This document shows, piece by piece, positions 1 through 64,000 of a DNA stretch of 64,000 bases. The notes under the pieces were generated by a model. That model was not told the origin of the DNA and did not search any database. It was given only the letters and a program-made list of their open reading frames with translations. Every line of letters begins with the position of its first letter. Position 1 is the first letter of the stretch. Where the stretch lies: NCBI GenBank assembly GCA_965367675.1, contig CBDUJZ010000009.1:2488-66487 (forward strand), read 5' to 3'. Position numbers and translations under genes: made by a program. The stretch comes from an uncultured Myxococcales bacterium. GTDB lineage: Bacteria; Myxococcota_A; Bradymonadia; REDH01.

Positions 1-982
1 CCTTGGAGCGGTCGTCCCACAGGTTGAAGTCGACGCTCGCGAAGCCGGTGCTTGAGATGAGGCTGGTCACTTGGAACAGCCCGGTGCGGATGGACTCTTC
101 GGTCAGCGTGCCGGAGTAGGACACGGCGATGAGCAGCCCAGCGGCGAGAGAGAACAAGTAATAGAACTTGAACTCCATGTCTCGAAGTGGCGCTGAGGGT
201 TTGGATGTAAGTGACCGATAGAGAAGCGGAAAGCTTGTGCCGGAAATGAGCATGAACACGATCAGAACCCACTCCGCTGCGGGGTTCTCGAAGCCGGCCA
301 TAGACAGGCCATTGGTCGAGAAGCCACCGGCGGCGAGGGTCGCGAAGGCGTGGCAGACGGCGTCGTAGACGCTCATCCCGGAGAGCATGAGGCACAGCGT
401 GCAGAGCAGCGTAAGGCCCGAGTAGAGCACCCACAGACGGCCCGACGCCTTGCGCACTTGAGGCTTCGGGCCGTCGGATGAGGCGTCGGAGGCTTCGGCG
501 AAGAACAGCTGTCGACCGGCGATTCCGAGCCGGGGCAGCACGACGACGAAGAGGGCGATGATGCCCAATCCGCCGAACCACTGCGTCATGGCGCGCCACA
601 GGTAGAACGCGCGGTCGTACTCGCTGAAGTCGACGAGGATCGTCGCGCCGGTCGTGGTGAGGCCGGAGATGGTCTCAAACAGGGCGTCGACGAACGAGAG
701 TCCGGCGAAGCAATACGGGATGGCGCCGATGAGCCCGAGCGTGGCCCAGGTGAGGGCGACGATAGACAGGGCCTCGATGCGGTACAGGCGCAGGTTGCGC
801 CAGCGCTGGAACGACTTGTGGGCGGCGGTGCCCAGCGTGAGGCTGAGCGCGGTGGTGACGGCGAAGCCGCCGGCCGTGTGGTAGTCGCCGTCGATGAGCG
901 CGAGCACCATGGGCGGGCAAAACGCGACCGAGAAGTACAGCAGCAGCTCGCCGATGATGGCGGCGATGACTGGAATTCTCAC
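1..982 (-). CDS. trkH: Trk-system K+ uptake membrane protein TrkH (partial, 3' end beyond window)
   Basis: Minus-strand translation gives ...VIAAIIGELLLYFSVAFCPPMVLALIDGDY...ISGLTTTGATIL...WFGGLGIIALFVVVLPRLG...AAGGFSTNGLSMAGF..., typical TrkH/KtrB repeats with the GGF and TTTG motifs. The GTG start overlaps the trkA stop (GTGA). Confidence 0.85.
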   Translation of the reverse strand, partial: MRIPVIAAIIGELLLYFSVAFCPPMVLALIDGDYHTAGGFAVTTALSLTLGTAAHKSFQRWRNLRLYRIEALSIVALTWATLGLIGAIPYCFAGLSFVDALFETISGLTTTGATILVDFSEYDRAFYLWRAMTQWFGGLGIIALFVVVLPRLGIAGRQLFFAEASDASSDGPKPQVRKASGRLWVLYSGLTLLCTLCLMLSGMSVYDAVCHAFATLAAGGFSTNGLSMAGFENPAAEWVLIVFMLISGTSFPLLYRSLTSKPSAPLRDMEFKFYYLFSLAAGLLIAVSYSGTLTEESIRTGLFQVTSLISSTGFASVDFNLWDDRSK

Positions 983-2340
983 AACACCGCGGGGGCTTCG
1001 GCGGTCGCGAGGCCGAAGGTGGCGCGCACCTCTTGCTCCTGGTCACGACTGCAGATGACGAGCAGTCGGTCGCCGCCTTGGATGGTGTCTCGACCGGTCG
1101 GAACCCGCACCCCACGCTCGCGGAGGATGGCGCCGATGATGGCAAATCCGGGGAGCGTAAGGTTCATGATTGCGGTGCTTTGGAACGTTTTGTCTAGAGC
1201 AACTTCTAGGACGGAGAAGTCGCCGTGCTCCAGGTCTGCGAGGTGCACGTTGTCCGACTCGACGAACTCGTTCACGACGCGTCGAATGGCTGCGCCCTTG
1301 GCCGACAAGACCACGTCGACGCCGACCTTTTCGAAGATGCGTTCGTTGATCAGTCGGTTGGCCCGCGTGATGACGCGCGGGACGCCGAGGTGCTGCGCGA
1401 GCAGCGAGATGAGGAGGTTCTTTTCGTCGTTGCTGGTGACGGCGACGAGCGCTTGCGGCTCATCGACCAGCTCTTGCTCGAGCAGGTCGAGGTCGGAGCC
1501 GTCGCCGTGGAGCACGAGGCAGTCGAGTTGGGTGGCGATCTCGGTGCATCGGCCGCGGTCGGACTCGATGACTTTGACGTACCAACCGGCGTCGCTCAGG
1601 CCCTCGGCGACGGCGCCGCCGACGAGGCCACCACCGACGATGATCGCGCGGTTGCGCTGCTTGCGGTGGCTCGCGTCCGAGAGGAACCGGTGGAGTCGCC
1701 GGATGCCTTTAGGGGTGCCGATGACGGTCATTCGGTCGCCGGCTTGGAACTGTGTGGAGCCGCGCGGGATAAAGAACTCGTCGCCGCGCTGGCCCATGGC
1801 CGCGAGCACGCCGGTGGGCATTTTCAGGCGGGAGAGCGGCTCGGAGGTGAGCGTCGTGTCGCCTTCGACCTCGAACTTCTCCAAGATGATCTTTCCGCCC
1901 ACGAAAGAGCGCACGTCGAGCGCGCCGGGGACGGTGACGATGCGCACGATTTCTTCGGCGAGCTGCGAGCTTGGGCGCACGATGGCGTCGATCCCGAGCG
2001 ACTCCGCCAGCGCATCCTCGTCGGAGTCGACCTCGAAGAAGCCGCGCCGGTTGAGGAAGCAGATGACCTGCGCTGCGCCCATGCGGCGGGCGGCAACACA
2101 CGAGACGATGTTCTTCTCGTCGTCTTCGGAGACGGCGATGAACACACTGGCCTCGGCGGCGCCGGCGGCGTGGAGTACCGTCGGCGACGTGATGGAGCCG
2201 TCGAAAATCTCGATCTCAAGGCGCTCTAGCCGGGCGTAGTGCCGGTTGTGCGGCCCGATGAAGGCCACATGGTGCGACGCCATAAGACGCTCAGCGATAC
2301 GGAGGCCGACTTCACTGCCGCCTGCGACCACGATGTTCAT
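979..2340 (-). CDS. trkA: Trk-system K+ uptake NAD-binding protein TrkA (two RCK_N/RCK_C repeats)
   Basis: ORF 979..2844 trimmed to internal ATG (MNIVVAGGSEVGLRIAERL...). Two Rossmann GxGxxG motifs (VVAGGSEVG, IIVGGGLVGGAVAEGL) plus TrkA_C domains. Sits immediately upstream of trkH. Confidence 0.9.
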   Translation of the reverse strand: MNIVVAGGSEVGLRIAERLMASHHVAFIGPHNRHYARLERLEIEIFDGSITSPTVLHAAGAAEASVFIAVSEDDEKNIVSCVAARRMGAAQVICFLNRRGFFEVDSDEDALAESLGIDAIVRPSSQLAEEIVRIVTVPGALDVRSFVGGKIILEKFEVEGDTTLTSEPLSRLKMPTGVLAAMGQRGDEFFIPRGSTQFQAGDRMTVIGTPKGIRRLHRFLSDASHRKQRNRAIIVGGGLVGGAVAEGLSDAGWYVKVIESDRGRCTEIATQLDCLVLHGDGSDLDLLEQELVDEPQALVAVTSNDEKNLLISLLAQHLGVPRVITRANRLINERIFEKVGVDVVLSAKGAAIRRVVNEFVESDNVHLADLEHGDFSVLEVALDKTFQSTAIMNLTLPGFAIIGAILRERGVRVPTGRDTIQGGDRLLVICSRDQEQEVRATFGLATAEAPAVL

Positions 2341-2450
2341 AGTTGTCTTCCTGAGACAGGTTGCCGGAGCGCTTAGCACACGCGCGCGCCTCTGCAACAT
2401 GTTCAATTCCGGCGGTCGCCAGGTGGGCGCATTCCCTGTACCCTCGCGGA

Positions 2451-5400
2451 ATGAAAGCCAGCGTTCGGAACCCCTTCGCGTCTGCGGCCCGTCTTGGGCG
2501 GCAGCTCTGTACCCCATTTGGCGCACGGTTCGGCCGGTCGTGTAAAGGCCGTCGCGGGGCCGTTCGCGGGTCCCTGGTCGCCGTCGGCGCCGCGTTTCTG
2601 CTAGCGAGCGCGGGGTGTGGCGATGACGCGGACGCCGAGGCGCTTGTGGTCGACTTTGACACGCTGCCGGCCGCCGCGCATGAGGCCCGCCCGTGGGTGC
2701 GTTGGTGGTGGCCAGGCGGCGCCGTGGACGACGCGCAGCTCGCGCAGGAGTTGGCCTGGATGGGCGAAGCGGGCTTCGGCGGGGTAGAGGTCCAGGCCTT
2801 CGACGCCGCGCTTGATCCCACAAACGGCCCCGAGTGGGACGCACGCCAGCGTGATGTGCGCTCGGCCGCGTTCATCGGCCACGTGCGCGCGGCCCTCGAC
2901 GCCGCGGCGCAACACGATATGCGCGTGGATCTCACCGTCGGCAGCGGCTGGCCCGTGGGCGGGGCGCACGTGCCGCATGAAGACGCACTCACCACGCTCA
3001 TGTGGTGGGAGTCGACTGTGCAGGGCCCCATCGAGTTGGACGTGGTGCCCGAGCCGAGCGCCAGCGTGTTCTTCGAGGTCGCGGAGCTGGCGGAGAGCGC
3101 GTTCGGGGAGCGCCTCGCGCGGTTCCTGCCGGAGCTCGCCCAGCCGGTCGCGGCGTACGCGGCGCGCGTCGAGTCAGGGTCACGATCCCGAAACTGGCTC
3201 GACCTGGACGACACCGTGGTCTTGAACCCGGCGTCGATCCGCGACCTGACCAGCAGTTGGGTGGACGGCCGGCTTCAGGCCTCGCTTCCAGCGGGGAAGT
3301 GGCACGTGGTCGCGGTGTTTTCAGGGCCCGACGGTGAGTACATCACGCTGACCTCCGAGCCTGGAAACCCGTACCCGGTGGACCACCTGAACGGCGACGC
3401 GGTCGCACGCTCTGTCACGGCACTCTTGGGGGACATCGGCGCGCATGCGGCCTGGTCGGGGCTGTTTGTGGATAGCTTAGAGTTTAAAGTTGACCGACTG
3501 TTTACCGGTGATTTCCTCGAACGGTTCGAGGAACTTCGGGGCTATGCCCTCGACCATCAGGTGTTGGCGGTTTTGGCGCAGAGCGCGGACAGTTTCTTGC
3601 TGGACGCCGGGCGGGTAGCGGTCGCCCCTGAGCTGCAGCTCGGCCCCGACGATGACCGCGTGCGCTGGGACTATCGGGAGACCGTGTCGGACCTGTTCGT
3701 CGAGCGCTTCGCTGGAACGCTCGCGTCGTGGAGCGCGGATCGGGGCATGACGCTTCGCGCGCAAAACTACGGCATCGACATCGACGTCATTCGCGCTGCC
3801 GGCGCTGCGCACATTCCGGAGACGGAGACGCTCTACGCTGGCGGAGCGAGCGTGTTCTACAAAGTCGCGGCGGCGGGAGCGCATTTGTACGGCCGGCAGC
3901 TCGTTGGGGCGGAGGCGTTTTCCTTCATCCAGCGCGACCACATGACCACGCCGCAGAAGGTGCGCGCGGCGGCGGATAAGCTGTTCGCGGCGGGCGTCAA
4001 TCACCTGGTGCTACACGGCGTTCCGTACCCGGCAGAGGGGGCGTACGGGGTGACCGGTTGGACACCGTTCTCCAGCCCGTTCGGCGGGGCGTCGACGTTT
4101 GGCTCTACGTTCGGCGAGCGTTGGGAGTTCTTCGACAGCCTGCCTGCCCTGACGGGGTACATGGCGCGGTCCCAGGCCTTGCTGCGTATGGGGACCCCGC
4201 GCGCCGACGTGCTGATCTACTACCCGTTCCATGGCTTCCCGACGTCGCTCGCGCTGGCCGAGTCGTTCCGGGAACCGCTGCTGGGCGGGCACATGGAGGG
4301 CGTGGAGGTGGAGAGCCGAGAAGTGCCGTTCGCGTCGATCGCGTCGTTGCTCGGGCCCCCGGTGGAGGACCCGCGGGTGACGTGGCTCGTGGCGCTTCAG
4401 GCGGAGATCAGCGGGCTAGAGGACGCTGGGCTCACGTGGGATTGGATCAACGCCGAGCGTTTGGCTGTCGCCACGGTGGCGGACGGGGAGATTCGAGTCG
4501 CTGACGCGGCTTATGACGCGTTGCTGCTGTTCGACGTCGCCGAGATGCCTGCGCGCGCGGCCGAGGCCGTTGCGGGCCTCTCAGAGGCGGGTGCGCGGGT
4601 CGTACTGCGGGAGGTTGACGTGCAGCAGAGCCCGTCGTTCGCCGAGCTCGGGCGCGCCGGGGAGATTCAGGCGTGGATGGCGCGTGCGCGCGCCGCGGGA
4701 GCGCAGGACGTGACGACCGTGGCGGACGAGCACCTCCCTCGGCACGTGCGTCTGACCGGGAGCGCGGGGCGGGTGCTCACGCGTACGCTGCCCCACGGAA
4801 CGCTCCACTTTGTGCACAACCCCTCGGCGACCTCCGCGACGGTGGTGGTGCAAGCGCAGCGGTGTGAGGAAGCGGTGCTGTATGACGCGTGGGCCGATGA
4901 GCGTTGGCAGCCGATCGCGGCCGAAGGCGGCGGTTGGCAACTCTCACTCCCGGCTTGGAGCGCTCGATTTTTGATCTGCGGTCAGTCCGACTCGGACGTG
5001 CTCGCGGAGATTCAATCGAGCGAGACGGGGGGCGTGGAGGTGAGCGGGTGGACGCTCGAAGCGACGTCCGCGACGGGGCTGTTCGATGCGGTCTCTTTCG
5101 CTCCAGGGCACTTGATGGATTGGCGGGAAGTTCCTGAGTTGATGGGGCTTTCTGGTGTTGCTGTGTTCGCGGGGGCGTTCGCGTGGACCGGAGAGTCAGC
5201 GGCGGAGTTGGTGCTCGAAGACGTCTACGGAACGGTCGATGTGACGGTGAACGGCACGTATGTGGGCCGGCTCGACGTGGCCCCTTGGCGCATGCCGCTG
5301 CGCGCCCCTGATGGAGGTGAAGTGCTGCGCGCGGGCGAGAACACGGTGGTGCTTCGCCACGTGCCGCCGCTACGCAACGAGCTGGTCGCTGCGGCTGCAG

Positions 5401-5492
5401 CAGGCGCGGTGGAGTACGCGCAGTTCAACGGCAAGGAGGACTCGCTGGTGGCGAGCGGCGTGGTCGGGCCGGTTCGCGTGGTCGGGCGCTAG
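2451..5492 (+). CDS. Secreted lipoprotein glycoside hydrolase, GH106-like (putative alpha-L-rhamnosidase family); family assignment tentative
   Basis: 1043-aa ORF, start chosen at MKASVRN... (alternatives: ATG at 2361 or a downstream GTG). Lipobox LLASAGC. N-terminal PWVRWWWPGGAVDDAQLAQELAWMGEAGFGGVEV resembles the conserved FWFWN...GxGG start of GH106-type hydrolases. Confidence 0.7.
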   Translation: MKASVRNPFASAARLGRQLCTPFGARFGRSCKGRRGAVRGSLVAVGAAFLLASAGCGDDADAEALVVDFDTLPAAAHEARPWVRWWWPGGAVDDAQLAQELAWMGEAGFGGVEVQAFDAALDPTNGPEWDARQRDVRSAAFIGHVRAALDAAAQHDMRVDLTVGSGWPVGGAHVPHEDALTTLMWWESTVQGPIELDVVPEPSASVFFEVAELAESAFGERLARFLPELAQPVAAYAARVESGSRSRNWLDLDDTVVLNPASIRDLTSSWVDGRLQASLPAGKWHVVAVFSGPDGEYITLTSEPGNPYPVDHLNGDAVARSVTALLGDIGAHAAWSGLFVDSLEFKVDRLFTGDFLERFEELRGYALDHQVLAVLAQSADSFLLDAGRVAVAPELQLGPDDDRVRWDYRETVSDLFVERFAGTLASWSADRGMTLRAQNYGIDIDVIRAAGAAHIPETETLYAGGASVFYKVAAAGAHLYGRQLVGAEAFSFIQRDHMTTPQKVRAAADKLFAAGVNHLVLHGVPYPAEGAYGVTGWTPFSSPFGGASTFGSTFGERWEFFDSLPALTGYMARSQALLRMGTPRADVLIYYPFHGFPTSLALAESFREPLLGGHMEGVEVESREVPFASIASLLGPPVEDPRVTWLVALQAEISGLEDAGLTWDWINAERLAVATVADGEIRVADAAYDALLLFDVAEMPARAAEAVAGLSEAGARVVLREVDVQQSPSFAELGRAGEIQAWMARARAAGAQDVTTVADEHLPRHVRLTGSAGRVLTRTLPHGTLHFVHNPSATSATVVVQAQRCEEAVLYDAWADERWQPIAAEGGGWQLSLPAWSARFLICGQSDSDVLAEIQSSETGGVEVSGWTLEATSATGLFDAVSFAPGHLMDWREVPELMGLSGVAVFAGAFAWTGESAAELVLEDVYGTVDVTVNGTYVGRLDVAPWRMPLRAPDGGEVLRAGENTVVLRHVPPLRNELVAAAAAGAVEYAQFNGKEDSLVASGVVGPVRVVGR

Positions 5493-5576
5493 CCCCGAGC
5501 AATTGGACGCGTTTGACATGCGATCTACCGGTGGTTCCGTCCGGATCGCGTGGTTCACCTCAAATGGGTTAGCTCT

Positions 5577-6098
5577 CTAGAGCCCGCCGCCTGAACCGTC
5601 ACTTTCGCCCGAGCCGTCAGCGACATCGGTGTCGTCGTCGGCGTCGGCGTCCTCCGATGCGTCGGCGTCACCAGACCCGTCAGCGACATCGGTGTCACCG
5701 GAGCCATCTGCCACGTCGGCGTCACCTGACCCGTCGGCGGCGGCATCCTCGAGCGTGTCTTCCACCACGTCTTCGGCGGTGTCTTCGGGCGTGTCGCTGA
5801 GCGTGTCTTCGGGCGCGTCGACCGCGGCGTCAGCAACGGTGTCTTCCGGGGCGTCGGCGGGCGCGTCCGCTTCAGTGGTGTCGGTCTCGGCAGCGTCGTC
5901 CGGTGCGTCTGCGGCGGTGTCGACGGTCGCGTCGCCCTCGGCATCGAGCGGCGGGAACGCGCCGTCTTGGATCACGCAGATGTTGCCGGAGCCGGGCTCA
6001 GAACCGTCGGGGCAGTACTCCTGCGATTCGAACAGCGCGCAGCCGGAGGCGGCGAAAACGAAGAGCGTGGCGAACGCCATCTGCGAAAAGCGGGACAT
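5577..6098 (-). CDS. Acidic-repeat lipoprotein (D/E/T/A-rich; DVADGSGD x3)
   Basis: Signal peptide and lipobox (FAASGC), a short Cys-containing segment, then a low-complexity acidic tail with tandem DVADGSGD repeats. GC3-rich codon usage. Divergent from the cupredoxin lipoprotein. Confidence 0.6.
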   Translation of the reverse strand: MSRFSQMAFATLFVFAASGCALFESQEYCPDGSEPGSGNICVIQDGAFPPLDAEGDATVDTAADAPDDAAETDTTEADAPADAPEDTVADAAVDAPEDTLSDTPEDTAEDVVEDTLEDAAADGSGDADVADGSGDTDVADGSGDADASEDADADDDTDVADGSGESDGSGGGL

Positions 6099-6464
6099 GG
6101 GCTACTCGGTAGGAGGGACTCCGCGATCGTAGCAACACGTGGAATTCGTGTCACGCCCTAGGTCGCGCCGGGCACAATACGCCGACGTCAGCGCGGCTGG
6201 GACGGAGCGCGCATGGTACCGGCTCGGGGGAGGGGGCCCGGGCGGGCGACGGCCGAGGCACAAATCCCGTGTTGTATTTGAATCGCGGGTTACGCTAGAC
6301 GGCCTTCATTCCCCGAGTTCGACGGAGATTGTCGCTTCGTACGTGCGTGAGTTCGCTCGCGTCGTGCCCGCGTACCGTCAGACCTTTGTCGTTTGAACCG
6401 CACTTCGAGCGGTGTTTGTGGCCGATCTCGTCCGCATTCGCCACTCCTGTACCCAAGAGCCGCC

Positions 6465-7205
6465 ATGAAGACCCTCCCCCTGTTCCGCCACTCGCTTCTC
6501 ATCGCCTTGGCGAGCTCCAGCCTGACCCTCGCCGCCTGTGGTGACGACGAGTCCCCCACGCCGGACGCTGGAGAGACCGACACCAGCGCGGACACCAGCG
6601 AGGGCGACGCGGCGGAGACGGATACGGTCGAAGCGGACGTCGCTGATGATGCGACGGTGACCGACACGGTCGAGGCCGACGTCGCCGCGGACACCGTTGA
6701 AACCGATGTGGTCGAGGCTGACGTTGCCGCGGACACCACCGAGACCGACACCGTCGAGGGCGATGTGGCCGAGGACACGACGGAGACCGATACCGTCGAG
6801 GCCGACATCACGGAAGACACGGTCGAGGACACGGTCGAGGACACCACGGAAGACACCGTCGAGTCGCGTCTCGAGGTCAACGGCTGCACCTACGAGACCG
6901 CCAGCGACATGACCGGCCAATCCACGGTCGACATCTCCGGCATTCAGGCGTGGACGATTCCGCACCAGGTCTGCATCGTCGTATCGGCGGGCACCGAAGT
7001 TTCCTGGTCCGGTAGCTTTGGCGGTCACCCGCTGGTGGGTGGCGAGGTGTTCTCCGTCGACGACGCGAGCCCCATCACCATCGCCGCGAATGCCGCTGGC
7101 TCCGAGGCGGCCACCGTGTCCGTCATGCTCGCGAACGCCGGTGACTTTGCATACTTCTGCAACCGTCACTTCGAGGCCATGCAAGGCGTCATCTACGTCG
7201 ACTAG
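6465..7205 (+). CDS. Cupredoxin (type-1 blue copper, plastocyanin/pseudoazurin-like) lipoprotein with acidic TDTVEADVA repeat linker
   Basis: Start at MKTLPLFRHSLLIALASSSLTLAAC (lipobox). About 100 aa of roughly 11-aa acidic repeats, then a C-terminal domain with His (TIPHQVC) and the YFCNRHFEAMQG copper-site signature (Cys-x2-His-x3-Met). Confidence 0.8.
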   Translation: MKTLPLFRHSLLIALASSSLTLAACGDDESPTPDAGETDTSADTSEGDAAETDTVEADVADDATVTDTVEADVAADTVETDVVEADVAADTTETDTVEGDVAEDTTETDTVEADITEDTVEDTVEDTTEDTVESRLEVNGCTYETASDMTGQSTVDISGIQAWTIPHQVCIVVSAGTEVSWSGSFGGHPLVGGEVFSVDDASPITIAANAAGSEAATVSVMLANAGDFAYFCNRHFEAMQGVIYVD

Positions 7206-7243
7206 TCGGCGTCCGCCCCGTCGTTGTTGCGACGCTTGGTCCG

Positions 7244-7279
7244 CCGAACCCCCGCTACCTTGGCGTAACGGGGGCTCGG
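7244..7279. terminator. Intergenic hairpin between convergent genes (11-bp stem, 1 mismatch, 14-nt loop)
   Basis: CCGAACCCCCG...CGGGGGCTCGG inverted repeat in the 85-bp gap between the cupredoxin stop (7205) and the histidine kinase stop (7291). Confidence 0.4.
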
Positions 7280-7290
7280 CGGTGAATCGG

Positions 7291-8777
7291 CTACACGTCT
7301 GTGTCCGACGTGGGTTTCCGCTTGAGCCAGAGCCGGAAGCACGTGCCCGAGCGATCGGCGAGATTCACGTGCTCCAGCTCGCCGCCCATCGCTCGCGCGA
7401 CCTTTTTGGACACCGCGAGTCCCAAGCCGGTGCCCTTGATCTTGGTGGTGAAGAACGGCTCGAACATGCGCCTGCGGACGTCTTCCGGTAGGCCTGGGCC
7501 CGTATCGTAGACCTCGATGTACTCGGTGTTTGCGACGATCCGGAGCTCTCCCTCGCCCTGCATCGCTTGGCACGCGTTGATGGCGAGATTGACCAGCACT
7601 TGGCGCACCATCTCAGGATCGATGGCCATGTGCGGGTTTCCACGCACGCGCATGATCACGTTGGGGTAATCGATGCTCAGGCCGTCGAGGACTTCGCGGC
7701 ACAGCTCGGCGACGTCGATACCGCTCTCGCTGCGGAACTGGTTGGGGCGCGCGTACGCGAGCAGGTCGGTGACCAAGTTGTTGAGGCCGCGCACCTGCTT
7801 GAGCACGCGGTCGATGATGTTATGCAGCCGGTCTCCGCTGGTGAACTCGTTCTGGATGACCTGCAGCGCGCCGCTGATTCCAGCGAGCGGGTTGCGAAGC
7901 TCATGCGCCAGCGTGGCGGTCAGCGTGCCGATCTGCGCCAGGTGTTCGGCTTGCTGCGCGCGCCGTTCGGCTTCGACCGCTGCGGTGTGGTCTTGCACGT
8001 ACGCGATGAGGCCGGCCTCGGGCGCTTCGAGCGGTACCAGCGTGATCGAGACGTGCGCTGGCCGCCCGCCGATCGTGATGTCGACGCGCCGAATGCGCAG
8101 GCTCTCGCGGTCTTGAAGCGCCCGTTGGATGTGGTCCTCAAAGTCGGCGTCTTGGAACAGGCTCGGCGGGAGCACGTCCCGGTAGTGTGCCCCCACGGAG
8201 GAGCGGTGCCCAAACAGCCAGGCGGCCGCCGACGTGGACGAGATCACGTTGCCGTGTTCGTCGAGCAAGATGGCGGCGGCGGGCAGGTGGGCGATGAGCA
8301 GCATACGCGCATCACGGACCCGCTTTTGCGCCTCCACCGAGTGGTACGTGCTCGTCATGAGCCCGAGGTCGAGCATGGTGACCTTGCGGATCGCGTTCAC
8401 GGTGCTCGTCGGGTCCTCCGTCGCCGCGATCGCGATCTGAATCAGATCCTCCTGCATTGCCGACATCGCGAAGAACATGGCCGCGTGCGACACGCCGACG
8501 CGCACGTGGACATGGCCGATCCGCTGCCGTGCGTGGGTGTAGTCATCGTCCCACGGGCCGTTGAGCATGCTCTGGATCCAGCGCTTGAGCGTCTGCTTGA
8601 GTCGCTCCACCTGGACCGGGTCAGAGATGATCTCGCGGGTCGTCGGGTGCGCGAGCACCTTCTCGTAGAAGTGCTCGACCACCGGACCGAGTTCTGGCTC
8701 CACAAACGGCCACAGGCGCTGCAGCAGCGCTTTGTCTTCGGAGCTGAAATCTCCGTAGGAGCAGAACTCGTCGATGT

Positions 8778-8781
<4 letters not shown>
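7291..8781 (-). CDS. Globin-coupled sensor histidine kinase (sensor globin + PAS + HisKA + HATPase_c)
   Basis: N-terminal protoglobin/sensor-globin fold (LWPFVEPELGPVVEHFYEKVLAHPTTREII...ARQRIGHVHVRVGV), a PAS-like middle segment, an H-box (LAHELRNPLAGI) and N/G boxes (DTGPGLPED...GTGLGLAV). ATGA overlap with the upstream response regulator. Confidence 0.9.
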
Positions 8782-10139
<1,358 letters not shown>

Positions 10140-10284
10140 ATTGGGGGGTGTGCCGTACTAAACAGCGGGTGTGTGATTTCGCACGTGTCGGGGCCAAAGG
10201 CCAGACGGTGTGCGGGGGATGCCGCCCGGATGGGCGTTCTCACACGCTTAAAGAGCAAAGTGCGTGCCAGCCTTGGGGTAGGCG

Positions 10285-10422
10285 TCAGTTGTCATCGAGC
10301 GCCCGATAAGCGGCGTCCTCGATATCGTCGAATTGGCCGCCGCGGACGGCGCGAATGAACATGACGACGAAGAGCCCAGCCAAGCTCACCGAGAGTGGGA
10401 GCAGGATTATGAGGATGTCCAT
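10285..10422 (-). CDS. ccoS: cbb3 oxidase maturation protein CcoS/FixS
   Basis: 45 aa, MDILIILLPLSVSLAGLFVVMFIRAVRGGQFDDIEDAAYRALDDN, the classic CcoS motif. Start overlaps the ccoI stop. Only the 3' 138 nt of track ORF 10285..10872 are used. Confidence 0.8.
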   Translation of the reverse strand: MDILIILLPLSVSLAGLFVVMFIRAVRGGQFDDIEDAAYRALDDN

Positions 10423-12836
10423 AGCGGGCTTCCGTGTGTGGAGGGGCCCCGCGTGTTTGCGGGGGCCGGTGCGGTCCCAAGGGCTGGGGCGCGGGAAGAG
10501 GTCGAGCGGACACGGCGCGGGATGCTGAGCGCGTTCCCGATCACCACCAGGCTCGATAAGGGCATGAGCACCGCGGCGGCCAAGGGGGTGATCATGCCGG
10601 CGCAGGCGAGGCACACCGCGCCCACGTTGTAGGCCAACGCGAAGCGTGCGTTTTGGCGCAACACCCGTGTGACTTCGCCCCCGACGGCCCGCGCGTGCGC
10701 GACTGGGGCCAAGCCGGGGGCCACCACGACCACGTCTGCGGCTTGCAGCGCGGCCTCGGCGCCTTCGCCCATCGCGACGCCTACGTGGGCGTTTGCCAGC
10801 GCGGGTGCGTCGTTGATGCCGTCGCCCACAAACAGGACCTTCGCGCCGGTCGCGGTGGTGTCGAGCACCCACGCCGCCTTGTCTTCGGGGCGCAGCCCGC
10901 CGTGCGCGTGCACGGTCACGTTGGTGTAGCCCAATGCAGCAGCTTCGGCCGTAACCTCGGACAGCACCTGGGCGACCACGTCGGGGTGATCGCCGCTGAG
11001 CACGGTCGCGGGGACGCCGATGCGGGAGAGGGCGGTCACGGCGTCATCGCGGAGCGTATCGCGGACGGTGATGGTGCCGAGCGAGACGCCGTCGCAGGTC
11101 ACGTCGAGCACGTTGGGCGCGATGGGCGCGACGCGGATCTCGTGGCCTTCGACCGTGCCGCAGACGCCGCCGCCCTCGAGCTCCGTGACGTGGCTTGCGC
11201 GCCGCGCAGGTGTGTCACGGCGCTGCAGTTCGTGCGTGATGGCCCGCGCGATGGGGTGCACGCTGCCCAGCTCGACCGCTGCGGCCCAGGTGAGCGCCTC
11301 GTCGTTGGCGTCCACCACGCGCGGGCGGCCCTCCGTCAGCGTGCCGGTCTTGTCGAACGCTGCGTCCGTGACCTCGGCGAGCGCGATGAGGGCTTCGCCG
11401 GAGCGAACGAACGCGCCTCCGCGGGCGGCTGCGCCGATGCCGACCGCGAACGTCGTGGGGGCTGCCAGCGCGAGCGCGCAGGGACATGCGACGACCAGCA
11501 CCGCGACCACGATTCGCACGGCTGCGTCCGGTCCGGCGGTGACTCCCCACGCGATGCCCGCGACGATCGCGGTCGCCAGCACTGCGGCGGTAAAGTACGG
11601 CGCGATGCGATCGACGTGGTCTGCGCGCGGGACACGGCTCTCAAGGGCGTCGCGCACCATCGTCTCGATGCGTGCGACCGTGGATTGCGCCGCTGCGCGG
11701 ACGACTTCGGCGCGTAGTTGGCCGGACACGATGCTCGCACCCGCGGGGAGGGCTTCGTCCGGGCCGATCGTGATGGGCCGCGCTTCGCCGGTGACGTGCG
11801 ATACGTCGGCGTAGCCGGTTCCGCTTCGCACGATGGCGTCGGCGCCGAGCCGTTGTCCGGTGCCGACGACCAGCATGTCGCCGGGTTGCAGCGTGTCGAC
11901 GGCGACCTCAAACACGCGGCCGTCGCGCTCGACCATCGCCATCGTCGGGGCGGCGGCGAGCACAGCTTCTGCGGCCGCAGCGGCCCGGTTCCGTCCTTGG
12001 CTGACCAGTACGCGACCGCCGAGCAGGAACGTGATGAGCATGACCAGAGAGTCGAGGTAGGCGGGCGCGCCGGAGCGCGTCGCGAGCGCGCCGTGCACGT
12101 ACATGACGGCGATGGCGAACGCGATCGGGACGTCCATGGACACGATGCCGCGTCGCAGGGATTGAATCGAGCCGGTGAAGAAGGTGGTGGCCGAGTACAA
12201 CACCGCCGGAGTGGCGAGCAGCAGGGCGCCCCAGGCGAACAGCACGCCGTAGCGTTGTTCCATGCCCTGCGCGTCGCCGAAATAGATCGCCACGTGCATG
12301 AACATGACGTTCATGGCGCAGAACGCGGCGACGCCGAGCCGCGTGAGCTCGTCGGCCGAGGTGGTTGCAGCTGCGGACGGCTCTTGAGGCGTGTATCCGA
12401 GCGACGCGACCACGTTGGCGATGCCCTGCGCGGATTGTTGTGTGGCGTCGAATTTTACGGTCGCGACGCCGGTGCCGTAGGACACGTGGGCGTCCGAGAT
12501 CCCAGGTGTGCTGGCGAGCACACGCTCGTTGAGCCAAACGCACGCGGCGCACCGCACGCCGCCGACGCGGAGGCGCATCTCTTGGGTGCCGTCGCCGAGG
12601 TCGCGGATAAATCGAGCGGCGTAGGCCTCGCTGTCGAACGCCCGGTTGTCGTGGGACATGGGGCGGGGCGAGTAGCCCTCGCGGCGCTCGTAGAACGCAT
12701 CCCACCCTCCCTCGTGCAACAGGCCGGCGACGGTTTCGCAGCCAGCGCAACAGTAGACGGGAGCGGTCTCATCTTCCGTCGCTCGAACCGGGAGGCCACA
12801 GTGCGCACACGCGCGGTTGGGGCTCCGCGGTTCCAC
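10407..12836 (-). CDS. ccoI: Copper-translocating P1B-type ATPase CcoI/FixI
   Basis: N-terminal CxxC...CxxC metal-binding region, CPC transmembrane motif, DKTGTLT phosphorylation site and GDGINDAPAL hinge. Located in the ccoGIS context. GTG start. Confidence 0.9.
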   Translation of the reverse strand: MEPRSPNRACAHCGLPVRATEDETAPVYCCAGCETVAGLLHEGGWDAFYERREGYSPRPMSHDNRAFDSEAYAARFIRDLGDGTQEMRLRVGGVRCAACVWLNERVLASTPGISDAHVSYGTGVATVKFDATQQSAQGIANVVASLGYTPQEPSAAATTSADELTRLGVAAFCAMNVMFMHVAIYFGDAQGMEQRYGVLFAWGALLLATPAVLYSATTFFTGSIQSLRRGIVSMDVPIAFAIAVMYVHGALATRSGAPAYLDSLVMLITFLLGGRVLVSQGRNRAAAAAEAVLAAAPTMAMVERDGRVFEVAVDTLQPGDMLVVGTGQRLGADAIVRSGTGYADVSHVTGEARPITIGPDEALPAGASIVSGQLRAEVVRAAAQSTVARIETMVRDALESRVPRADHVDRIAPYFTAAVLATAIVAGIAWGVTAGPDAAVRIVVAVLVVACPCALALAAPTTFAVGIGAAARGGAFVRSGEALIALAEVTDAAFDKTGTLTEGRPRVVDANDEALTWAAAVELGSVHPIARAITHELQRRDTPARRASHVTELEGGGVCGTVEGHEIRVAPIAPNVLDVTCDGVSLGTITVRDTLRDDAVTALSRIGVPATVLSGDHPDVVAQVLSEVTAEAAALGYTNVTVHAHGGLRPEDKAAWVLDTTATGAKVLFVGDGINDAPALANAHVGVAMGEGAEAALQAADVVVVAPGLAPVAHARAVGGEVTRVLRQNARFALAYNVGAVCLACAGMITPLAAAVLMPLSSLVVIGNALSIPRRVRSTSSRAPALGTAPAPANTRGPSTHGSPLWTSS

Positions 12837-12967
12837 TAACGGTCGGCCGTTTGATAGCTCTCGACGACCTGGTCCTTATGGGTGAGGGCGACCGCGATGA
12901 AGCAGGCGTCCACCACGATGACCAGCGTGAGCAGGCCGATGACGAGGTGCAAAGGATGGATGCGCAT
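12836..12967 (-). CDS. Small 43-aa single-TM protein between ccoG and ccoI (unannotated by the ORF track)
   Basis: ATG..TAG ORF MRIHPLHLVIGLLTLVIVVDACFIAVALTHKDQVVESYQTADR with GC3-rich codons. 14 nt after the ccoG stop. Its TAG shares 1 nt with the ccoI GTG start. Confidence 0.45.
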   Translation of the reverse strand: MRIHPLHLVIGLLTLVIVVDACFIAVALTHKDQVVESYQTADR

Positions 12968-12987
12968 TCGGCTTCCTTGGGTGTCGC

Positions 12988-14331
12988 TCATTGAAGGCGA
13001 TTTCGGAACGTCACAGCGTGCTCGTACGACTTACCGTCCGTGCTCACAATGAAGTGGAATGGCGTAATCGGCTGCTCGGGACGATTGTCCGCGTCGAACT
13101 CGACGAACGCGGGGACGACCCGGCGAGACGCGGCCTCGACGAGGATTGCGCCACCGGGGACGATGATCCGCGCGCCCGGGAGATCGGTAGCCACCTCGAA
13201 GGTGCGATCGGACGAGGCGTTGTTGTGGATGGTGATCTGGTACAAGTTTCGCGCGCCTCCGTTGGGCATCGCGGACTCGGCTGAGCCGGGGTCCTGTGCG
13301 ACGGTGACGTCGAAGTTCACCCGGCCGATGAGCGTGGTCGCCAGGACGCCGGCGCACGCGAGCATGCCGACCAAGTAGATGATGGAGCGCATGCGCGACT
13401 GGGAGCCCGGGCGGCCCTCCAGCTCCGCTTGGCTGGCGTACACGACCAGCGATTCTCGGCCGATTTTACCGAGCACGTCGGTGCAGGCGTCCACGCAGCG
13501 GGCGCAGGCGATGCACTCGAGCTGGAAGCCGTCGCGGATGTCGATACCGCTAGGGCACACGGTCACGCAGCGGCGGCAGTCGATGCAGTCGCCGACATCC
13601 GGTGCCACGTCTTCGAGGCGAAGTCCGCGCGGTTTGCGCTTCTCACCGCGCCGGAAGTCGTACCCGATCTGCACCGTGTTCTCGTCGGTCATCACGCCTT
13701 GCAGGCGCGCGTACGGACAGACGTAGTGGCAGAATTGCTCTCGGAACCATGCGAAGTCGAGGAACAGGATGAACGCGAGGCTCAGCGTGAGGCCGTATGT
13801 GAACGTGTCGGCCTGGAGCGTCCACAGGTCGTAGACGTCGGCGAAGAACCCCATGAAGCTCATGGAGATGCCGAACGAGACGAGCGCGAACAGCGTCCAC
13901 TTGAGCGCCCGCTTGCGAATCTTCTCGGGCCCCCACGGCGCCTTCTGAAGCCGGCTTCGCGCGCCGCGCTCTCCGTCGGTCCACTTCTCAATTTTGCGAA
14001 TCACGCCTTCGAGCAGCACCGTCTGCGGACAGGCGTAGCCGCACCACAGACGGCCCCACAGGGACGTGACGAAGAACAGTAAGAATCCGGCACCCAGGAT
14101 GACCGGGAGCAGGACGGTGGAGTCGCGCGGCGAGAAGACCTGCCCGAAGATGAAGAACTGTCGAGTCGACAGCTCGTTCAGGAAGATCGGCGCCCCTTGG
14201 ATGCGGATCCAGGGGAGGATGAGAAGGACTGCGATAAGCAGCCGCCCCAGCAGCTGGCTGCGGCGCGTGAACTTGCCGTCTACCGATGCCGGGTGAATCT
14301 CGTGCCGCGCTGCTCCAAAAGACGACAGCAT
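12988..14331 (-). CDS. ccoG: cbb3 oxidase accessory 4Fe-4S ferredoxin-type membrane protein CcoG/FixG
   Basis: Transmembrane N-terminus, two Cys clusters (CGYACPQT; CIDCRRCVTVCP...CIACARCVDAC) and a C-terminal Ig-like FixG_C region. Start at an internal ATG that overlaps the ccoP stop (TAATG). Confidence 0.88.
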   Translation of the reverse strand: MLSSFGAARHEIHPASVDGKFTRRSQLLGRLLIAVLLILPWIRIQGAPIFLNELSTRQFFIFGQVFSPRDSTVLLPVILGAGFLLFFVTSLWGRLWCGYACPQTVLLEGVIRKIEKWTDGERGARSRLQKAPWGPEKIRKRALKWTLFALVSFGISMSFMGFFADVYDLWTLQADTFTYGLTLSLAFILFLDFAWFREQFCHYVCPYARLQGVMTDENTVQIGYDFRRGEKRKPRGLRLEDVAPDVGDCIDCRRCVTVCPSGIDIRDGFQLECIACARCVDACTDVLGKIGRESLVVYASQAELEGRPGSQSRMRSIIYLVGMLACAGVLATTLIGRVNFDVTVAQDPGSAESAMPNGGARNLYQITIHNNASSDRTFEVATDLPGARIIVPGGAILVEAASRRVVPAFVEFDADNRPEQPITPFHFIVSTDGKSYEHAVTFRNRLQ

Positions 14332-14831
14332 TAGTTTGGCGCGGTCAGCGACAAGACATACGCGGTCACATGAGCGAGGCCTTCGGGGCCGATGACGGGG
14401 AGCCACGGCGGCATGCCCTTGTCGAGCACGCCGAGGGCGATCGTCTCACGCACTTCGGGAATACCGGAGCCGTGAATCCACTCATCGTCCACCAAGCTGG
14501 GGCCGATGCCGCCGGTCGCGTCTGCCATGTGGCAGGCGACACAGCGGGTGGCGAAGATCTCGGCGCCGCTGGCGATCGCCGCGTCGCTCATCACGATCTC
14601 GATGGAGTTCAGGTCAATGGGCTGCGGCGCCGCGGCCATCTCAGCCTCGTACGAGTCGCTCAGGTTATGCGGGGTGATGATGTGCCAATCGACGATGACG
14701 CCGATGCCCCAGATGACGGTGAGGACGAACAGTCCAACCCACCACGTGGGCAACTTGTTGTCGTATTCTTCGATGCCATCGCTGTCTTCGGCGTGGCCGC
14801 GAAGTTGGTCCGGAATATACGGCTCACCCAC
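14331..14831 (-). CDS. ccoP: cbb3 oxidase subunit III CcoP (monohaem c-type cytochrome, short form)
   Basis: EEYDNKLPTWW N-terminal CcoP motif, a transmembrane helix and one CVACH haem-binding site. Confidence 0.85.
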   Translation of the reverse strand: MGEPYIPDQLRGHAEDSDGIEEYDNKLPTWWVGLFVLTVIWGIGVIVDWHIITPHNLSDSYEAEMAAAPQPIDLNSIEIVMSDAAIASGAEIFATRCVACHMADATGGIGPSLVDDEWIHGSGIPEVRETIALGVLDKGMPPWLPVIGPEGLAHVTAYVLSLTAPN

Positions 14832-15027
14832 GGGCGTCCTCGGCAGGTGCGGGGACGATCGCGTCGTCCAGTGGAAGGAGTGCGGCCTCTCGGTAGATGG
14901 CCGCGGCGCCCGGGCGGAACATCCGCAGGAACACGAGCGCGAAGAAGCAGAAGAACCCGACGGTGACGGCGCCCATCAGCAAACCGCCGGACGCCATATC
15001 ACCGGCCTGTCGAAAGATAGGATTCAT
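14824..15027 (-). CDS. ccoQ: cbb3 oxidase subunit IV CcoQ-like small membrane protein
   Basis: 67 aa with a single transmembrane helix, sitting between ccoO and ccoP and overlapping both; position and size are typical of ccoQ. Confidence 0.6.
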   Translation of the reverse strand: MNPIFRQAGDMASGGLLMGAVTVGFFCFFALVFLRMFRPGAAAIYREAALLPLDDAIVPAPAEDARG

Positions 15028-15811
15028 GGCTGGACTCCTTCGGGGTTGGCGGCGCCCTCGGGGGCACCGGAGCCTTCAACGTCCGCTGCGGCGTCAGCCT
15101 CGGCGGAGCCTTCAGCGTTGTCCTCAATGCCGAGCAGGGCGTTGATATCGGTGCCCAGTCGCTGCAGGTAAGCGATGAGCGCGATGGCCTCGAGGTTGGG
15201 GTCGGCCTCAATGTTGGCCGCGGCCAAGCTCTCGACGATGACCTGCGCTTCGGCGCTCAACGTGGCGCCCGCGTTGGCGATATCTTCTTCGGTGTAGGGC
15301 TCACCCACGCGGCTGAGGGCGCGGATGGTGCTCTGCACGTCTTCGACGTCCCAGGTGTCTTCGTACAGCCAGCTGTAGGCGGGCATGATGGACCCGGGCG
15401 AGGTCGTGCGCGGGTTGCGCATGTGCTCCCAGTGCCATGCGTCGGGGTACTTGCCGCCCACGCGCGCCAGGTCGGGACCGATGCGACGGCTGCCGAGCTG
15501 GAACGGGCGGTCGTGCACCACCTCGGCCGCTCGGGACCACTCGCCGTAGCGCATGGTCTCGGCGCGCATGGGGCGAATCATCTGCGAGTGGCAGTTGTAG
15601 CACCCTTCGCGGACGTAGATGTCACGTCCGGCGAGCTCCAGCGGGGTGTAGGGGGCCACGAGGTGGGCATCCTCCGCTTGGTTCGCGTCGACGGTGTACA
15701 TCGGGATGATTTCGACCAAGCCACCGATGAGGATCGCGACGACGGCGAGGAAGGTGAAGGGCGCCGCTTGGGTCTCGAGGACTCTAGAGTGCCAGCTGTC
15801 TTGGTTGCTGC

Positions 15812-15815
<4 letters not shown>
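15024..15815 (-). CDS. ccoO: cbb3 oxidase subunit II CcoO (monohaem cytochrome c)
   Basis: N-terminal transmembrane helix, CYNCHSQMIRP haem site and the conserved FixO region. Acidic C-terminal extension. Confidence 0.9.
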
Positions 15816-17284
<1,469 letters not shown>

Positions 17285-17445
17285 GGGTCGTGTGTGCGGG
17301 GGCGGGGGAGCGCCGCGGAGGGCAAGAAGTGCCCAAGAGTCTGCAACGCTCATGCCAGCCAGGATCCGAGCGAGCGCGGTCAAACACCGACACACCGTGA
17401 ACGCGCGCCGCTCGTGGGAGTGCGCGAGCCTCGATGCCCCCCACG

Positions 17446-17459
17446 TTGACGTTCATCAA
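17446..17459. promoter_or_regulatory. FNR/FixK-type anaerobox TTGAC-GTTC-ATCAA
   Basis: Near-consensus TTGAT-N4-ATCAA dyad in the divergent intergenic region between ccoN (minus) and the HCxxMCGP membrane protein / HiPIP operon (plus). Confidence 0.55.
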
Positions 17460-17470
17460 ACCGTGACGAC

Positions 17471-18301
17471 GTGGCAATTCGCCCAGCCATGTGTGTGATC
17501 CTGCACACTTGCTTCGCCCTCTGCGTCGGGAAACGCCCGAGTTCGCTGGGTGTGAGATTTGGCACAACGCCTGCATTAAGTCGCCGCGTGACCACTTCAG
17601 CACTCATCGCGCTCCTATTCGCTTCCCTGGCCGTCGGCTTCGTCGGTAGCCTGCATTGCGTTGGCATGTGCGGCCCGTTTGCGGCCTTGGCAGGCACGCG
17701 CGGCTGGAAGGGCGTGATCACATATTCTTCTGGACGGCTGCTGACTTACGGGCTGCTCGGTGCATTTGCCGGACTGTTCGGCGCAGCGCTCGCGGCGCTC
17801 CGTGAGGTCGGACTCGTGGTCGCTGTGGTCATCTTGCTCACCGTATCTCTACAGCTCGCAGGTGTGTTGCCTGAGCCGCGCATCGGCGCTCGTTGGTCTG
17901 CACCCCTCGTTCGCTGGGTGCAACGCGCCCGGGCGGGCCGTTTCGCACTAGGCGTCACCACCGCGCTCCTGCCGTGCGGTCTCGTATACGCCGGCCTCGG
18001 TGTGGCCATCGGCGCTGGCTCCCCGCTGTGGGGCGCGCTCGCGATGGTCACGTTCGGTCTGGGCACTTGGCCCGCGTCCCTGCTCGTCGGCGTTGGCGCC
18101 GGTCGCTTGATGCGGGTGCGTAAACCGGTCCAGCGAGTCGCCGCCGCCATCGTGTGTGTCGCCGGACTGTGGACGCTCAGCCACCGCGCGCCGTCCCATC
18201 TCGTCGAGCCGCCCTCGGAGCCTGGAGCGTCCGAGGCAGCACCGCTTGACCAGGCCCCCATTCCTTCCTGCTGCGCCGGCAACGTCTCAGCCCCGCAGTG
18301 A
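17471..18301 (+). CDS. DsbD_2 / TauE-SafE-like polytopic membrane protein with HCxxMCGP motif (start uncertain; GTG near 17590 possible)
   Basis: Six or more transmembrane helices. LHCVGMCGPF motif in TM1 and a second conserved Cys (LLPCGLVY). Confidence 0.7.
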   Translation: MAIRPAMCVILHTCFALCVGKRPSSLGVRFGTTPALSRRVTTSALIALLFASLAVGFVGSLHCVGMCGPFAALAGTRGWKGVITYSSGRLLTYGLLGAFAGLFGAALAALREVGLVVAVVILLTVSLQLAGVLPEPRIGARWSAPLVRWVQRARAGRFALGVTTALLPCGLVYAGLGVAIGAGSPLWGALAMVTFGLGTWPASLLVGVGAGRLMRVRKPVQRVAAAIVCVAGLWTLSHRAPSHLVEPPSEPGASEAAPLDQAPIPSCCAGNVSAPQ

Positions 18302-18338
18302 ATCCGCGGCTCTGCCGCACAACCCCGCAAGAGGCACC

Positions 18339-18656
18339 ATGACCGAAATCAACCGTCGACAATTTCTTGAGCGCGCTGCAATCCTCGGCGCGAGCCTCAG
18401 CGCTGGCGCGCTCCTGATCGGCTGCAACAGTGGCGGCGGAGCGTTGTCCTGCACGGACACGGCCGGCCTCGACGCCGCCCAGGTCTCCCTGCGCACCAAC
18501 AACGGCTACGTAGAGCGCAGCACGGTCGCGTCCAAGAACTGCGCCAACTGCTCGCTCTTCACCGCCGGCGGCGAAGGCTCCTGCGGCAGTTGTTCCGTCG
18601 TGCCCGGCCCGATCAACCCGGCCGGCTACTGCAACATCTGGGTCGCCGCAGCCTAG
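18339..18656 (+). CDS. High-potential iron-sulfur protein (HiPIP), Tat-exported lipoprotein
   Basis: Start at MTEINRRQFLERAAILGASLSAGALLIGC (twin-arginine motif plus lipobox). Four Cys in the HiPIP arrangement (CANCSLF...CGSCSVV...GYCNIW). Confidence 0.85.
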   Translation: MTEINRRQFLERAAILGASLSAGALLIGCNSGGGALSCTDTAGLDAAQVSLRTNNGYVERSTVASKNCANCSLFTAGGEGSCGSCSVVPGPINPAGYCNIWVAAA

Positions 18657-18710
18657 CGCTCGCGCTGTTTCCCTAGGGACTCACCGGTCGTCGCGTACGG
18701 CCGGTGGGTG

Positions 18711-19640
18711 CTACTCGGCTGCATCCGGCTCGCTCGGCTCTGCGGCCGTATCTGCATGAGCCTCCGGTTTCGGAATCCGTCCGAAGCCCGAGAGCTCCTG
18801 TTTCACCCACCCGTCAGGGTAGTCGTGTAGGCCTTCGAACCCGAGGGCGATGTCACGACCGTCGGACGGCCACCAGGCGGTCTTGAACAGCCAGTCCCAC
18901 AGGCTCAGGCTGATGCCGAAGTTGCATCCGTAGCGGCCGGGCTGCGTGTACGCGTGGTGCCAGATGTGCATCTGTGGCGTGTTGAAGATGTAGCGCAGGG
19001 GCCCGACCGGCAGCCGAACGTTGCTGTGGTTCAGGTGGCCGATGGTCAGCGCGATCGCGTGCACGATGAAGAAGTCGGTGAGGCCGAAGCCGAGCATCGC
19101 CAGGGGGATATACTCGAGCGTCCGGTACACGATCGTCTCCATCCAGTGGTAGCGAAGGTGTGCGGCGAACCCCATCTGCGTCACGCTGTGGTGCACCTTG
19201 TGGAACTGCCACAACCGGTCACTGCGATGGAGCAGCCGGTGCACGTTCCAGTGGATGAAATCGCGCACCACAAACATGACCGCGAGCTTGGCCAAGAGCG
19301 GCCAGCTGCTGATCTCGATGGCGACTAGGTTCTCCCAGCCGAACACGGAGCGTAGCGCGTCGTTGAACGCGACGGAGACGACGCGGGAGAGGGCGGCGTA
19401 GCCGAGCGCGGAGAAGATGAAAAAGTTGAACACCATGTACCAGGCGTCCAACCAGAAGTCCTTCCGCTGCCATGGCTGCTGCTTGCGCCACGGCGCCACT
19501 TGCTCGGCCACGAAACAGGCAACGGACACTGCGAATAGCAGCGTCACGTAGTTGCCCCACCCCGGGTTCAAGAGCTCGTGCTTCAGGTACGCGCCGTACC
19601 CGTAGAAAGCGTCCCGAAAGATGGCGGCGTAGTCGCTCAT
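18711..19640 (-). CDS. Fatty-acid hydroxylase / sterol desaturase family membrane di-iron enzyme
   Basis: Histidine boxes HWNVHRLLH, HKVHH and HIWHH within a polytopic membrane protein. Confidence 0.85.
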   Translation of the reverse strand: MSDYAAIFRDAFYGYGAYLKHELLNPGWGNYVTLLFAVSVACFVAEQVAPWRKQQPWQRKDFWLDAWYMVFNFFIFSALGYAALSRVVSVAFNDALRSVFGWENLVAIEISSWPLLAKLAVMFVVRDFIHWNVHRLLHRSDRLWQFHKVHHSVTQMGFAAHLRYHWMETIVYRTLEYIPLAMLGFGLTDFFIVHAIALTIGHLNHSNVRLPVGPLRYIFNTPQMHIWHHAYTQPGRYGCNFGISLSLWDWLFKTAWWPSDGRDIALGFEGLHDYPDGWVKQELSGFGRIPKPEAHADTAAEPSEPDAAE

Positions 19641-19661
19641 GACGCTACGCCGCCGGTCTCG

Positions 19662-21467
19662 CTACTCGCCTTCGGCGCAAACGGTGTCTTGCTCAACAAT
19701 GTGGAACTCCACGCGGCGGTTCTGGGCTCGGCCGCTTCGGCTGTCGTTGTCGGCGATCGGGCGTGTCTCGCCAAATCCTACCGCGTCGACGGATGTACGC
19801 ACGCCCTGGTTCTCCAGGTAGGTGCGGACCGACTCGGCGCGTTCTTGCGACAGCGTCAGGTTGCTGTCGTCGGAGCCGCGGTCATCGGTATGTCCTTCGA
19901 CGCGCACGCGACGAATTTGATTCGCCGAGCGCAGAACTGTCGCCACTTGGTTGAGGAGCTCGAACGAGCGGGCCTCGATTTCAGCGGAGCTGGTCTCGAA
20001 GTACACGTTCTCGGCGATCTCGATGCGGTCGCACTGCAAGGACACGAGTCCCTCGCCTTCTTCGGGGCATCCATCGTCGTCTTCGAAGCCGTCGTAGTCT
20101 TCGGGCAGCTCGGGGCAGGCGTCGTCGGCGTCGAGCATTCCGTCACGGTCGTTGTCCGACTCGGGGCATCCGTCGGCATCTTCGAATCCGTCGAAGTCTT
20201 CGGGGCTGTCCGGGCAGTCGTCGTCAATGTCCAAGACGCCGTCGCCGTCGTTGTCGAGGTCCGGGCATCCGTCCATGTCCTCGAATCCGTCGATGTCCTC
20301 GGCGATGTCGGGGCAGTCGTCGTCCTCGTCGTCGATGCGGTCGCCATCGTTGTCGATGTCGGGGCATCCGTCGGCGTCTTCGAAGCCGTCGTTGTCCTCG
20401 GCCTGCAGCGGGCACGTGTCGTTGAAGTCGAGGATTCCGTCGCCGTCGTTGTCCGGGTCGGGACAGCCGTCGGTGTCTTCGAAGTCGTCGTGGTCCTCGG
20501 CGTCGGCCGGGCACAGGTCGTTGGCGTTGAGCACGCCGTCTTCGTCGCAGTCGTCACATCCGACCGACGAGACGCCGATCTCCAGCATGAAGCGCCAGTC
20601 GGGCGCGCCGAAGCCGCGGAGCAGGCCCATGCCGAAGCCGCCACCCACGTGGACACGGTCGGCGATGTAGCGGCCGCCGATGCGGGCTTCGATGGGGAGC
20701 TCTTCGCGGTCGATGGAGTCCGCAAGCGCAGAGACCGCGCCTTCGAACTCGAGGAGCAGGTGACCGGCCTTCTCCGCGCCCAGCGCGATGTCGATACCGG
20801 CGCCGTACGTGATGACGTCGTCGACCTGCAGGTTCGCGATCTCGCCGCTGCCCGTGCGCACCATGTAGCCCGCGTTGAACATCAGGCGGAACTGCTCCGC
20901 GAACGCCACGTCGAACAGCAGGCGAGGGTGCACGCGGAGGTCTTCGCCCTGCAGCGTGTCCACGTTGCCCAACGGCAGGAACACGCCGACCTCGAGGGCC
21001 AACGAGACGCCGCCGGGGGACTCGCTCGTGTCGCCGTTGAACAACTGCAGCTTGGGGATGATGCGCGGGTCCGCGATGCCGACGCCGGCGTCGTGTCCGT
21101 TGAAGTCCAAGTTGGGTACGTTGTCGCCGGTCTGGCGCAGGATCATCGGGACGTCGAAGCCGATCTCAAGACGGTCCGCGATACCCACCGAGAATAGTAC
21201 GTTGGTGACGAGCTGGTCGTGCACGAGCGCGTTCTTCTGCTCGTCGCCGTCGTAGATGCCGAGCAGGTCGTCCGCGTAGTGGAGCATGAGACCGAGTTCC
21301 CACTGACGGGCGGCTTGGATCTGCGCGGAGCCAACACCGAAACCGTTGAGCCGCTGGCTCGCGTTCGGGTGCAGGTTCTGGACGTCGAAGCCGTCGTACG
21401 CGGCGGCCGGCGAGGCAGAAAGGAGCAGCGCGGCGATGCTGCCGAGGCCAAGTGCGCGAAGTTTCAT
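19662..21467 (-). CDS. OmpA-family outer-membrane protein with thrombospondin type-3 (DxDxDGxxDxxD) calcium-binding repeats
   Basis: Signal peptide (MKLRALGLGSIAALLLSASPAAA), beta-barrel-like N-terminal region, about 10 TSP3 Asp-rich repeats and a C-terminal OmpA_C domain (VEGHTDDRGSDDSNLTLSQERAESV...NRRVEF). Confidence 0.85.
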   Translation of the reverse strand: MKLRALGLGSIAALLLSASPAAAYDGFDVQNLHPNASQRLNGFGVGSAQIQAARQWELGLMLHYADDLLGIYDGDEQKNALVHDQLVTNVLFSVGIADRLEIGFDVPMILRQTGDNVPNLDFNGHDAGVGIADPRIIPKLQLFNGDTSESPGGVSLALEVGVFLPLGNVDTLQGEDLRVHPRLLFDVAFAEQFRLMFNAGYMVRTGSGEIANLQVDDVITYGAGIDIALGAEKAGHLLLEFEGAVSALADSIDREELPIEARIGGRYIADRVHVGGGFGMGLLRGFGAPDWRFMLEIGVSSVGCDDCDEDGVLNANDLCPADAEDHDDFEDTDGCPDPDNDGDGILDFNDTCPLQAEDNDGFEDADGCPDIDNDGDRIDDEDDDCPDIAEDIDGFEDMDGCPDLDNDGDGVLDIDDDCPDSPEDFDGFEDADGCPESDNDRDGMLDADDACPELPEDYDGFEDDDGCPEEGEGLVSLQCDRIEIAENVYFETSSAEIEARSFELLNQVATVLRSANQIRRVRVEGHTDDRGSDDSNLTLSQERAESVRTYLENQGVRTSVDAVGFGETRPIADNDSRSGRAQNRRVEFHIVEQDTVCAEGE

Positions 21468-21732
21468 CGGTAACCCTCTCAAAGACAAATGTGAGATCGT
21501 GTTCGGGACGATTCGCACGCCATGGATAAAAACGCAAAGCATCGCCGTACGCCAAGGGCCTCGGGATACGCGGTGAGGGCGGCGTCTTTAGCCGGAACCC
21601 AATGAACACGCGGCAGTGCTCGAATCAGATTCGGAAATGAAATCGGTCAAGGTTGTTGAATAGAACGTGTTTCAGTACGTATATTCTGTTGCGCAATTGC
21701 ATTACGTAACTGCCTCCGCGTCCACTCAAGTC

Positions 21733-22353
21733 ATGACTGCTATGCTCCTCAGACTGTTATCCCTGACCATTTTGCTCGTCTCCGTGAGCGCGAGCGCTCA
21801 GGAGCGCCCCGCTAGCCGCTCGCTCACGCAAGCGCAGCTGGACTCTCTCGCAGGTGGTGACGTCATCGCGGAAGTGGAGCGGGATGGTAACAACAACCGC
21901 GCCGAGCTGGTCTGCGCGATCGACGGCGACCCGGAGGTCGTGTTCGACGTGATCGTCGACTACGGCGCGTATGAGACATGGTTCCCCGATCAGGTCGAAG
22001 CGGAGGTCCGTGAGGACTTCGGTGACTCGGCGCGTCTGTACGGCGAGACCCGCGTGCCGGTGCTACGCAACCGTCGCTACGAGTTCGTGGACAGCCGTGA
22101 CGTGCGCGTGGTGGACGGCGAGACGCACTACATCGATACCTGGGAGTACGTCGAAGACTCCGGCAACCTGAACAGCACCACCGGGTTTTGGTACGTGCAG
22201 CCGATGCCCGGTCACCCCGACAAGACGCTCGTGCGCATGGTCGTTCACGCCGACATCGGTATGTGGCTGCCGCAGGCCATCATCAACTGGGGCACCCGAC
22301 GCATGATGCCCGGCATCGCAGAAGGGCTTCAGGAGCAGTGCGACGACCGCTGA
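21733..22353 (+). CDS. Secreted SRPBCC (START / polyketide-cyclase-like) domain protein
   Basis: Start at MTAMLLRLLSLTILLVSVSASAQE (signal peptide). Track start 21667 rejected because its first 22 codons are AT3-rich. Bet v1-like fold inferred from length and pattern. Confidence 0.7.
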   Translation: MTAMLLRLLSLTILLVSVSASAQERPASRSLTQAQLDSLAGGDVIAEVERDGNNNRAELVCAIDGDPEVVFDVIVDYGAYETWFPDQVEAEVREDFGDSARLYGETRVPVLRNRRYEFVDSRDVRVVDGETHYIDTWEYVEDSGNLNSTTGFWYVQPMPGHPDKTLVRMVVHADIGMWLPQAIINWGTRRMMPGIAEGLQEQCDDR

Positions 22354-22366
22354 GACAGGGCGGGTT

Positions 22367-22417
22367 CACGAAACGAAGAAGGCCCCGGCGATTTGCCGGG
22401 GCCTTCTTCGTTTCGTG
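22367..22417. terminator. Perfect 23-bp-stem hairpin (5-nt loop) between convergent genes
   Basis: CACGAAACGAAGAAGGCCCCGGC-gattt-GCCGGGGCCTTCTTCGTTTCGTG, lying between the SRPBCC gene stop (22353) and the fadB stop (22437). Confidence 0.5.
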
Positions 22418-22436
22418 GGCAGCAGCGCCGCGGTCG

Positions 22437-24575
22437 CTAGTAGAACGACTTGCCGGAGGCGGCCATGTCGCGAAGCAGCTGGGGTGCCTCGAAGCGGTCG
22501 CCGTGCACCTCGCGCAGCGCGTCGCACTTCTCGACGAACGCAGCGGCACCGACCGTGTCGATGAGCGCGAGCGGGCCGCCGGTGTAGGGCGCGAAGCCCC
22601 AACCCATGACCGCGCCTACGTCGGCGTCCTCGGGAGCGAGCAGCACACCTTGCTCCATGCATCGCGCCGCCTCGAGCGCTTGCACGTACAAGAACCGCTG
22701 GATGATCTCCTCGGCCGACGGCTGCGTCGCCTTGGTGGGGTACTTTTCACGCAGGCCCGGCCAGAGCGACTTGGAGCCGTCCTCAGCGTAGTCGTAGAAG
22801 CCCTTGCCGTTGGACCGACCGAAGCGCTGGTTTTCCTCGACGAGGAACGACAGCACCGGCGTGGACGGGTTCGACTTGTACGCGTCGCCGAGGTCCTTCT
22901 TGGTCTGCACACCGACGTCGTGCATCAGCTTGACGCCGACCTCGTCTGCCAGGCCGAGGGGCGGCATGGGCATTCCGGACAGCTTGCCAGCGTTCTCCAC
23001 GAGCGCGGGGGCCACGCCTTCGGTGAGCATGGCCACGCCTTCGGTCACGTAGGTGCCGAACACGCGCGAGGTGTAGAAGCCGCGGGCGTCGTTGACGACG
23101 ATGGGCGTCTTTCGAATCTGCTGCACGTAGTCGAGCGTCTTGGCGAGTGTCTCGTCGCTGGTCTTCTCGCCACGAATGACCTCGACGAGCGCCATCTTCT
23201 CTACGGGGGAGAAGAAGTGCACGCCGATGAAGTTCTCCGGTCGGCCAGACGCCTCGGCGAGCCCGGTGATGGGCAGCGTTGACGTGTTGGAGCCGAACAC
23301 GGCGTCGGCCGAGATGACCGCCTCGGCCGCCTTGGTGACGGTCGCTTTGACCTTCCGGTTTTCGAAGACGGCCTCGATGACGAGGTCGCATCCGTCCAGG
23401 TCCGCGTAGTCGGCGGTGGGGTGGATCTTGGCGAGCAGCTGCTCCTTGTCAGTGTCGGTGGCGCGCTTGCGAGCGATGCGCTTGTCCATGCGCTTGGCGC
23501 TGTACGCCTTACCTTTCTCCGCCCTCGCGAGGTCACGATCGAGCAGCACGACATTCATACCGGCCTTGGCGGAGACGAACGCCACGCCGGCGCCCATGAG
23601 GCCCGCGCCGATCACACCGAGCTTGGTGACCTTGGATTTGGGGACGCCTTCGGGCCGTCGCGCGAGCTTGTTGGCGTCCTGCAGGCTGAGGAACAACGTG
23701 CGGACCATGTTGCCGCTGACCGGGTCGAGAATCAGCGACACAAAGTAGCGGTTCTCGATGATGAGGCCGGTGTCGAAGTTGGTGAGCAGGCCCTCGTAGA
23801 CGCAGGACATGATCGCCAGTCCCGCCGGGTAGTTCCCGTGGGTCTTCTCGTTGTACATGGCGGTGCCGGCCATGAACGTCTGCAGGACCTTCTTGGCCTT
23901 GGAGTCGCCGCCGGGCACCTTGAAGCCCTTCTTGTCCCAGGGCTGGACCGGGTCGCCGTTCTCAAGGATCCACTTCTTGGCGGTCGCGACGGTGTCGGCG
24001 GCAGGGACGACGGCGTCGATGAAGCCGGCCGCCAGTGCTTTCTGCGGGCTGAAGTTCTTGCCCTCGAGCATGACCGGCAGCGAAGCTTGCACACCGATCA
24101 TACGCGGCAAGCGCTGGGTGCCGCCGGCGCCGGGCAGCAGTCCGAGGTTGGACTCCGGCAGCGCCAGTTGAATGCGCGGCGAGTCGGCGACCACGCGGTA
24201 GTGACAGGCGAGCGCGAGCTCGAGGCCACCGCCCATCGCGGCGCCGTTGATGGCGCACGTGAACGGCTTTCCGCAGGTCTCCATGCGCCGAAGCACGCGG
24301 CCGAGCGTTCCGGTAGACTTGGCCAGATCGGCCGCCACCTTGGGCCCGAACGCGAGGCGCCGCACGGAGTTCAGGTCGGCGCCGGCCACGAAGGTGGACT
24401 TGCCGGACGTGATGACCGCGCCCTTGACCGCGTCGTCCGCGGCGACCTTCTCGATGGCCGCCGTGAGGGCGTCCAGCGTGGCTTCGTTGAACACGTTGGC
24501 ACCTTCGCCGGGCGTGTCCCAGGTGAGGGTGGCGATGCCGTCGCTATCGACTTCGAATTTGATGATGTCGCTCAT
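22437..24575 (-). CDS. fadB: Fatty-acid oxidation complex alpha subunit (enoyl-CoA hydratase / 3-hydroxyacyl-CoA dehydrogenase), FadB/FadJ-like
   Basis: Start at the internal ATG (MSDIIKFEVD...) preceded by GAGGAGG. Crotonase fold at the N-terminus and a 3HCDH Rossmann domain (GVIGAGLMGAG) at the C-terminus. Confidence 0.9.
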   Translation of the reverse strand: MSDIIKFEVDSDGIATLTWDTPGEGANVFNEATLDALTAAIEKVAADDAVKGAVITSGKSTFVAGADLNSVRRLAFGPKVAADLAKSTGTLGRVLRRMETCGKPFTCAINGAAMGGGLELALACHYRVVADSPRIQLALPESNLGLLPGAGGTQRLPRMIGVQASLPVMLEGKNFSPQKALAAGFIDAVVPAADTVATAKKWILENGDPVQPWDKKGFKVPGGDSKAKKVLQTFMAGTAMYNEKTHGNYPAGLAIMSCVYEGLLTNFDTGLIIENRYFVSLILDPVSGNMVRTLFLSLQDANKLARRPEGVPKSKVTKLGVIGAGLMGAGVAFVSAKAGMNVVLLDRDLARAEKGKAYSAKRMDKRIARKRATDTDKEQLLAKIHPTADYADLDGCDLVIEAVFENRKVKATVTKAAEAVISADAVFGSNTSTLPITGLAEASGRPENFIGVHFFSPVEKMALVEVIRGEKTSDETLAKTLDYVQQIRKTPIVVNDARGFYTSRVFGTYVTEGVAMLTEGVAPALVENAGKLSGMPMPPLGLADEVGVKLMHDVGVQTKKDLGDAYKSNPSTPVLSFLVEENQRFGRSNGKGFYDYAEDGSKSLWPGLREKYPTKATQPSAEEIIQRFLYVQALEAARCMEQGVLLAPEDADVGAVMGWGFAPYTGGPLALIDTVGAAAFVEKCDALREVHGDRFEAPQLLRDMAASGKSFY

Positions 24576-24585
24576 TCCGTCCTCC

Positions 24586-25794
24586 TCAGACCCGTTCGAT
24601 GATGGTGGCAGTGCCCATTCCGGCACCGACGCAGAGGGCGGCGAGCCCGTACTTGAGATCTCGGCGCTCCATCTCATCGAGGAGCGTGCCGAGGATCATG
24701 GCGCCGGTGGCACCGAGCGGGTGGCCCAATGCGATGGCGCCGCCGTTCACGTTCACGGTGTTCATGTCGATCTCGAGCACTTCGGCGAAGCGCAGGACGA
24801 CGGCGGCGAACGCCTCGTTGATCTCCCACAGGTCGATGTCCGACACGCTGAGTCCGGCCTTATCGAGCGCCATCACGGCGGCATCGGCGGGGCCGGTGAG
24901 CATGATGGTCGGCTCGGAGCCGATCGAGGCGAACGATTTGATGCGGGCGCGCGGCTTGAGGCCGTTGCCGTTGCCGAACGCCTCGTTACCGACGAGGACC
25001 ACCGACGCGCCGTCCACGATGCCCGACGAGTTGCCGGCGTGGTGCACGTGGTTGATGGTCTCCATGTCGGGGTAGCGCTGCTTCGCCACGGCGTTGAAGC
25101 CGTAACTCTCGCCCATCGTCTTGAACGCGGGCTTGAGCTTGGCGAGCGTCTGCACGGTCGTCTGCGGGCGCATGTACTGGTCGCGCGCGAGCACGGTCAG
25201 GCCATTGGCGTCGAGCACGGGCACGACCGACTTGTCGAACAAGCCTTGGTCCCACGCGGCGGCGGCGCGGCGCTGGCTCTCGGCGGCGAGCGTGTCGCAC
25301 ATCTCGCGGGTGTATCCCCAGCGCGTCGCGATCATGTCGGCGCTGATGCCCTGCGGCACGAACTTGAGCTTGGTCGATACCTGCGGGTTCGTGGCCCACG
25401 GGCCGCTCGCCGAGCCCATCGGGACGCGGCTCATGCACTCCACGCCGCCGCCGACAACGGCCTCGGACATGCCGGACATGACCTTCGCCGCCGCGATGTT
25501 TACCGACTCAAGACCCGACGAGCAGAAACGGTTGAGCTGAAAGCCGGGCACGTTCTGCGGCCAATCGGCGTACAGCGCGGCCACGCGAGCGATGTTGCCG
25601 CCTTGCTCGCCGACGGGCTCCACGCAGCCGAGGATGACGTCCTCCACTTGGGAAGCGTCAAAGTCGTTGCGGTCACGGAGCGCGCGCAGCGGGGCAGCCG
25701 CGACGTCGATCGGCGCGAGGCTGTTCAGGCCACCGCCGGGCTTACCATTGCCGCGCGGGGTGCGGACGGCGTCATAGATAAAACAATCGGTCAC
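24586..25794 (-). CDS. fadA: Acetyl-CoA C-acyltransferase (3-ketoacyl-CoA thiolase), FadA-like
   Basis: Thiolase motifs (VRTPRG, NRFCSSGL active-site Cys, NVNGGAIALGHPLGATG, AALCVGAGMG). GTG start (VTDCFIYDAV...) preceded by GAGGAGAG. Lies 10 nt upstream of fadB. Confidence 0.9.
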   Translation of the reverse strand: MTDCFIYDAVRTPRGNGKPGGGLNSLAPIDVAAAPLRALRDRNDFDASQVEDVILGCVEPVGEQGGNIARVAALYADWPQNVPGFQLNRFCSSGLESVNIAAAKVMSGMSEAVVGGGVECMSRVPMGSASGPWATNPQVSTKLKFVPQGISADMIATRWGYTREMCDTLAAESQRRAAAAWDQGLFDKSVVPVLDANGLTVLARDQYMRPQTTVQTLAKLKPAFKTMGESYGFNAVAKQRYPDMETINHVHHAGNSSGIVDGASVVLVGNEAFGNGNGLKPRARIKSFASIGSEPTIMLTGPADAAVMALDKAGLSVSDIDLWEINEAFAAVVLRFAEVLEIDMNTVNVNGGAIALGHPLGATGAMILGTLLDEMERRDLKYGLAALCVGAGMGTATIIERV

Positions 25795-25820
25795 GGCTCT
25801 CTCCTCGGGTAGAAAAAGGG

Positions 25821-25838
25821 ACTGAAACACGTTTCAGT
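25821..25838. promoter_or_regulatory. Perfect 18-bp palindrome ACTGAAAC-AC-GTTTCAGT upstream of fadA (candidate operator)
   Basis: Eight-bp arms with a 2-bp spacer, about 27 bp upstream of the fadA GTG. Positioned where a promoter or operator is expected. Confidence 0.4.
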
Positions 25839-26021
25839 TGGCGGACCCTAGCCGCCGAACTACAGTGTGTGAAGTGCTTTGCGCCGTACGCTGCGCAGTG
25901 CCGTTCGCGCGCTCGGCGGAGAGCCGCCGGCCACGATTCGGACCGCCCGATTGTGTGTACGGTTCGCGCCATTGTGCAAGGTCGACCGTCGTCGACCGAC
26001 TCCCCACGCAACGAGACCGCT

Positions 26022-26477
26022 GTGCCTACGATTCGCGTCCATTCCACCTTCGCCTGCACCCCCGAACGCGCCTTCGAGGCGCTCACCGACCATGCCGGCT
26101 TTGATCGCATGCACGGGCTCGACGTCAAAATCATCGAGCGCGGGCCCGGGCATCCTAACGGCGTGGGGACCGTCCGCAGCATGGGAGGCGGCGGGGTGCA
26201 CTTTGAGGAGGAGATTACGGTCTTCGAGCCGCCGCGCGCCTACGAGTATCGCATCCGGAAGGGCACCATCCCCGTGACGCACAACGGCGGCCGGGTGGAG
26301 GTCGTCCAGGACGGAGCGGTTTGCAACGTTTCTTGGACCACCGACATCACACTGCCGATTCCGGTCATTGGAAACGTGCTGGCGTACGTGCTCCTGCCGG
26401 GCATCAAGATTTCGCTCAAACAGCTCCTCGCGTTCTCAAAAACGCAGGCCGAGTTGCCCACCGCTGAGAACCTATGA
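26022..26477 (+). CDS. SRPBCC (polyketide cyclase/dehydrase-like) family protein
   Basis: GTG start at VPTIRVHSTFACTPERAFEALTDH..., a typical Polyketide_cyc2 N-terminus. About 151 aa. The upstream part of the track ORF is R-rich and not used. Confidence 0.7.
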   Translation: MPTIRVHSTFACTPERAFEALTDHAGFDRMHGLDVKIIERGPGHPNGVGTVRSMGGGGVHFEEEITVFEPPRAYEYRIRKGTIPVTHNGGRVEVVQDGAVCNVSWTTDITLPIPVIGNVLAYVLLPGIKISLKQLLAFSKTQAELPTAENL

Positions 26478-27355
26478 AGCCGAAGACGAAGAAGCTGCTG
26501 ATGCTCGGATTGCTCGCCACGTTGGTGGCCGCGACCGTGCCGGCCGCCGGACTTGTGTGGTGCGCGCTCGGGTTCCATTCGGTCACCTCGCACGCGGCGC
26601 CATTGCCTCTTACGGGCGGGTTCTACGACGCGTACGCGGGGGTGCTAGATGCCGTCTCGGGCGAGGGATTGGTGGACTACGGGGCGCTTGCTGCGGACCC
26701 CGAACCGCTCGCGCGGGTAGTGGCGACCCTGGGCATGGCCGGCCCGCAGGGGCGTCCGGACCAGTACCCGACCAGCGCCGACCAGTTGGCGTTCTACGTG
26801 AACGCTTACAACGCGCTCACGCTGTTCGGTGTCGTGGAGAACTGGCCGATCACGAGCGTGCACGACGTGCATGGACGTATCGACACGAACGGAGGCTTTG
26901 GGTTCTTTTTCACGCAGCGCTTCCTGCTCGATGGCCGTCGTACGAATCTGCACGACCTCGAAACGGACCTGATTCGCGGCGGGTTCGGCGACGCACGCAT
27001 TCACGCTGCCATCAACTGCGCTTCGGCGTCGTGTCCGCAGTTGGCCGGGGAGCCGTACTACCCGGCGACGATTCACACGCAGCTCGACGCGGCGGCGACG
27101 CGGTTCGCCAGCGCGCCGCACGGGGTGGTCGACAGCGACGCGCGCGAGATCCGACTCTCGTCGATCTACACGTGGTACGCGGGCGACTTTGAGCATGACG
27201 CCCAGCGGTTCGGCTGGGGTTCAGGCGTGCTCGATTGGATCGGGCACTTTGCGGATGAACCCACGCGCGCGGCCCTCGATGAAGGCCGCGCGGCGGGGTT
27301 CTCGGTCGTCTACGTCGACTACGACTGGTCGCTCAACGGGGTGTCGGGCGGCTAG
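26474..27355 (+). CDS. DUF547 domain protein (secreted)
   Basis: Signal peptide and the DUF547 hallmarks (FYVNAYNALTL...AINCASASCPQL). ATGA overlap with the preceding SRPBCC gene. Confidence 0.8.
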   Translation: MKPKTKKLLMLGLLATLVAATVPAAGLVWCALGFHSVTSHAAPLPLTGGFYDAYAGVLDAVSGEGLVDYGALAADPEPLARVVATLGMAGPQGRPDQYPTSADQLAFYVNAYNALTLFGVVENWPITSVHDVHGRIDTNGGFGFFFTQRFLLDGRRTNLHDLETDLIRGGFGDARIHAAINCASASCPQLAGEPYYPATIHTQLDAAATRFASAPHGVVDSDAREIRLSSIYTWYAGDFEHDAQRFGWGSGVLDWIGHFADEPTRAALDEGRAAGFSVVYVDYDWSLNGVSGG

Positions 27356-27368
27356 TTCGTCGGGTCGG

Positions 27369-29213
27369 CTAGTAGCTCTCGGGGGCGAAATCCATCTCGT
27401 CGCCGTCGGCTTCGTCGCTCCAGACGATCTCCTTCACGTCGACGTCGAACTCGCGTGAGCTGATCTTCTCAAGGAGCTCATCGCGGAGTTGCTCGAGCGT
27501 CATCTTGCCACGGTCGCCGTCGCGGTAGGTCCGCACGGAGAACACGCCTTCGTCGACTTCCTTTTGGCCCACGACGACCATGTACGGCGTCTTGGACAGC
27601 TCGGACTCGCGAATCTTGCGGCCGAGCTTCTCGGAGCGGTCGTCGAGCTCCACGCGGACGCCGGCGGCGCTGAGCACTGCGACGGCTTCTTTGCAGGCGT
27701 CGGCCAGCTCGTCGTTGATCGGGAGGAAGCGGACCTGCACCGGCGCGAGCCAGGTCGGGAACGCACCGGCCACGTGCTCGATGAGGATACCGATGAAGCG
27801 CTCCAGAGAGCCAAAGATGGCGCGGTGGACCACGATCGGGGTCTGCGGCGTGTTCTCAGCGTCGGTGTACGCGAGCTCGAAGCGGCGCGGGAGCTGGAAG
27901 TCCAACTGGATGGTCGGGCACTGCCAGCGGCGGCCGAGCGAGTCGACGACGTCGAAGTCGATCTTCGGGCCGTAGAACGCGCCGTCGCCCTCGTTGAGCG
28001 TGTACGGCAGGCCGTTCTCTTCGATGGCCGCGCGGAGCGACTCCTCGGCCTTGTCCCACAGCTCGGGCTCGCCCATGAAGTCGTCCGGACGGGTGGACAG
28101 CTTGACCTCGTACTTGAGGTCGAACAGCCCGTAGACGTACTCGATCATCTTGAGCACATCGCTGATCTCGGACTGGACCTGCTCCTCAGTGCAGAAGATG
28201 TGCGAGTCGTCCTGGGTGAACTGACGGACGCGGAAGCAACCGTTGAGCGTGCCGGACAGCTCGTTGCGGTGCAGCATCTGGAACTCAGCCACGCGGAGCG
28301 GGAGCTCGCGGTAGCTGTGCTTGCGCCGCTTGTAGAACATCATGGTGTCCGGGCAGTTCATGGGCTTCACGCAGAACGTGTCGCCCTCGGACTCCAGCTT
28401 GAACATGTGGTCGTGGTAGTGGTCCCAGTGCCCCGAAGTCTCGAACAAGCTCTTGTTGTACATGATCGGGTTGTGGATCTCGACGTACCCACGGTCGGCA
28501 TGCAGCTTCCGGCTCATCTCCTTGAGCGCGGAGTAGATCGCGTAGCCGTTGGGGTGCCAGAAGATGGCGCCGGGCGACTCCTTCTGGAACGAGAACAGGT
28601 CGAGTTCGCGGGCCAGCTTGCGGTGGTCGCGCTTCTTGGCCTCTTCGAGCACTTCGAGGTGCGCGGCCAGGTCGGTCTTGTTCTTCCAAGCCGTGCCGTA
28701 GATGCGCTGGAGCATCGGGCGGTCGGAGTCGCCGCGCCAGTACGCGCCGGCCACGTTGAGGAGCTTGAACGCCTTGCAGTTACCGGTGCGCGGCACGTGC
28801 GGGCCAGCGCAGAGGTCGGTGAACGGGCCATTCTTGAAGAAGCGGACCTCGGTCTCGCCTTTCTCCGCAAGGTCCCGAATCAGCTCGACTTTGTACGGCT
28901 GCTCCCGCTCTTCAAAGTAGGCGATCGCCTCTTCGATGGTGTGGGTCCAGGTCTCAAAGCGGTCGTTCGCCTTGATGTGCTTGGTCATCACCTTCTCGAT
29001 CATCTCCAGGTCGTCCGGAGTGAGCGTGCGGGGCAGCTCGAAGTCGTAGTAGAAGCCGTGCTCGATCGGCGGTCCGATCGCGAACTTCGCGTCCGGGAAC
29101 ACCTCTTGAACCGCCGTCGCCATCACGTGCGAGGCGGAGTGGCGGATGCGCCAGAGCTTCTCGGCATTCGAGAGCGGCTGGCGTGCGGGAGTGGCTTCTT
29201 GGGATTCGCTCAT
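27369..29213 (-). CDS. thrS: Threonine--tRNA ligase (ThrRS), lacking the N-terminal TGS domain, with an acidic C-terminal tail
   Basis: Editing-domain His motifs (HSASHVMA), class II synthetase motifs (FRVRQFTQDDSHIFC, RAIFGSLERF) and a C-terminal anticodon-binding domain. Confidence 0.92.
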   Translation of the reverse strand: MSESQEATPARQPLSNAEKLWRIRHSASHVMATAVQEVFPDAKFAIGPPIEHGFYYDFELPRTLTPDDLEMIEKVMTKHIKANDRFETWTHTIEEAIAYFEEREQPYKVELIRDLAEKGETEVRFFKNGPFTDLCAGPHVPRTGNCKAFKLLNVAGAYWRGDSDRPMLQRIYGTAWKNKTDLAAHLEVLEEAKKRDHRKLARELDLFSFQKESPGAIFWHPNGYAIYSALKEMSRKLHADRGYVEIHNPIMYNKSLFETSGHWDHYHDHMFKLESEGDTFCVKPMNCPDTMMFYKRRKHSYRELPLRVAEFQMLHRNELSGTLNGCFRVRQFTQDDSHIFCTEEQVQSEISDVLKMIEYVYGLFDLKYEVKLSTRPDDFMGEPELWDKAEESLRAAIEENGLPYTLNEGDGAFYGPKIDFDVVDSLGRRWQCPTIQLDFQLPRRFELAYTDAENTPQTPIVVHRAIFGSLERFIGILIEHVAGAFPTWLAPVQVRFLPINDELADACKEAVAVLSAAGVRVELDDRSEKLGRKIRESELSKTPYMVVVGQKEVDEGVFSVRTYRDGDRGKMTLEQLRDELLEKISSREFDVDVKEIVWSDEADGDEMDFAPESY

Positions 29214-29388
29214 CGGGGCTCCTATCGGTTGCCTCGGCCTTACGAATGGCCGAACCGGGGTAACGCTTCGGCCGTACGTTGGCCGAGCTTGTTAAGGCGC
29301 AGGACGCTAGTGAAGCGGGGAGGGCGACGCAACGACTATCGCGGCGACGGTCCAGGCGCGGGTCGTTGGACGCGCGCCGCCTTCGAAT

Positions 29389-30093
29389 TCAGCGTTTCGG
29401 GCCGCGCGGCGTGCCGTACAGTTTGGCGAGCGACGACGCTGGAACGCCGAGGCGGTAGAGCGTGGGGAAGACCGTCATGAGCAAGCCGTAGTAGAGTGGC
29501 CGTGCCTCGAATCGCCGGCCGGACACGTTCACGCAGGCGGCGACGGTTTGAATCCGCCCGAGCGCCCGCAGGCGTATGGCCAACTCCAGGTCCTCCATGA
29601 GCGGAATCTCGGGGAAGCCGCCGACCGCGCGGAAGGCGCTCGCGCGGACGAACACGGCCTGGTCGCCATACGGGAACCGTGAGTATCGCGAGCGGATGTC
29701 GGCGATGTGCAGCGCGGAGGCCATCCAGCGGCTTGGGCGCTCCGGCACCGTCCAGGTTCGAAACGCGCCGGCGACCAAGGAGGGGGCTGCGAGCGCGGTG
29801 CGAATCCAGCTGCAGGCGTCGGCCGGTAGGGTCACGTCGGCGTGCACGAACAGCAGCACGTCGCCGGTGGCGGCTTCGGCCCCACGGTTCATCTGCACGC
29901 CGCGACCGGCGGGGGAACTCAGCACGCGAACGCCGGCGTGGGCGTTGGCGATTGCGACGGTGTCATCCGAGCTCCCGCCGTCCACGACGATGATCTCGGA
30001 CAGCCCGGGCGCCGTGAGGAGCTGCCGCAGCGCATCGTCGATTCTTGCCGCTTCGTTGAGCGTTGGGACGATGGCGGAGACGGTGAAAGGCAT
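29389..30093 (-). CDS. Family 2 glycosyltransferase (Rv0696/TIGR04283-like)
   Basis: IVPTLNEA...IIVVDGGSSDDT...LFVHADVT, a GT-A fold with DxD-like motifs. Confidence 0.85.
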   Translation of the reverse strand: MPFTVSAIVPTLNEAARIDDALRQLLTAPGLSEIIVVDGGSSDDTVAIANAHAGVRVLSSPAGRGVQMNRGAEAATGDVLLFVHADVTLPADACSWIRTALAAPSLVAGAFRTWTVPERPSRWMASALHIADIRSRYSRFPYGDQAVFVRASAFRAVGGFPEIPLMEDLELAIRLRALGRIQTVAACVNVSGRRFEARPLYYGLLMTVFPTLYRLGVPASSLAKLYGTPRGPKR

Positions 30094-30097
30094 ACGT

Positions 30098-30952
30098 CTA
30101 CGGTCGGTCTAGCGGCGTCGTGTCCGTGGGCGCGGTATCCGCCGGAATGGTGTCCAGCGGCGGCGACTCAAGCAGCGCCGTGTCGAGCAGGGCGTCGGCC
30201 TCACGCGTCGACAAGTTGTCTCGCCCGTGCAGGTTCACCGGCGTTGCGCTCGCTCGGCGCACGCGCAGGTTGAGGCCCTCGACACAGAACGAGAACGCCA
30301 TCGCGAAGTACACGTAACCCTTGGGGATGTGCTGGTGCATCGCGTCCGCAATGAGCACCACGCCGATCAGCACCAAGAACGAGAGCGCGAGCATCTTGAT
30401 GGTCGGGTGGTTCTCCACAAAGTCGCCGATCGGTTTCGCCGCCACCAACATGACGCCCATCGCGATGACGATCGCGAGCACCATCACGGGCAGGTGGTCT
30501 GCGAGGCCGAGCGCGGTGATGACCGAGTCGAGCGAAAACACGATGTCGAGCAGGCCGATCTGAATGACCACGGACATCATGGTCGCGGAGCCGTCCACGT
30601 TGGCGGTGTGGTCTGCGCCTTCGAGGCTGTGATGTATCTCGGTGGTGCTCTTGCCGAGCAGGAACAGACCGCCGAACAGCAGGATGAGGTCACGCCCGGA
30701 GACGCCATGATCGCCGATCGAGAAGAGTGGGTCGGTGAGCCCCATGAGCATGCTCAGCGAGCCGAGCAGCAACAGGCGCGTGATGAGCGCAAGGCCGAGC
30801 CCGAGCGACCGACCTCGTGCGCGCTCCTCTTCGGGCAGGCGCCCCGTGAGGATGGAGATGAAGATGATGTTGTCGATCCCGAGGACGATCTCGAGAACGG
30901 TGAGGGTGGCTAGCGCGAGCCAAGCTTCGGGGCTGTAAATCCACTCAAGCAT
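30098..30952 (-). CDS. TerC-family integral membrane protein (YkoY/Alx-like)
   Basis: TerC signature (LEIVLGIDNIIFISIL...LSLDSVITALGL). Polytopic. Confidence 0.88.
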   Translation of the reverse strand: MLEWIYSPEAWLALATLTVLEIVLGIDNIIFISILTGRLPEEERARGRSLGLGLALITRLLLLGSLSMLMGLTDPLFSIGDHGVSGRDLILLFGGLFLLGKSTTEIHHSLEGADHTANVDGSATMMSVVIQIGLLDIVFSLDSVITALGLADHLPVMVLAIVIAMGVMLVAAKPIGDFVENHPTIKMLALSFLVLIGVVLIADAMHQHIPKGYVYFAMAFSFCVEGLNLRVRRASATPVNLHGRDNLSTREADALLDTALLESPPLDTIPADTAPTDTTPLDRP

Positions 30953-30958
30953 GAATGC

Positions 30959-33346
30959 CTATTCGGGCGCCTGGTCGGTCATGACGAACGTCAAGGTGCC
31001 GCCAGCTGTGATGTCGTTGTGTTCGATGAAGGGGGTCTCGAGCGGGACGCCGTTGAGCGACACCGATTCGACGTAGACCGCCTCTGGGCTGTTGTTGACG
31101 GCTTCGATGACGAACGTGCCGTCGGACTGGAACTCGGGGTTGAGCACCCACTCGACGCGGTCGAGCAGCGGGCTGCTGAGCGTGTAGCTCGTGCCGCCGG
31201 GCGCGACGGGATAGAAGCCGGCGGCGGCGAGGACGAACCAAGCGGAGGTGGAGCCAGCGTCGTCGTTCCCAGGCAGTCCGCGCCGTCCCAGGCCGTAGGC
31301 TTCGTCCATCACGCGGCGCGTGGTGGCCTGCGTCAGGTCCGGCCGACCGGCGTGTGCGTACAAGAACGGGATGTGGAAGCTCGGCTGGTTCGTCGGGTCG
31401 TACTGGCCGTTGGAGAAGAACGTGTCGAGCTGGGCGATGAACGCCTCCTCGCCTCCGTGAATGTCGATGAGCGCGGGCACGTCGTGGGGCACGAAGAACT
31501 TAAAGATCCAAGCCGAGGCCTCCACGAAGTCGTTGTCGTCGGAGGTGTCTGTGGGGTCGAAGGGCGTCATCCAGCTGCCGTCGCGCAGTCGGCCGCGCGG
31601 GAAGCCGGTCTCTGAGTCCCAGTTTGCCCGCCAGGACTCCGCGCGGGCCATGTAGGTGGCCGCCAGCTCGGTCTCGCCGAGCGTCTCGGCCATCTGCGCC
31701 AGCGCCCAGTCGGCGTACGCGACCTCCATCGTGATGGACGCGTTCTGCGTGGGGTCGCACTCGCGCGGCACGTAACCCAGGCTCATGTACTCCGGCGGAG
31801 TGCCGAGCCCGAAGTACCCGCACGCGCCGTTCGGCGACGAGTTGCTGTCCTCCTCGGAAGTGCGTCGAACGGCCGCGAGCGCGTCGTCCATGTCGAAGCC
31901 ATCGAAGCCCTTAACCACGGCGTCGGCCACGATCGCGACCTGCGGGTTTCCAGTCATAACGCGCGAATAGCCGCCGGCCGCCCAGGGGCACTTGGGCATC
32001 CACCCGCCGGTGCGGTACGCGTGCAGCATCGAGAACACGACGTCGTCGATGATCTCGGGCTCGGCGATGGTCCGGAACGGGTGGCTGGTGCGGTACGTGT
32101 CCCACAGGCACCAGTCATCCGTGTAGTAACGTCGGCCCTCGGGCAGCGGATACTCCGTGGCGACGCCGTCCCACGCGCTCACAAACATGCCGTCTTCGGA
32201 GTAGTCCGCGGGCTGAAACATGGTGTGGTACAGCGCGGTGTAGAAGCGCCGGAGGTCGTCCTCTTCACCCTCCGCTCGCACGCGGTTCAAGCGCGTATTC
32301 CAGGTGGACTCGGCCTCGGCGCGGGCGTCGTCAAAGTCTACCGGCTGCGCGTCGCGGTGCGCGGCGGCGTTGTCGGTGTCGCGCAAGCTCAGGCCCACGC
32401 GAACGGTGAGTACGTCCACGTCGTCGCCAAACTGCATGCCCGCGTGCACGCGCGCGCCGCTGAACGGCATCGCTTCGGGTTCTCGGCTTCCCTGCCACGC
32501 GCCCGTACCGGTGGGCGCGACGCTCGTCGACATTGCCCAATAGACGGTGAGCTCGCCGGTCCCGGGCTGTCCGGCCAACGTGCCGATGAGCGGGTGGACT
32601 TGGTAGTAGCCGAGGCCGCGCCAGTCGGTGTCGGACACCTCGGTGACTTCGCCGCGCAGGGCCGTGCCGCGGCTCTCTTCGAGGTTCAACTCGAGCGCGC
32701 GTGGGGCGTCGCCCTCAAACGTGTAGCGGTGGACGGCACCCCAACGGCTGGCGGTGACCTCGACGCGCGTCTCGTCCGCGGTGATGGCGTAGTAGCCCGG
32801 CGCGGCCTCCTCAGTGGAGCGGTCGAGCGCCGCCGGCGGCTGCGCGGAGATCTCGTCGAGTGCCACGCGGACGGGGCGGACCAGAACATGACCGTAGCCG
32901 TTCCGCAGGCCGCCGGCGCCCTCAAGGTGCATGTGCGCGATGCCAAAGAACTCATCGTCGTCGTGGTGGTACGCGTCGATGTCGCCGGTGCCGCTGTTGG
33001 TGACGGGGCTTGCCCGCACCACGCCGTGGGGGACCAAGGCGCCGGGGATCACATGGCCGAGCCCTTCGGTGCCCACGAACGGGTCCACGTACTGCGTGAG
33101 CGCCATTTCGGGCGGCGGCTCCCACGTCGACACGTCGTCCGTGTCCGGCATCGCGTCGGCGTCCACTGCCGCCGTGTCACCCGCTGCGGTGTCACTCGCC
33201 ACGTCAGCCGTGACGTCGGCGGTCGGCGTGTCCGCGGCATCGCGCGCGTCCGTCTCCGCCTCTGCGCCGTCGCATCCACTGGCGGCGCCGAGAGCGGCGG
33301 TGAGGAGGGCGAATCGAAGAACAGCGCGAGGAGCGGAGGCGGTCAT
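30959..33346 (-). CDS. GH92-family alpha-mannosidase-like lipoprotein
   Basis: 795 aa with a lipobox (LGAASGC) and an acidic linker. Size and conserved blocks (GGWMPKCPWAAGGYSRVMTGNPQVAIVADAVVKG...GNDDAGSTSAWFVL) match the GH92 alpha-1,2-mannosidase family. Confidence 0.8.
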   Translation of the reverse strand: MTASAPRAVLRFALLTAALGAASGCDGAEAETDARDAADTPTADVTADVASDTAAGDTAAVDADAMPDTDDVSTWEPPPEMALTQYVDPFVGTEGLGHVIPGALVPHGVVRASPVTNSGTGDIDAYHHDDDEFFGIAHMHLEGAGGLRNGYGHVLVRPVRVALDEISAQPPAALDRSTEEAAPGYYAITADETRVEVTASRWGAVHRYTFEGDAPRALELNLEESRGTALRGEVTEVSDTDWRGLGYYQVHPLIGTLAGQPGTGELTVYWAMSTSVAPTGTGAWQGSREPEAMPFSGARVHAGMQFGDDVDVLTVRVGLSLRDTDNAAAHRDAQPVDFDDARAEAESTWNTRLNRVRAEGEEDDLRRFYTALYHTMFQPADYSEDGMFVSAWDGVATEYPLPEGRRYYTDDWCLWDTYRTSHPFRTIAEPEIIDDVVFSMLHAYRTGGWMPKCPWAAGGYSRVMTGNPQVAIVADAVVKGFDGFDMDDALAAVRRTSEEDSNSSPNGACGYFGLGTPPEYMSLGYVPRECDPTQNASITMEVAYADWALAQMAETLGETELAATYMARAESWRANWDSETGFPRGRLRDGSWMTPFDPTDTSDDNDFVEASAWIFKFFVPHDVPALIDIHGGEEAFIAQLDTFFSNGQYDPTNQPSFHIPFLYAHAGRPDLTQATTRRVMDEAYGLGRRGLPGNDDAGSTSAWFVLAAAGFYPVAPGGTSYTLSSPLLDRVEWVLNPEFQSDGTFVIEAVNNSPEAVYVESVSLNGVPLETPFIEHNDITAGGTLTFVMTDQAPE

Positions 33347-34470
33347 GGCGTAGGCGTTGGGCGGGTGAGTAAGGGGCGGACGGCGTCAGCGATCGCGTCG
33401 CCGATGATGCGATGTCCAAGCGGGTTCGGGTGCGCCAGATCATGCTTCTGTTCCGGCTTCTGAATCTCGATGGCTTCCATGCCGGCGAAGGCGTCCGCGA
33501 CCCGAATGGCGGGCAATCCAGCGGCCTGCGCGGTGTTCACAACCTGGTCGTAAATCGCCGTGCAGTGCGGGTGGTCGAATCTCTCCACGATGGGGAGGAC
33601 GGCGACCAACGTTTGGAATCCGTGGATCTGCTGCAGCAGCGCGAGGCGCTCGAACGAGTTCTGGACGATGATGCCGTAGGTGTACGTCTCAAAGAACGGC
33701 GCGAACGCGCTGCAGAAGCCCTCGCCGCGTGCGAGCGCGATGAGTGGAATGAAGCGGAACGCAAAGTGGCTGTTGCCGATGCGCCCGCGGCCGCCGTTCT
33801 GGAACGACGCGGCGGTGAGCATGAACGCGACCACCACCACGTCCGGTTCGTACGCGAGCCCGACCTGCTCCAAGAACCGCACCTGCTGCAGTGTGCTGAA
33901 GCCCTCGCAGGACACGTTCACGACTTCGACGCGCTTGCCGGGAACGGCGGTCTGTAGCTGTCGCTCCATCTGGCGGAAGAACCGCTCTTCGAAGGGGATG
34001 GCGTTGTCGTTGGCGATGGAGCCCGTGAGCACGACCACGCGCAGGACGTCCGCCGGCTTGGGCATCTCTCGCTGCACGTCGAGCAGGCCGTCGGGCGTGA
34101 CGACCACGCCGTCGCTGTCGAAGCCTGGTGCGTAGTGGTAGCGCAGGATGGGGTCGTCGACCTGAACCACGCGGCTGCTGGTGTCCGAGAACACGCCGGA
34201 CCGGAGTTCGAGCAGCAGGACGGCGACCACAAACACCAGCGCGACGACACGCAGCACGGCTCTCAACCGCGCCCAGGGAAGGGGCATGGTGAGCGCGAAG
34301 GTGGCGATAAGGCCGATGCTCAGCCAGCGGAACGGGTCCGGCAGGAAGAACTCAGGGTCGGTGAACGCGCGGGCGATGATCTCGGTGGCGCCGAGGACGA
34401 TCAGCAGGGCGATGAACATGGGCGCGGAGAGCGTCCACGCTTTGCTGGGCGTCGAACGGTCGCTGGTCAT
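33343..34470 (-). CDS. Membrane-anchored SGNH/GDSL-family hydrolase
   Basis: Two or three N-terminal transmembrane helices, then an SGNH-like domain (VVVLTGSIANDN block; DLAHPNPLGHRIIGDAIA C-terminal block). ATGA overlap with GH92. Confidence 0.7.
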   Translation of the reverse strand: MTSDRSTPSKAWTLSAPMFIALLIVLGATEIIARAFTDPEFFLPDPFRWLSIGLIATFALTMPLPWARLRAVLRVVALVFVVAVLLLELRSGVFSDTSSRVVQVDDPILRYHYAPGFDSDGVVVTPDGLLDVQREMPKPADVLRVVVLTGSIANDNAIPFEERFFRQMERQLQTAVPGKRVEVVNVSCEGFSTLQQVRFLEQVGLAYEPDVVVVAFMLTAASFQNGGRGRIGNSHFAFRFIPLIALARGEGFCSAFAPFFETYTYGIIVQNSFERLALLQQIHGFQTLVAVLPIVERFDHPHCTAIYDQVVNTAQAAGLPAIRVADAFAGMEAIEIQKPEQKHDLAHPNPLGHRIIGDAIADAVRPLLTRPTPTP

Positions 34471-34519
34471 TGCTTCCCTTATAGGTCACTTCTGTTGGCG
34501 CCGCGTCGTCGCGGTCAGC

Positions 34520-34711
34520 CTAGAACAGCGAGTAGACGAAGGGTGCAAGTGGGGCAATCGTGTTGATGACCCAGAGCAGCGCTGCGAGCAGCAGGAGCAC
34601 GCCGAACACGGGGATGAGGACACCCAGCTTGTGATGCAGCAGGACCGAGAAGGTCCGCGTGATGGTGTGGTAGACGGTGCTGATGCCTGAGAATTTGGGG
34701 CGGCCGCTCAT
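34520..34711 (-). CDS. DUF5989-family small membrane protein (SxtK-like)
   Basis: 63 aa, MSGRPKFSGISTVYHTITRTFSVLLHHKLGVLIPVFGVLLLLAALLWVI... Its ATG overlaps the carbamoyltransferase stop (ATGA). Confidence 0.6.
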   Translation of the reverse strand: MSGRPKFSGISTVYHTITRTFSVLLHHKLGVLIPVFGVLLLLAALLWVINTIAPLAPFVYSLF

Positions 34712-36525
34712 TGTTTCCACACGATGGTATTGTTGAGCACGAGCGCGTCCATCGCGGTCCGGGCGTACATGGAGAGCGCCTCGACCGGGGTAGAGACGAT
34801 CGGGTATCCGCTCGGGTTGAACGATGTGTTGACGATAACCTCGAGGCCCGTGTGCTTGCCGACCGCTTCGATGAGCGCGTGGTAGCGGGGGTTGTCCGCG
34901 GGGAACACGACCTGGGGTCGGGTGGTGCCATCGTAGTGGATGGCAGCGCGGACCTTGTCGCGGACTTCGGGCTTCACCGGCACGGCGTACTGCATCCAAC
35001 GCTGGAAGCGCAGGTGGTCCGCAGGGACGTCGAGTGCGTTGTGCGCGTCTTTCTCGGTGATCGAGAAGGCGTAGGGTCGGAAGAGGGCGCGGTCCTTAAC
35101 GGCCTTGCTGAGCTTGTTGGCGAGCTCAAGGTCGTCGGGGCGAATGAGGATGGAGCGGTTGCCGAGCGCGCGCGGGCCGATCTCGGCGCGTCCTTGGTAC
35201 CAGCCGATGATTTGGCCAGCGGCGATGCGCTCGGCGACTTCGGCGACGAGCGCTTCGTCGGACTCGAACTTCTTATGCTCCCACTTGATCCCGGGACCTT
35301 GCTCGTGGCCTCGCTTGAGGTACTCGAGGCTGTGGTCGGGATCGATGAACGGGAGCATCTCGATGGTCTCGTCCTCGCTGAACTCGGCGCCCATGTACGC
35401 GGGGTAGCGCATGACTTCGGGCGCGCAGTCGCTGTGGGTGGCGGCGTACACGAGGGCGGTGCCCACGCTGGTGCCGCCGTCGCCGGGATCGGGCGGGATG
35501 TACATGTTCTTGTACAGGCCGGACGCCAGGATTTTGTAGTTCGCGACGCAGTTCAGGCTCACGCCGCCGGCGTAGCAGAGGTTCTCGGAGTCGACTTTGC
35601 TGCGCAGCTGCTCGGTGAGCTGAACGATGCGTTCTTCGAGGACCACCTGGATGCTGGCGGCGACGTCGGCGTAGCGCTGCGACTCGGCGTCGAAGGTCTG
35701 CTCGCCGTCGAACAGGGAGCTGTGCGGCAGCTTGGTGTTGATCTGTCGCGCGGGGCCGAACTCCTTGATGAACTTGTCGGAGACGGCGCCGCTGTAGAAC
35801 TTGGAGAAGTGGAAGTAGTCCTGGTCGACGGAGTACGTGCCGTCCTCGCCTTCTGCGATGATGGCGCGGACCTTGTCGGCGTAGATGGGCTTGCCGAAGC
35901 CGGCGAGCGCCATGGTGCTGGCCTCGCTGTCGTTGGGCGAGAAGCCGAGGTACGCGGTGAACGCGGAGTACACGAGTCCGAGCGAGTTCGGGAACGCGAT
36001 CTCGGACACGCGGCTGACCACGGGCTTGCCGTCGATCCACTCGCCTTTGTAGAGCGCCGAGCAGGCCCAGTCGCCCACGGCGTCGACGACGAGGATGCCG
36101 GCGTCGCTGTAGCCGGAGCCCATGAACGCTTGCACGCCGTGGCTAAAGTGGTGGCTCAGGTAGCTGATCTTCTTGGGGTCGACGTCGAGTCGCGCCGAGA
36201 TGGTGCCGATGGACCAGAGCTTCTTGCCGAGCCACGCCTTCATGGCGTTCACGAACTCTTTGCGAGAGCCGGGGAACGAGGCCAGGGCGGACGTGAGCAC
36301 GCGCGAGAACTTGGCGTGCGGGTCCTCGTGGAACACGATCTGGTCGATATCGGCCGCCGTGATGCCGGCCTGCGCGAGGCAGAACTCGACCGAGTACGCG
36401 GGGAAGTTCGCGTCGTGCTTTTGGCGCGTGAATCGCTCTTCTGCCGAGGCAGCCGCGACGCGTCCGTCGATGACCAAACACGCGGAGGCGTCGTGGTAGC
36501 CGTAGGAGAGACCGAGTACTTTCAT
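34708..36525 (-). CDS. NodU/CmcH-family carbamoyltransferase
   Basis: N-terminal MKVLGLSYGYHDASACLVIDGRVAAASAEERFTRQKHDANFP (YrdC/Kae1-like carbamoyltransferase fold) and a C-terminal domain. Its ATG overlaps the upstream ferritin-like gene stop (ATGA). Confidence 0.9.
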   Translation of the reverse strand: MKVLGLSYGYHDASACLVIDGRVAAASAEERFTRQKHDANFPAYSVEFCLAQAGITAADIDQIVFHEDPHAKFSRVLTSALASFPGSRKEFVNAMKAWLGKKLWSIGTISARLDVDPKKISYLSHHFSHGVQAFMGSGYSDAGILVVDAVGDWACSALYKGEWIDGKPVVSRVSEIAFPNSLGLVYSAFTAYLGFSPNDSEASTMALAGFGKPIYADKVRAIIAEGEDGTYSVDQDYFHFSKFYSGAVSDKFIKEFGPARQINTKLPHSSLFDGEQTFDAESQRYADVAASIQVVLEERIVQLTEQLRSKVDSENLCYAGGVSLNCVANYKILASGLYKNMYIPPDPGDGGTSVGTALVYAATHSDCAPEVMRYPAYMGAEFSEDETIEMLPFIDPDHSLEYLKRGHEQGPGIKWEHKKFESDEALVAEVAERIAAGQIIGWYQGRAEIGPRALGNRSILIRPDDLELANKLSKAVKDRALFRPYAFSITEKDAHNALDVPADHLRFQRWMQYAVPVKPEVRDKVRAAIHYDGTTRPQVVFPADNPRYHALIEAVGKHTGLEVIVNTSFNPSGYPIVSTPVEALSMYARTAMDALVLNNTIVWKQ

Positions 36526-37217
36526 GCGGCGAACTGCTTGACGCTGTTGTTGTCGTATTCGACGTATCGGGTTTCCATCCTGCGGCGCGCCGCCAGGAAG
36601 ACCCACGGGGCGAGCACGAAGTAGGCGACGCTGAGCAGCCCGGTCGCGACGGTGTCGACCACCCGCTTTCCGTTGCGCAACCACGCTTCCCAAGCGCGCA
36701 CGATGCGCACGCGGCGATACTCGGATTTCATTTCGTTGGGCTGTGCGCCCAAGTCACGAAGCAGGTGTTCCGTCGAGTCGACGTGGCCCTCTTCGTCTTC
36801 CACGATCTTGGCGAGCGAGCGCTGCAGCGGCTCGTCCCCCAACGAGCTGGCGATGTACGCGAAGCGCTCGGTGGCGTCTTCTTCGCCCACGTGAACGTAC
36901 GCCAGCGCCTTCCAGATCGGGACACCCGCCTTCGCCAAGTCCTCGCGCTCGTACGTCGCCGGCGGGAGCTTGTGGTCCGTGTACAGCTGATAGGTGTACG
37001 CGAACTCTTCGGCGTGCGACTCCTCTTCGAGGCTGTGTGTGAACAGCAGCGCTCGAATCTTCGGGTCGTCGATGCGCGCGATGCTGCGGTGGAGGTGCCA
37101 AACACCGTCCGCCTCAGTCGCCTGGAACCCACGAATCGCCGTCGCTTTCGCGCCCGGCAGCTTCCAGCCCAAACGGACCGCAAAGGTCACGCGAAGCTTC
37201 TCGATCAATCCAGGCAT
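36522..37217 (-). CDS. Ferritin-like di-iron carboxylate protein with a C-terminal transmembrane anchor
   Basis: Four-helix ExxH pattern (E...H, EEESHAEE, E, EDEEGHV) and a C-terminal hydrophobic helix (LLSVAYFVLAPWVFLAA). First gene of the coupled operon. Confidence 0.65.
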   Translation of the reverse strand: MPGLIEKLRVTFAVRLGWKLPGAKATAIRGFQATEADGVWHLHRSIARIDDPKIRALLFTHSLEEESHAEEFAYTYQLYTDHKLPPATYEREDLAKAGVPIWKALAYVHVGEEDATERFAYIASSLGDEPLQRSLAKIVEDEEGHVDSTEHLLRDLGAQPNEMKSEYRRVRIVRAWEAWLRNGKRVVDTVATGLLSVAYFVLAPWVFLAARRRMETRYVEYDNNSVKQFAA

Positions 37218-37248
37218 ATGCGTTGCAACTCGTTTGGTGGGGGGACCA

Positions 37249-37270
37249 GTACGGTACGCGAATACCGTAC
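37249..37270. promoter_or_regulatory. Inverted repeat GTACGGTA-N6-TACCGTAC, with ACACCGGTGT palindrome at about 37275-37284
   Basis: Sits 32 bp upstream of the ferritin-like gene start, in the divergent region shared with the CopZ-like gene. Confidence 0.3.
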
Positions 37271-37453
37271 AACGACACCGGTGTGTGTCAAGTGAGAGTG
37301 GTTTTCATTTGAGCCGATCACGCACGGAATTCGCGCGCTTCAGCGGGTGCGCACGTCGGGGTGGCCTTCCGTTGTCGACCGCGCGTACACACGACCCCTC
37401 CGCGCGACGTTTTGCCGCGCCCGCTTTACTCCGACGCTCACCCGGAACACCCC

Positions 37454-37666
37454 ATGACCTCACCGCTCTCGACCCACCGCTTGACCGTACGCGGCATGAC
37501 CTGCGGCCACTGCGAAGCCTCCGTCCGAACGGCGCTCGAACAGCTCCCTGACGCGTCAGACATCGTCGTCGATCGGCAGCAAGATACCGCGTCTGTCTCC
37601 ACCTCGGCCAGCCTGACCGATGCGGTCGCCGCGGTGAACGCGATCGGTTTCGAGGCCTCGGCCTAG
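37454..37666 (+). CDS. Heavy-metal-associated (HMA) domain protein, CopZ-like copper chaperone
   Basis: 70 aa carrying the GMTCGHC metal-binding motif. Confidence 0.8.
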   Translation: MTSPLSTHRLTVRGMTCGHCEASVRTALEQLPDASDIVVDRQQDTASVSTSASLTDAVAAVNAIGFEASA

Positions 37667-37673
37667 ATCGGCG

Positions 37674-38972
37674 CTAGAGCTTGGGGATGACCTTCGCGAT
37701 CGTTCGCGAGAGGTTGAGCCACCAGAGCGACTCGACGGCGATTAGGGGCTTGCCGTTGTTGAGCAGCGCGACGCTGATGTCACGCTCGGGATCGGCGTAG
37801 ATCAGGATGTTCGTGAACCCGATGTGGCCGAACGCGTCCGGGGTGTCGGGGCCGATGACCGAGCTGTGGTCGCTGCCGAGCATGAAGCCGAGGCCGTAGC
37901 GGAACGGGTACTGCAGGACGCCGTCGTACTCGTGGTAGTTCTGCTCAAGGCGCGCGCGCTTGACGCTGCGCTCGGAGAACACGCGCGTGCCGTTGTATTC
38001 GCCGCCGCGCAGCAGACACTCGAAGTATCGGCCGGCCTCTTCGGCGGTGCCGCAGATGTTGCCGGAGGGGACGACGGAGTGCAGGAACCGGGGGTCGTTC
38101 GCCAGGTTCACGATGGTCTGCATATCGCCGCCGAACGCTTTGCGGACGAGCCGAGACAGGGGGAACACGGCCGGGGGCCCGGTCCATACATCGCGGGCGA
38201 TTTCGCCGATGTCTTCGGGCGGGATGCCGTAGGCGAACGAGCGCATTCCGAGCGGCTGGCGGATGGTCTCGTTGTGGTACGTCTGAATGTCCTTGCCGGT
38301 CACGCGGCGGACGATTTCGCCGAGGATAAAGCCGCCCGTGATGGCGTGGTACGCCAGCTTGCGGCCGGGTACGGAGGCGGGCTCCGCGTTGTACAGATAG
38401 TTGAGCACCGCGGACGCGTCGCCGAGCGCGTCGAGGTCGAAATGCTCGGCGTCGATGAGCGGCAGGCCGGCCCGGTGGTTGAGCACGTGGCGGATGGTGA
38501 TCCGCTCTTTGCCGTTGGCGCCGAACTCGGGGATGTACTCACAGACCGCGTCGTCGATGTGCAGCTTTCCGCACTCGTCGAGGTGGTGGATGAGCATGGC
38601 GGTGACGGACTTGGACGCGGAGAACAGGTTGTAGACCGTGTCCGGCGTGGCGAGGCGGAGCTCGTCGTCGTCGATGCCGGCGGTCGTGTTTCCGCGCGCG
38701 TGGCCGATGGCGCGGTCGAGGACCTTGGCGCCGTTTCGCCGGATGCACAGGCTGACGGAGGGTTGCAGGCCGGTCTTGTAGTACCGAACCGCGGCGTCCC
38801 AGATGGCGTCGATCTGCGCCGTCTCAAGCCCGCCTGCTGAGGCCGGTGCCTCGTCTTCGGCGATGGTGGTGACGTCCTCTGCGGCGAAGACGCGGACACG
38901 ATTGGGGCGAGCGAGTGACGAGATTCGTTGGAACATGTTTCGCTGGCTATCGCAAACGCGAAGCGTCGTCAT
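37674..38972 (-). CDS. Beta-lactamase-family serine hydrolase (class C / esterase-like)
   Basis: SxxK active site (FSASKSV) and YxN-like downstream motifs. Start ATG overlaps the upstream gene stop (TGATG); an ATG 12 codons downstream is an alternative. Confidence 0.8.
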   Translation of the reverse strand: MTTLRVCDSQRNMFQRISSLARPNRVRVFAAEDVTTIAEDEAPASAGGLETAQIDAIWDAAVRYYKTGLQPSVSLCIRRNGAKVLDRAIGHARGNTTAGIDDDELRLATPDTVYNLFSASKSVTAMLIHHLDECGKLHIDDAVCEYIPEFGANGKERITIRHVLNHRAGLPLIDAEHFDLDALGDASAVLNYLYNAEPASVPGRKLAYHAITGGFILGEIVRRVTGKDIQTYHNETIRQPLGMRSFAYGIPPEDIGEIARDVWTGPPAVFPLSRLVRKAFGGDMQTIVNLANDPRFLHSVVPSGNICGTAEEAGRYFECLLRGGEYNGTRVFSERSVKRARLEQNYHEYDGVLQYPFRYGLGFMLGSDHSSVIGPDTPDAFGHIGFTNILIYADPERDISVALLNNGKPLIAVESLWWLNLSRTIAKVIPKL

Positions 38973-40156
38973 CAATTTAGCTCGTTCGAAGTGTGGGAAG
39001 CGGTACGGAGCGTGAGCGCGGTGACTTCGGTGGGGGCGCCGAGTCGCATTGGCGGGCCCCAGGTTGCGCTTCCGCAGCTGACGTAAATCCACGTGCGATC
39101 GCGGTGCTTCGCGAGGCCTTTGGAGTATGGGTTGAAGAAGCCGACGAGCCACGTCCACGGCACGAACTGGCCGCCGTGGGTGTGGCCGGAGAGTTGCAGG
39201 TCGGCGCCAGCGTCGGTGGCGGCGTCGATGAGCGCGGGCTGGTGGGCGAGCAGCAGCCGGAAGTCAGCGTCGGCGGTGTTGGCGAGCGCCGTGGCCGGGT
39301 CGGAGGCGTCGGCGGGTACGAACTGGCCGGCGCTGGTGTCCGAAATTCCGGCGACCACGAGCGTGGCGTCGCCCACCTGCACGCGGTCGTGCTCGTTGGA
39401 GAGCACGCGCAAGCCGAGGCGCTCAACCTCGCGCTCCCACGGCTTGGCGTTGGAGTAGTACTCGTGGTTTCCGGTCACAAAGAAGGCGCCGTCGCGGGCC
39501 TTGAGGCGGGCGATGGGGGCCACTTCGTCGCGCAGCGCGGCCACGCTGCCGTCGACCAAGTCACCGACGAACGCGAACATGTCGGCGTTCAGAGACAGCG
39601 CGATGTCGACGACCTGCTCAAACTCGCGGCGGCGCGTCGGAGCGCCGATGTGGACGTCCGAGAGCATGACGATCCGGTAGCCGTCGAGGTCGGGATGAAG
39701 GTCGGGGACCGGGATGTCGACTTCGATGATCTTCGCCTTGCGCAGGCCTCCGAGGAGGGCGGCTGCGGCGGTTCCGAGGCCGAGCGCGAAGCCGGCGAGC
39801 ACCACCCAGCGGGCATATTCGGGTGTGGAGACCCAGCCGACGATCGCGCTGATCGGGTGCGAGACGAGCACCGCCATGAACACCACGGACGCGCTGCCGG
39901 CGTAGGCAAGTACGGGCGTGCGAAGGCCGCGAACGAGCGGGTGGCCGGCCATGCGCGCGATGAGCACAAAGAGCAGCAAGACCGTTGAGACGAGCAGCGC
40001 GACGGGTACCACGGGGATGGCGAGGTCGGTCCGGTCGAGCGCCCACAGGGCCAGGCCGATCAAATAGAGGTGCGCCGCCGTCCACATCGTCATGATGCCG
40101 GCGATGAACTTGAGCATGCGGCGGATGGGCGGCGCTGCGGAATCGGATTCGGTCAT
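38972..40156 (-). CDS. Membrane-bound calcineurin-like metallophosphoesterase (YkuE-like)
   Basis: Four N-terminal transmembrane helices, then MLSDVHIG...FVGDLVD...TGNHEY...GHTHGGQ phosphoesterase motifs. Confidence 0.85.
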   Translation of the reverse strand: MTESDSAAPPIRRMLKFIAGIMTMWTAAHLYLIGLALWALDRTDLAIPVVPVALLVSTVLLLFVLIARMAGHPLVRGLRTPVLAYAGSASVVFMAVLVSHPISAIVGWVSTPEYARWVVLAGFALGLGTAAAALLGGLRKAKIIEVDIPVPDLHPDLDGYRIVMLSDVHIGAPTRRREFEQVVDIALSLNADMFAFVGDLVDGSVAALRDEVAPIARLKARDGAFFVTGNHEYYSNAKPWEREVERLGLRVLSNEHDRVQVGDATLVVAGISDTSAGQFVPADASDPATALANTADADFRLLLAHQPALIDAATDAGADLQLSGHTHGGQFVPWTWLVGFFNPYSKGLAKHRDRTWIYVSCGSATWGPPMRLGAPTEVTALTLRTASHTSNELN

Positions 40157-40244
40157 TGGCGCTCGGTGAGGGCGTGGCGGTCAGGCCTGCGTGGGAAACG
40201 TGTGGTAGCGGATTTGCGTCCGGCTGCGCGGCCGCGGGAGCGGG

Positions 40245-41108
40245 TCAGTCCGCGTCCAGGTGGCGGCGGACGGCGGCAATAAACGCGTCGGGGCATTCGC
40301 GGTGAATGAAGTGGCCGGCGGGCAGGGCGACGTGTGCGTCCGCGGGAAGGGTGCGCGCGGCGTGCGCCATCACCGATTGGCCCATGCAGCCGTCTTCGAG
40401 GCCCGAGATGAGCATCAGCGGGGCTTGGATTGGGCCGAGGGCCGCGCGCCGCGTGGCGTGGTCGCGGGCGATGGCGCGGGGCAGGGCGCGGTAGTATCCG
40501 AGGGCGGCGCGGAGTGACCCGGGGGCTCGGTACGCGCGCTTCACCGGCTCCAGGTCGTCGGCGGTGAACGACCAGCTGGGGGACCACCGGCGCCACAGCT
40601 GCTCGACGGGTTGAAAGTCGTTGCGGGCGAGCGCGGCCTCGGCGATCCGAGGGGCCTGAAACGCGGCCATGTAGGCGCTGCGCCAAAGCTGTTTGGGGTC
40701 TCGCGCGCCGAGCACACTCGCGGGCGGCGGGACGGCGGCGAGCACGACGCGTCGAATGCGGTCGGGGAACAGGGCTGCGGCGGTGTAGGCGGCTACGGCG
40801 CCCCAGTCGTGCCCGACGACGTCGACGGATTCAGCCTCGAGTTGGTCCGCGAACGCGACCACGTCTTCGGCGAGCGCGCGGACGTCGAAACGGCCGTTCG
40901 CGGGCACCGATGATGGGGCGATGCCGCGCATGAACGGCGCCGCCACGTAGCGTCCGTCGTTGGCGAGCGCCGCGCGCAGGTCGTCGAACGTGTGGGCCGT
41001 GTCCGGGAACCCGTGGAGCAGCAGCGTGGGCCGTCCGGTGGGCGGTCCGCTGACGCGCGCGGCGCAGCGCCAGTCGGGCAGTTCCCACGTGAGGGTGTCG
41101 TTGGGCAT
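40245..41108 (-). CDS. Alpha/beta-fold hydrolase
   Basis: HGFPD oxyanion region and the nucleophile elbow GHDWG. Start at an internal ATG (MPNDTLTWELP...). Confidence 0.8.
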   Translation of the reverse strand: MPNDTLTWELPDWRCAARVSGPPTGRPTLLLHGFPDTAHTFDDLRAALANDGRYVAAPFMRGIAPSSVPANGRFDVRALAEDVVAFADQLEAESVDVVGHDWGAVAAYTAAALFPDRIRRVVLAAVPPPASVLGARDPKQLWRSAYMAAFQAPRIAEAALARNDFQPVEQLWRRWSPSWSFTADDLEPVKRAYRAPGSLRAALGYYRALPRAIARDHATRRAALGPIQAPLMLISGLEDGCMGQSVMAHAARTLPADAHVALPAGHFIHRECPDAFIAAVRRHLDAD

Positions 41109-41251
41109 GGACGGTGGTGGCGCGTGGGCCGCGGAGGCGAAACGGCTCGGGCGGCATAGGTTAGACGCGTGGGGCCGCGGTGCACGCAAGTCGCGGAATC
41201 GGTGGACGAGCGGGCTTGCATCTTGGTCCATAACTTGGTCATTCTGCGGCC

Positions 41252-41890
41252 ATGAACGACGTGCAACAGGTGCTGTTTACCGGCTTCGAAACGTTCGCAG
41301 ACCATGCGTGGAACCCGTCGGGAGACGTGGCTGCTTCGGCGGCGGCGGCGTTCGGCGTTGGCGCAGAGTCGCGGGTGCTACCGGTCACCTTTGAGACTGC
41401 GCGTAAGTTTCCGTCTACGCTGAAGAATCAGCGCATGGTGGTGTGTGTGGGCCTGTCGCGCCGCAAGCGCGTGGAGGTCGAGTTGATGGCCAAAAACGTG
41501 GCCAACGATGTGCCCGACAACGCCGGTGTGGCTGGCCCGTTTACGCTCGAAGCGCAGGGCCCGGACGTGTGCGTTTCTCGGCTCGCTCCGGCGTTGGCGC
41601 GGCAGCTGAAACTGGAGGTCGGCGATGGCGTTGGGACGTCGGAGGACGCGGGCGGATACGTGTGCAACGCGCTTTACTACGCGTGTCTGCGGGCGGCCGA
41701 CGCCGGTGCGCCGCCAGCGGTCTTCGTGCACGTCCCGGCGTTCTCTACCGAGGCCGCAGCGTCGTTTGGCGAGCGACTGGGGAACGCGGTCCGAGCGCTG
41801 CTGGCCGATGCGAACGCGCCGGATTGCGTGGCCTCGGACCGGGTTGCGTCGCCGGCCGCGGGCAAGTCGGCCGCGGACACGCGAGCGTGA
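41252..41890 (+). CDS. pcp: Pyroglutamyl-peptidase I (peptidase C15)
   Basis: VLFTGFETF N-terminal motif, catalytic Cys region (GGYVCNALYY) and His (VFVHVP). Confidence 0.85.
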   Translation: MNDVQQVLFTGFETFADHAWNPSGDVAASAAAAFGVGAESRVLPVTFETARKFPSTLKNQRMVVCVGLSRRKRVEVELMAKNVANDVPDNAGVAGPFTLEAQGPDVCVSRLAPALARQLKLEVGDGVGTSEDAGGYVCNALYYACLRAADAGAPPAVFVHVPAFSTEAAASFGERLGNAVRALLADANAPDCVASDRVASPAAGKSAADTRA

Positions 41891-41891
41891 G

Positions 41892-42212
41892 CTACTCCTC
41901 GATCTTCTTCCAGCGGTCGGCGTCGCGTGAGGCCACCTTGGCGAGGTTCGCGGCGACCACGTCCTCCAGGTCGATGTCCATCGAGTTCGCCAGCGTGACG
42001 ACCGTGAACAAGATGTCGCCGAGCTCGGCTGCGATCGACCCCTCGGACTCGGAGGCTTTCTTGGTCTTCGGCCCGTGCTGGTGATTGATCTCGCGGGCCA
42101 ACTCGCCGACCTCTTCGGTCAAACGCGCGAGGTTCGCGAGCGGGGGCCAGTAGCCGGCCTCGAACTGGCTGATCCAGTCGTCGATGGCGGTCTGAAGCTC
42201 TCGGATGTGCAT
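41892..42212 (-). CDS. MazG-like nucleotide pyrophosphohydrolase (small, single-domain)
   Basis: EEVGELAREI...ELGDILFTVVTLAN MazG/NTP-PPase EExxE motifs. Start at an internal ATG. Confidence 0.7.
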   Translation of the reverse strand: MHIRELQTAIDDWISQFEAGYWPPLANLARLTEEVGELAREINHQHGPKTKKASESEGSIAAELGDILFTVVTLANSMDIDLEDVVAANLAKVASRDADRWKKIEE

Positions 42213-42275
42213 CGGTCTCGGGGGGCGGATCGGTTGGATGGCTCGGTGCATACCGCGCGGCCGCGTGGGCTCGCA

Positions 42276-45191
42276 ATGGAGTCACCGCGCCACAATCGAA
42301 CAGGCACAGGGAGCCGTGTGCGACGGGCTTCGGTCGCCGGCGCTGTGGCCCGGTGTACGCTGGTGATCGCGCTCCTATTGGCGTCCGCGACGGCGTCGGC
42401 CGAGGGCATCTACGCGCAGCGTTGGACGGACTGGGCGACGACGCATTTTCGGGTGCATGCGCACGCGTCTGTGGCGCCGCTGGGCGCAGACGTGCGCGAC
42501 ATGATGGAGCAGGCGTACACGGTGGTGACCGAGCGCTTTGGCTGGGCGCCGCGCGGGCGCGTGCACGTGGTGATCGAGGACCAAACCGACAGCGCGAACG
42601 GCGTCGCGAGCACCGCGCCGTGGAACGACATCCGGCTGTACGCGGTGCCGCCCACGCACGACAGCACGCTGGGCTACTACGACAACTGGATGTGGAACCT
42701 CGTGGTCCACGAGTACACGCACATTGTGCATCTGGACCGGGTGGAGGGCATCCCGAAGCTGGTGAACACGCTGCTCGAGGCCGAGCTGTCGCCGGGCCAT
42801 ACGATCCCGCGCTGGTTCATCGAGGGCCTCGCCACGTGGTTCGAGTCTGACGTGACCGGCACCGGGCGGTTGAACAGCGCATATATGGATGCGTACTGGC
42901 GCGCGGCGGCGCTCGACGGCACGTATCCGACCATGGGCGACCTGTCTGGCAGCAGCATCGACTGGCCGTTCGGCACGGGCTGGTACCTGTATGGCGGGCA
43001 CTTCATCGACACGCTGGTGGACCGCGTGGGCTTCGACGCGGTGGCGCGTTATCTGGATGTCTATAGCCGGCAGGTGATCCCGTATCGGGTGGATTCGCTG
43101 GCGAAGAAGGTCATGGGCGTGAGCCTGATCGCGCTGTGGCCGGAGATGCACGCCGAGCAGGCGGGGAGGGCGCACGCGGACGCGTTGGTGTCGCGGATTC
43201 TGGGCGGCGGTGCGTACGAGCGGGTCACGCGCGGCGGCAACCAATCGCGGTTTGTGACCGTGGACCCGGACGGCGCGTTGGCGTGGATTGAAGACGACGC
43301 GACCGAGTCGGCGGCGATCGTTACGTCGGCGTTCCGCGTGGACCTCGACGCCAGCGGCGAGTTCGACTTTTTGGCGCCTGATCGTGTGGTCATCGACCAG
43401 CCGCATCAGGTGTCGCGGTACTTCTCGTTTCGCGATCTGTACGAACTCGACCTGCGCACCGGGAGCTCGCGCGCGATCACTTGGGGGGCGCGGGCGAGGG
43501 AGCCGCGGGTGGGGCCTGACAACCGTCGCGTGGCGTTCTCTAGCGTGTCGGTCGGGCGCGCCAATATCGCCGTGCTCGACTTGGACACCGGCGAAGTGAC
43601 GCAGGTTTTTGAGGCGGAAGCGTGGGGGCAGGCGACGTCGCCGGATTGGGTGGACGCGGATCACATCGTGTTCTCGTACCTGCGTCCGGGACACGGCCGA
43701 GACTTGTACGTGCTCGACCTGCGCGAGGGCGCCGCGGTGCCCCTGCGGCAGCTCACCCACGATGGCGCTGTGGCGGTCGACCCGTTTGTGGTGGACGGCG
43801 CCGTGTTGTTCAGCTCGGACCGCGACGGCATTCACAACTTGTACGCCATTCCGATCGATGGCGGCGACACACGGCGGCTGACGCGGGTCGATACGGGCGC
43901 GTTTTCACCGGTGCTTGCGGGCGACACGCTGGCGTTCGGCGTGGTCGGAGGCGCGGGCTTTGATATCGGTCAGTTGCGCATGGCCTCGGCGCCGCTCGAC
44001 GCTCCACTGGCCGGCCCCGTGACGCACCCTATGCGCCCGGTTCCGCCGCCGGCCATCGACCTCGCGGCCGTGCGGGCAACGCCGGAGCGTCGCCGCGCTT
44101 CGATTCGCGCGATGCGGCGGCCGGACTGGACGCCGCAGCTCGGCTTGAGCGGGTTTTCGTCTGCGGTAGGCCTGCAACTGGCCAGCTCGGACGCTCCCGG
44201 GGTGAACGCTTTTGACGCGACGCTGCAGTGGTCGTTCGAGCACATGCAGCCGGTGGGATACGTGGGATTCACCACCCGCCGTCTGCCCATCCCGATTGGG
44301 CTCAGCGTGTCGCGCGGCTTGGTGGTGCGCGACCGCAGCCTGGTGCGGGCCAGCCGCTACGTCCCGTATCTGGAGCAGCGTATCGACGCGTCGATCGGCA
44401 CCACCATCATCTTCCCGCGCCTGGGTTCCACCCATGGCCTGTCGTTCTCGTACTCCGCCAATTGGCATGGGATCCTGGACGAGCCGGAGGTCGCGCCGTC
44501 GCCGGTGGACATCACGCCGCAGTCGCCGGAGTACCGCCGGTTCAACGCGCTGCGCACGAGCTGGGGCTGGTCGCGGGTTCGTCGGTACGGCCGCTCGTTC
44601 ACCCGCGAAGAGGGAACCTCTGTCGACGTCTCGTTTCTGCTGCGTTCGGCGCTGATCGGCGCCCAGGTAGAATCGGGTGAGCTGACCGCTGGCGTGGCGC
44701 ACTACGCGGAGCTGCCGTGGGGCCATGTGCTGGCGATGCGCGCATCCGGCGGCATCGCCGACGCCGCTACCATCGGGCCGCGGACCTTCACGCTCGGCGG
44801 GCTCGGCACCCACGATGTGTTTCTGGCGCTATACGAGTCTGCGCCGGAAGGGACGGCCCACATCCGCGGATATCGGCCCGGCATTCGGAGCGGAAATCGG
44901 TTCTATCGCGGGCAGCTGGAGTACCGCATGCCGGTGGCGAATCTGGGCGCTGGCTCGGGCACGCTGCCGGTGTATCTGGAGCGCCTGCACGCGGCGGTCT
45001 TCTTGGACACCGGCGACGCCACATCCGACCGCGTGCGCTTTCGCGAGGCGTTGGTCGGGATGGGCGCCGAGCTGCGGTTGTCGACGGTGATGGGCTACTC
45101 GCAGGCGGCTGATTTTCGGCTGGGCTTCGCGCGCGGCGTCGGCGCGGACGGCATCTGGGACGCGTATCTTTTGTACGGGTTCGAGTACTGA
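42276..45191 (+). CDS. Large secreted fusion protein: Peptidase_MA_2 (HExxH...E) domain + TolB-like beta-propeller + C-terminal outer-membrane beta-barrel (Omp85/surface-antigen-like)
   Basis: Signal peptide (LVIALLLASATASAEG). HEYTHIVH...PRWFIEGLATWFES zincin motif, repeated propeller blades (PDGALAWIED, GPDNRRVAFSSV, SPDWVDADHIVFSY, HDGAVAVDPFV, SDRDGIHNLYAI) and a C-terminal amphipathic beta-strand region ending ...LLYGFEY with an aromatic terminus. Confidence 0.8.
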   Translation: MESPRHNRTGTGSRVRRASVAGAVARCTLVIALLLASATASAEGIYAQRWTDWATTHFRVHAHASVAPLGADVRDMMEQAYTVVTERFGWAPRGRVHVVIEDQTDSANGVASTAPWNDIRLYAVPPTHDSTLGYYDNWMWNLVVHEYTHIVHLDRVEGIPKLVNTLLEAELSPGHTIPRWFIEGLATWFESDVTGTGRLNSAYMDAYWRAAALDGTYPTMGDLSGSSIDWPFGTGWYLYGGHFIDTLVDRVGFDAVARYLDVYSRQVIPYRVDSLAKKVMGVSLIALWPEMHAEQAGRAHADALVSRILGGGAYERVTRGGNQSRFVTVDPDGALAWIEDDATESAAIVTSAFRVDLDASGEFDFLAPDRVVIDQPHQVSRYFSFRDLYELDLRTGSSRAITWGARAREPRVGPDNRRVAFSSVSVGRANIAVLDLDTGEVTQVFEAEAWGQATSPDWVDADHIVFSYLRPGHGRDLYVLDLREGAAVPLRQLTHDGAVAVDPFVVDGAVLFSSDRDGIHNLYAIPIDGGDTRRLTRVDTGAFSPVLAGDTLAFGVVGGAGFDIGQLRMASAPLDAPLAGPVTHPMRPVPPPAIDLAAVRATPERRRASIRAMRRPDWTPQLGLSGFSSAVGLQLASSDAPGVNAFDATLQWSFEHMQPVGYVGFTTRRLPIPIGLSVSRGLVVRDRSLVRASRYVPYLEQRIDASIGTTIIFPRLGSTHGLSFSYSANWHGILDEPEVAPSPVDITPQSPEYRRFNALRTSWGWSRVRRYGRSFTREEGTSVDVSFLLRSALIGAQVESGELTAGVAHYAELPWGHVLAMRASGGIADAATIGPRTFTLGGLGTHDVFLALYESAPEGTAHIRGYRPGIRSGNRFYRGQLEYRMPVANLGAGSGTLPVYLERLHAAVFLDTGDATSDRVRFREALVGMGAELRLSTVMGYSQAADFRLGFARGVGADGIWDAYLLYGFEY

Positions 45192-45193
45192 CG

Positions 45194-45289
45194 CCGCCGC
45201 CTTTGCGTGCTTCCGCGGCGCCGCCTTTGCGTGCTTCCGCGGCGCCGCCCTTGCGTGCTTCCGCGTCGCCGCCCTTGCGTGCTTCCGCG
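45194..45289. repeat. Four tandem 24-bp direct repeats (CGCCGCCTTTGCGTGCTTCCGCGG x2, then CGCCGCCCTTGCGTGCTTCCGCGT x2)
   Basis: Read directly from the sequence. Starts 3 nt after the stop of the 42276..45191 gene, about 120 bp upstream of the DUF2330 gene. Confidence 0.85.
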
Positions 45290-45412
45290 TCGCCGAGCGC
45301 AACGGGCGCGTAGGTGCTTTCTCTGATCTTCGAGTCCGGCTAGCGTGCGTGTCTACGCAGAAACAGGTTACGTCGATTGGGTCACACGGGTGGGCCAAAC
45401 CAGGGGAGCTTC

Positions 45413-47017
45413 ATGGGTCTATCGATTGTCCGCTCGGCGCTTGCCGTTGGCGCCATTTTCGCCGTTAGCACGCTCGCGTCGCCTGCAGCGGAGGCCTGCG
45501 GTGGCCTGTTCTGCTCTATCCCGCCCACCGAGGTGCCCACGGCGCCGGAGCCGGTGGACCAGACGGCGGAGCGCATCATCTTTGAGGTCTTCGAGGACAC
45601 GGTCACGGCGCACGTACAGGTGTCGTACTTTGGTCCGGCGAGCGACTTCGCGTGGATCGTGCCGGTGCCCGAGGGGACCACAGTCGCGGAGTCGAGCGCG
45701 GGCTTGTTCGACACCGTCGCCGCGGGTAGCGCCATGAACGTGGTGCTGCCCGCGGCGGAGCAGTGCCCGGCGCCTGTCGGTTCGGGCGGTGGTCGCGGGC
45801 CGGCTTTCGGGTGCACCGCAGATGCCGCGTCGGCCACCGCAGAGGGCGGCGACGGGGTCCGGAGTCCAGACGGAATGTCACCGGTGACGGTCTACGCATC
45901 CGGCGCGACCGAGAATTACGAGTACAGCATCATCGGCGCGGCGCGGGCGAGCGACCTCGTCGACTGGCTGCGCGTGAATCGGTTCAATGTGTCGGACAAT
46001 ATGACGCCTGTGATGCAGCCTTATAGCGACGAAGGCATGCAGTACCTGGCGGTCAAGCTGCGCGAGGGCCGTGAGGCGACCAACATTGTACCGCTCGCGA
46101 TGACCTATCCTGGCGTGGAGCCCATGATTCCGATTCGGCTTACGGCGGTGGCCGCGCAGCCGCTGATGGGGATCCAAGTTTGGATCTTTGGTGACGCCCC
46201 GTATGTGCCGACCAACTATGCCATGACCGAGCCCGAAGACACGGAGATCGTGTCCGATGAGCTCGGCAACACGAGCTACTACGAGTGGGTCGCCCGTGAG
46301 GTGGCGGAGTCGGCGGGCCGCCTCTGGATCGCCGAGTACATGGGGGAGAATCAGACGGGGACGTTGCGCGGGCACGACGTGGTCTCACGTTATTATACGC
46401 GCATGAATCCGGGCAGCATGACGGTCGACCCGGTGTTCGCGGTGGCCAACAACGCGCCGCCTGTGAACAGCACCCTGGACCTGTCCTGGCAGCCCACCCC
46501 CTTTACGTGCGGCGGCGTCGACATGTCGCGCGTCCCGTCGGCGTGCGGCTTCAACTACTGCGGCCTGGGCGCGGTGTGCTCGGTCGACAACGGGCGCGTC
46601 GGGTGCCTGTGTCGCGAGGGCGAAGTGGCGCAGTCGATCACGGGGCCGGACGGCACGCGCAAGGTCACGTGCGGGCCGGCGGTAAACCCGTTCGGTGTGA
46701 CGGCCGAGGCGGGCGGCGTGGGCACCGAGTTTGACCCGTGCGCCGATGTGGTCTGCGGATTGGGCGAATGTGTCGTGCGCGGCGGCTTCCCGACGTGCGA
46801 TTGCAATACCGGCGCGATCGCCTGCTTGGAGCCCGGAGGGGTGGTGTGCGTCGCGGCGACGGCGGGCGCGGAGACGTTCGGGCCGGGCGCTGGTAACGAG
46901 GCGTCGCCGACGGTTGTGGCGAGCATCGAGCAGCCGGTCCGTACATGGTACGCGGCGCTGGTTGGCCCCATGCTGTTTGCTGGCATTCTGCTCGGGCTCC
47001 GACGCCGCGCCGTTTAA
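45413..47017 (+). CDS. DUF2330 family secreted protein with EGF-like Cys-rich C-terminal repeats and a C-terminal transmembrane anchor
   Basis: Signal peptide followed by the ACGGLFC motif typical of DUF2330. C-terminal CxxGxC repeats (CGLGAVCSVDNGRVGCLC, CGLGECVVRGGFPTCDC). Terminal hydrophobic helix plus RRRAV. Confidence 0.8.
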   Translation: MGLSIVRSALAVGAIFAVSTLASPAAEACGGLFCSIPPTEVPTAPEPVDQTAERIIFEVFEDTVTAHVQVSYFGPASDFAWIVPVPEGTTVAESSAGLFDTVAAGSAMNVVLPAAEQCPAPVGSGGGRGPAFGCTADAASATAEGGDGVRSPDGMSPVTVYASGATENYEYSIIGAARASDLVDWLRVNRFNVSDNMTPVMQPYSDEGMQYLAVKLREGREATNIVPLAMTYPGVEPMIPIRLTAVAAQPLMGIQVWIFGDAPYVPTNYAMTEPEDTEIVSDELGNTSYYEWVAREVAESAGRLWIAEYMGENQTGTLRGHDVVSRYYTRMNPGSMTVDPVFAVANNAPPVNSTLDLSWQPTPFTCGGVDMSRVPSACGFNYCGLGAVCSVDNGRVGCLCREGEVAQSITGPDGTRKVTCGPAVNPFGVTAEAGGVGTEFDPCADVVCGLGECVVRGGFPTCDCNTGAIACLEPGGVVCVAATAGAETFGPGAGNEASPTVVASIEQPVRTWYAALVGPMLFAGILLGLRRRAV

Positions 47018-47053
47018 CTGGTAGCGTTTGGCGCGCGACGCGTGATCTCGGCT

Positions 47054-47082
47054 TGACAGGCTGCGCGGGCTCCGCTTAGAAG
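47054..47082 (+). promoter_or_regulatory. Candidate sigma70-type promoter for rpsO (TTGACA-17-TTAGAA)
   Basis: -35 hexamer TTGACA, 17-bp spacer and a weak -10, about 70 bp upstream of the rpsO ATG. Confidence 0.25.
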
Positions 47083-47150
47083 CGCCGTCCCGTACGGGCG
47101 CTCACCATGGAAGGGCGCCGTACACCCCTCTTCACCTTTGCGAGACCCCC

Positions 47151-47432
47151 ATGGCACTCGATACCCAAGCAAAGGCTGAGCTCATCGCGCAAATGCAAAA
47201 GCGCTTTGGCCTGGCCGACAACGATACTGGCTCTTCCGAGGTTCAGATCGCGATTCTCACGAACCGCATCACGTACCTCACCGAGCACTTCCGTACCCAC
47301 AAGCACGACCACCACTCGCGCCGCGGCTTGCTTAAGCTCGTCGGTCAGCGTCGTCGTCTGCTCGACTACGTGAAGAAGAACGACTTGGCGCGCTACCGCG
47401 AGGTTCTCGCGGAGCTCGGACTGCGCAAGTAG
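47151..47432 (+). CDS. rpsO: 30S ribosomal protein S15
   Basis: [78 protein letters not shown], a highly conserved S15 sequence. Confidence 0.95.
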
Positions 47433-47480
47433 TCCCGCCTACGAACCGCTCGGTGTAACGCCGCGGTTTGTATCGGTTCA

Positions 47481-47527
47481 CCACAGCGGCGATAGGCTCC
47501 GGCCCATCGCCGCTGTGGCGTTTTTGG
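47481..47527 (+). terminator. Rho-independent terminator / processing hairpin in the rpsO-pnp intergenic region
   Basis: 13-bp stem CCACAGCGGCGAT...ATCGCCGCTGTGG followed by CGTTTTTGG. The rpsO terminator with readthrough into pnp is a classic arrangement. Confidence 0.6.
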
Positions 47528-47765
47528 CGAATGTGGTGTAGGGAAGCCGAACGTCGCACACGCGAACGCCTTTGATAGGCACGCAGCGGCGGATCAACAT
47601 AACCACTCAGCGAGCGCCGTTCTGATTGCGCAGCCTGTACTGGAGCCCACGACCGGAAGCCAACTCGGCGCGTCGCGGCCTGCACTACATGCTTCGAACG
47701 GGACGGTGATTCGCCAGATGCCGATGGTCGGCGCTGGCGTTTCGTTGAGACATCCCGAGGAGCAT

Positions 47766-49883
47766 ATGCTCAACGTACATCGTCTTACCGCGAAGGTCGG
47801 ACACCACGAAATTACGCTCGAAACCGGTCGCCTTGCCAAGCAAGCTGGCGGTTCGATTCTCATCTCCACCGGCGACTCGATGATGCTTGTGACGGCCTGC
47901 ACGGGCCCGCACAACCCGTCGGCACGCTTCTTCCCGATGGTCGTCGACTACGTCGAGAAGCAGTACGCGGCTGGCCGCATCCCCGGTGGTTTCCTCAAGC
48001 GTGAGGCCCGTCTTCGCGACCACGAGATCCTCGTGAGCCGCATGACGGACCGCCCGATTCGCCCGCTGTTCCCGGAAGGCTACAAGGGCGACACGCAGAT
48101 CACCGCGACCGTGCTCTCGCACGACGGCGGCGAGCAGGACACGGACGTGCTCTGCATCACCGCGGCTTCGGCGGCGCTCATGCTCAGCGACGCCCCGTTC
48201 GAGGGCCCGATCGCCGGCGTTCGCGTTGCTCGCTGCAACGGTGAGTTCATCGCGAACCCGTCCACGACGCAGCTCGAAGGCGCCGACCTCAACATCATGA
48301 TGGCCGCGTCCAAGGACGCGATCGTGATGGTCGAAGGTGAGGCCAAGGAAGTCGGCGAGGACGTGCTCATGGACGCGCTCGACTTCGGTCAGGACGCCGT
48401 TCAGGGCATCCTCGACCTGCAGATCAAGCTGCAAGAGCTTGCCGGTCGCCCGAAGCAGGTCTTCGAGCCCGCGACGCTCGACGCCAACGTCAAGAAGGCT
48501 GTCGCCAAGTTCGTCGGCAAGCGCATCGAAGAAGTGCTCAAGGTCAGCGAGAAGATCGCGCGCTACGCCGCGATCGACGCCCTCAAGGCTGAGGTCAAAG
48601 CGCACTTCGCCGAGACCGCGCCTGATCAGTTGGACGAGGCCAAGGCGGCCTTCGACGAGATCAAGAGCGAGACGATGCGCAACTGGGTCCTCAAGGACAG
48701 CCGCCGCATCGACGGCCGTGGCCTCAAGGACATCCGCAACATCTGGACCGAGGTCGGCTCGCTGCCCCGCGTCCACGGCTCCGCCATCTTCACCCGTGGC
48801 GAGACCCAAGCGCTCGTCACCACCACGCTCGGCACCGAGCGCGACGCGAAGATGGAAGACGGCCTGATGGGCAAGCGCGACGAGCGCGTCATGCTCCACT
48901 ACAACTTCCCGGCGTTCTCCGTCGGCGAGATCAAGATGCTCCGCGGCCCCGGCCGTCGTGAGGTCGGACACGGCTTCCTCGCCCGTCGCGGCATCGAAGC
49001 GGTCCTCCCGTCCTTCGAGGATTTCCCGTACGTCATCCGTCTCGTCTCCGAAGTGCTCGAGTCCAACGGCTCGTCGTCCATGGCGACGGCTTGCGGTAGC
49101 TCGCTCGCGCTCATGGACGCCGGTGTCCCGATCAAGGCGCCCGTCGCCGGTATCGCGATGGGCCTCATCGCCGAGGGCAAGAAGTTCCGAATCCTCTCCG
49201 ACATCCTCGGTGACGAGGACCACCTCGGCGACATGGACTTCAAGGTCTTGGGTACCGAGCGCGGCCTCACCGCCGTGCAGATGGACATCAAGGTCAAGGG
49301 CCTCCCGAAGAAGGTCATGGCCGACGCCCTCAACCAGGCGAAGGAAGGCCGTCTCCACATCTTGAACGAGATGTCGAAGACGATCGAGGAGCCCCGCGAC
49401 GACCTCTCCGAGTACGCGCCGCGAATCACCACCATCAAGATCAGCGTTGACCGCATCCGCGACGTCATCGGTTCCGGTGGTAAGACCATCCGCTCCATCC
49501 AGGAGCGCACGGGCTGCTCGATCAACGTCGAAGACGACGGCACGATCAAGGTCGCGTCCTCGGACAAGACCGCCGCGCTCGAAGCCATCGCGATCATCGA
49601 GTCGCTTACGGCCGAGCCCATCGTCGGCGAGATCTACCTCGGTCAGGTTGCCAAGATCACCGACTTCGGTGCCTTCGTCACCATCCTCCCGAACGTGGAC
49701 GGCCTGTGCCACATCTCCGAGCTCACCGAAGAGCGCGTGGATCGCGTCGAGGACATCTGTAAGGAAGGCGACGAGATCGTCGTCAAGTGCACCGGCGTCG
49801 AGCGTAACGGTAAGATTCGCCTGTCGCGTAAGGATGCGCTCGGCCAAGAGCCGACCATCCATGGCCTCAAGATCGAGTCCTAA
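47766..49883 (+). CDS. pnp: Polyribonucleotide nucleotidyltransferase (PNPase)
   Basis: Two RNase PH domains plus KH and S1 domains ([46 protein letters not shown]). Start at an internal ATG ([12 protein letters not shown]...). Confidence 0.95.
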
Positions 49884-49936
49884 GACTCTCGGCTAGGCCC
49901 GCGGTACACGCCGCGAGCCCCGCTACCGAATACGTT

Positions 49937-49967
49937 GAACGGGCGTCCGCATGTCGGGCGCCCGTTC
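49937..49967 (+). terminator. Hairpin GAACGGGCG...CGCCCGTTC downstream of pnp
   Basis: 9-bp perfect stem, about 55 nt after the pnp stop. Weak T-tract. Confidence 0.35.
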
Positions 49968-50095
49968 TGCGTTCGTGCTGCACAGCGCTGCACAGCGCCG
50001 GACAGCGCCGCCGAGTACCGCGGGCTGGCATCGGTCGAAGCGCTGCTCCGCGCGTCGGCCAAGTTGAGCTGGGCGTGGGGAAGGGGAGCTGGGGC

Positions 50096-50135
50096 AAAAC
50101 GTCGAACGGGCACCCGTGTGGATGCCCGTTCGACG
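50096..50135 (-). terminator. Rho-independent terminator of the surA-like gene (13-bp perfect stem + TTTT on the minus strand)
   Basis: CGTCGAACGGGCA-cccgtgtgga-TGCCCGTTCGACG, preceded on the plus strand by AAAA (TTTT on the minus strand). About 40 nt after the minus-strand gene stop at 50177. Confidence 0.55.
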
Positions 50136-50176
50136 TCGCGCCGGCGTCTCCCTAGACGCGCTCGCTATCTGGTTCG

Positions 50177-51319
50177 CTACTGCGGAGGCGCGGGAGCGTC
50201 GCCCGGCTCGGGCTCCAGATTCCAGGACTCCTCGTAGTACTCGATGTCGACGGCTTCGGTGATCTCGGTCTCAAGTTCACGGCTCAGGCGCTGTTGGTTC
50301 CGTCGTCGAAGAGGCTCGATGAGCGTCTCGCGGACCTCGTCAATCTCGCGAACGCCCTCCGGGCGGTGCGCCGACACGGAGTAGATTTGCCACCCGAGCG
50401 AGGTGCGGATGGGCTCGCTCACGGTGCCGGGCTCCATCTCGAAGATGACGTCCTCCACGGCGGGCTCGATGCCTCGGGCGGCGTTGCCACGCACGATCCA
50501 GCCACGGTCGCCGCCACGTGTGCGGTCGGTGCTTTCGGAGTCGGTCGATGCCACGGTCGCGAAGTCTTCGCCGCCGTCGGTGACGCGCGCGCGGAGGGCT
50601 TCGATGCGAACGCGCGCCTCTTCGACCTGCTCTTCGGTGGCGTCGGAGCGGAGGCGGATGGTGATCAGGCGTGCGTTCACACGCTCGCCTTCGCGCCAGC
50701 GGTCACGGTTGCTCTCGTAGAACTCGGCGATCTCTTCGGCCGTGGGCTCTAGCGCGCCGCGTTGACTCAGCACGTGGTCCAGCGCGAGCTCGCGTCGGAC
50801 TTCGGCGCGGTACTCGGCGCGGGTGACACCGCGGGAGTTCAGGTAGCGCTCAAAGAGCTGCGGGTTGGCGACCACGTGGCCGAGTTGATCGGACAGGTGT
50901 GCGTCCACCTCGGCGTCCGTGACAACGATTCCGGCTTCGTCCACGTGGCGTTGCAGGACGGCGGCTTGCACGGCGTTGCGCACGAATCGACGTCGGCGCT
51001 CGTTGCGCCACTCGGGGGTGGTAGGTTCGCGGCCGGGGAGCAGCTCGTAGCGTGCGACCATGTCGGCGAGCTGTCCGTCGAGGTCCTCGGTCGTCATGAC
51101 GGGCGTGCAGTCCACGGTGGCGACGACGTTGTCTGCGACGGTGGGGCAGGTGGCGTCGGTGGTCTCGCCGGACCCAGCTTCCACGGCGGGATCGGCGGCT
51201 TCAGCCGAGCCCTCGTTGGCCACAACCGGAAGCGTGGGGGCGTCCACGTCGCTGCCGCATCGACAACCGGCGAGAGATGCCGAGAAAGCGAGAAGTAGAA
51301 GAGGGTGGTTGCGGTTCAT
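50177..51319 (-). CDS. SurA/PrsA-like peptidyl-prolyl cis-trans isomerase lipoprotein (parvulin domain)
   Basis: Lipobox (LAGC), an N-terminal SurA-like chaperone region and a parvulin rotamase domain (GGDRGWIVRGN...GTVSEPIRTSLGWQIY). Confidence 0.8.
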   Translation of the reverse strand: MNRNHPLLLLAFSASLAGCRCGSDVDAPTLPVVANEGSAEAADPAVEAGSGETTDATCPTVADNVVATVDCTPVMTTEDLDGQLADMVARYELLPGREPTTPEWRNERRRRFVRNAVQAAVLQRHVDEAGIVVTDAEVDAHLSDQLGHVVANPQLFERYLNSRGVTRAEYRAEVRRELALDHVLSQRGALEPTAEEIAEFYESNRDRWREGERVNARLITIRLRSDATEEQVEEARVRIEALRARVTDGGEDFATVASTDSESTDRTRGGDRGWIVRGNAARGIEPAVEDVIFEMEPGTVSEPIRTSLGWQIYSVSAHRPEGVREIDEVRETLIEPLRRRNQQRLSRELETEITEAVDIEYYEESWNLEPEPGDAPAPPQ

Positions 51320-51551
51320 AGGCGACTGGGCTGCGAGGATGCGGCGCGCTGACAGCGGTCGCGCGCGGCGGGTGTGTTCCTACAACACGTCGGTGGGGTG
51401 TGCTACTCCAACCCGCGGCTCAGAAAGAGAATCGTCGGCGTTTTCTGCGCGTTGACCGCGGCACAAGTGGCTGTGGCATGTGCGGGTCGACGCCGTCGCC
51501 GCGAACGCGCGCGCGTGCTTTGCACCAGCGCCCACCCACAAAGGTCCGAAA

Positions 51552-51860
51552 ATGATGCAGAAATCTCCTAAGGAAGCCCGCGCAGCGGTCGACGCCGGCG
51601 CGCTCCTCCTGGACGTGCGTGAGCCCGGCGAGTGGGAGCTCGTTCACGTGGACGGGGCCGTGCTCATCCCGATGAACACGATCCCGCAGCGTATCGAAGA
51701 GCTCCCGACGGACCGTGAGATCTGCGTTTTATGCCACCACGGTGGTCGCAGCGCACAGGTCACGTCCTATCTGCGCGCTCACGGCCTCAACGCCGTGAAC
51801 GTGTCCACCGGTATTGAAGGCTGGGCGGTGACCGTCGACCCGTCGCTCACACGCTACTAG
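51552..51860 (+). CDS. Single-domain rhodanese-like sulfurtransferase
   Basis: LLDVREPGEWE...CHHGGRS active-site Cys loop. Confidence 0.85.
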   Translation: MMQKSPKEARAAVDAGALLLDVREPGEWELVHVDGAVLIPMNTIPQRIEELPTDREICVLCHHGGRSAQVTSYLRAHGLNAVNVSTGIEGWAVTVDPSLTRY

Positions 51861-51958
51861 TCGCCGCGTTTGGGGTTGGCGCTCGGCACCCGACGAGGCG
51901 CGGCCACGTTGACATCGCGGCGTGTGGCGGGATAGCTCCACGGTACGCAATTCCTTGT

Positions 51959-53695
51959 TTGAAGAGGCTCCCGATGAACCGCTTTCGTTTCGTTGCATGC
52001 TCCGTGCTCGCCATGTCCTTCGCGGTTGGAGGTTGTACTCCGACCGAAGACTGGGCCGACCCCGAGTACATCCAATACCGCATGGAGATGAGCGACCCGC
52101 GGGCGTTCAACGAGTTCTCGCACCTGACCGATGAGCAAAAGGCGACCCTGGTCCCCACGCTTGTCGAGGTGTTCAACAGCGGCCTGAACCAAGAAGAAGT
52201 GTTGCGCGCACTGGTGGCCTCGGCCGATCCGCGCGGCAAAGACGTCTTCCTCAGCGCGCTCAGCCGCAGCGACGACCGCCTGGCTGGTCTGGCGGCACGT
52301 GGGCTCGCGGCGATTCAAGACACCGGCTCGGCGACCGCCGTGGCTGAGCGTCTCGCCACCGTTACACAACACGACGCGTACGCGGCCTTCTTGGACGCGC
52401 TCAACGCCATCCCAACGCCCCAGGCGGCCGACGTGGTCGCGAACGTGATGATGCGCCCCGCCGAGCGCGTGGGCGGAATCAACACCATCCGCCGTGGCTG
52501 TGCCATGCTCGGCCAGGTTGAGTCGCCGTCCGAAGAGGTCATCGACGCGATGGTGTTCGGCACGGTCAACCTGATCCCGCAGCCGTTCGAGGACGCGCTC
52601 AACGAGTGTGAGCTCGCGCTGCTGGCGCACGGCGACGCGGTGGTCCCCAAGCTCGCGGCGTTGTTCCGCGGCGAGAACCAGACCGCCAACACGCGCCTCA
52701 CGTCGATGCAGTACCAGATGGTCGTCGGCAAGCTGCGCGCTGGCGCGGTGCTGGCCCACATCGGCTCGCCGCTCGCGGTCAACGTGTTGATCAGCTGGTT
52801 CAACACCCAGCAGGAGATCCCCGTCACCGAGTTGGAGCGCATGACGCCGGAGCAGGCGGCCGCGTGGTACGACTTCCACGGTCAGCTGTTCACGGCGGCC
52901 ACGCAGGGCCTCGCCTACGCGGGAACGGATGATGCCACGGCGACGTTGCGCGGCCTCGAGTCGACCGGCGAAGGTCAGCTGCTCGAGCACTTCCGCATTT
53001 GGTTCCAGCTGTCGGCTGGCGCCGAGTTCGGCCTCCGCACCGCAGTGCACGAGGGCATGATGAAGGCGGGCGTCGCCGAGGACCGCGAGCTGCTTTGGAC
53101 GCGCGCCGAGTCGGGCGCGTTGGCGACGGCGCGCACGGCGTACTTCACCAACGAGTTCCGCAAGAACGCGCTGCACTACGTGGGGCGCACGGCGCTGCCG
53201 ACCGAGTTGGAGCGCTACCAGGCCGCCGCGGCCGCGCAGACCAACCCGATCGAGTTCCTCATGCACATGAGCTACTTTGTTCTGGCGCAGACCTGCGGCG
53301 ACGACGTGGCGTGCTACGCCGCCAAGATCAACGACCCGGACTCCCTGCTCACCGAGCCCGCGCTCGTGGCCGCGCTCGAAGGCGTCGAAGACGAGCAAGC
53401 CCGCGGACAGATTCGCACTGGCATGTCGCAGAACGCGCGCACCGGCGCCGTCTGGCAGCTGGGCGTGCGTCTGGGTGACCAGCCGGCGGCAGCTGTTGCG
53501 CTGCTGGACGCGCTGTCGAGCCCGAGCATGCAGGTCCGGTTCGAGGCCGTTGAGGCGCTGCACTTTGTCGACGCGCTGCCGGCCGATGCCGCCACGCGCC
53601 TCGAGACGTTCCTTACCGAAGAGGCGGGCAGCACGGCCCAAGGCGCGCGCGAGCTGCGCCACGCCGTCCGCGTGCTCCGCGCGATGCGTCTGTGA
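51959..53695 (+). CDS. HEAT/PBS-lyase-repeat lipoprotein (hypothetical)
   Basis: Signal peptide and lipobox (SFAVGGC). Repeated alpha-helical HEAT-like segments; no catalytic motif. Confidence 0.65.
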   Translation: MKRLPMNRFRFVACSVLAMSFAVGGCTPTEDWADPEYIQYRMEMSDPRAFNEFSHLTDEQKATLVPTLVEVFNSGLNQEEVLRALVASADPRGKDVFLSALSRSDDRLAGLAARGLAAIQDTGSATAVAERLATVTQHDAYAAFLDALNAIPTPQAADVVANVMMRPAERVGGINTIRRGCAMLGQVESPSEEVIDAMVFGTVNLIPQPFEDALNECELALLAHGDAVVPKLAALFRGENQTANTRLTSMQYQMVVGKLRAGAVLAHIGSPLAVNVLISWFNTQQEIPVTELERMTPEQAAAWYDFHGQLFTAATQGLAYAGTDDATATLRGLESTGEGQLLEHFRIWFQLSAGAEFGLRTAVHEGMMKAGVAEDRELLWTRAESGALATARTAYFTNEFRKNALHYVGRTALPTELERYQAAAAAQTNPIEFLMHMSYFVLAQTCGDDVACYAAKINDPDSLLTEPALVAALEGVEDEQARGQIRTGMSQNARTGAVWQLGVRLGDQPAAAVALLDALSSPSMQVRFEAVEALHFVDALPADAATRLETFLTEEAGSTAQGARELRHAVRVLRAMRL

Positions 53696-54387
53696 GCGTA
53701 CGCAGCGTCGAAGTGCGTGAGCCGCTCCCGCGGCTCCAAGCGCGCGTCGAACAGATGGTGCTCGACGCTGGGTTCATCCCGTGCGCCGCAGACGCCGATA
53801 TCATCCTGCTGTGCGCCGACTCGCCCGTCGAAGGGTGGGACGCCACCGGCGGCATCGGTACTTCGGTGGTCGTAGCCTCGGCTATTCGGCCGACCGCGCT
53901 GTCGCAGATCGACGCGGTGACCACCTTGGCGCGTCCGTTCGACCAAGCGTCGTTGCAGCGGGCGCTCCAGCTCGCCGCGGAGACCCTCGCCGTCGAGAAG
54001 CCGGCCGTGGTGGACGACCTCGAGGTCGAGGCCGACCTGGATGCAGACATCGAGGCCGACCTGGATGCAGACATCGAGGCCGACCTGGATGCTGACGTCG
54101 AGGTGGATGACATCCTCGACGACCTCGACGCCGCCGAACTGGGGGCCGAGTTGCCCGCGCCAGCGGAGCTAACGCCTGCGGACATCCGCGTGGCGCACGA
54201 CTCCCGTCCGGTGTCCAAAGCGACCGTGCGCGTGCCGCCCTCCGCCGAGACCGCGCTGCGGTTGGAGTGCTTGGTCGCGGCGGCCACCGAGATCGCCGAG
54301 TCCGTCGACGTGCTCGCCGCATTGAGCGACGAGGACGCGCGGATCGAAGCCGTGCTCACCATGCTGCGCAGCCACCTGGGCGAGTAG
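53692..54387 (+). CDS. Hypothetical acidic protein with three EADLDADI repeats
   Basis: ATGA overlap with the upstream gene. GC3-rich codon usage. Contains tandem 24-bp coding repeats. Confidence 0.55.
   Translation: MSVRSVEVREPLPRLQARVEQMVLDAGFIPCAADADIILLCADSPVEGWDATGGIGTSVVVASAIRPTALSQIDAVTTLARPFDQASLQRALQLAAETLAVEKPAVVDDLEVEADLDADIEADLDADIEADLDADVEVDDILDDLDAAELGAELPAPAELTPADIRVAHDSRPVSKATVRVPPSAETALRLECLVAAATEIAESVDVLAALSDEDARIEAVLTMLRSHLGE
54028..54099 (+). repeat. Three in-frame tandem 24-bp repeats (GAGGCCGACCTGGATGCAGACATC) encoding EADLDADI
   Basis: Read directly from the sequence, inside CDS 53692..54387. Confidence 0.75.
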
Positions 54388-54442
54388 CGGTCGGACGAGC
54401 CCGGCGTAGGCCGCTTGAGCGGTGACTACGCCGCCGTCGGGC

Positions 54443-55108
54443 TCAGTCTTGCTCCGCCCACAGCGACTCGCGGAACTCGGCAATCTCGTCGAGGACCTCG
54501 TCGTCGTTCTCCAACTCCGCGACCTCTTGGGCCGTGTCGAGCAGCTCCATTCCAGCCTCTTCGCGGCCGACCGCGAGCAGGTCATGGGCGAGCAAGAAGA
54601 GCACGTCCGGGTGTCGGGTGTGCGCCTCCGAGAGCTCTTGGAACACCGTCATGCCTTCCTCAATACGCCCGCGTCCGATGCTCACCATCGCGCCGAGTCG
54701 CGCGCGCAGCGTCTCGTCGTCCGGCACGAGTCGCTCCACGTCGGGGAGCAGGAACACCACATCGTCCCAGGCGCCCTCGACCATGTAGTCGTTGACCAAC
54801 TCCATGCAGATCTCGATCGCGTCGATCGCCGGATGCGGCTTCTTGGTGCGGACAATACGAAGCGCCAAGTCGTGGAAGCGGTCCTCGTCGCCGAAGTCCC
54901 AGAACGCCTGCGCGGCGGCCCAGAGGGACAAGTCGTCGAGGCTGCCCAAATCGAGCGCCTCAAGCGCCTCGAACTCCATCCCGAGGATGCGATCGTGGCT
55001 CTCTACCGATTCCGCGGGTAGCGTGGACCAATCACATTCGGCATAGCCAAGTTCGGCGTCCATCTCGTCGTCATCGACCTCTACCGCTTCTGTGCTCTCG
55101 TCTTTCAT
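54443..55108 (-). CDS. Hypothetical acidic alpha-helical protein
   Basis: Start at an internal ATG (MKDESTEAVEV...) preceded by GGAGAG. No recognisable catalytic motif. Confidence 0.6.
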   Translation of the reverse strand: MKDESTEAVEVDDDEMDAELGYAECDWSTLPAESVESHDRILGMEFEALEALDLGSLDDLSLWAAAQAFWDFGDEDRFHDLALRIVRTKKPHPAIDAIEICMELVNDYMVEGAWDDVVFLLPDVERLVPDDETLRARLGAMVSIGRGRIEEGMTVFQELSEAHTRHPDVLFLLAHDLLAVGREEAGMELLDTAQEVAELENDDEVLDEIAEFRESLWAEQD

Positions 55109-55275
55109 CGCGCTCTCCAGAGTTGGCTTCACGCCAGGGAGTTGGCGTAATAGAGAAGTCACCTACCCATTCGCAATCCCCTTCCGTCTTGCGCTTCAAG
55201 ATCTCTGACGATGTTCCCCTCCGGCCTTTCGCGATCACCGGTCCGGCTGGGCTAGGGCTGTTCCGCGAGGAGGGC

Positions 55276-56031
55276 ATGCGCGCGGTCGACGTGACGGCGC
55301 CGGAGAACGCGGATTTTGCGCTCGCCATGAACCGCGGGAACTGTCTGGCGTACGATGGCACGGTCGAGCGCGGGCCGCAGTCCGGCGCGCTCGGCATGCC
55401 GCGGTGGGTGATGCTGGATTGCTGCGCTTTGCCCAGCGCCGTGTTCGGCCTGGAGGTCCCGCGCGACGCTGTGCCCAAGGACCTCGCGGATGCGATGGAC
55501 CCGACGGGGCGGCTGGAGTGGATCGGCGTCACCGAGTATATCGCGCTGCCCTCCGTCGCGCCGGGCGAGGTGGTTGGCGTGTCGCTGTTCTCGCTCGTCG
55601 CGGGTCGTCGGCTGGGCTCGCGGACCAAGGCGATGACGCTGCGGCTCATGGGCGCGGCGACGCAGACGGGCGTGACGCAGTGGACGGGCGCGGGCATCAA
55701 ATTGCACCTGCAGTTCGGGCCGCTGCGCGTGGTCTCGTCGCGCGTGGCCGTGCACGATCGCCCGTCGGAGACGTTTGTGTATCAGCTGCCGGTTCCGCCG
55801 CAGGATTGCTTGGCGCGAATCGAGCGGGGGGAGGCCTGGGACGCCCCCATGCCGTCGGGGGAACGCCTGTCGCTCGACCCCCGGTCTGCCGACGTCGCCG
55901 GCGCGATCGCGGAGCACGCGCGCGGCCGGGAAACTTGGCTGTGCGGGGCCGGCGCGGTCACCGACACCGGGCTCGACCGCCTCGACTTCGTGTTTGTGGC
56001 GTCGCCGGACGCGCCGAGCACCGCGGAGTGA
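55276..56031 (+). CDS. Hypothetical protein (start uncertain)
   Basis: Long ORF with normal composition. Competing minus-strand ORFs are R-rich. Its stop overlaps the downstream epimerase GTG (GTGA). Confidence 0.45.
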   Translation: MRAVDVTAPENADFALAMNRGNCLAYDGTVERGPQSGALGMPRWVMLDCCALPSAVFGLEVPRDAVPKDLADAMDPTGRLEWIGVTEYIALPSVAPGEVVGVSLFSLVAGRRLGSRTKAMTLRLMGAATQTGVTQWTGAGIKLHLQFGPLRVVSSRVAVHDRPSETFVYQLPVPPQDCLARIERGEAWDAPMPSGERLSLDPRSADVAGAIAEHARGRETWLCGAGAVTDTGLDRLDFVFVASPDAPSTAE

Positions 56032-56957
56032 GCGTCCGAGTGAGCAGCGCGAGCGAATCGGGCACCGGTGGCGCGGGTAGCGGGCTGCTGATCGCCGGGT
56101 TGGGCTACTGCGGCCGTGTGCTGGCGATGGCCGCCCCGCACGCGACGGTCTGGGGCACGGTTCGCTCTGCAGAGTCGGCCACCGCACTTGAGGCCGAGGG
56201 GCTGAACGTCGCGTGCGCCGAGTTCCCAGACGCAGTGGATACGGTCCGCATTTCGGGCGTGCGCTTCGGTCACGGCGTGATCACGCTGGGCACCACCGAT
56301 CCGCCGGAGCCCGCGGTCGCGGGGGCGGTGCGCTGGCTCGTCTCCCACGGGGTTGAGCGCGTCGTGTACCTATCGTCGACCAGCGTTTACGGCGATCACG
56401 ACGGGGGTTGGGTCGACGCGGACACGCCGCCGGCGCCGGACACCGCGATGGGCCGTCGGCGTGTTCTCGCGGAGGCCGCGTTCGAGCGAGCGTGCCAGGC
56501 GCAGGGCGTGGAGGGGATGGTCCTTCGCCTGCCGGGAATCTACGGCCCGGGCCGAACGCTGCGCGGGCGGTTGCTTTCGGGCGCCTACGCGTACCCGCGG
56601 GACAGCGAGCGGTGGTCGAACCGTATCCACGTGGACGACGTGTCGACCGCTGTGCTCACGCTGTTAGAGCGCGGTGTTCCGGGGCGCTACATGGCGGCGG
56701 ATGGGGTGCCGTTTCGCGCGCTTGATCTCGTCTCGTGGGCCTGCGAGCACCTGGGCATACCGATGCCGGAAGGCGTGGCGTTCGACGACCTTTCGCCGCG
56801 CGCAAAGCCGTTCTGGTTGGGCAGCCGACGATGCGACTGCGCCAAGCTCCGCGCGCTGGGCTGGGAGCCGACGTACGCCGACTACCGCGACGGATTTGCC
56901 GCCGCGTGGCGCGCCGAAGACGGCTCCGTGGGGAGCGGCGAGGGCGGCGAAAGCTGA
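56028..56957 (+). CDS. NAD-dependent epimerase/dehydratase family (atypical SDR) protein
   Basis: GTG start (VSSASESG...). LIAGLGYCG Rossmann-like motif, Y...K pattern (VYLSSTSVYG) and PGRYMAADG. Confidence 0.75.
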   Translation: MSVRVSSASESGTGGAGSGLLIAGLGYCGRVLAMAAPHATVWGTVRSAESATALEAEGLNVACAEFPDAVDTVRISGVRFGHGVITLGTTDPPEPAVAGAVRWLVSHGVERVVYLSSTSVYGDHDGGWVDADTPPAPDTAMGRRRVLAEAAFERACQAQGVEGMVLRLPGIYGPGRTLRGRLLSGAYAYPRDSERWSNRIHVDDVSTAVLTLLERGVPGRYMAADGVPFRALDLVSWACEHLGIPMPEGVAFDDLSPRAKPFWLGSRRCDCAKLRALGWEPTYADYRDGFAAAWRAEDGSVGSGEGGES

Positions 56958-56975
56958 AGCTCGGGCAGGGCGCGA

Positions 56976-57269
56976 TTACAGCGTGCCGTCGCTCACTTTG
57001 ATGCCGACTTTTCCGCCCGAGACGACGCATTGGCAGGCCAAGCGGAGGCCGGCCTCAAGCTCGTCGGGCATGAGCGTCATCTCTTCGTTGTCCGTCACGG
57101 GGTTGAGCGCCTCGGCGCCTTCCGTGATCTCGATCATGCAGGTCGCGCAGGCGCCTTCGCGGCAGCCGAACGGGATATCGACTCGATTCTTGTCGATCGC
57201 GTCTTGCAGCCGGGTGCCATCGGCGACCTCGACAGTGAGTCCTGATTCAGCGAACAAAATGGTTGCCAT
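56976..57269 (-). CDS. 2Fe-2S ferredoxin
   Basis: Cys ligands CREGACATC...C in the plant/vertebrate-type spacing. 97 aa. Confidence 0.85.
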   Translation of the reverse strand: MATILFAESGLTVEVADGTRLQDAIDKNRVDIPFGCREGACATCMIEITEGAEALNPVTDNEEMTLMPDELEAGLRLACQCVVSGGKVGIKVSDGTL

Positions 57270-57340
57270 GAGCGTTGGCCGGTGGTGCGTTGTTTTGAGT
57301 GCCTACGCATAGTAGGCGACCTCGCTCCCGTGCAAGTTCC

Positions 57341-58057
57341 ATGGCTGTAGAAGAGTTTGACGTACGCTTGATCGGCACCGCCGATTTGACCCCGACCGTG
57401 CGTCGTTTCGACTTTGAGCGTACCGATGGGACGCCGCTGACGTTCGTCCCCGGGCAGTTCATTATGCTGCACTTTCAGGTGGGCGACGAAGAGGTGAAGC
57501 GCTCGTATTCGCTGTGCCATATTCCTGGGCGGGACGAGGCTGCGGGCATCGCGGTCGCGCCGGTCGAGGGTGGCATGGCGACGGGCTTCTTGTGGGGCCT
57601 GCAGATCGGCGCGGTGTGCCGCGTGAGTGGGCCGTACGGCCGCTTCATCTTGCGCCCCAACGAGCAGCCCAAGCGGCTGATCCTGGTCGCCACGGGCACC
57701 GGCGTGTCGCCGTACCGCACCATGCTCCCGCTTTACCCGCCGCTGGTCGCCGAGGGCACCGAGGTGCACGTGTTGCTGGGCGTGCGCATGCGCGATGAGC
57801 TGCTGTTTGGCGATGACTTCGCCGCCGCCGCCTCCGAAGGGCAGATTGTGTTCCATCCGTGCTTCAGCCGCGCGGATGCCCTTGAGAGTTGGGAGCGGCG
57901 CGGTTACGTGCACGACGCGCTGCAGGAGTTGGACGTCAACCCTGAGGGCGACATTGTCTATCTGTGCGGCAACCCGAACATGGTCGACCAGGCCATGGAC
58001 TATCTGAAAGAGCGCGGCTTCAGCCCGCGCCAGATTCGCCGCGAAAAGTACATCTGA
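57341..58057 (+). CDS. Ferredoxin-NADP+ reductase-type oxidoreductase (FAD-binding RxYS + NAD(P)-binding domain)
   Basis: RSYS FAD motif, GTGVSP NAD(P)-binding motif and a C-terminal CGNPNM region. Divergent from the ferredoxin gene. Confidence 0.85.
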   Translation: MAVEEFDVRLIGTADLTPTVRRFDFERTDGTPLTFVPGQFIMLHFQVGDEEVKRSYSLCHIPGRDEAAGIAVAPVEGGMATGFLWGLQIGAVCRVSGPYGRFILRPNEQPKRLILVATGTGVSPYRTMLPLYPPLVAEGTEVHVLLGVRMRDELLFGDDFAAAASEGQIVFHPCFSRADALESWERRGYVHDALQELDVNPEGDIVYLCGNPNMVDQAMDYLKERGFSPRQIRREKYI

Positions 58058-58062
58058 GGCCC

Positions 58063-59961
58063 ATGCCGGTACCCTCGTTCAGAGAACGTCTCGCCGCTCG
58101 TCCGCTCGTCTTCGATGGCGGAACGGGCACTGAGCTCTACATCCGAGGACACTTCATCAACAAACCGTTCGAGGGAGCAAACCTCTCCGATCCGGCGCTT
58201 GTTGAGAAGATCCACGCTGAGTACGTCGCCGCGGGCTCCCACGCGATCGAGACGAACACGTTCGCCGCGAATCGCGTCAAGCTGCGGAAGGTCGGTCTTG
58301 AAGACCGGCACGACGAGATCAACCGCGCGGGCGTTGAGATCGCGCGCCGCGCCGCCGGTGATAAGGTGTACGTCGTTGGCGCTATGGGCCCCACGGGGAC
58401 CAAGTGGCCGACGCTCACCAAGGACCTGCAGGCCGAGTACTTGGACGTCTTCCGCGATCAGGCGCAGGTGCTGCTCGACGCGGGCGTCGATGGGCTCATC
58501 TTGGAGACCTTCGGGTACCTGCAGGAGCTCGAAGCCGCGCTCGGTGCGGTGCGCGCGCTCACCGACTTGCCGGTCATCGCGCTGGCCGCGTTCACCGGCA
58601 GCGAGTCGACCGGCGACGGTGCGAACGTGGATATGGTCGCGCGTCACCTCAAGCGCAGCGGCGCCGACGTGATCGGTGCGAACTGCGCCGAAGGCCCCAT
58701 GGAGCTGTACAGCCTAGCCGAGCGCATGGTGAAGCACGGCGTACCCGTCGCGATTCTGCCCAACGCTGGCTATCCGAAGCCGGTGGACGGGCGCATGCTG
58801 TACATGGCCACGCCGGAGTACTTCGGCGTGTTCGCGCGCCGTTTCCTCAAGCTCGGCGTCTCGGTCGTGGGCGGTTGCTGTGGCACCTCGCCGGAGCACG
58901 TACGGAGCATGGTCGGCGCATACCGCATGATGGCCGGCGGCGCCGTTCAGCTCCCGCCGATGGTCGCGCAGGTAAAATCGAACGCGAACACGCAGGACCT
59001 CAATCCGCTCGTCGAAGAGGTGCCGTTCGCGCAGCGCAGTCGCTTGGCCGAGAAGATCGCGTCGAACGACGGCTTCGTGGTCTCCGTCGAGGTGAACCCG
59101 CCGGCCGGCTTGGACCCCACCAAGGCCAACGAAGGTGCGCGCATGTTGGCCGCCGCGGGCGTCGACGTGGTCAACATCGCGGACGGCCCGCGCGCCACCG
59201 TGCGCATGTCCAACTGGAGCCTCGCGCTCAAGGTGCGTGAGCACACCGGTATGGACTCGATCGTGCACCTCTGCATGCGCGACCGCAACCTGCTCGGGCT
59301 GCAGTCCGACGTCCTCGCGTACGCCGCGCAGGGCCTGAACAACGTGGTCATCATCACCGGTGACCCGCCAAAGATGGGCGACTACCCGGACGCGACCGCC
59401 GTGTTCGACCTCGACAGCATCGGCGCAATCCGCATGGTCTCGGGCTTCAACAAGGGCCTCAACCTGTCGAACCGCTCGCTCGGCGGTCAGACGAAATTCG
59501 CCATCGCGTGTGGCGCCGAGCCGGCCGCGCTGGACTACGACCGCGAGATCCGACGCTTGGAGCAGAAGATCTCGAACGGCGCTGAGTTCATCATGACGCA
59601 GCCGGTGTATGATCCCGCGGTGCTGGACCGGTTCCTGAACGATATCAGCGACTTCCACGTGCCTGTGCTGGTAGGCCTCATGCCGCTGGGCAGTCACCGA
59701 AACGCCGAGTTCCTGCACAACGAAGTGCCAGGAATGCAGATCCCGGAGAACATCCGCAAGCGCATGGAGAAGGTCGACCGGGGCCCCGAAGCACGCGCGG
59801 AGGGTGTCGCGATCGCTCAAGAGATGCTCTCGGCCGTGCGTGACCGCGTTCGCGGCGCGTACATCATGCCGCCGTTCGGACGGTACGAGCTCGCCGTCGA
59901 GGTGCTCAAGGTGGTCGGCTACGAAGTACCCGAGGCGTACCGCGAGAACTGGCGGGTCTAG
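58063..59961 (+). CDS. Bifunctional homocysteine S-methyltransferase / 5,10-methylenetetrahydrofolate reductase (YitJ-type fusion)
   Basis: N-terminal Hcy-binding S-methyltransferase domain (zinc Cys ligands ...NCAEGP..., ...GGCCGTSP...) fused to a C-terminal MTHFR domain. Starts 5 nt after the reductase gene stop. Confidence 0.85.
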   Translation: MPVPSFRERLAARPLVFDGGTGTELYIRGHFINKPFEGANLSDPALVEKIHAEYVAAGSHAIETNTFAANRVKLRKVGLEDRHDEINRAGVEIARRAAGDKVYVVGAMGPTGTKWPTLTKDLQAEYLDVFRDQAQVLLDAGVDGLILETFGYLQELEAALGAVRALTDLPVIALAAFTGSESTGDGANVDMVARHLKRSGADVIGANCAEGPMELYSLAERMVKHGVPVAILPNAGYPKPVDGRMLYMATPEYFGVFARRFLKLGVSVVGGCCGTSPEHVRSMVGAYRMMAGGAVQLPPMVAQVKSNANTQDLNPLVEEVPFAQRSRLAEKIASNDGFVVSVEVNPPAGLDPTKANEGARMLAAAGVDVVNIADGPRATVRMSNWSLALKVREHTGMDSIVHLCMRDRNLLGLQSDVLAYAAQGLNNVVIITGDPPKMGDYPDATAVFDLDSIGAIRMVSGFNKGLNLSNRSLGGQTKFAIACGAEPAALDYDREIRRLEQKISNGAEFIMTQPVYDPAVLDRFLNDISDFHVPVLVGLMPLGSHRNAEFLHNEVPGMQIPENIRKRMEKVDRGPEARAEGVAIAQEMLSAVRDRVRGAYIMPPFGRYELAVEVLKVVGYEVPEAYRENWRV

Positions 59962-59994
59962 CCTCGCCGGCGGCTCATCGACCGGCGGCGTGGG

Positions 59995-61674
59995 CTAGTC
60001 AACCAGCGGTGTGGAGCGCGCGATGATCGCGTCGAAATCCACGTCCGGAGGGAGCGTGCCCAGCGCGTCGCCATGCTCCAGCCCATTTGGGCCGCCGAGC
60101 CGTGAGCGCACGTAGGCGTCTCCGACAGCGTGGGGCGCGTGTCGTAGTAGCAGTCCGGCCTGGAGCACTTTGGCCATGTCCTCGACGACCCTCCGAGCGC
60201 GGATTTCTAGGGTGCTGCGGTCCGCGAAGCCGTCCTTGATCTTGAGCAGCGCGGCGTCGTATCGGGCGTCTGCGCCGACCGCGAGCTGGGCCTCGGCGAA
60301 ATAGGCTTCCAGCGTGTCGGGCTCCCGTCCGATCGCCCGCAGTAGGTCGAGCGATTGTACGTTGCCGGCGCCTTCCCAGATGGAGTTGAGCGGCGACTCA
60401 CGGAACAGCCGCGGCATGCCCGACTCCTCGACAAAGCCGTTGCCGCCAAGGCACTCCAGCGCCTCGCGGGCGACGGTCGTCTCGCGCTTCGTAATCCAGT
60501 ACTTGGCCACCGGCGTGGCCACGCGGGCGAACGCCGTCGCGTCGGGGTTCGCGGTGGCGTCGTCGAACGCGCGGGCGAGGCGGAAGGCGAGGGCGGTGGC
60601 GGCTTCGGACTCCAAGGCGAGGTCCGCGATCACGTTCTTCATGAGCGGCTGCTCAGACAGGCGGCGTCCGAATGCCCACCGGTGCCGGACGTGGTGCGCG
60701 GCCTCGGCGACACAGCGGCGGATGAGTGAAGCTCCGCCGAGGGCGCAGTCGAGGCGCGTGTGGCGAACCATCTCGAGGATGGTGGCGACGCCGCGTCCAG
60801 GCGTGCCGATGAGCTGACCGAAGCAGTCCTCGAAGAACACCTCGCTCGACGCGTTGGACCGGTTTCCGAGCTTCGATTTGAGGCGCATGAACCGCATGGT
60901 GTTCTGCGTTCCGTCGGGGCGGAATCGCGGCACCAGGAAGCACGACAGTCCCTCTTCGGTTTGCGCGAGCACCAGGAACGCGTCGCACATGGGCGCCGAG
61001 CAGAACCACTTGTGGCCATTCAGGCGGTAGGCTTGTCCACCGCCGGGGCTGCCGAGGGGCGTGGCGCGGGTGGTGTTGGCGCGAACGTCGGAGCCGCCTT
61101 GGCGCTCGGTCATGGCCATGCCGAACAGCGCCCCGCGCTTGTCTGCGATAGGCGCGAACCGCTCGTCGTAGCTTCGCGAGAGCACCTTCGGCAGCCACTC
61201 GGCGGCGACGTCGGGCTGCAGCCGCAGAGACGGAACCACGGCGAAGGTCATGGTGAGCGGGCAGCTGTGTCCCTGCTCCACCTGGTGTCGCACGTGGCCT
61301 AGGCCGGCGCGCGCCACGTGGGCGCCGGGTTTGGGGTCGCTCCATACGGAGGCGTGCGCGCCGCGCGCGATGGCGGAGCGCATGAGCTCGTGCCAGGCGG
61401 GGTGAAACTCCACGACGTCGATGCGATGGCCGAAGCGGTCGAACAGCTTCAGTTCGGGTGGATAGTCGTTGGCGAGCTCGCCGAGCTTGAGGAACTCCGC
61501 GCGTCCGAGCTCTTGGGCGTACGTGCGCACATCGGACTCGGCCCAGGCGGCGCCTTCACGGGTGAGCGCGTCTCGGAGGGGCATGTCCCACTCGAACATG
61601 TCGTAGTCTTCGAGCGCCACCGCTTGGTTGAGGACGGCGTCGGACGGCTGCTGCGCGAGCTCTTGCGTATGCAT
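59995..61674 (-). CDS. AidB-like acyl-CoA dehydrogenase family protein
   Basis: ACAD N-terminal, middle and C-terminal domains. The long N-terminal extension and C-terminal tail are characteristic of the AidB subfamily. Confidence 0.85.
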   Translation of the reverse strand: MHTQELAQQPSDAVLNQAVALEDYDMFEWDMPLRDALTREGAAWAESDVRTYAQELGRAEFLKLGELANDYPPELKLFDRFGHRIDVVEFHPAWHELMRSAIARGAHASVWSDPKPGAHVARAGLGHVRHQVEQGHSCPLTMTFAVVPSLRLQPDVAAEWLPKVLSRSYDERFAPIADKRGALFGMAMTERQGGSDVRANTTRATPLGSPGGGQAYRLNGHKWFCSAPMCDAFLVLAQTEEGLSCFLVPRFRPDGTQNTMRFMRLKSKLGNRSNASSEVFFEDCFGQLIGTPGRGVATILEMVRHTRLDCALGGASLIRRCVAEAAHHVRHRWAFGRRLSEQPLMKNVIADLALESEAATALAFRLARAFDDATANPDATAFARVATPVAKYWITKRETTVAREALECLGGNGFVEESGMPRLFRESPLNSIWEGAGNVQSLDLLRAIGREPDTLEAYFAEAQLAVGADARYDAALLKIKDGFADRSTLEIRARRVVEDMAKVLQAGLLLRHAPHAVGDAYVRSRLGGPNGLEHGDALGTLPPDVDFDAIIARSTPLVD

Positions 61675-61769
61675 TGGCGGGTGGGTTGGGCGCGGCGCGC
61701 TGAGCGGGTTTATGGTTCGATCGGCAGCCGGGTACGCGCCAGGACCGGCCGTCTGAGCGTGCTGCGCGG

Positions 61770-62708
61770 CTAGGCGATGAACGGATGGACGCCCATCGTC
61801 GGGGTGACGGCTTCGCCGGTTCGGATGCCGTACGTGAGTTCGATCGCGGGACGCGCGTCCTCGATTCCGTAGCCTCCTCCGTTGAGGATGTCGTCGTACA
61901 CGCTGGTGTGTAGGTCACGGAATACGTTGGAGAATTCGAGGTCGATGCCGTCGATCGTGATGGAGCGGTACGCCCGCTGTCCCGCGGCCACAGCGGCCTC
62001 TGGGAGGTCGTCGCCATCGACCGACAGGAACCAGCGCACGCGTGCGTTGGCGAGTTCAAGCGCGCCGGACCCGCGCTGGCTGTCGAGCACGTGAACTTCG
62101 CTGGATTGCACGGGCCCGAACAGCCACATGAGCAGATCGAAGAAGTGCACGCCGATGTTGAGCACGATGCCGCCGGACTTCCCGAGGTCGCCTTTCCACG
62201 AGTAATGGTACCACTTTCCGCGCTTGGTCACGTAGGTCAGCACCACGTCGTGATGCTTGTCTGGCTCGGCTCTCAGGCGTTCGCGCAGCGCCACGAGGGC
62301 AGGGTGAACGCGGAGCTGAAGCACGGTGTAGACGCGCTTTTGGCACTCCTGCTCGATCTCGATGAGACCGTCCAAGCCCCAAGGGTTTGCGGCCAGCGGT
62401 TTCTCGCAGATCGCGTGGGCTTTGACGCGAAGGGCGAGGCGCACGTGGGCGTCGTGCAGGTAGTTGGGCGAGCAGACGGACACGTAGTCGACGCGACCGC
62501 CGCGATCGAGGCGTCGCTCCTTCTCCAGGTGGCGGTCGAAGCGCTCGATCTCGGTGAAGAACGAGCAGGCAGGAAAGTAGCTGTCGAGGATCCCCACCGA
62601 GTCGTGAGGGTCGATCGCGGCGACGAGCTGATTGCCGGTTGCTTGGATCGCCTCCAAGTGTCGAGGGGCGATATAGCCAGCGGCTCCGATCAGGGCGAAA
62701 TTGGCCAC
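61770..62708 (-). CDS. Gfo/Idh/MocA-family NAD(P)-dependent oxidoreductase (WbpB-like sugar dehydrogenase)
   Basis: GTG start (VANFALIGAAGYIAPRH...), a Rossmann N-terminus and the EKP active-site motif (AICEKPLAANP). Confidence 0.75.
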   Translation of the reverse strand: MANFALIGAAGYIAPRHLEAIQATGNQLVAAIDPHDSVGILDSYFPACSFFTEIERFDRHLEKERRLDRGGRVDYVSVCSPNYLHDAHVRLALRVKAHAICEKPLAANPWGLDGLIEIEQECQKRVYTVLQLRVHPALVALRERLRAEPDKHHDVVLTYVTKRGKWYHYSWKGDLGKSGGIVLNIGVHFFDLLMWLFGPVQSSEVHVLDSQRGSGALELANARVRWFLSVDGDDLPEAAVAAGQRAYRSITIDGIDLEFSNVFRDLHTSVYDDILNGGGYGIEDARPAIELTYGIRTGEAVTPTMGVHPFIA

Positions 62709-62993
62709 GGGAAACTCGGTGAAAGGCGAACGGATACTTTGACGTGGGACCCGGCGAGTGTACCGTGGGAGGACCCGAGATGGAACACGCGCGCTTCGGC
62801 TGAGCGTACCACATGTAGGGAAGTGCGAGTGCCGGTGCGACAAAGTCATGGGCTTTGTGAGACAACCATTTTGAGAGCGTGTGTCTAGGAACTGAGACAG
62901 TTGGACGCGACCTTTCCACATTCAAGCCAACGCCTTGCTCGGCCCCCTGGGGGCTCCCTCCGAGTTCAAGTCCGTAGCGATCTGGAGCGGATT

Positions 62994-64000
62994 TGAACGC
63001 CTGCGAGTATTGCGGAACACCTCGTGCCGTCGATGCGTTTCCCTGTCCGGGGTGTGCTGCGGAGCCGACGTCGGAGTGGCTGAGTGCGGCCGGAATCCCC
63101 GAGACCGTGTTCGGCGCGGCGTCCGCGATCGTGGGTGAAGATGGAATGGCGGCGTTGCAGGAAGCCGCGCGCGGTGTGCGCGAACGGGAGCGGGAAGCGC
63201 CGACGGTGTACGAGGCGAACCCGGCGTTTCCGCAGGGCGCTGTACCGCCGAGCACGGCGCCGAACGTTGCCGCGAACCACACGCTGTCCGATGGGCCGGC
63301 GCGTCAGGCTGCGTCGCCGTCTGAGAGCATCCCCGATATGGACGTGGATGGGCTCGTGGGACCGAACACGCTCATGAAGCGGCCCGGACCGCCAGCCTCC
63401 GACTCGTCGCGGCTCGCGTGGCCGGAGAGCCTGAGTGGTCCGTTCGAGGCCGGACGGCAGGTGGAGACCGCTCCACAAGCTGGCGCGTCGAATCAGCCCA
63501 CGCTGGACCCGGATGTGGAGCGTGAGTTGCGACCGGCGTCGGCGACGGACTCGGGCGGGACGTCTGGAGAACCGCAAGCGACGACGCAGATGCTCGACCA
63601 GCCCGATCGGCTCCCGCTCCGGCGTCCGCGTGCGACGGCTGGCAGCTCGGTAGGCGCGCGCATGCCGGCCCCCGTGCTCACCGGCGTGGGCTCGGTCACG
63701 CTGGACACGTCGGCCCGCGAGGTGGTGCGCTACGCCCGGACAATGGACCCTGACGACCCCGCTTCGGTGCTCAAGGTTCAGGCGCTGCTGGAGAGCCTGA
63801 TCACGCAGCAGGAGGCCGAGGCGGTTCCGGGCGCGGCGGCGCTCACGCTCTCGAAGATCGAAGAGGTGATCGCGAGCGAGCCCGAGGCGTCCGCTCCAAC
63901 CGGGCCGATCCCCGAGTCCATCCCCGACTTTGCGGCGCACCTCATGGATTGGGCCCGCGATGTGTCCGTGAGCGGCTCCCTGACGAGCGTGCTCAACGCG
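62994..64000 (+). CDS. Partial CDS (3' end beyond window): N-terminal zinc-ribbon (CEYC...CPGC) protein with A/P/E/S-rich low-complexity linker
   Basis: Continuous stop-free plus-strand frame running from a TTG near 62994 to the window end. It is absent from the ORF track only because no stop occurs inside the window. The competing minus-strand ORF 62966..63940 is Arg-rich and antisense-like. Confidence 0.45.

Follow-up and report, generated by a model that had tools for sequence, protein, structure and literature searches.

Omp85 proteins are central to the biogenesis of the outer membrane and are targets for antibiotics and vaccines. The Omp85 barrel has an even number of strands, and both of its ends lie in the periplasm. 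In the type Vd protein PlpD, a patatin domain is exported by an Omp85 barrel. A 'WD40-like' subfamily of Omp85 proteins was defined by Heinz and Lithgow (2014; Front Microbiol 5:370; PMC4104836). Its members, among them proteins from Anaeromyxobacter and Sorangium, have Phyre2 fold matches to TolB, BamA/TamA and M1-aminopeptidase (Table S3 of PMC4104836), and their domain sets combine PF07676 with PF01103 (Table S2 of PMC4104836). The description is purely bioinformatic and the main text names the WD40 part only (PMC4104836). The subfamily has since been summed up as Omp85s having 'WD40 and peptidase domains' (PMC11358297, 2024). No experiments on any family member were found in the literature searched, and a paper on the outer-membrane proteome of Myxococcus xanthus (PMC3222651) contains no identifiable member. 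This widespread subfamily swaps the POTRA domains for a conserved, apparently active (predicted) zinc peptidase and a TolB-like propeller. The topology and substrates of the family would tell whether Omp85 barrels also anchor or gate envelope proteolysis.

The gene analysed here occupies 42276..45191 on the + strand of the window, the whole 64-kb stretch of DNA under study. Its open reading frame runs from an ATG at 42276 to a stop codon at 45189-45191 and encodes 971 aa, a length that an earlier note on this DNA had given as 972 aa. An alternative GTG start at 42318 yields the 957-aa database form (P0001, 100% identical), which is one of 109 full-length homologues retrieved. The window holds no paralogue of the gene. 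The AF2 model of the 971-aa protein (pLDDT 91.2, pTM 0.90) comprises an M1-aminopeptidase-like gluzincin, a propeller of the TolB type with six blades, a linker and an Omp85 barrel of 16 strands, with no POTRA domain. Residues 1-42 (42276..42401) resemble a signal peptide, with a putative cleavage site between ...ALLLASATASA and EG. They are modelled as one low-confidence helix, homologues begin in the same way, and either start codon preserves this N-terminus. The catalytic domain follows (residues about 45-312, 42408..43211). Its zinc site spans 42708..42824 and consists of HEYTH and then Glu183 in WFIEGLATWFE, in the arrangement HExxH-X33-E. The propeller (residues about 313-570, 43212..43985) is joined by the linker (residues about 571-616, 43986..44123) to the barrel (residues 617-971, 44124..45188). 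The earlier note had expected a zincin, a propeller of six to seven blades and a 16-strand barrel without POTRA domains, and structure prediction, fold search and conservation all bear this out.

Across the family, conservation is highest in the zincin domain. HEYTH corresponds to residues 145-149 and Glu183 sits in WFIEGLATWFES. H145, E146, H149, E183, E190 and Y237 are invariant in all 87 homologues compared. The His-to-Glu spacing is X33 in 71 of the 81 sequences scored. Y237 lies 88 residues past H149 and is a candidate for the transition-state Tyr. Judged from these residues, the gluzincin catalytic set of HExxH, Glu ligand and candidate Tyr is complete and invariant. The label 'Peptidase_MA_2-type', which the same note had attached to the domain, has no support from HMMs: local scans of the 971-aa protein and nine homologues found no match to Peptidase_MA_2 (PF13485) or to M1 (PF01433). 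The sole Pfam signal on the N-terminal domain in these scans was DUF1570 (E 0.1-0.2), and a PDB sequence profile search returned nothing on it. The zincin assignment is based on the invariant motifs and the fold. Because the catalytic fold is held in common while the spacing is X33 and neither PF01433 nor PF13485 matches, the domain is a gluzincin of M1-like fold that stands outside M1 proper. Compared with the M1 aminopeptidases ERAP1, APN, LTA4H and tricorn-interacting factor F3, it has a His-to-Glu spacing of 33 instead of 18 and lacks the GxMEN motif, the M1 N-terminal beta-sandwich and the M1 C-terminal helical domains. GxMEN occurs in none of the 87 family members, and the equivalent strand carries D-x5-N-G-x-A. 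Membership in the M1 aminopeptidases was rejected on the missing GxMEN, on X33 in place of HExxH-X18-E and on the missing PF01433 match. M30 lugdulysin, M9 collagenase and M61 were compared alongside M1 as related gluzincins. Searched alone, the N-terminal domain has 4400 representatives at 50% identity, mostly in proteins of 940-1050 aa.

The propeller matches the NCBIfam TolB model at 1e-18, and a family profile searched against the PDB finds TolB at 1e-55. The TIGR02800 score of 67.4 bits falls short of the cut-off of 343 and covers only the propeller. In the local scan, the 971-aa protein does not reach the Pfam threshold for PD40. The gene was rejected as TolB of the Tol-Pal system on the basis of the TIGR02800 score and of its neighbours MazG, DUF2330 and rpsO, which provide no tol-pal context. 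Unlike TolB, the 971-aa protein has no TolB-type N-terminal alpha/beta domain, and no tol-pal operon is found here. The family profile also matches S9 peptidases and tricorn via the propeller. In the S9 prolyl oligopeptidases/acylaminoacyl peptidases and in tricorn protease, as here, a PD40-type propeller is joined to a peptidase domain. Their catalytic domain is a serine hydrolase, whereas the present one is a zincin, and gating by the propeller can be proposed here by analogy only. The linker is the least conserved segment, with a mean identity of 16% across the family and a pLDDT of 53-79. Its length of about 45 residues leaves no room for a POTRA domain.

The barrel has the 16 strands and both motifs of the Omp85 type. 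The loop-6 motif (V/I/L)RG(F/Y) appears as IRGY at residues 863-866 (44862..44873), with R864 and G865 in 87/87 homologues and Y/F in 80/87. The (F/G)xDxG motif, on the strands that follow, appears as FLDTG at residues 909-913; 83/87 homologues have its F, 86/87 its D and 79/87 its G. The protein ends in ...YGFEY, and a small residue-x-x-aromatic ending is kept in the family. PF01103 gave no match at E<=1 to the 971-aa protein in the local scan. Orthologues exceed its gathering score of 24: P0002, which is 59% identical, scores 32.2 bits, P0422 30.5 and P0063 26.0. The family profile matches BamA (4k3c) at 7e-4. No POTRA Pfam match was found in the 971-aa protein or in nine homologues, and the model shows a zincin, a propeller and a disordered 45-residue linker ahead of the barrel. 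The protein shares with BamA/TamA the 16-strand barrel, the loop-6 motif, FxDxG and the C-terminal aromatic residue. It differs from them in having an enzyme and a propeller in its periplasmic part instead of POTRA domains and in lacking bamA- or tamB-type gene context. BamA/TamA proper was accordingly rejected: zincin, propeller and linker precede the barrel, and the required POTRA domain is missing. NCBI labels relatives of the protein 'BamA/TamA family outer membrane protein'.

By its architecture, the 971-aa protein belongs to the WD40-like (peptidase plus TolB-like propeller) Omp85 subfamily. It carries a POTRA-less barrel behind a PD40/TolB-like propeller and an N-terminal M1-aminopeptidase-like domain. 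The precomputed and local Pfam matches of its homologues agree with the published PF07676+PF01103 set. It aligns with ACG73329.1/WP_012526130.1 of Anaeromyxobacter sp. K at 8e-71 over the peptidase-propeller part and at 6e-26 over the barrel. ACG73329.1 is annotated as 'WD40 domain protein beta Propeller'. The published list contains two accessions of the Anaeromyxobacter sp. K type, B4UC98 and B4UDA0 (PMC4104836), either of which may correspond to ACG73329.1. The architecture is the same as in the subfamily. In sequence the protein is a divergent orthologue that shares about 30% identity with most members. The earlier statement that such a system has not been described is incorrect, as the architecture was catalogued in 2014 (PMC4104836) and restated in 2024 (PMC11358297). 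For the present locus the outcome is one more divergent member and nothing further that is new. Species-level genomes that encode the family number at least 578, and most are from Myxococcota.

Taken together, the protein is probably an active zinc peptidase that is anchored in the outer membrane, faces the periplasm and likely serves housekeeping proteolysis of the envelope; we infer its topology, its catalytic activity and the class of its substrates. After Sec export and removal of the signal peptide, the 16-strand barrel would insert in the outer membrane. The N-terminal module would then hang into the periplasm, since an Omp85 barrel is even-stranded with both ends on that side. General knowledge of Omp85 topology thus argues for a periplasmic module and against the 'surface' location suggested earlier. 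No POTRA domains intervene: the linker of about 45 residues, itself poorly conserved, would instead tether the peptidase-propeller module, in which the M1-like gluzincin domain is predicted to pack against the six-bladed propeller. The most likely activity of the enzyme is that of an endo- or oligopeptidase, because the catalytic set is complete and GxMEN, the amino-terminus-binding motif of true aminopeptidases, is missing. By analogy with the S9 family and tricorn, the propeller may bind substrates or limit their access. Its role would likely be a housekeeping one, in which proteins or peptides of the envelope are cleaved on the inner side of the outer membrane. Two results weigh against this model, namely that the 971-aa protein itself falls short of the PF01103 and PD40 thresholds and that its N-terminal domain goes unrecognised by sequence profiles of Pfam and the PDB. 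A third is PlpD, which sets a precedent for an Omp85 barrel that exports an N-terminal enzyme domain.

The same precedent underlies a rather unlikely reading, in which the barrel moves its own peptidase-propeller passenger to the surface in a type Vd-like manner, possibly with release, to provide a protease for nutrition or predation. PlpD and the present protein both carry an enzyme domain on the N-terminal side of a barrel of the Omp85 type, many hosts of the family are predatory Myxococcota or Bradymonadales, and self-export was raised by Heinz and Lithgow as a possibility for enzyme-fused Omp85s (PMC4104836). PlpD combines a patatin lipase with one POTRA domain between passenger and barrel, whereas here a zinc peptidase and a propeller are joined to the barrel with no POTRA. 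Membership in the type Vd autotransporters was rejected, as there is neither a patatin nor a POTRA domain and the barrel type alone is common to both. Self-export would also have to carry a passenger of about 530 residues that includes a closed propeller, and the linker, which is short, low in confidence and the least conserved segment, is ill-suited as a pore-traversing element. The family occurs, moreover, in the non-predatory phyla Acidobacteria and Calditrichaeota and in Rhodothermus, Salinibacter and Chloroherpeton. It is likewise unlikely that the protein is a BamA-BamB-like fusion working mainly in the assembly or quality control of outer-membrane proteins. In that reading BAM partners or substrates would dock on the propeller, beta-signals would be engaged by the barrel and stalled clients would be degraded by the zincin, so that an Omp85 would itself have a BepA-like function. 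The BamA-BamB analogy was proposed by Heinz and Lithgow (PMC4104836). The barrel retains the loop-6 RG(Y/F), FxDxG and the C-terminal small residue-x-x-aromatic ending, and a gene for a SurA-like chaperone lies within 5 kb at this locus and at two related loci (L003 and L005). A broader proposal, which we regard as a minor possibility, is that the protein is a self-contained machine for envelope quality control or processing, with a barrel that captures clients for a propeller-gated zinc peptidase, or else a POTRA-less type V system for surface display. Clients of such a machine would be beta-signal-bearing or membrane-proximal. If the machine is real, the N-terminal domain would found a not-yet-curated peptidase family, one that no Pfam model covers despite about 4400 representatives at 50% identity. 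If the type V variant is real, a zincin-propeller passenger would be displayed on the surface.

It is very improbable that the barrel protein and its downstream neighbour work together at the surface as a two-gene system for proteolysis or adhesion, as the earlier note had proposed. The neighbour, at 45413..47017 (534 aa; alternative TTG start at 45377), is encoded on the same strand and begins 221 bp after the barrel gene, and this adjacency speaks for the pairing. At none of 84 related loci, however, did tblastn or a DUF2330 HMM detect DUF2330 up to 6 kb from the barrel gene, and 68 of these loci have at least 2 kb downstream of that gene; the positive control of the search scored 5e-213. 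In the five closest orthologues the barrel gene is followed directly by rpsO-pnp, with no DUF2330 between. The DUF2330 orthologues lie elsewhere, in a conserved context between Pyr_redox_2 and PNP_UDP_1 genes, and in sample ERZ28772003 the barrel and DUF2330 orthologues are on separate contigs. The genes that flank DUF2330 in relatives are absent from the 64-kb window. Downstream of DUF2330, 47018..47150 (+ strand) is homologous to the spacer directly 3' of the barrel gene in relatives, which marks DUF2330 as an insertion. Together with the 24-bp repeat upstream of it, the DUF2330 gene is thus an insertion specific to the lineage and unrelated to the barrel gene; it lies ahead of the promoter-like box and leader that are conserved at rpsO. 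A spurious two-gene 'system' is thereby removed. When flanking ORFs from 83 loci were clustered, no conserved partner gene emerged; the most frequent neighbour was a generic response regulator (18/83 loci).

The intergenic 24-bp tandem repeat (45195..45295), read directly from the sequence, consists of four full units and a partial fifth (TRF, 4.2 copies at 97%). Units 1 and 2 are identical, as are units 3 and 4, and the two variants differ at 2 positions, so that the array is not the '4 x 24-bp perfect' repeat reported before. The 64-kb window holds no other copies. The repeat folds no better than shuffled sequences (z +1.16), contains no consensus terminator or promoter site, and Rfam gave no match over 41000-50500. 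The DUF2330 protein matches PF10092 at 3e-20 and carries the ACGGLFC motif. Its C-terminal part (residues 366-479) holds 14 Cys and includes two EGF-like blocks, and the protein ends in a hydrophobic helix, a likely anchor, followed by RRR. DUF2330 is not mentioned in the literature searched; 188 homologues were found, mostly in Myxococcota. The region 47018..47150, aligned with the related loci L001, L002, L003 and L005, contains a promoter-like TTGACA box for rpsO and a conserved 5' leader hairpin whose consensus includes compensatory changes.

The barrel-protein ORF is real. It lies on the forward strand and ends at 45191, and its longest reading, from GTG 42075, overlaps the divergent MazG gene. 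A start at ATG 42276 gives 971 aa (the form to which residue numbers refer) and a start at GTG 42318 gives the 957-aa database form P0001 (100% identity); the N-terminus is signal-peptide-like from either. The motifs quoted in the earlier note are all there, namely HEYTH at residues 145-149, Glu183 in WFIEGLATWFES and the C-terminal ...LLYGFEY. Among the database matches are 109 full-length relatives, about 940-1030 aa long, and the majority come from Myxococcota MAGs. In an alignment of 87 relatives H145, E146, H149, E183, E190, Y237, R864 and G865 are invariant, and F909, D911 and G913 nearly so. Very long antisense ORFs stand opposite the barrel gene and pnp at 42375-43835, 47685-49862 and 43905-44813 on the reverse strand (486, 725 and 302 aa). 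They were rejected as genes, being typical shadow ORFs of 65-70% G+C DNA.

The AlphaFold2 model built with the family alignment is confident (pLDDT 91.2, pTM 0.90). It comprises an alpha/beta domain (about residues 45-312), a propeller of six four-stranded blades with 24 strands (about residues 313-570), a low-confidence linker (residues 571-616) and 16 long strands (residues 617-968), which leaves no space for a POTRA domain. The proposed fusion of zincin, propeller and barrel is genuine and structurally well supported. Mean identity is highest in the zincin domain (36%) and lowest in the linker (16%). Residues 40-312 modelled separately reach pLDDT 94.8, and their fold matches are gluzincin catalytic domains. 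The best are lugdulysin (M30) at 15.7 and puromycin-sensitive aminopeptidase at 15.2, followed by PfA-M1, APN, LTA4H and tricorn-interacting factor F3 at about 14-15, collagenases (M9) at 12-14, M61 at 11-12, thermolysin at about 10 and BepA at only 7.5. Against the PDB, the family profile matches TolB (1e-55) and BamA (7e-4), and through the propeller also S9 peptidases and tricorn; neither the fold search nor the PDB profile search returned a solved structure that has the zincin, propeller and barrel architecture. Several orthologues pass the Pfam gathering score for PF01103 and PD40; the window protein does not. Pfam scans of the window protein and nine homologues placed no Pfam-A model on the N-terminal, M1-like zincin domain (residues 45-312, 42408-43211), apparently a gap in family curation. 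Their one weak echo there is DUF1570 (E 0.1-0.2).

In established structures an Omp85 barrel has 16 strands and both termini in the periplasm, and N-terminal extensions are periplasmic. Given this topology and the unconserved, flexible linker, the barrel would most likely serve as an anchor and the zincin-propeller module would face the periplasm. The zincin motif is HExxH-X33-E in the majority of family members. None of the catalytic residues is missing or varies, which points to genuine, though predicted, peptidase activity. GxMEN is absent from 87 of 87 members, which makes endo- or oligopeptidase action more likely than aminopeptidase specificity. By analogy, the propeller may act as it does in S9 peptidases and tricorn. 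Taken as a whole, a barrel-anchored, periplasm-facing, active zinc peptidase is the model we think somewhat probable. A PlpD-like self-export seems improbable. A BamA-BamB-like assembly or quality-control factor, as suggested by Heinz and Lithgow (2014), is likewise improbable.

The earlier note wrote of a possible system that had not been described, but the architecture of the barrel protein is already in the literature. The Omp85/TpsB superfamily has been divided into ten subfamilies, among them a 'WD40-like' one in which a TolB-like propeller stands where POTRA domains would be (Heinz and Lithgow, 2014; PMC4104836). Its domain sets are listed as PF07676+PF01103 (Table S2), and the Phyre2 results for sampled members (Table S3) match the barrel to BamA/TamA and the propeller to TolB, and also name a 'best aminopeptidase hit' (1z5h F3, 4kxd, 3qnf ERAP1 or 4fgm) at about 99% confidence. 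Judging from accession styles, member A9FGN9 would be from Sorangium, and A7HC17, B4UC98 and B4UDA0 from Anaeromyxobacter. ACG73329.1 of Anaeromyxobacter sp. K aligns with the window protein over the peptidase-propeller (33% identity, 8e-71) and the barrel (32%, 6e-26); it was first named 'WD40 domain protein beta Propeller' and is now 'BamA/TamA family outer membrane protein'. The latter is also what NCBI currently calls the family, and JGI uses 'Tol biopolymer transport system component'. Each name covers one domain only and hides the peptidase. The family belongs to neither BamA/TamA nor TolB, and TIGR02800 (TolB) matches the window protein over the propeller only (1e-18), far under its equivalog cut-off. 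A phmmer search with the N-terminal domain alone found 4400 representatives at 50% identity, 624 of them at E<=1e-30, and the majority of the top matches are 940-1050 aa long. The fusion represents an Omp85 subfamily that is already catalogued, widespread and functionally uncharacterised; the literature searched held no experiment on a member. As a whole, the family is a reasonable target for experiment, and beyond this the window offers nothing unexpected.

The downstream ORF (45413..47017, forward strand) does encode a DUF2330 protein (PF10092, 3e-20). The protein has the ACGGLFC motif and EGF-like Cys in two blocks, and its hydrophobic C-terminal stretch ends with RRRAV. No NCBIfam model matches it at E<=1. 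Its tail of hydrophobic helix and RRRAV resembles a sorting signal, and JGI labels one homologue 'MYXO-CTERM domain-containing'. Metallophosphoesterase, alpha/beta hydrolase, pyroglutamyl peptidase and MazG genes lie 5' of the barrel gene, and the DUF2330 gene is followed by rpsO, pnp and the gene for a SurA-like PPIase. The barrel and DUF2330 genes are neighbours in the window, and the earlier note had proposed that they could form a surface proteolytic or adhesion system. This partnership is refuted. The five closest orthologous loci (L001-L005, 39-59% identical) keep the order MazG, barrel gene, rpsO and pnp, with the barrel gene directly before rpsO. A one-genome-per-species scan gave at least 578 relatives, from which 80 loci were taken with 6-kb flanks. 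The DUF2330 gene was found in 0 of 84 related loci by tblastn and again by an HMM of 90 homologues (positive control 5e-213), with at least 2 kb covered downstream in 68 loci and upstream in 70. DUF2330 orthologues (55-58% identity) are flanked instead by Pyr_redox_2 and PNP_UDP_1/cytidine deaminase, a conserved context of another kind, and the orthologues of the two window genes in sample ERZ28772003 are on separate contigs. A two-gene system is therefore extremely improbable. No neighbour gene is conserved across the flanks of related loci, and the barrel gene behaves as a stand-alone gene. Three loci that carry DUF2330 orthologues (L085 1-6457, L086 1-6852, L087 1-6855) share a block of Pyr_redox_2, a 945-aa HEAT + T2SSE ATPase, a second T2SSE ATPase and a large unannotated gene, which may be the native context of the DUF2330 family. 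The SurA-like chaperone/PPIase gene (SurA_N_3 + Rotamase; 50177-51319, reverse strand) lies about 5 kb 3' of the barrel gene and is also near its orthologues in L003 and L005, probably through shared synteny around rpsO-pnp and not a functional link.

The 133-bp spacer from the DUF2330 stop codon to rpsO aligns with the spacer directly 3' of the barrel gene in relatives, sharing a TTGACA box, a conserved hairpin and CCTTTGCGAGG. The DUF2330 gene and its preceding repeat-bearing spacer are therefore an insertion in this lineage, which separates the barrel gene from the promoter and leader of rpsO. The repeat had been noted as four perfect 24-bp copies. It is present and near-perfect, with 4.2 copies at 97% identity (45195..45295), made up of two pairs of identical units, the pairs differing at two positions, and a partial fifth unit. 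This minisatellite starts directly after the stop codon of the barrel gene and has no further copies in the window. Its RNA fold is unremarkable and it has no consensus site for a terminator or a promoter; it may be a by-product of the DUF2330 insertion. The region upstream of rpsO is itself conserved in the window (47018-47150) and in four of the closest orthologous loci (L001 8881-9036, L002 8830-8947, L003 8911-9094, L005 8854-8987), with the TTGACA box and a hairpin with a GCTCnCCATGGGAGGGC core. It has no Rfam match. Compensatory changes occur in 8 of the 17 predicted pairs of the hairpin (n=5 sequences), and the region could be an S15 autoregulatory leader specific to the lineage.

Follow-up and report, generated by a model that had tools for sequence, protein, structure and literature searches.

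A lineage-specific 24-bp tandem array, probably a young minisatellite, upstream of a DUF2330 gene in an uncultured Myxococcota lineage

The window considered here is a stretch of 64 kb (64,000 nucleotides) of genomic DNA from an uncultured Myxococcota bacterium. The original prediction had drawn attention to a set of short tandem repeats in one of its intergenic regions, and this is indeed where they lie, between the stop codon (45191) of an Omp85/PD40-type gene and the start codon (45413) of a DUF2330 gene. The main features of the locus are collected in Table 1. No regulator gene is found near the array, and a literature search returned no mention of DUF2330. For the product of the upstream gene, a Pfam search with the window's own 957-aa copy gave no match at E ≤ 0.01, the domains listed in Table 1 being those of its homologues. 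Its C-terminus (...LYGFEY*) and the position of its stop codon are kept in relatives, and the array is therefore not a decayed C-terminal extension of this protein. At the other end, near the N-terminus, the same protein carries an HExxH motif (VVHEYTHIVH). In homologues, this motif precedes the Tricorn_N/PD40 propeller and the Omp85 barrel, which would make up an unusual architecture combining a peptidase-like part, a propeller, and a barrel.

Table 1. Features around the tandem array, with their positions in the 64-kb window.
Feature	Position	Strand	Remarks
Omp85/PD40-type gene, 957 aa	42318-45191	+	Signal peptide; homologues carry Tricorn_N, PD40, and a C-terminal Omp85 domain (PF01103)
Antisense R/K/A-rich ORF, 189 aa	44829-45398	-	Shadow ORF, not a gene
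Putative lineage-specific inserted segment, ~1.83 kb	45192-47050	+	Array, 117-nt promoter/5' region, DUF2330 coding sequence, and at most ~35 nt more
Units 1 and 2, type A	45195-45242	+	CGCCGCCTTTGCGTGCTTCCGCGG
Units 3 and 4, type B	45243-45290	+	CGCCGCCCTTGCGTGCTTCCGCGT
Weak candidate DUF2330 promoter	45318-45346	+	TTTCTC-N17-TAGCGT; inferred from a weak alignment of orthologues
DUF2330 gene, 534 aa	45413-47017	+	Shine-Dalgarno sequence GGGGAG at 45403-45408
rpsO (S15)	47151-47432		Followed by pnp (PNPase), both after the DUF2330 gene

Self-comparison at period 24 delimits a head-to-tail array of 4.3 copies of a 24-bp unit at 45192-45295 on the + strand. TRF reports it as one array at 45195-45295, with a period of 24, 4.2 copies, 97% matches, and a score of 174, which is the top-scoring near-perfect array of the window once coding repeats are set aside. 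A degenerate pattern search placed the full units at 45195-45218, 45219-45242, 45243-45266, and 45267-45290, and array matches to the unit pattern were obtained in none of 100 dinucleotide shuffles. The four head-to-tail units of the original prediction are thus borne out by TRF, by the pattern search, and by the second assembly described below. Its coordinates need a slight correction, since the first unit starts at 45195, one base later than the 45194 originally given. The layout of 45189-45300 reads as the TGA stop codon, CGC, the four contiguous units, and CGCCG, which is a partial fifth unit. Judged from its A-free run and from the period-24 similarity, the array has its first base at 45192, right after the TGA at 45189-45191.

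The units are of two types, arranged in the order AABB. The copies are identical within the A pair and within the B pair, and the two types differ at unit positions 8 and 24 (8%), which makes two substitutions where a single one had been described. The units are rich in G+C (71%, with a local GC content of 0.67-0.72), and 45 C are counted against 32 G across 101 nt of the array. They contain no A on the + strand. The resulting A-free run at 45192-45295 (104 nt) is the longest in the window, the runner-up reaching 56 nt; such a run is unusual, yet it largely follows from the repetition of one 24-mer. Direct inspection of the sequence also reveals the short palindromes CCGCGG and GGCGCC at the A-type unit junctions, which are destroyed in the B-type units.

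Because the unit lacks A on the + strand, no stop codon is possible in any of its six frames. The original remark that the only ORF covering the repeats is an antisense one is accordingly true, but trivially so. This antisense ORF shares 363 nt with the Omp85-type gene, its first codon position pairing with the sense third position. Its GC content at the three codon positions is 0.76/0.57/0.70, as against 0.67/0.51/0.86 in real genes. It has no Pfam match, and no gene is called at this place in the second assembly. The ORF was rejected as a gene on these grounds.

Only two assemblies of this species are present in the collections, the window and L001 (ENA ERZ25043461 NODE_199), an independent metagenome contig. 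L001 aligns to positions 35395-57017 of the window (21.6 kb) with 99.74% identity, 39 SNPs, and one 18-bp indel. Its array likewise has four units, ordered AABB, plus a T>G SNP in unit 1 at window position 45211, which is the sole difference between the two assemblies across 321 nt around the array. The comparison of copy number between assemblies that had been proposed as a check therefore gives four units in both, for two strains that are only 0.26% apart. The presence of the same four-copy array in L001 also disposes of the assembly artefact that the original prediction had named as a danger. The closest database entry to the DUF2330 protein of the window (P0001) lies on L001 as well, and differs at 1 of 534 residues. 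The single indel between the two assemblies is found at 40744-40766, in the abhydrolase gene region, downstream of small TRF arrays at 40450-40526.

The unit appears to be confined to this locus. Searched with up to three mismatches allowed, the 64-kb window contains the full unit nowhere else. A 16-nt core gave six matches in the window for 3.7 expected; the two outside the array have three mismatches each, and are at chance level. With a 22-nt core, one isolated match was obtained in 185,579 species genomes, within an actinomycete coding region, and two isolated matches in JGI metagenomes; none of these genome and metagenome matches is tandem, and no match was found in viral contigs. A short-word blastn search of the unit against the masked window, looking for an origin in the flanking sequence, returned only chance matches of at most 16 nt in GC-rich sequence. 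Dispersal over many unrelated loci, as in REP, BIME, or MIRU families, is thus seen neither in the window nor in the collections. This sets aside the generic REP-like element that had been the other danger named, as only isolated chance matches occur in the collections and no further copy in 64 kb.

The array does not look structured at the RNA level. The + strand RNA of 45170-45420 folds worse than 200 of 200 shuffles (z = +2.7), and the - strand folds no better than shuffles (z = +1.4). The imperfect palindromes that form the stem-loops of REP/BIME elements are not seen when either strand is folded. An Rfam search of 44800-45800 with an E-value threshold gave only noise (E > 0.5), and a search of the whole window at the gathering score gave no match. 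A scan of 44900-45700 found no intrinsic terminator, for 1.2 expected in shuffles, and the array itself has no GC-rich hairpin followed by a U-run. The suggestion that such repeats could act as transcription attenuators or terminators does not agree with this absence of a hairpin with U-run, with the poor folding of the + strand, or with the lack of an Rfam match.

Promoter signals are equally faint. A sigma-70 consensus scan over 44900-45700 found no site, and a search by eye for a sigma-54 -24/-12 element in 45296-45412 and in the unit found only unsuitable spacing. The candidate promoter of Table 1 aligns weakly with a CGnTATnnT -10-like box upstream of DUF2330 orthologues. The candidate -35 and -10 boxes would then lie about 22 and 45 bp, respectively, past the end of the array; its distance to the DUF2330 ATG is 118 bp.

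Several known classes of bacterial repeats resemble the array in part. MIRU (mycobacterial interspersed repetitive units) are 40-100 bp long and dispersed at dozens of loci, and contain small ORFs overlapping the stop and start codons on either side. The array shares with them a high-GC genome, a position in the spacer of two co-oriented genes, and a start at the upstream stop codon. It differs from them by its 24-bp unit, by the lack of other copies in 64 kb, with only isolated chance matches in the collections, and by the lack of an ORF linking both genes. Contingency repeats, as in Neisseria and Haemophilus, have units of 1-9 nt, are found within an ORF or in the -35/-10 spacer, and vary at high frequency. 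The array likewise consists of tandem repeats and precedes a gene whose product is secreted or surface-associated, but it ends 118 bp before the ATG, farther upstream than any plausible core promoter. Its 24-bp unit is far above the size typical of contingency repeats, and both available strains have the same copy number, so that the contingency locus originally considered finds no support. The iterons of plasmid and phage origins are likewise non-coding direct repeats, several in number and about 20 bp long. Here, in contrast, the units are contiguous and 71% G+C, with no rep gene, AT-rich unwinding element, or DnaA boxes, and the neighbours are the Omp85/PD40-type gene, DUF2330, rpsO, and pnp rather than an initiator gene. 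The iteron-like or regulator-binding array that had been proposed is hence not favoured: there is no replication context, no motif copy in 64 kb beyond chance, and no conservation of the upstream regions of DUF2330 orthologues. Lastly, the array is not a CRISPR array, since its unit starts are spaced by exactly 24 with no unique spacers in between.

Comparison with relatives gives insights into the origin of the spacer. Three relatives were compared, L011, L012, and L014, whose Omp85-type proteins show 59, 48, and 47% identity, respectively. In all three, the Omp85-type gene is directly followed by rpsO and pnp, with Omp85-rpsO spacers of 156, 136, and 118 nt that contain neither a DUF2330 gene nor a tandem array. 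The upstream order is common to the three as well, with genes for a beta-lactamase, an abhydrolase, a peptidase C15, and MazG before the Omp85-type gene; a metallophosphatase gene is found in L011 and L012 and is absent in L014, and an HMA gene is found in L011 only. These spacers align to the 3' end of the Omp85-type gene up to the TGA and to the rpsO leader from 47053 onward, with nothing in the alignment matching 45192-45412. The left junction is therefore exact, as the homology ends at the TGA and the array begins on the next base. The right junction falls between 47018 and the conserved rpsO -35 box at 47053.

DUF2330 orthologues that are 56-58% identical to the window protein occur at another conserved locus in L005/L006, L007/L008, and L015/L016. 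The order is there T2SSE/HEAT, a divergent Pyr_redox_2 gene, and DUF2330, with PNP_UDP_1 directly after DUF2330 in L007/L008 and L015/L016, and farther downstream in L005/L006. Two of these three Pyr_redox_2-adjacent loci share their samples of origin with L012 and L014. The two closest orthologues (L003 and L004, 64 and 63% identity) have yet other neighbours, and the DUF2330 gene appears prone to rearrangement. No comparable array is found upstream of the five closest orthologues.

With three relatives in which rpsO directly follows the Omp85-type gene, and three in which DUF2330 sits at another conserved locus, the parsimonious explanation is that the lineage of the window gained some 1.83 kb of DNA between the Omp85-type stop codon and the rpsO promoter, including a DUF2330 gene that was relocated or duplicated. 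The array would thereby mark the exact left junction of a recent relocation of DUF2330 in an uncultured Myxococcota lineage, from a Pyr_redox_2-adjacent locus to the Omp85-rpsO spacer. The neighbours of the donor locus (Pyr_redox_2, T2SSE/HEAT, PNP_UDP_1, and a cytochrome) were sought in the window as signs of an empty donor site, with no match. A weak direct repeat with 17 of 24 positions identical is present at the two edges of the segment, at 45181-45204 (TCGAGTACTGACGCCGCCGCCTTT) and 46992-47015 (TCGGGCTCCGACGCCGCGCCGTTT), where the Omp85-type and DUF2330 genes have their 3' ends. It does not stand out from 15 other families found by chance in the same stretch of 2.1 kb, and was given no weight as evidence.

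The array is unique within the 64 kb, unstructured, absent from the relatives examined, and placed exactly at this junction. It is best regarded as a young, lineage-specific minisatellite without a selected function of its own, with a probability of about 0.6; its neutrality and its growth by slippage are what we infer. Bacterial minisatellites or VNTRs have been defined operationally by a motif of at least 20 bp, at least two repeats, and at least 90% identity (PMC2884548). The array also falls within the wider limits of a unit of about 10-100 bp, at least two copies, and at least 90% identity. It resembles the minisatellites used in MLVA typing in being a head-to-tail, intergenic, single-locus array of 4.3 copies of a 24-bp unit, 97% identical, with signs of several single-unit steps in its AABB order. 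In contrast, copy-number polymorphism is the hallmark of VNTRs, and four units are seen here in both strains, which are 99.74% identical to each other. The evidence on copy number and on further copies covers 64 kb of genome and these two near-identical strains.

The arrangement of the units gives some clues to the history of the array. A single duplication of an AB block would give ABAB, so the AABB order points to several single-unit steps or to homogenisation. The divergence between A and B (8%) is much larger than that between the strains (0.26%), and AABB is found in both, so that the divergence of the two types and the duplications precede the strain split. The age of the array is thus bracketed, after the split from the L011 lineage and before that of the two strains. 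In the original prediction, the two-plus-two structure was taken as a sign of recent duplication. The recent character holds, the pairs being identical and the array absent in every relative examined, whereas one duplication of a two-unit block does not fit the observed order.

A possible scenario would start with the insertion of the DUF2330 segment of about 1.83 kb, the array forming the extreme left end of a new, unconstrained spacer. Growth may then have proceeded by several single-unit steps of slipped-strand mispairing or unequal exchange. The A and B types would first have diverged by two substitutions; A would have become AA and B become BB by duplication, or by block homogenisation; the two sampled strains would then have split, with a later SNP in copy 1 of one of them. 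The position of this SNP inside the array fits weak constraint, as one observation. The array would act only as spacer DNA, adding about 100 bp between the upstream stop codon and the DUF2330 promoter region, and occasional gain or loss of 24-bp units would be expected. Single-locus intergenic minisatellites are common in bacterial genomes, and an array with no sign of selection matters little alone; it could serve as a strain-typing marker if its copy number proves variable. Some features do speak against a neutral reading. The array abuts a stop codon upstream of DUF2330, where activator sites, a terminator, or an insulator would be expected, it forms an unusual A-free run, the longest of the window, and its copy number is stable in two strains.

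In a cis-regulatory explanation, the four direct repeats would bind a transcription factor, as an activating or operator array for the DUF2330 promoter. Several identical direct repeats suit a multimeric DNA binder, the copy number is stable in two strains, and the array ends 118 bp before the ATG and about 22 bp upstream of the weak promoter candidate (-35/-10), for which an aligned -10-like box exists in orthologues. This explanation is nevertheless unlikely. Nothing of the array is conserved upstream of any DUF2330 orthologue, the motif is found elsewhere in the 64 kb only at chance level, and no regulator gene is nearby. A period of 24 bp corresponds to a non-integral number of helical turns, and the loss of the short palindromes in the B units argues against a dyad-symmetric binding site. 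Moreover, the only inter-strain SNP of this stretch sits within a unit.

A role in transcription insulation appears rather improbable as well. The array would in this case be a Rho-loading, rut-like tract, ending the transcripts of the Omp85-type gene before DUF2330 and rpsO. Its start on the first base past the stop codon and the lack of an intrinsic terminator in the intergenic region would agree with such a role, as would the poor folding of the + strand RNA. The tract is A-free with more C than G, its C/G skew ranks among the highest 2.5% of 80-nt windows on the + strand, and on direct inspection YC dimers recur about every 12 nt. On the other side, about 31% of the tract is G, which is much for a rut site, and a skew of this size, in either direction, is found in 17% of windows. 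Relatives do without such a tract in the same Omp85-rpsO spacer.

A bolder variant links function and origin, the array being a regulatory or insulating module that evolved de novo upon the arrival of the DUF2330 gene in the Omp85-rpsO spacer. We consider it quite improbable. If true, the four amplified units would recruit a regulator to the relocated promoter, or load Rho and thereby shield DUF2330, rpsO, and pnp from read-through. Were the array to recruit a regulator or to halt transcription, it would exemplify the birth of a cis-element by tandem amplification at a rearrangement junction.

An assembly artefact, or a copy number lowered by collapse during short-read assembly, is very improbable. 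By default, metaSPAdes goes up to k = 55. The purely A-type periodic stretch is exactly 55 nt long (45195-45249), so that extra A units would be collapsible in a k = 55 graph. However, the B-type run is only 53 nt, below this limit, and the independent assembly L001 has the same four units, with its unit 1 SNP making all k-mers unique there.

Finally, the repeats could code for protein, either in the antisense ORF, with RKHAKAAP octapeptide repeats of a histone-H1/AlgP-like kind, or in a 39-aa + strand peptide. Basic Ala/Lys/Pro repeat proteins do occur in bacteria and the 189-aa antisense frame spans the array, but this reading is hardly credible and already largely refuted, given that the A-free unit explains the six open frames, that the antisense ORF sits in the classic shadow frame of a conserved gene with atypical codon-position GC, no Pfam match, and no gene call in L001, and that the + strand frame has no Shine-Dalgarno sequence.

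Beyond the right junction, the rpsO (S15) leader is conserved in four genomes (window 47053-47165 on the + strand, L011 7925-8050, L012 7895-8020, and L014 7838-7963). It includes a promoter, TTGACA-N18-TAGAAG, and a hairpin in which three pairs show compensatory changes. In its loop and 3' arm, this hairpin contains CCCCAUGGAAGGGC, which nearly reproduces the actual start region, CCCCAUGGC, whose ATG is at 47151. No Rfam family matches the leader, which is a candidate S15 autoregulatory leader of this Myxococcota lineage that would act as a start-site mimic.

Other tandem repeats are also present in the window. A second one with a 24-bp period, at 54026-54103 (3.2 copies, 96%), is coding and gives acidic EADLDADI octapeptides within an ORF at 53692-54387 (+); its copy number is the same in L001. 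Two degenerate arrays appear in the TRF table, at 20062-20502 (period 99/198, about 440 bp) and at 6606-6821 (period 42, 5.1 copies). Both contain many GTC/GAC codons and probably code for Asp-rich repeats.
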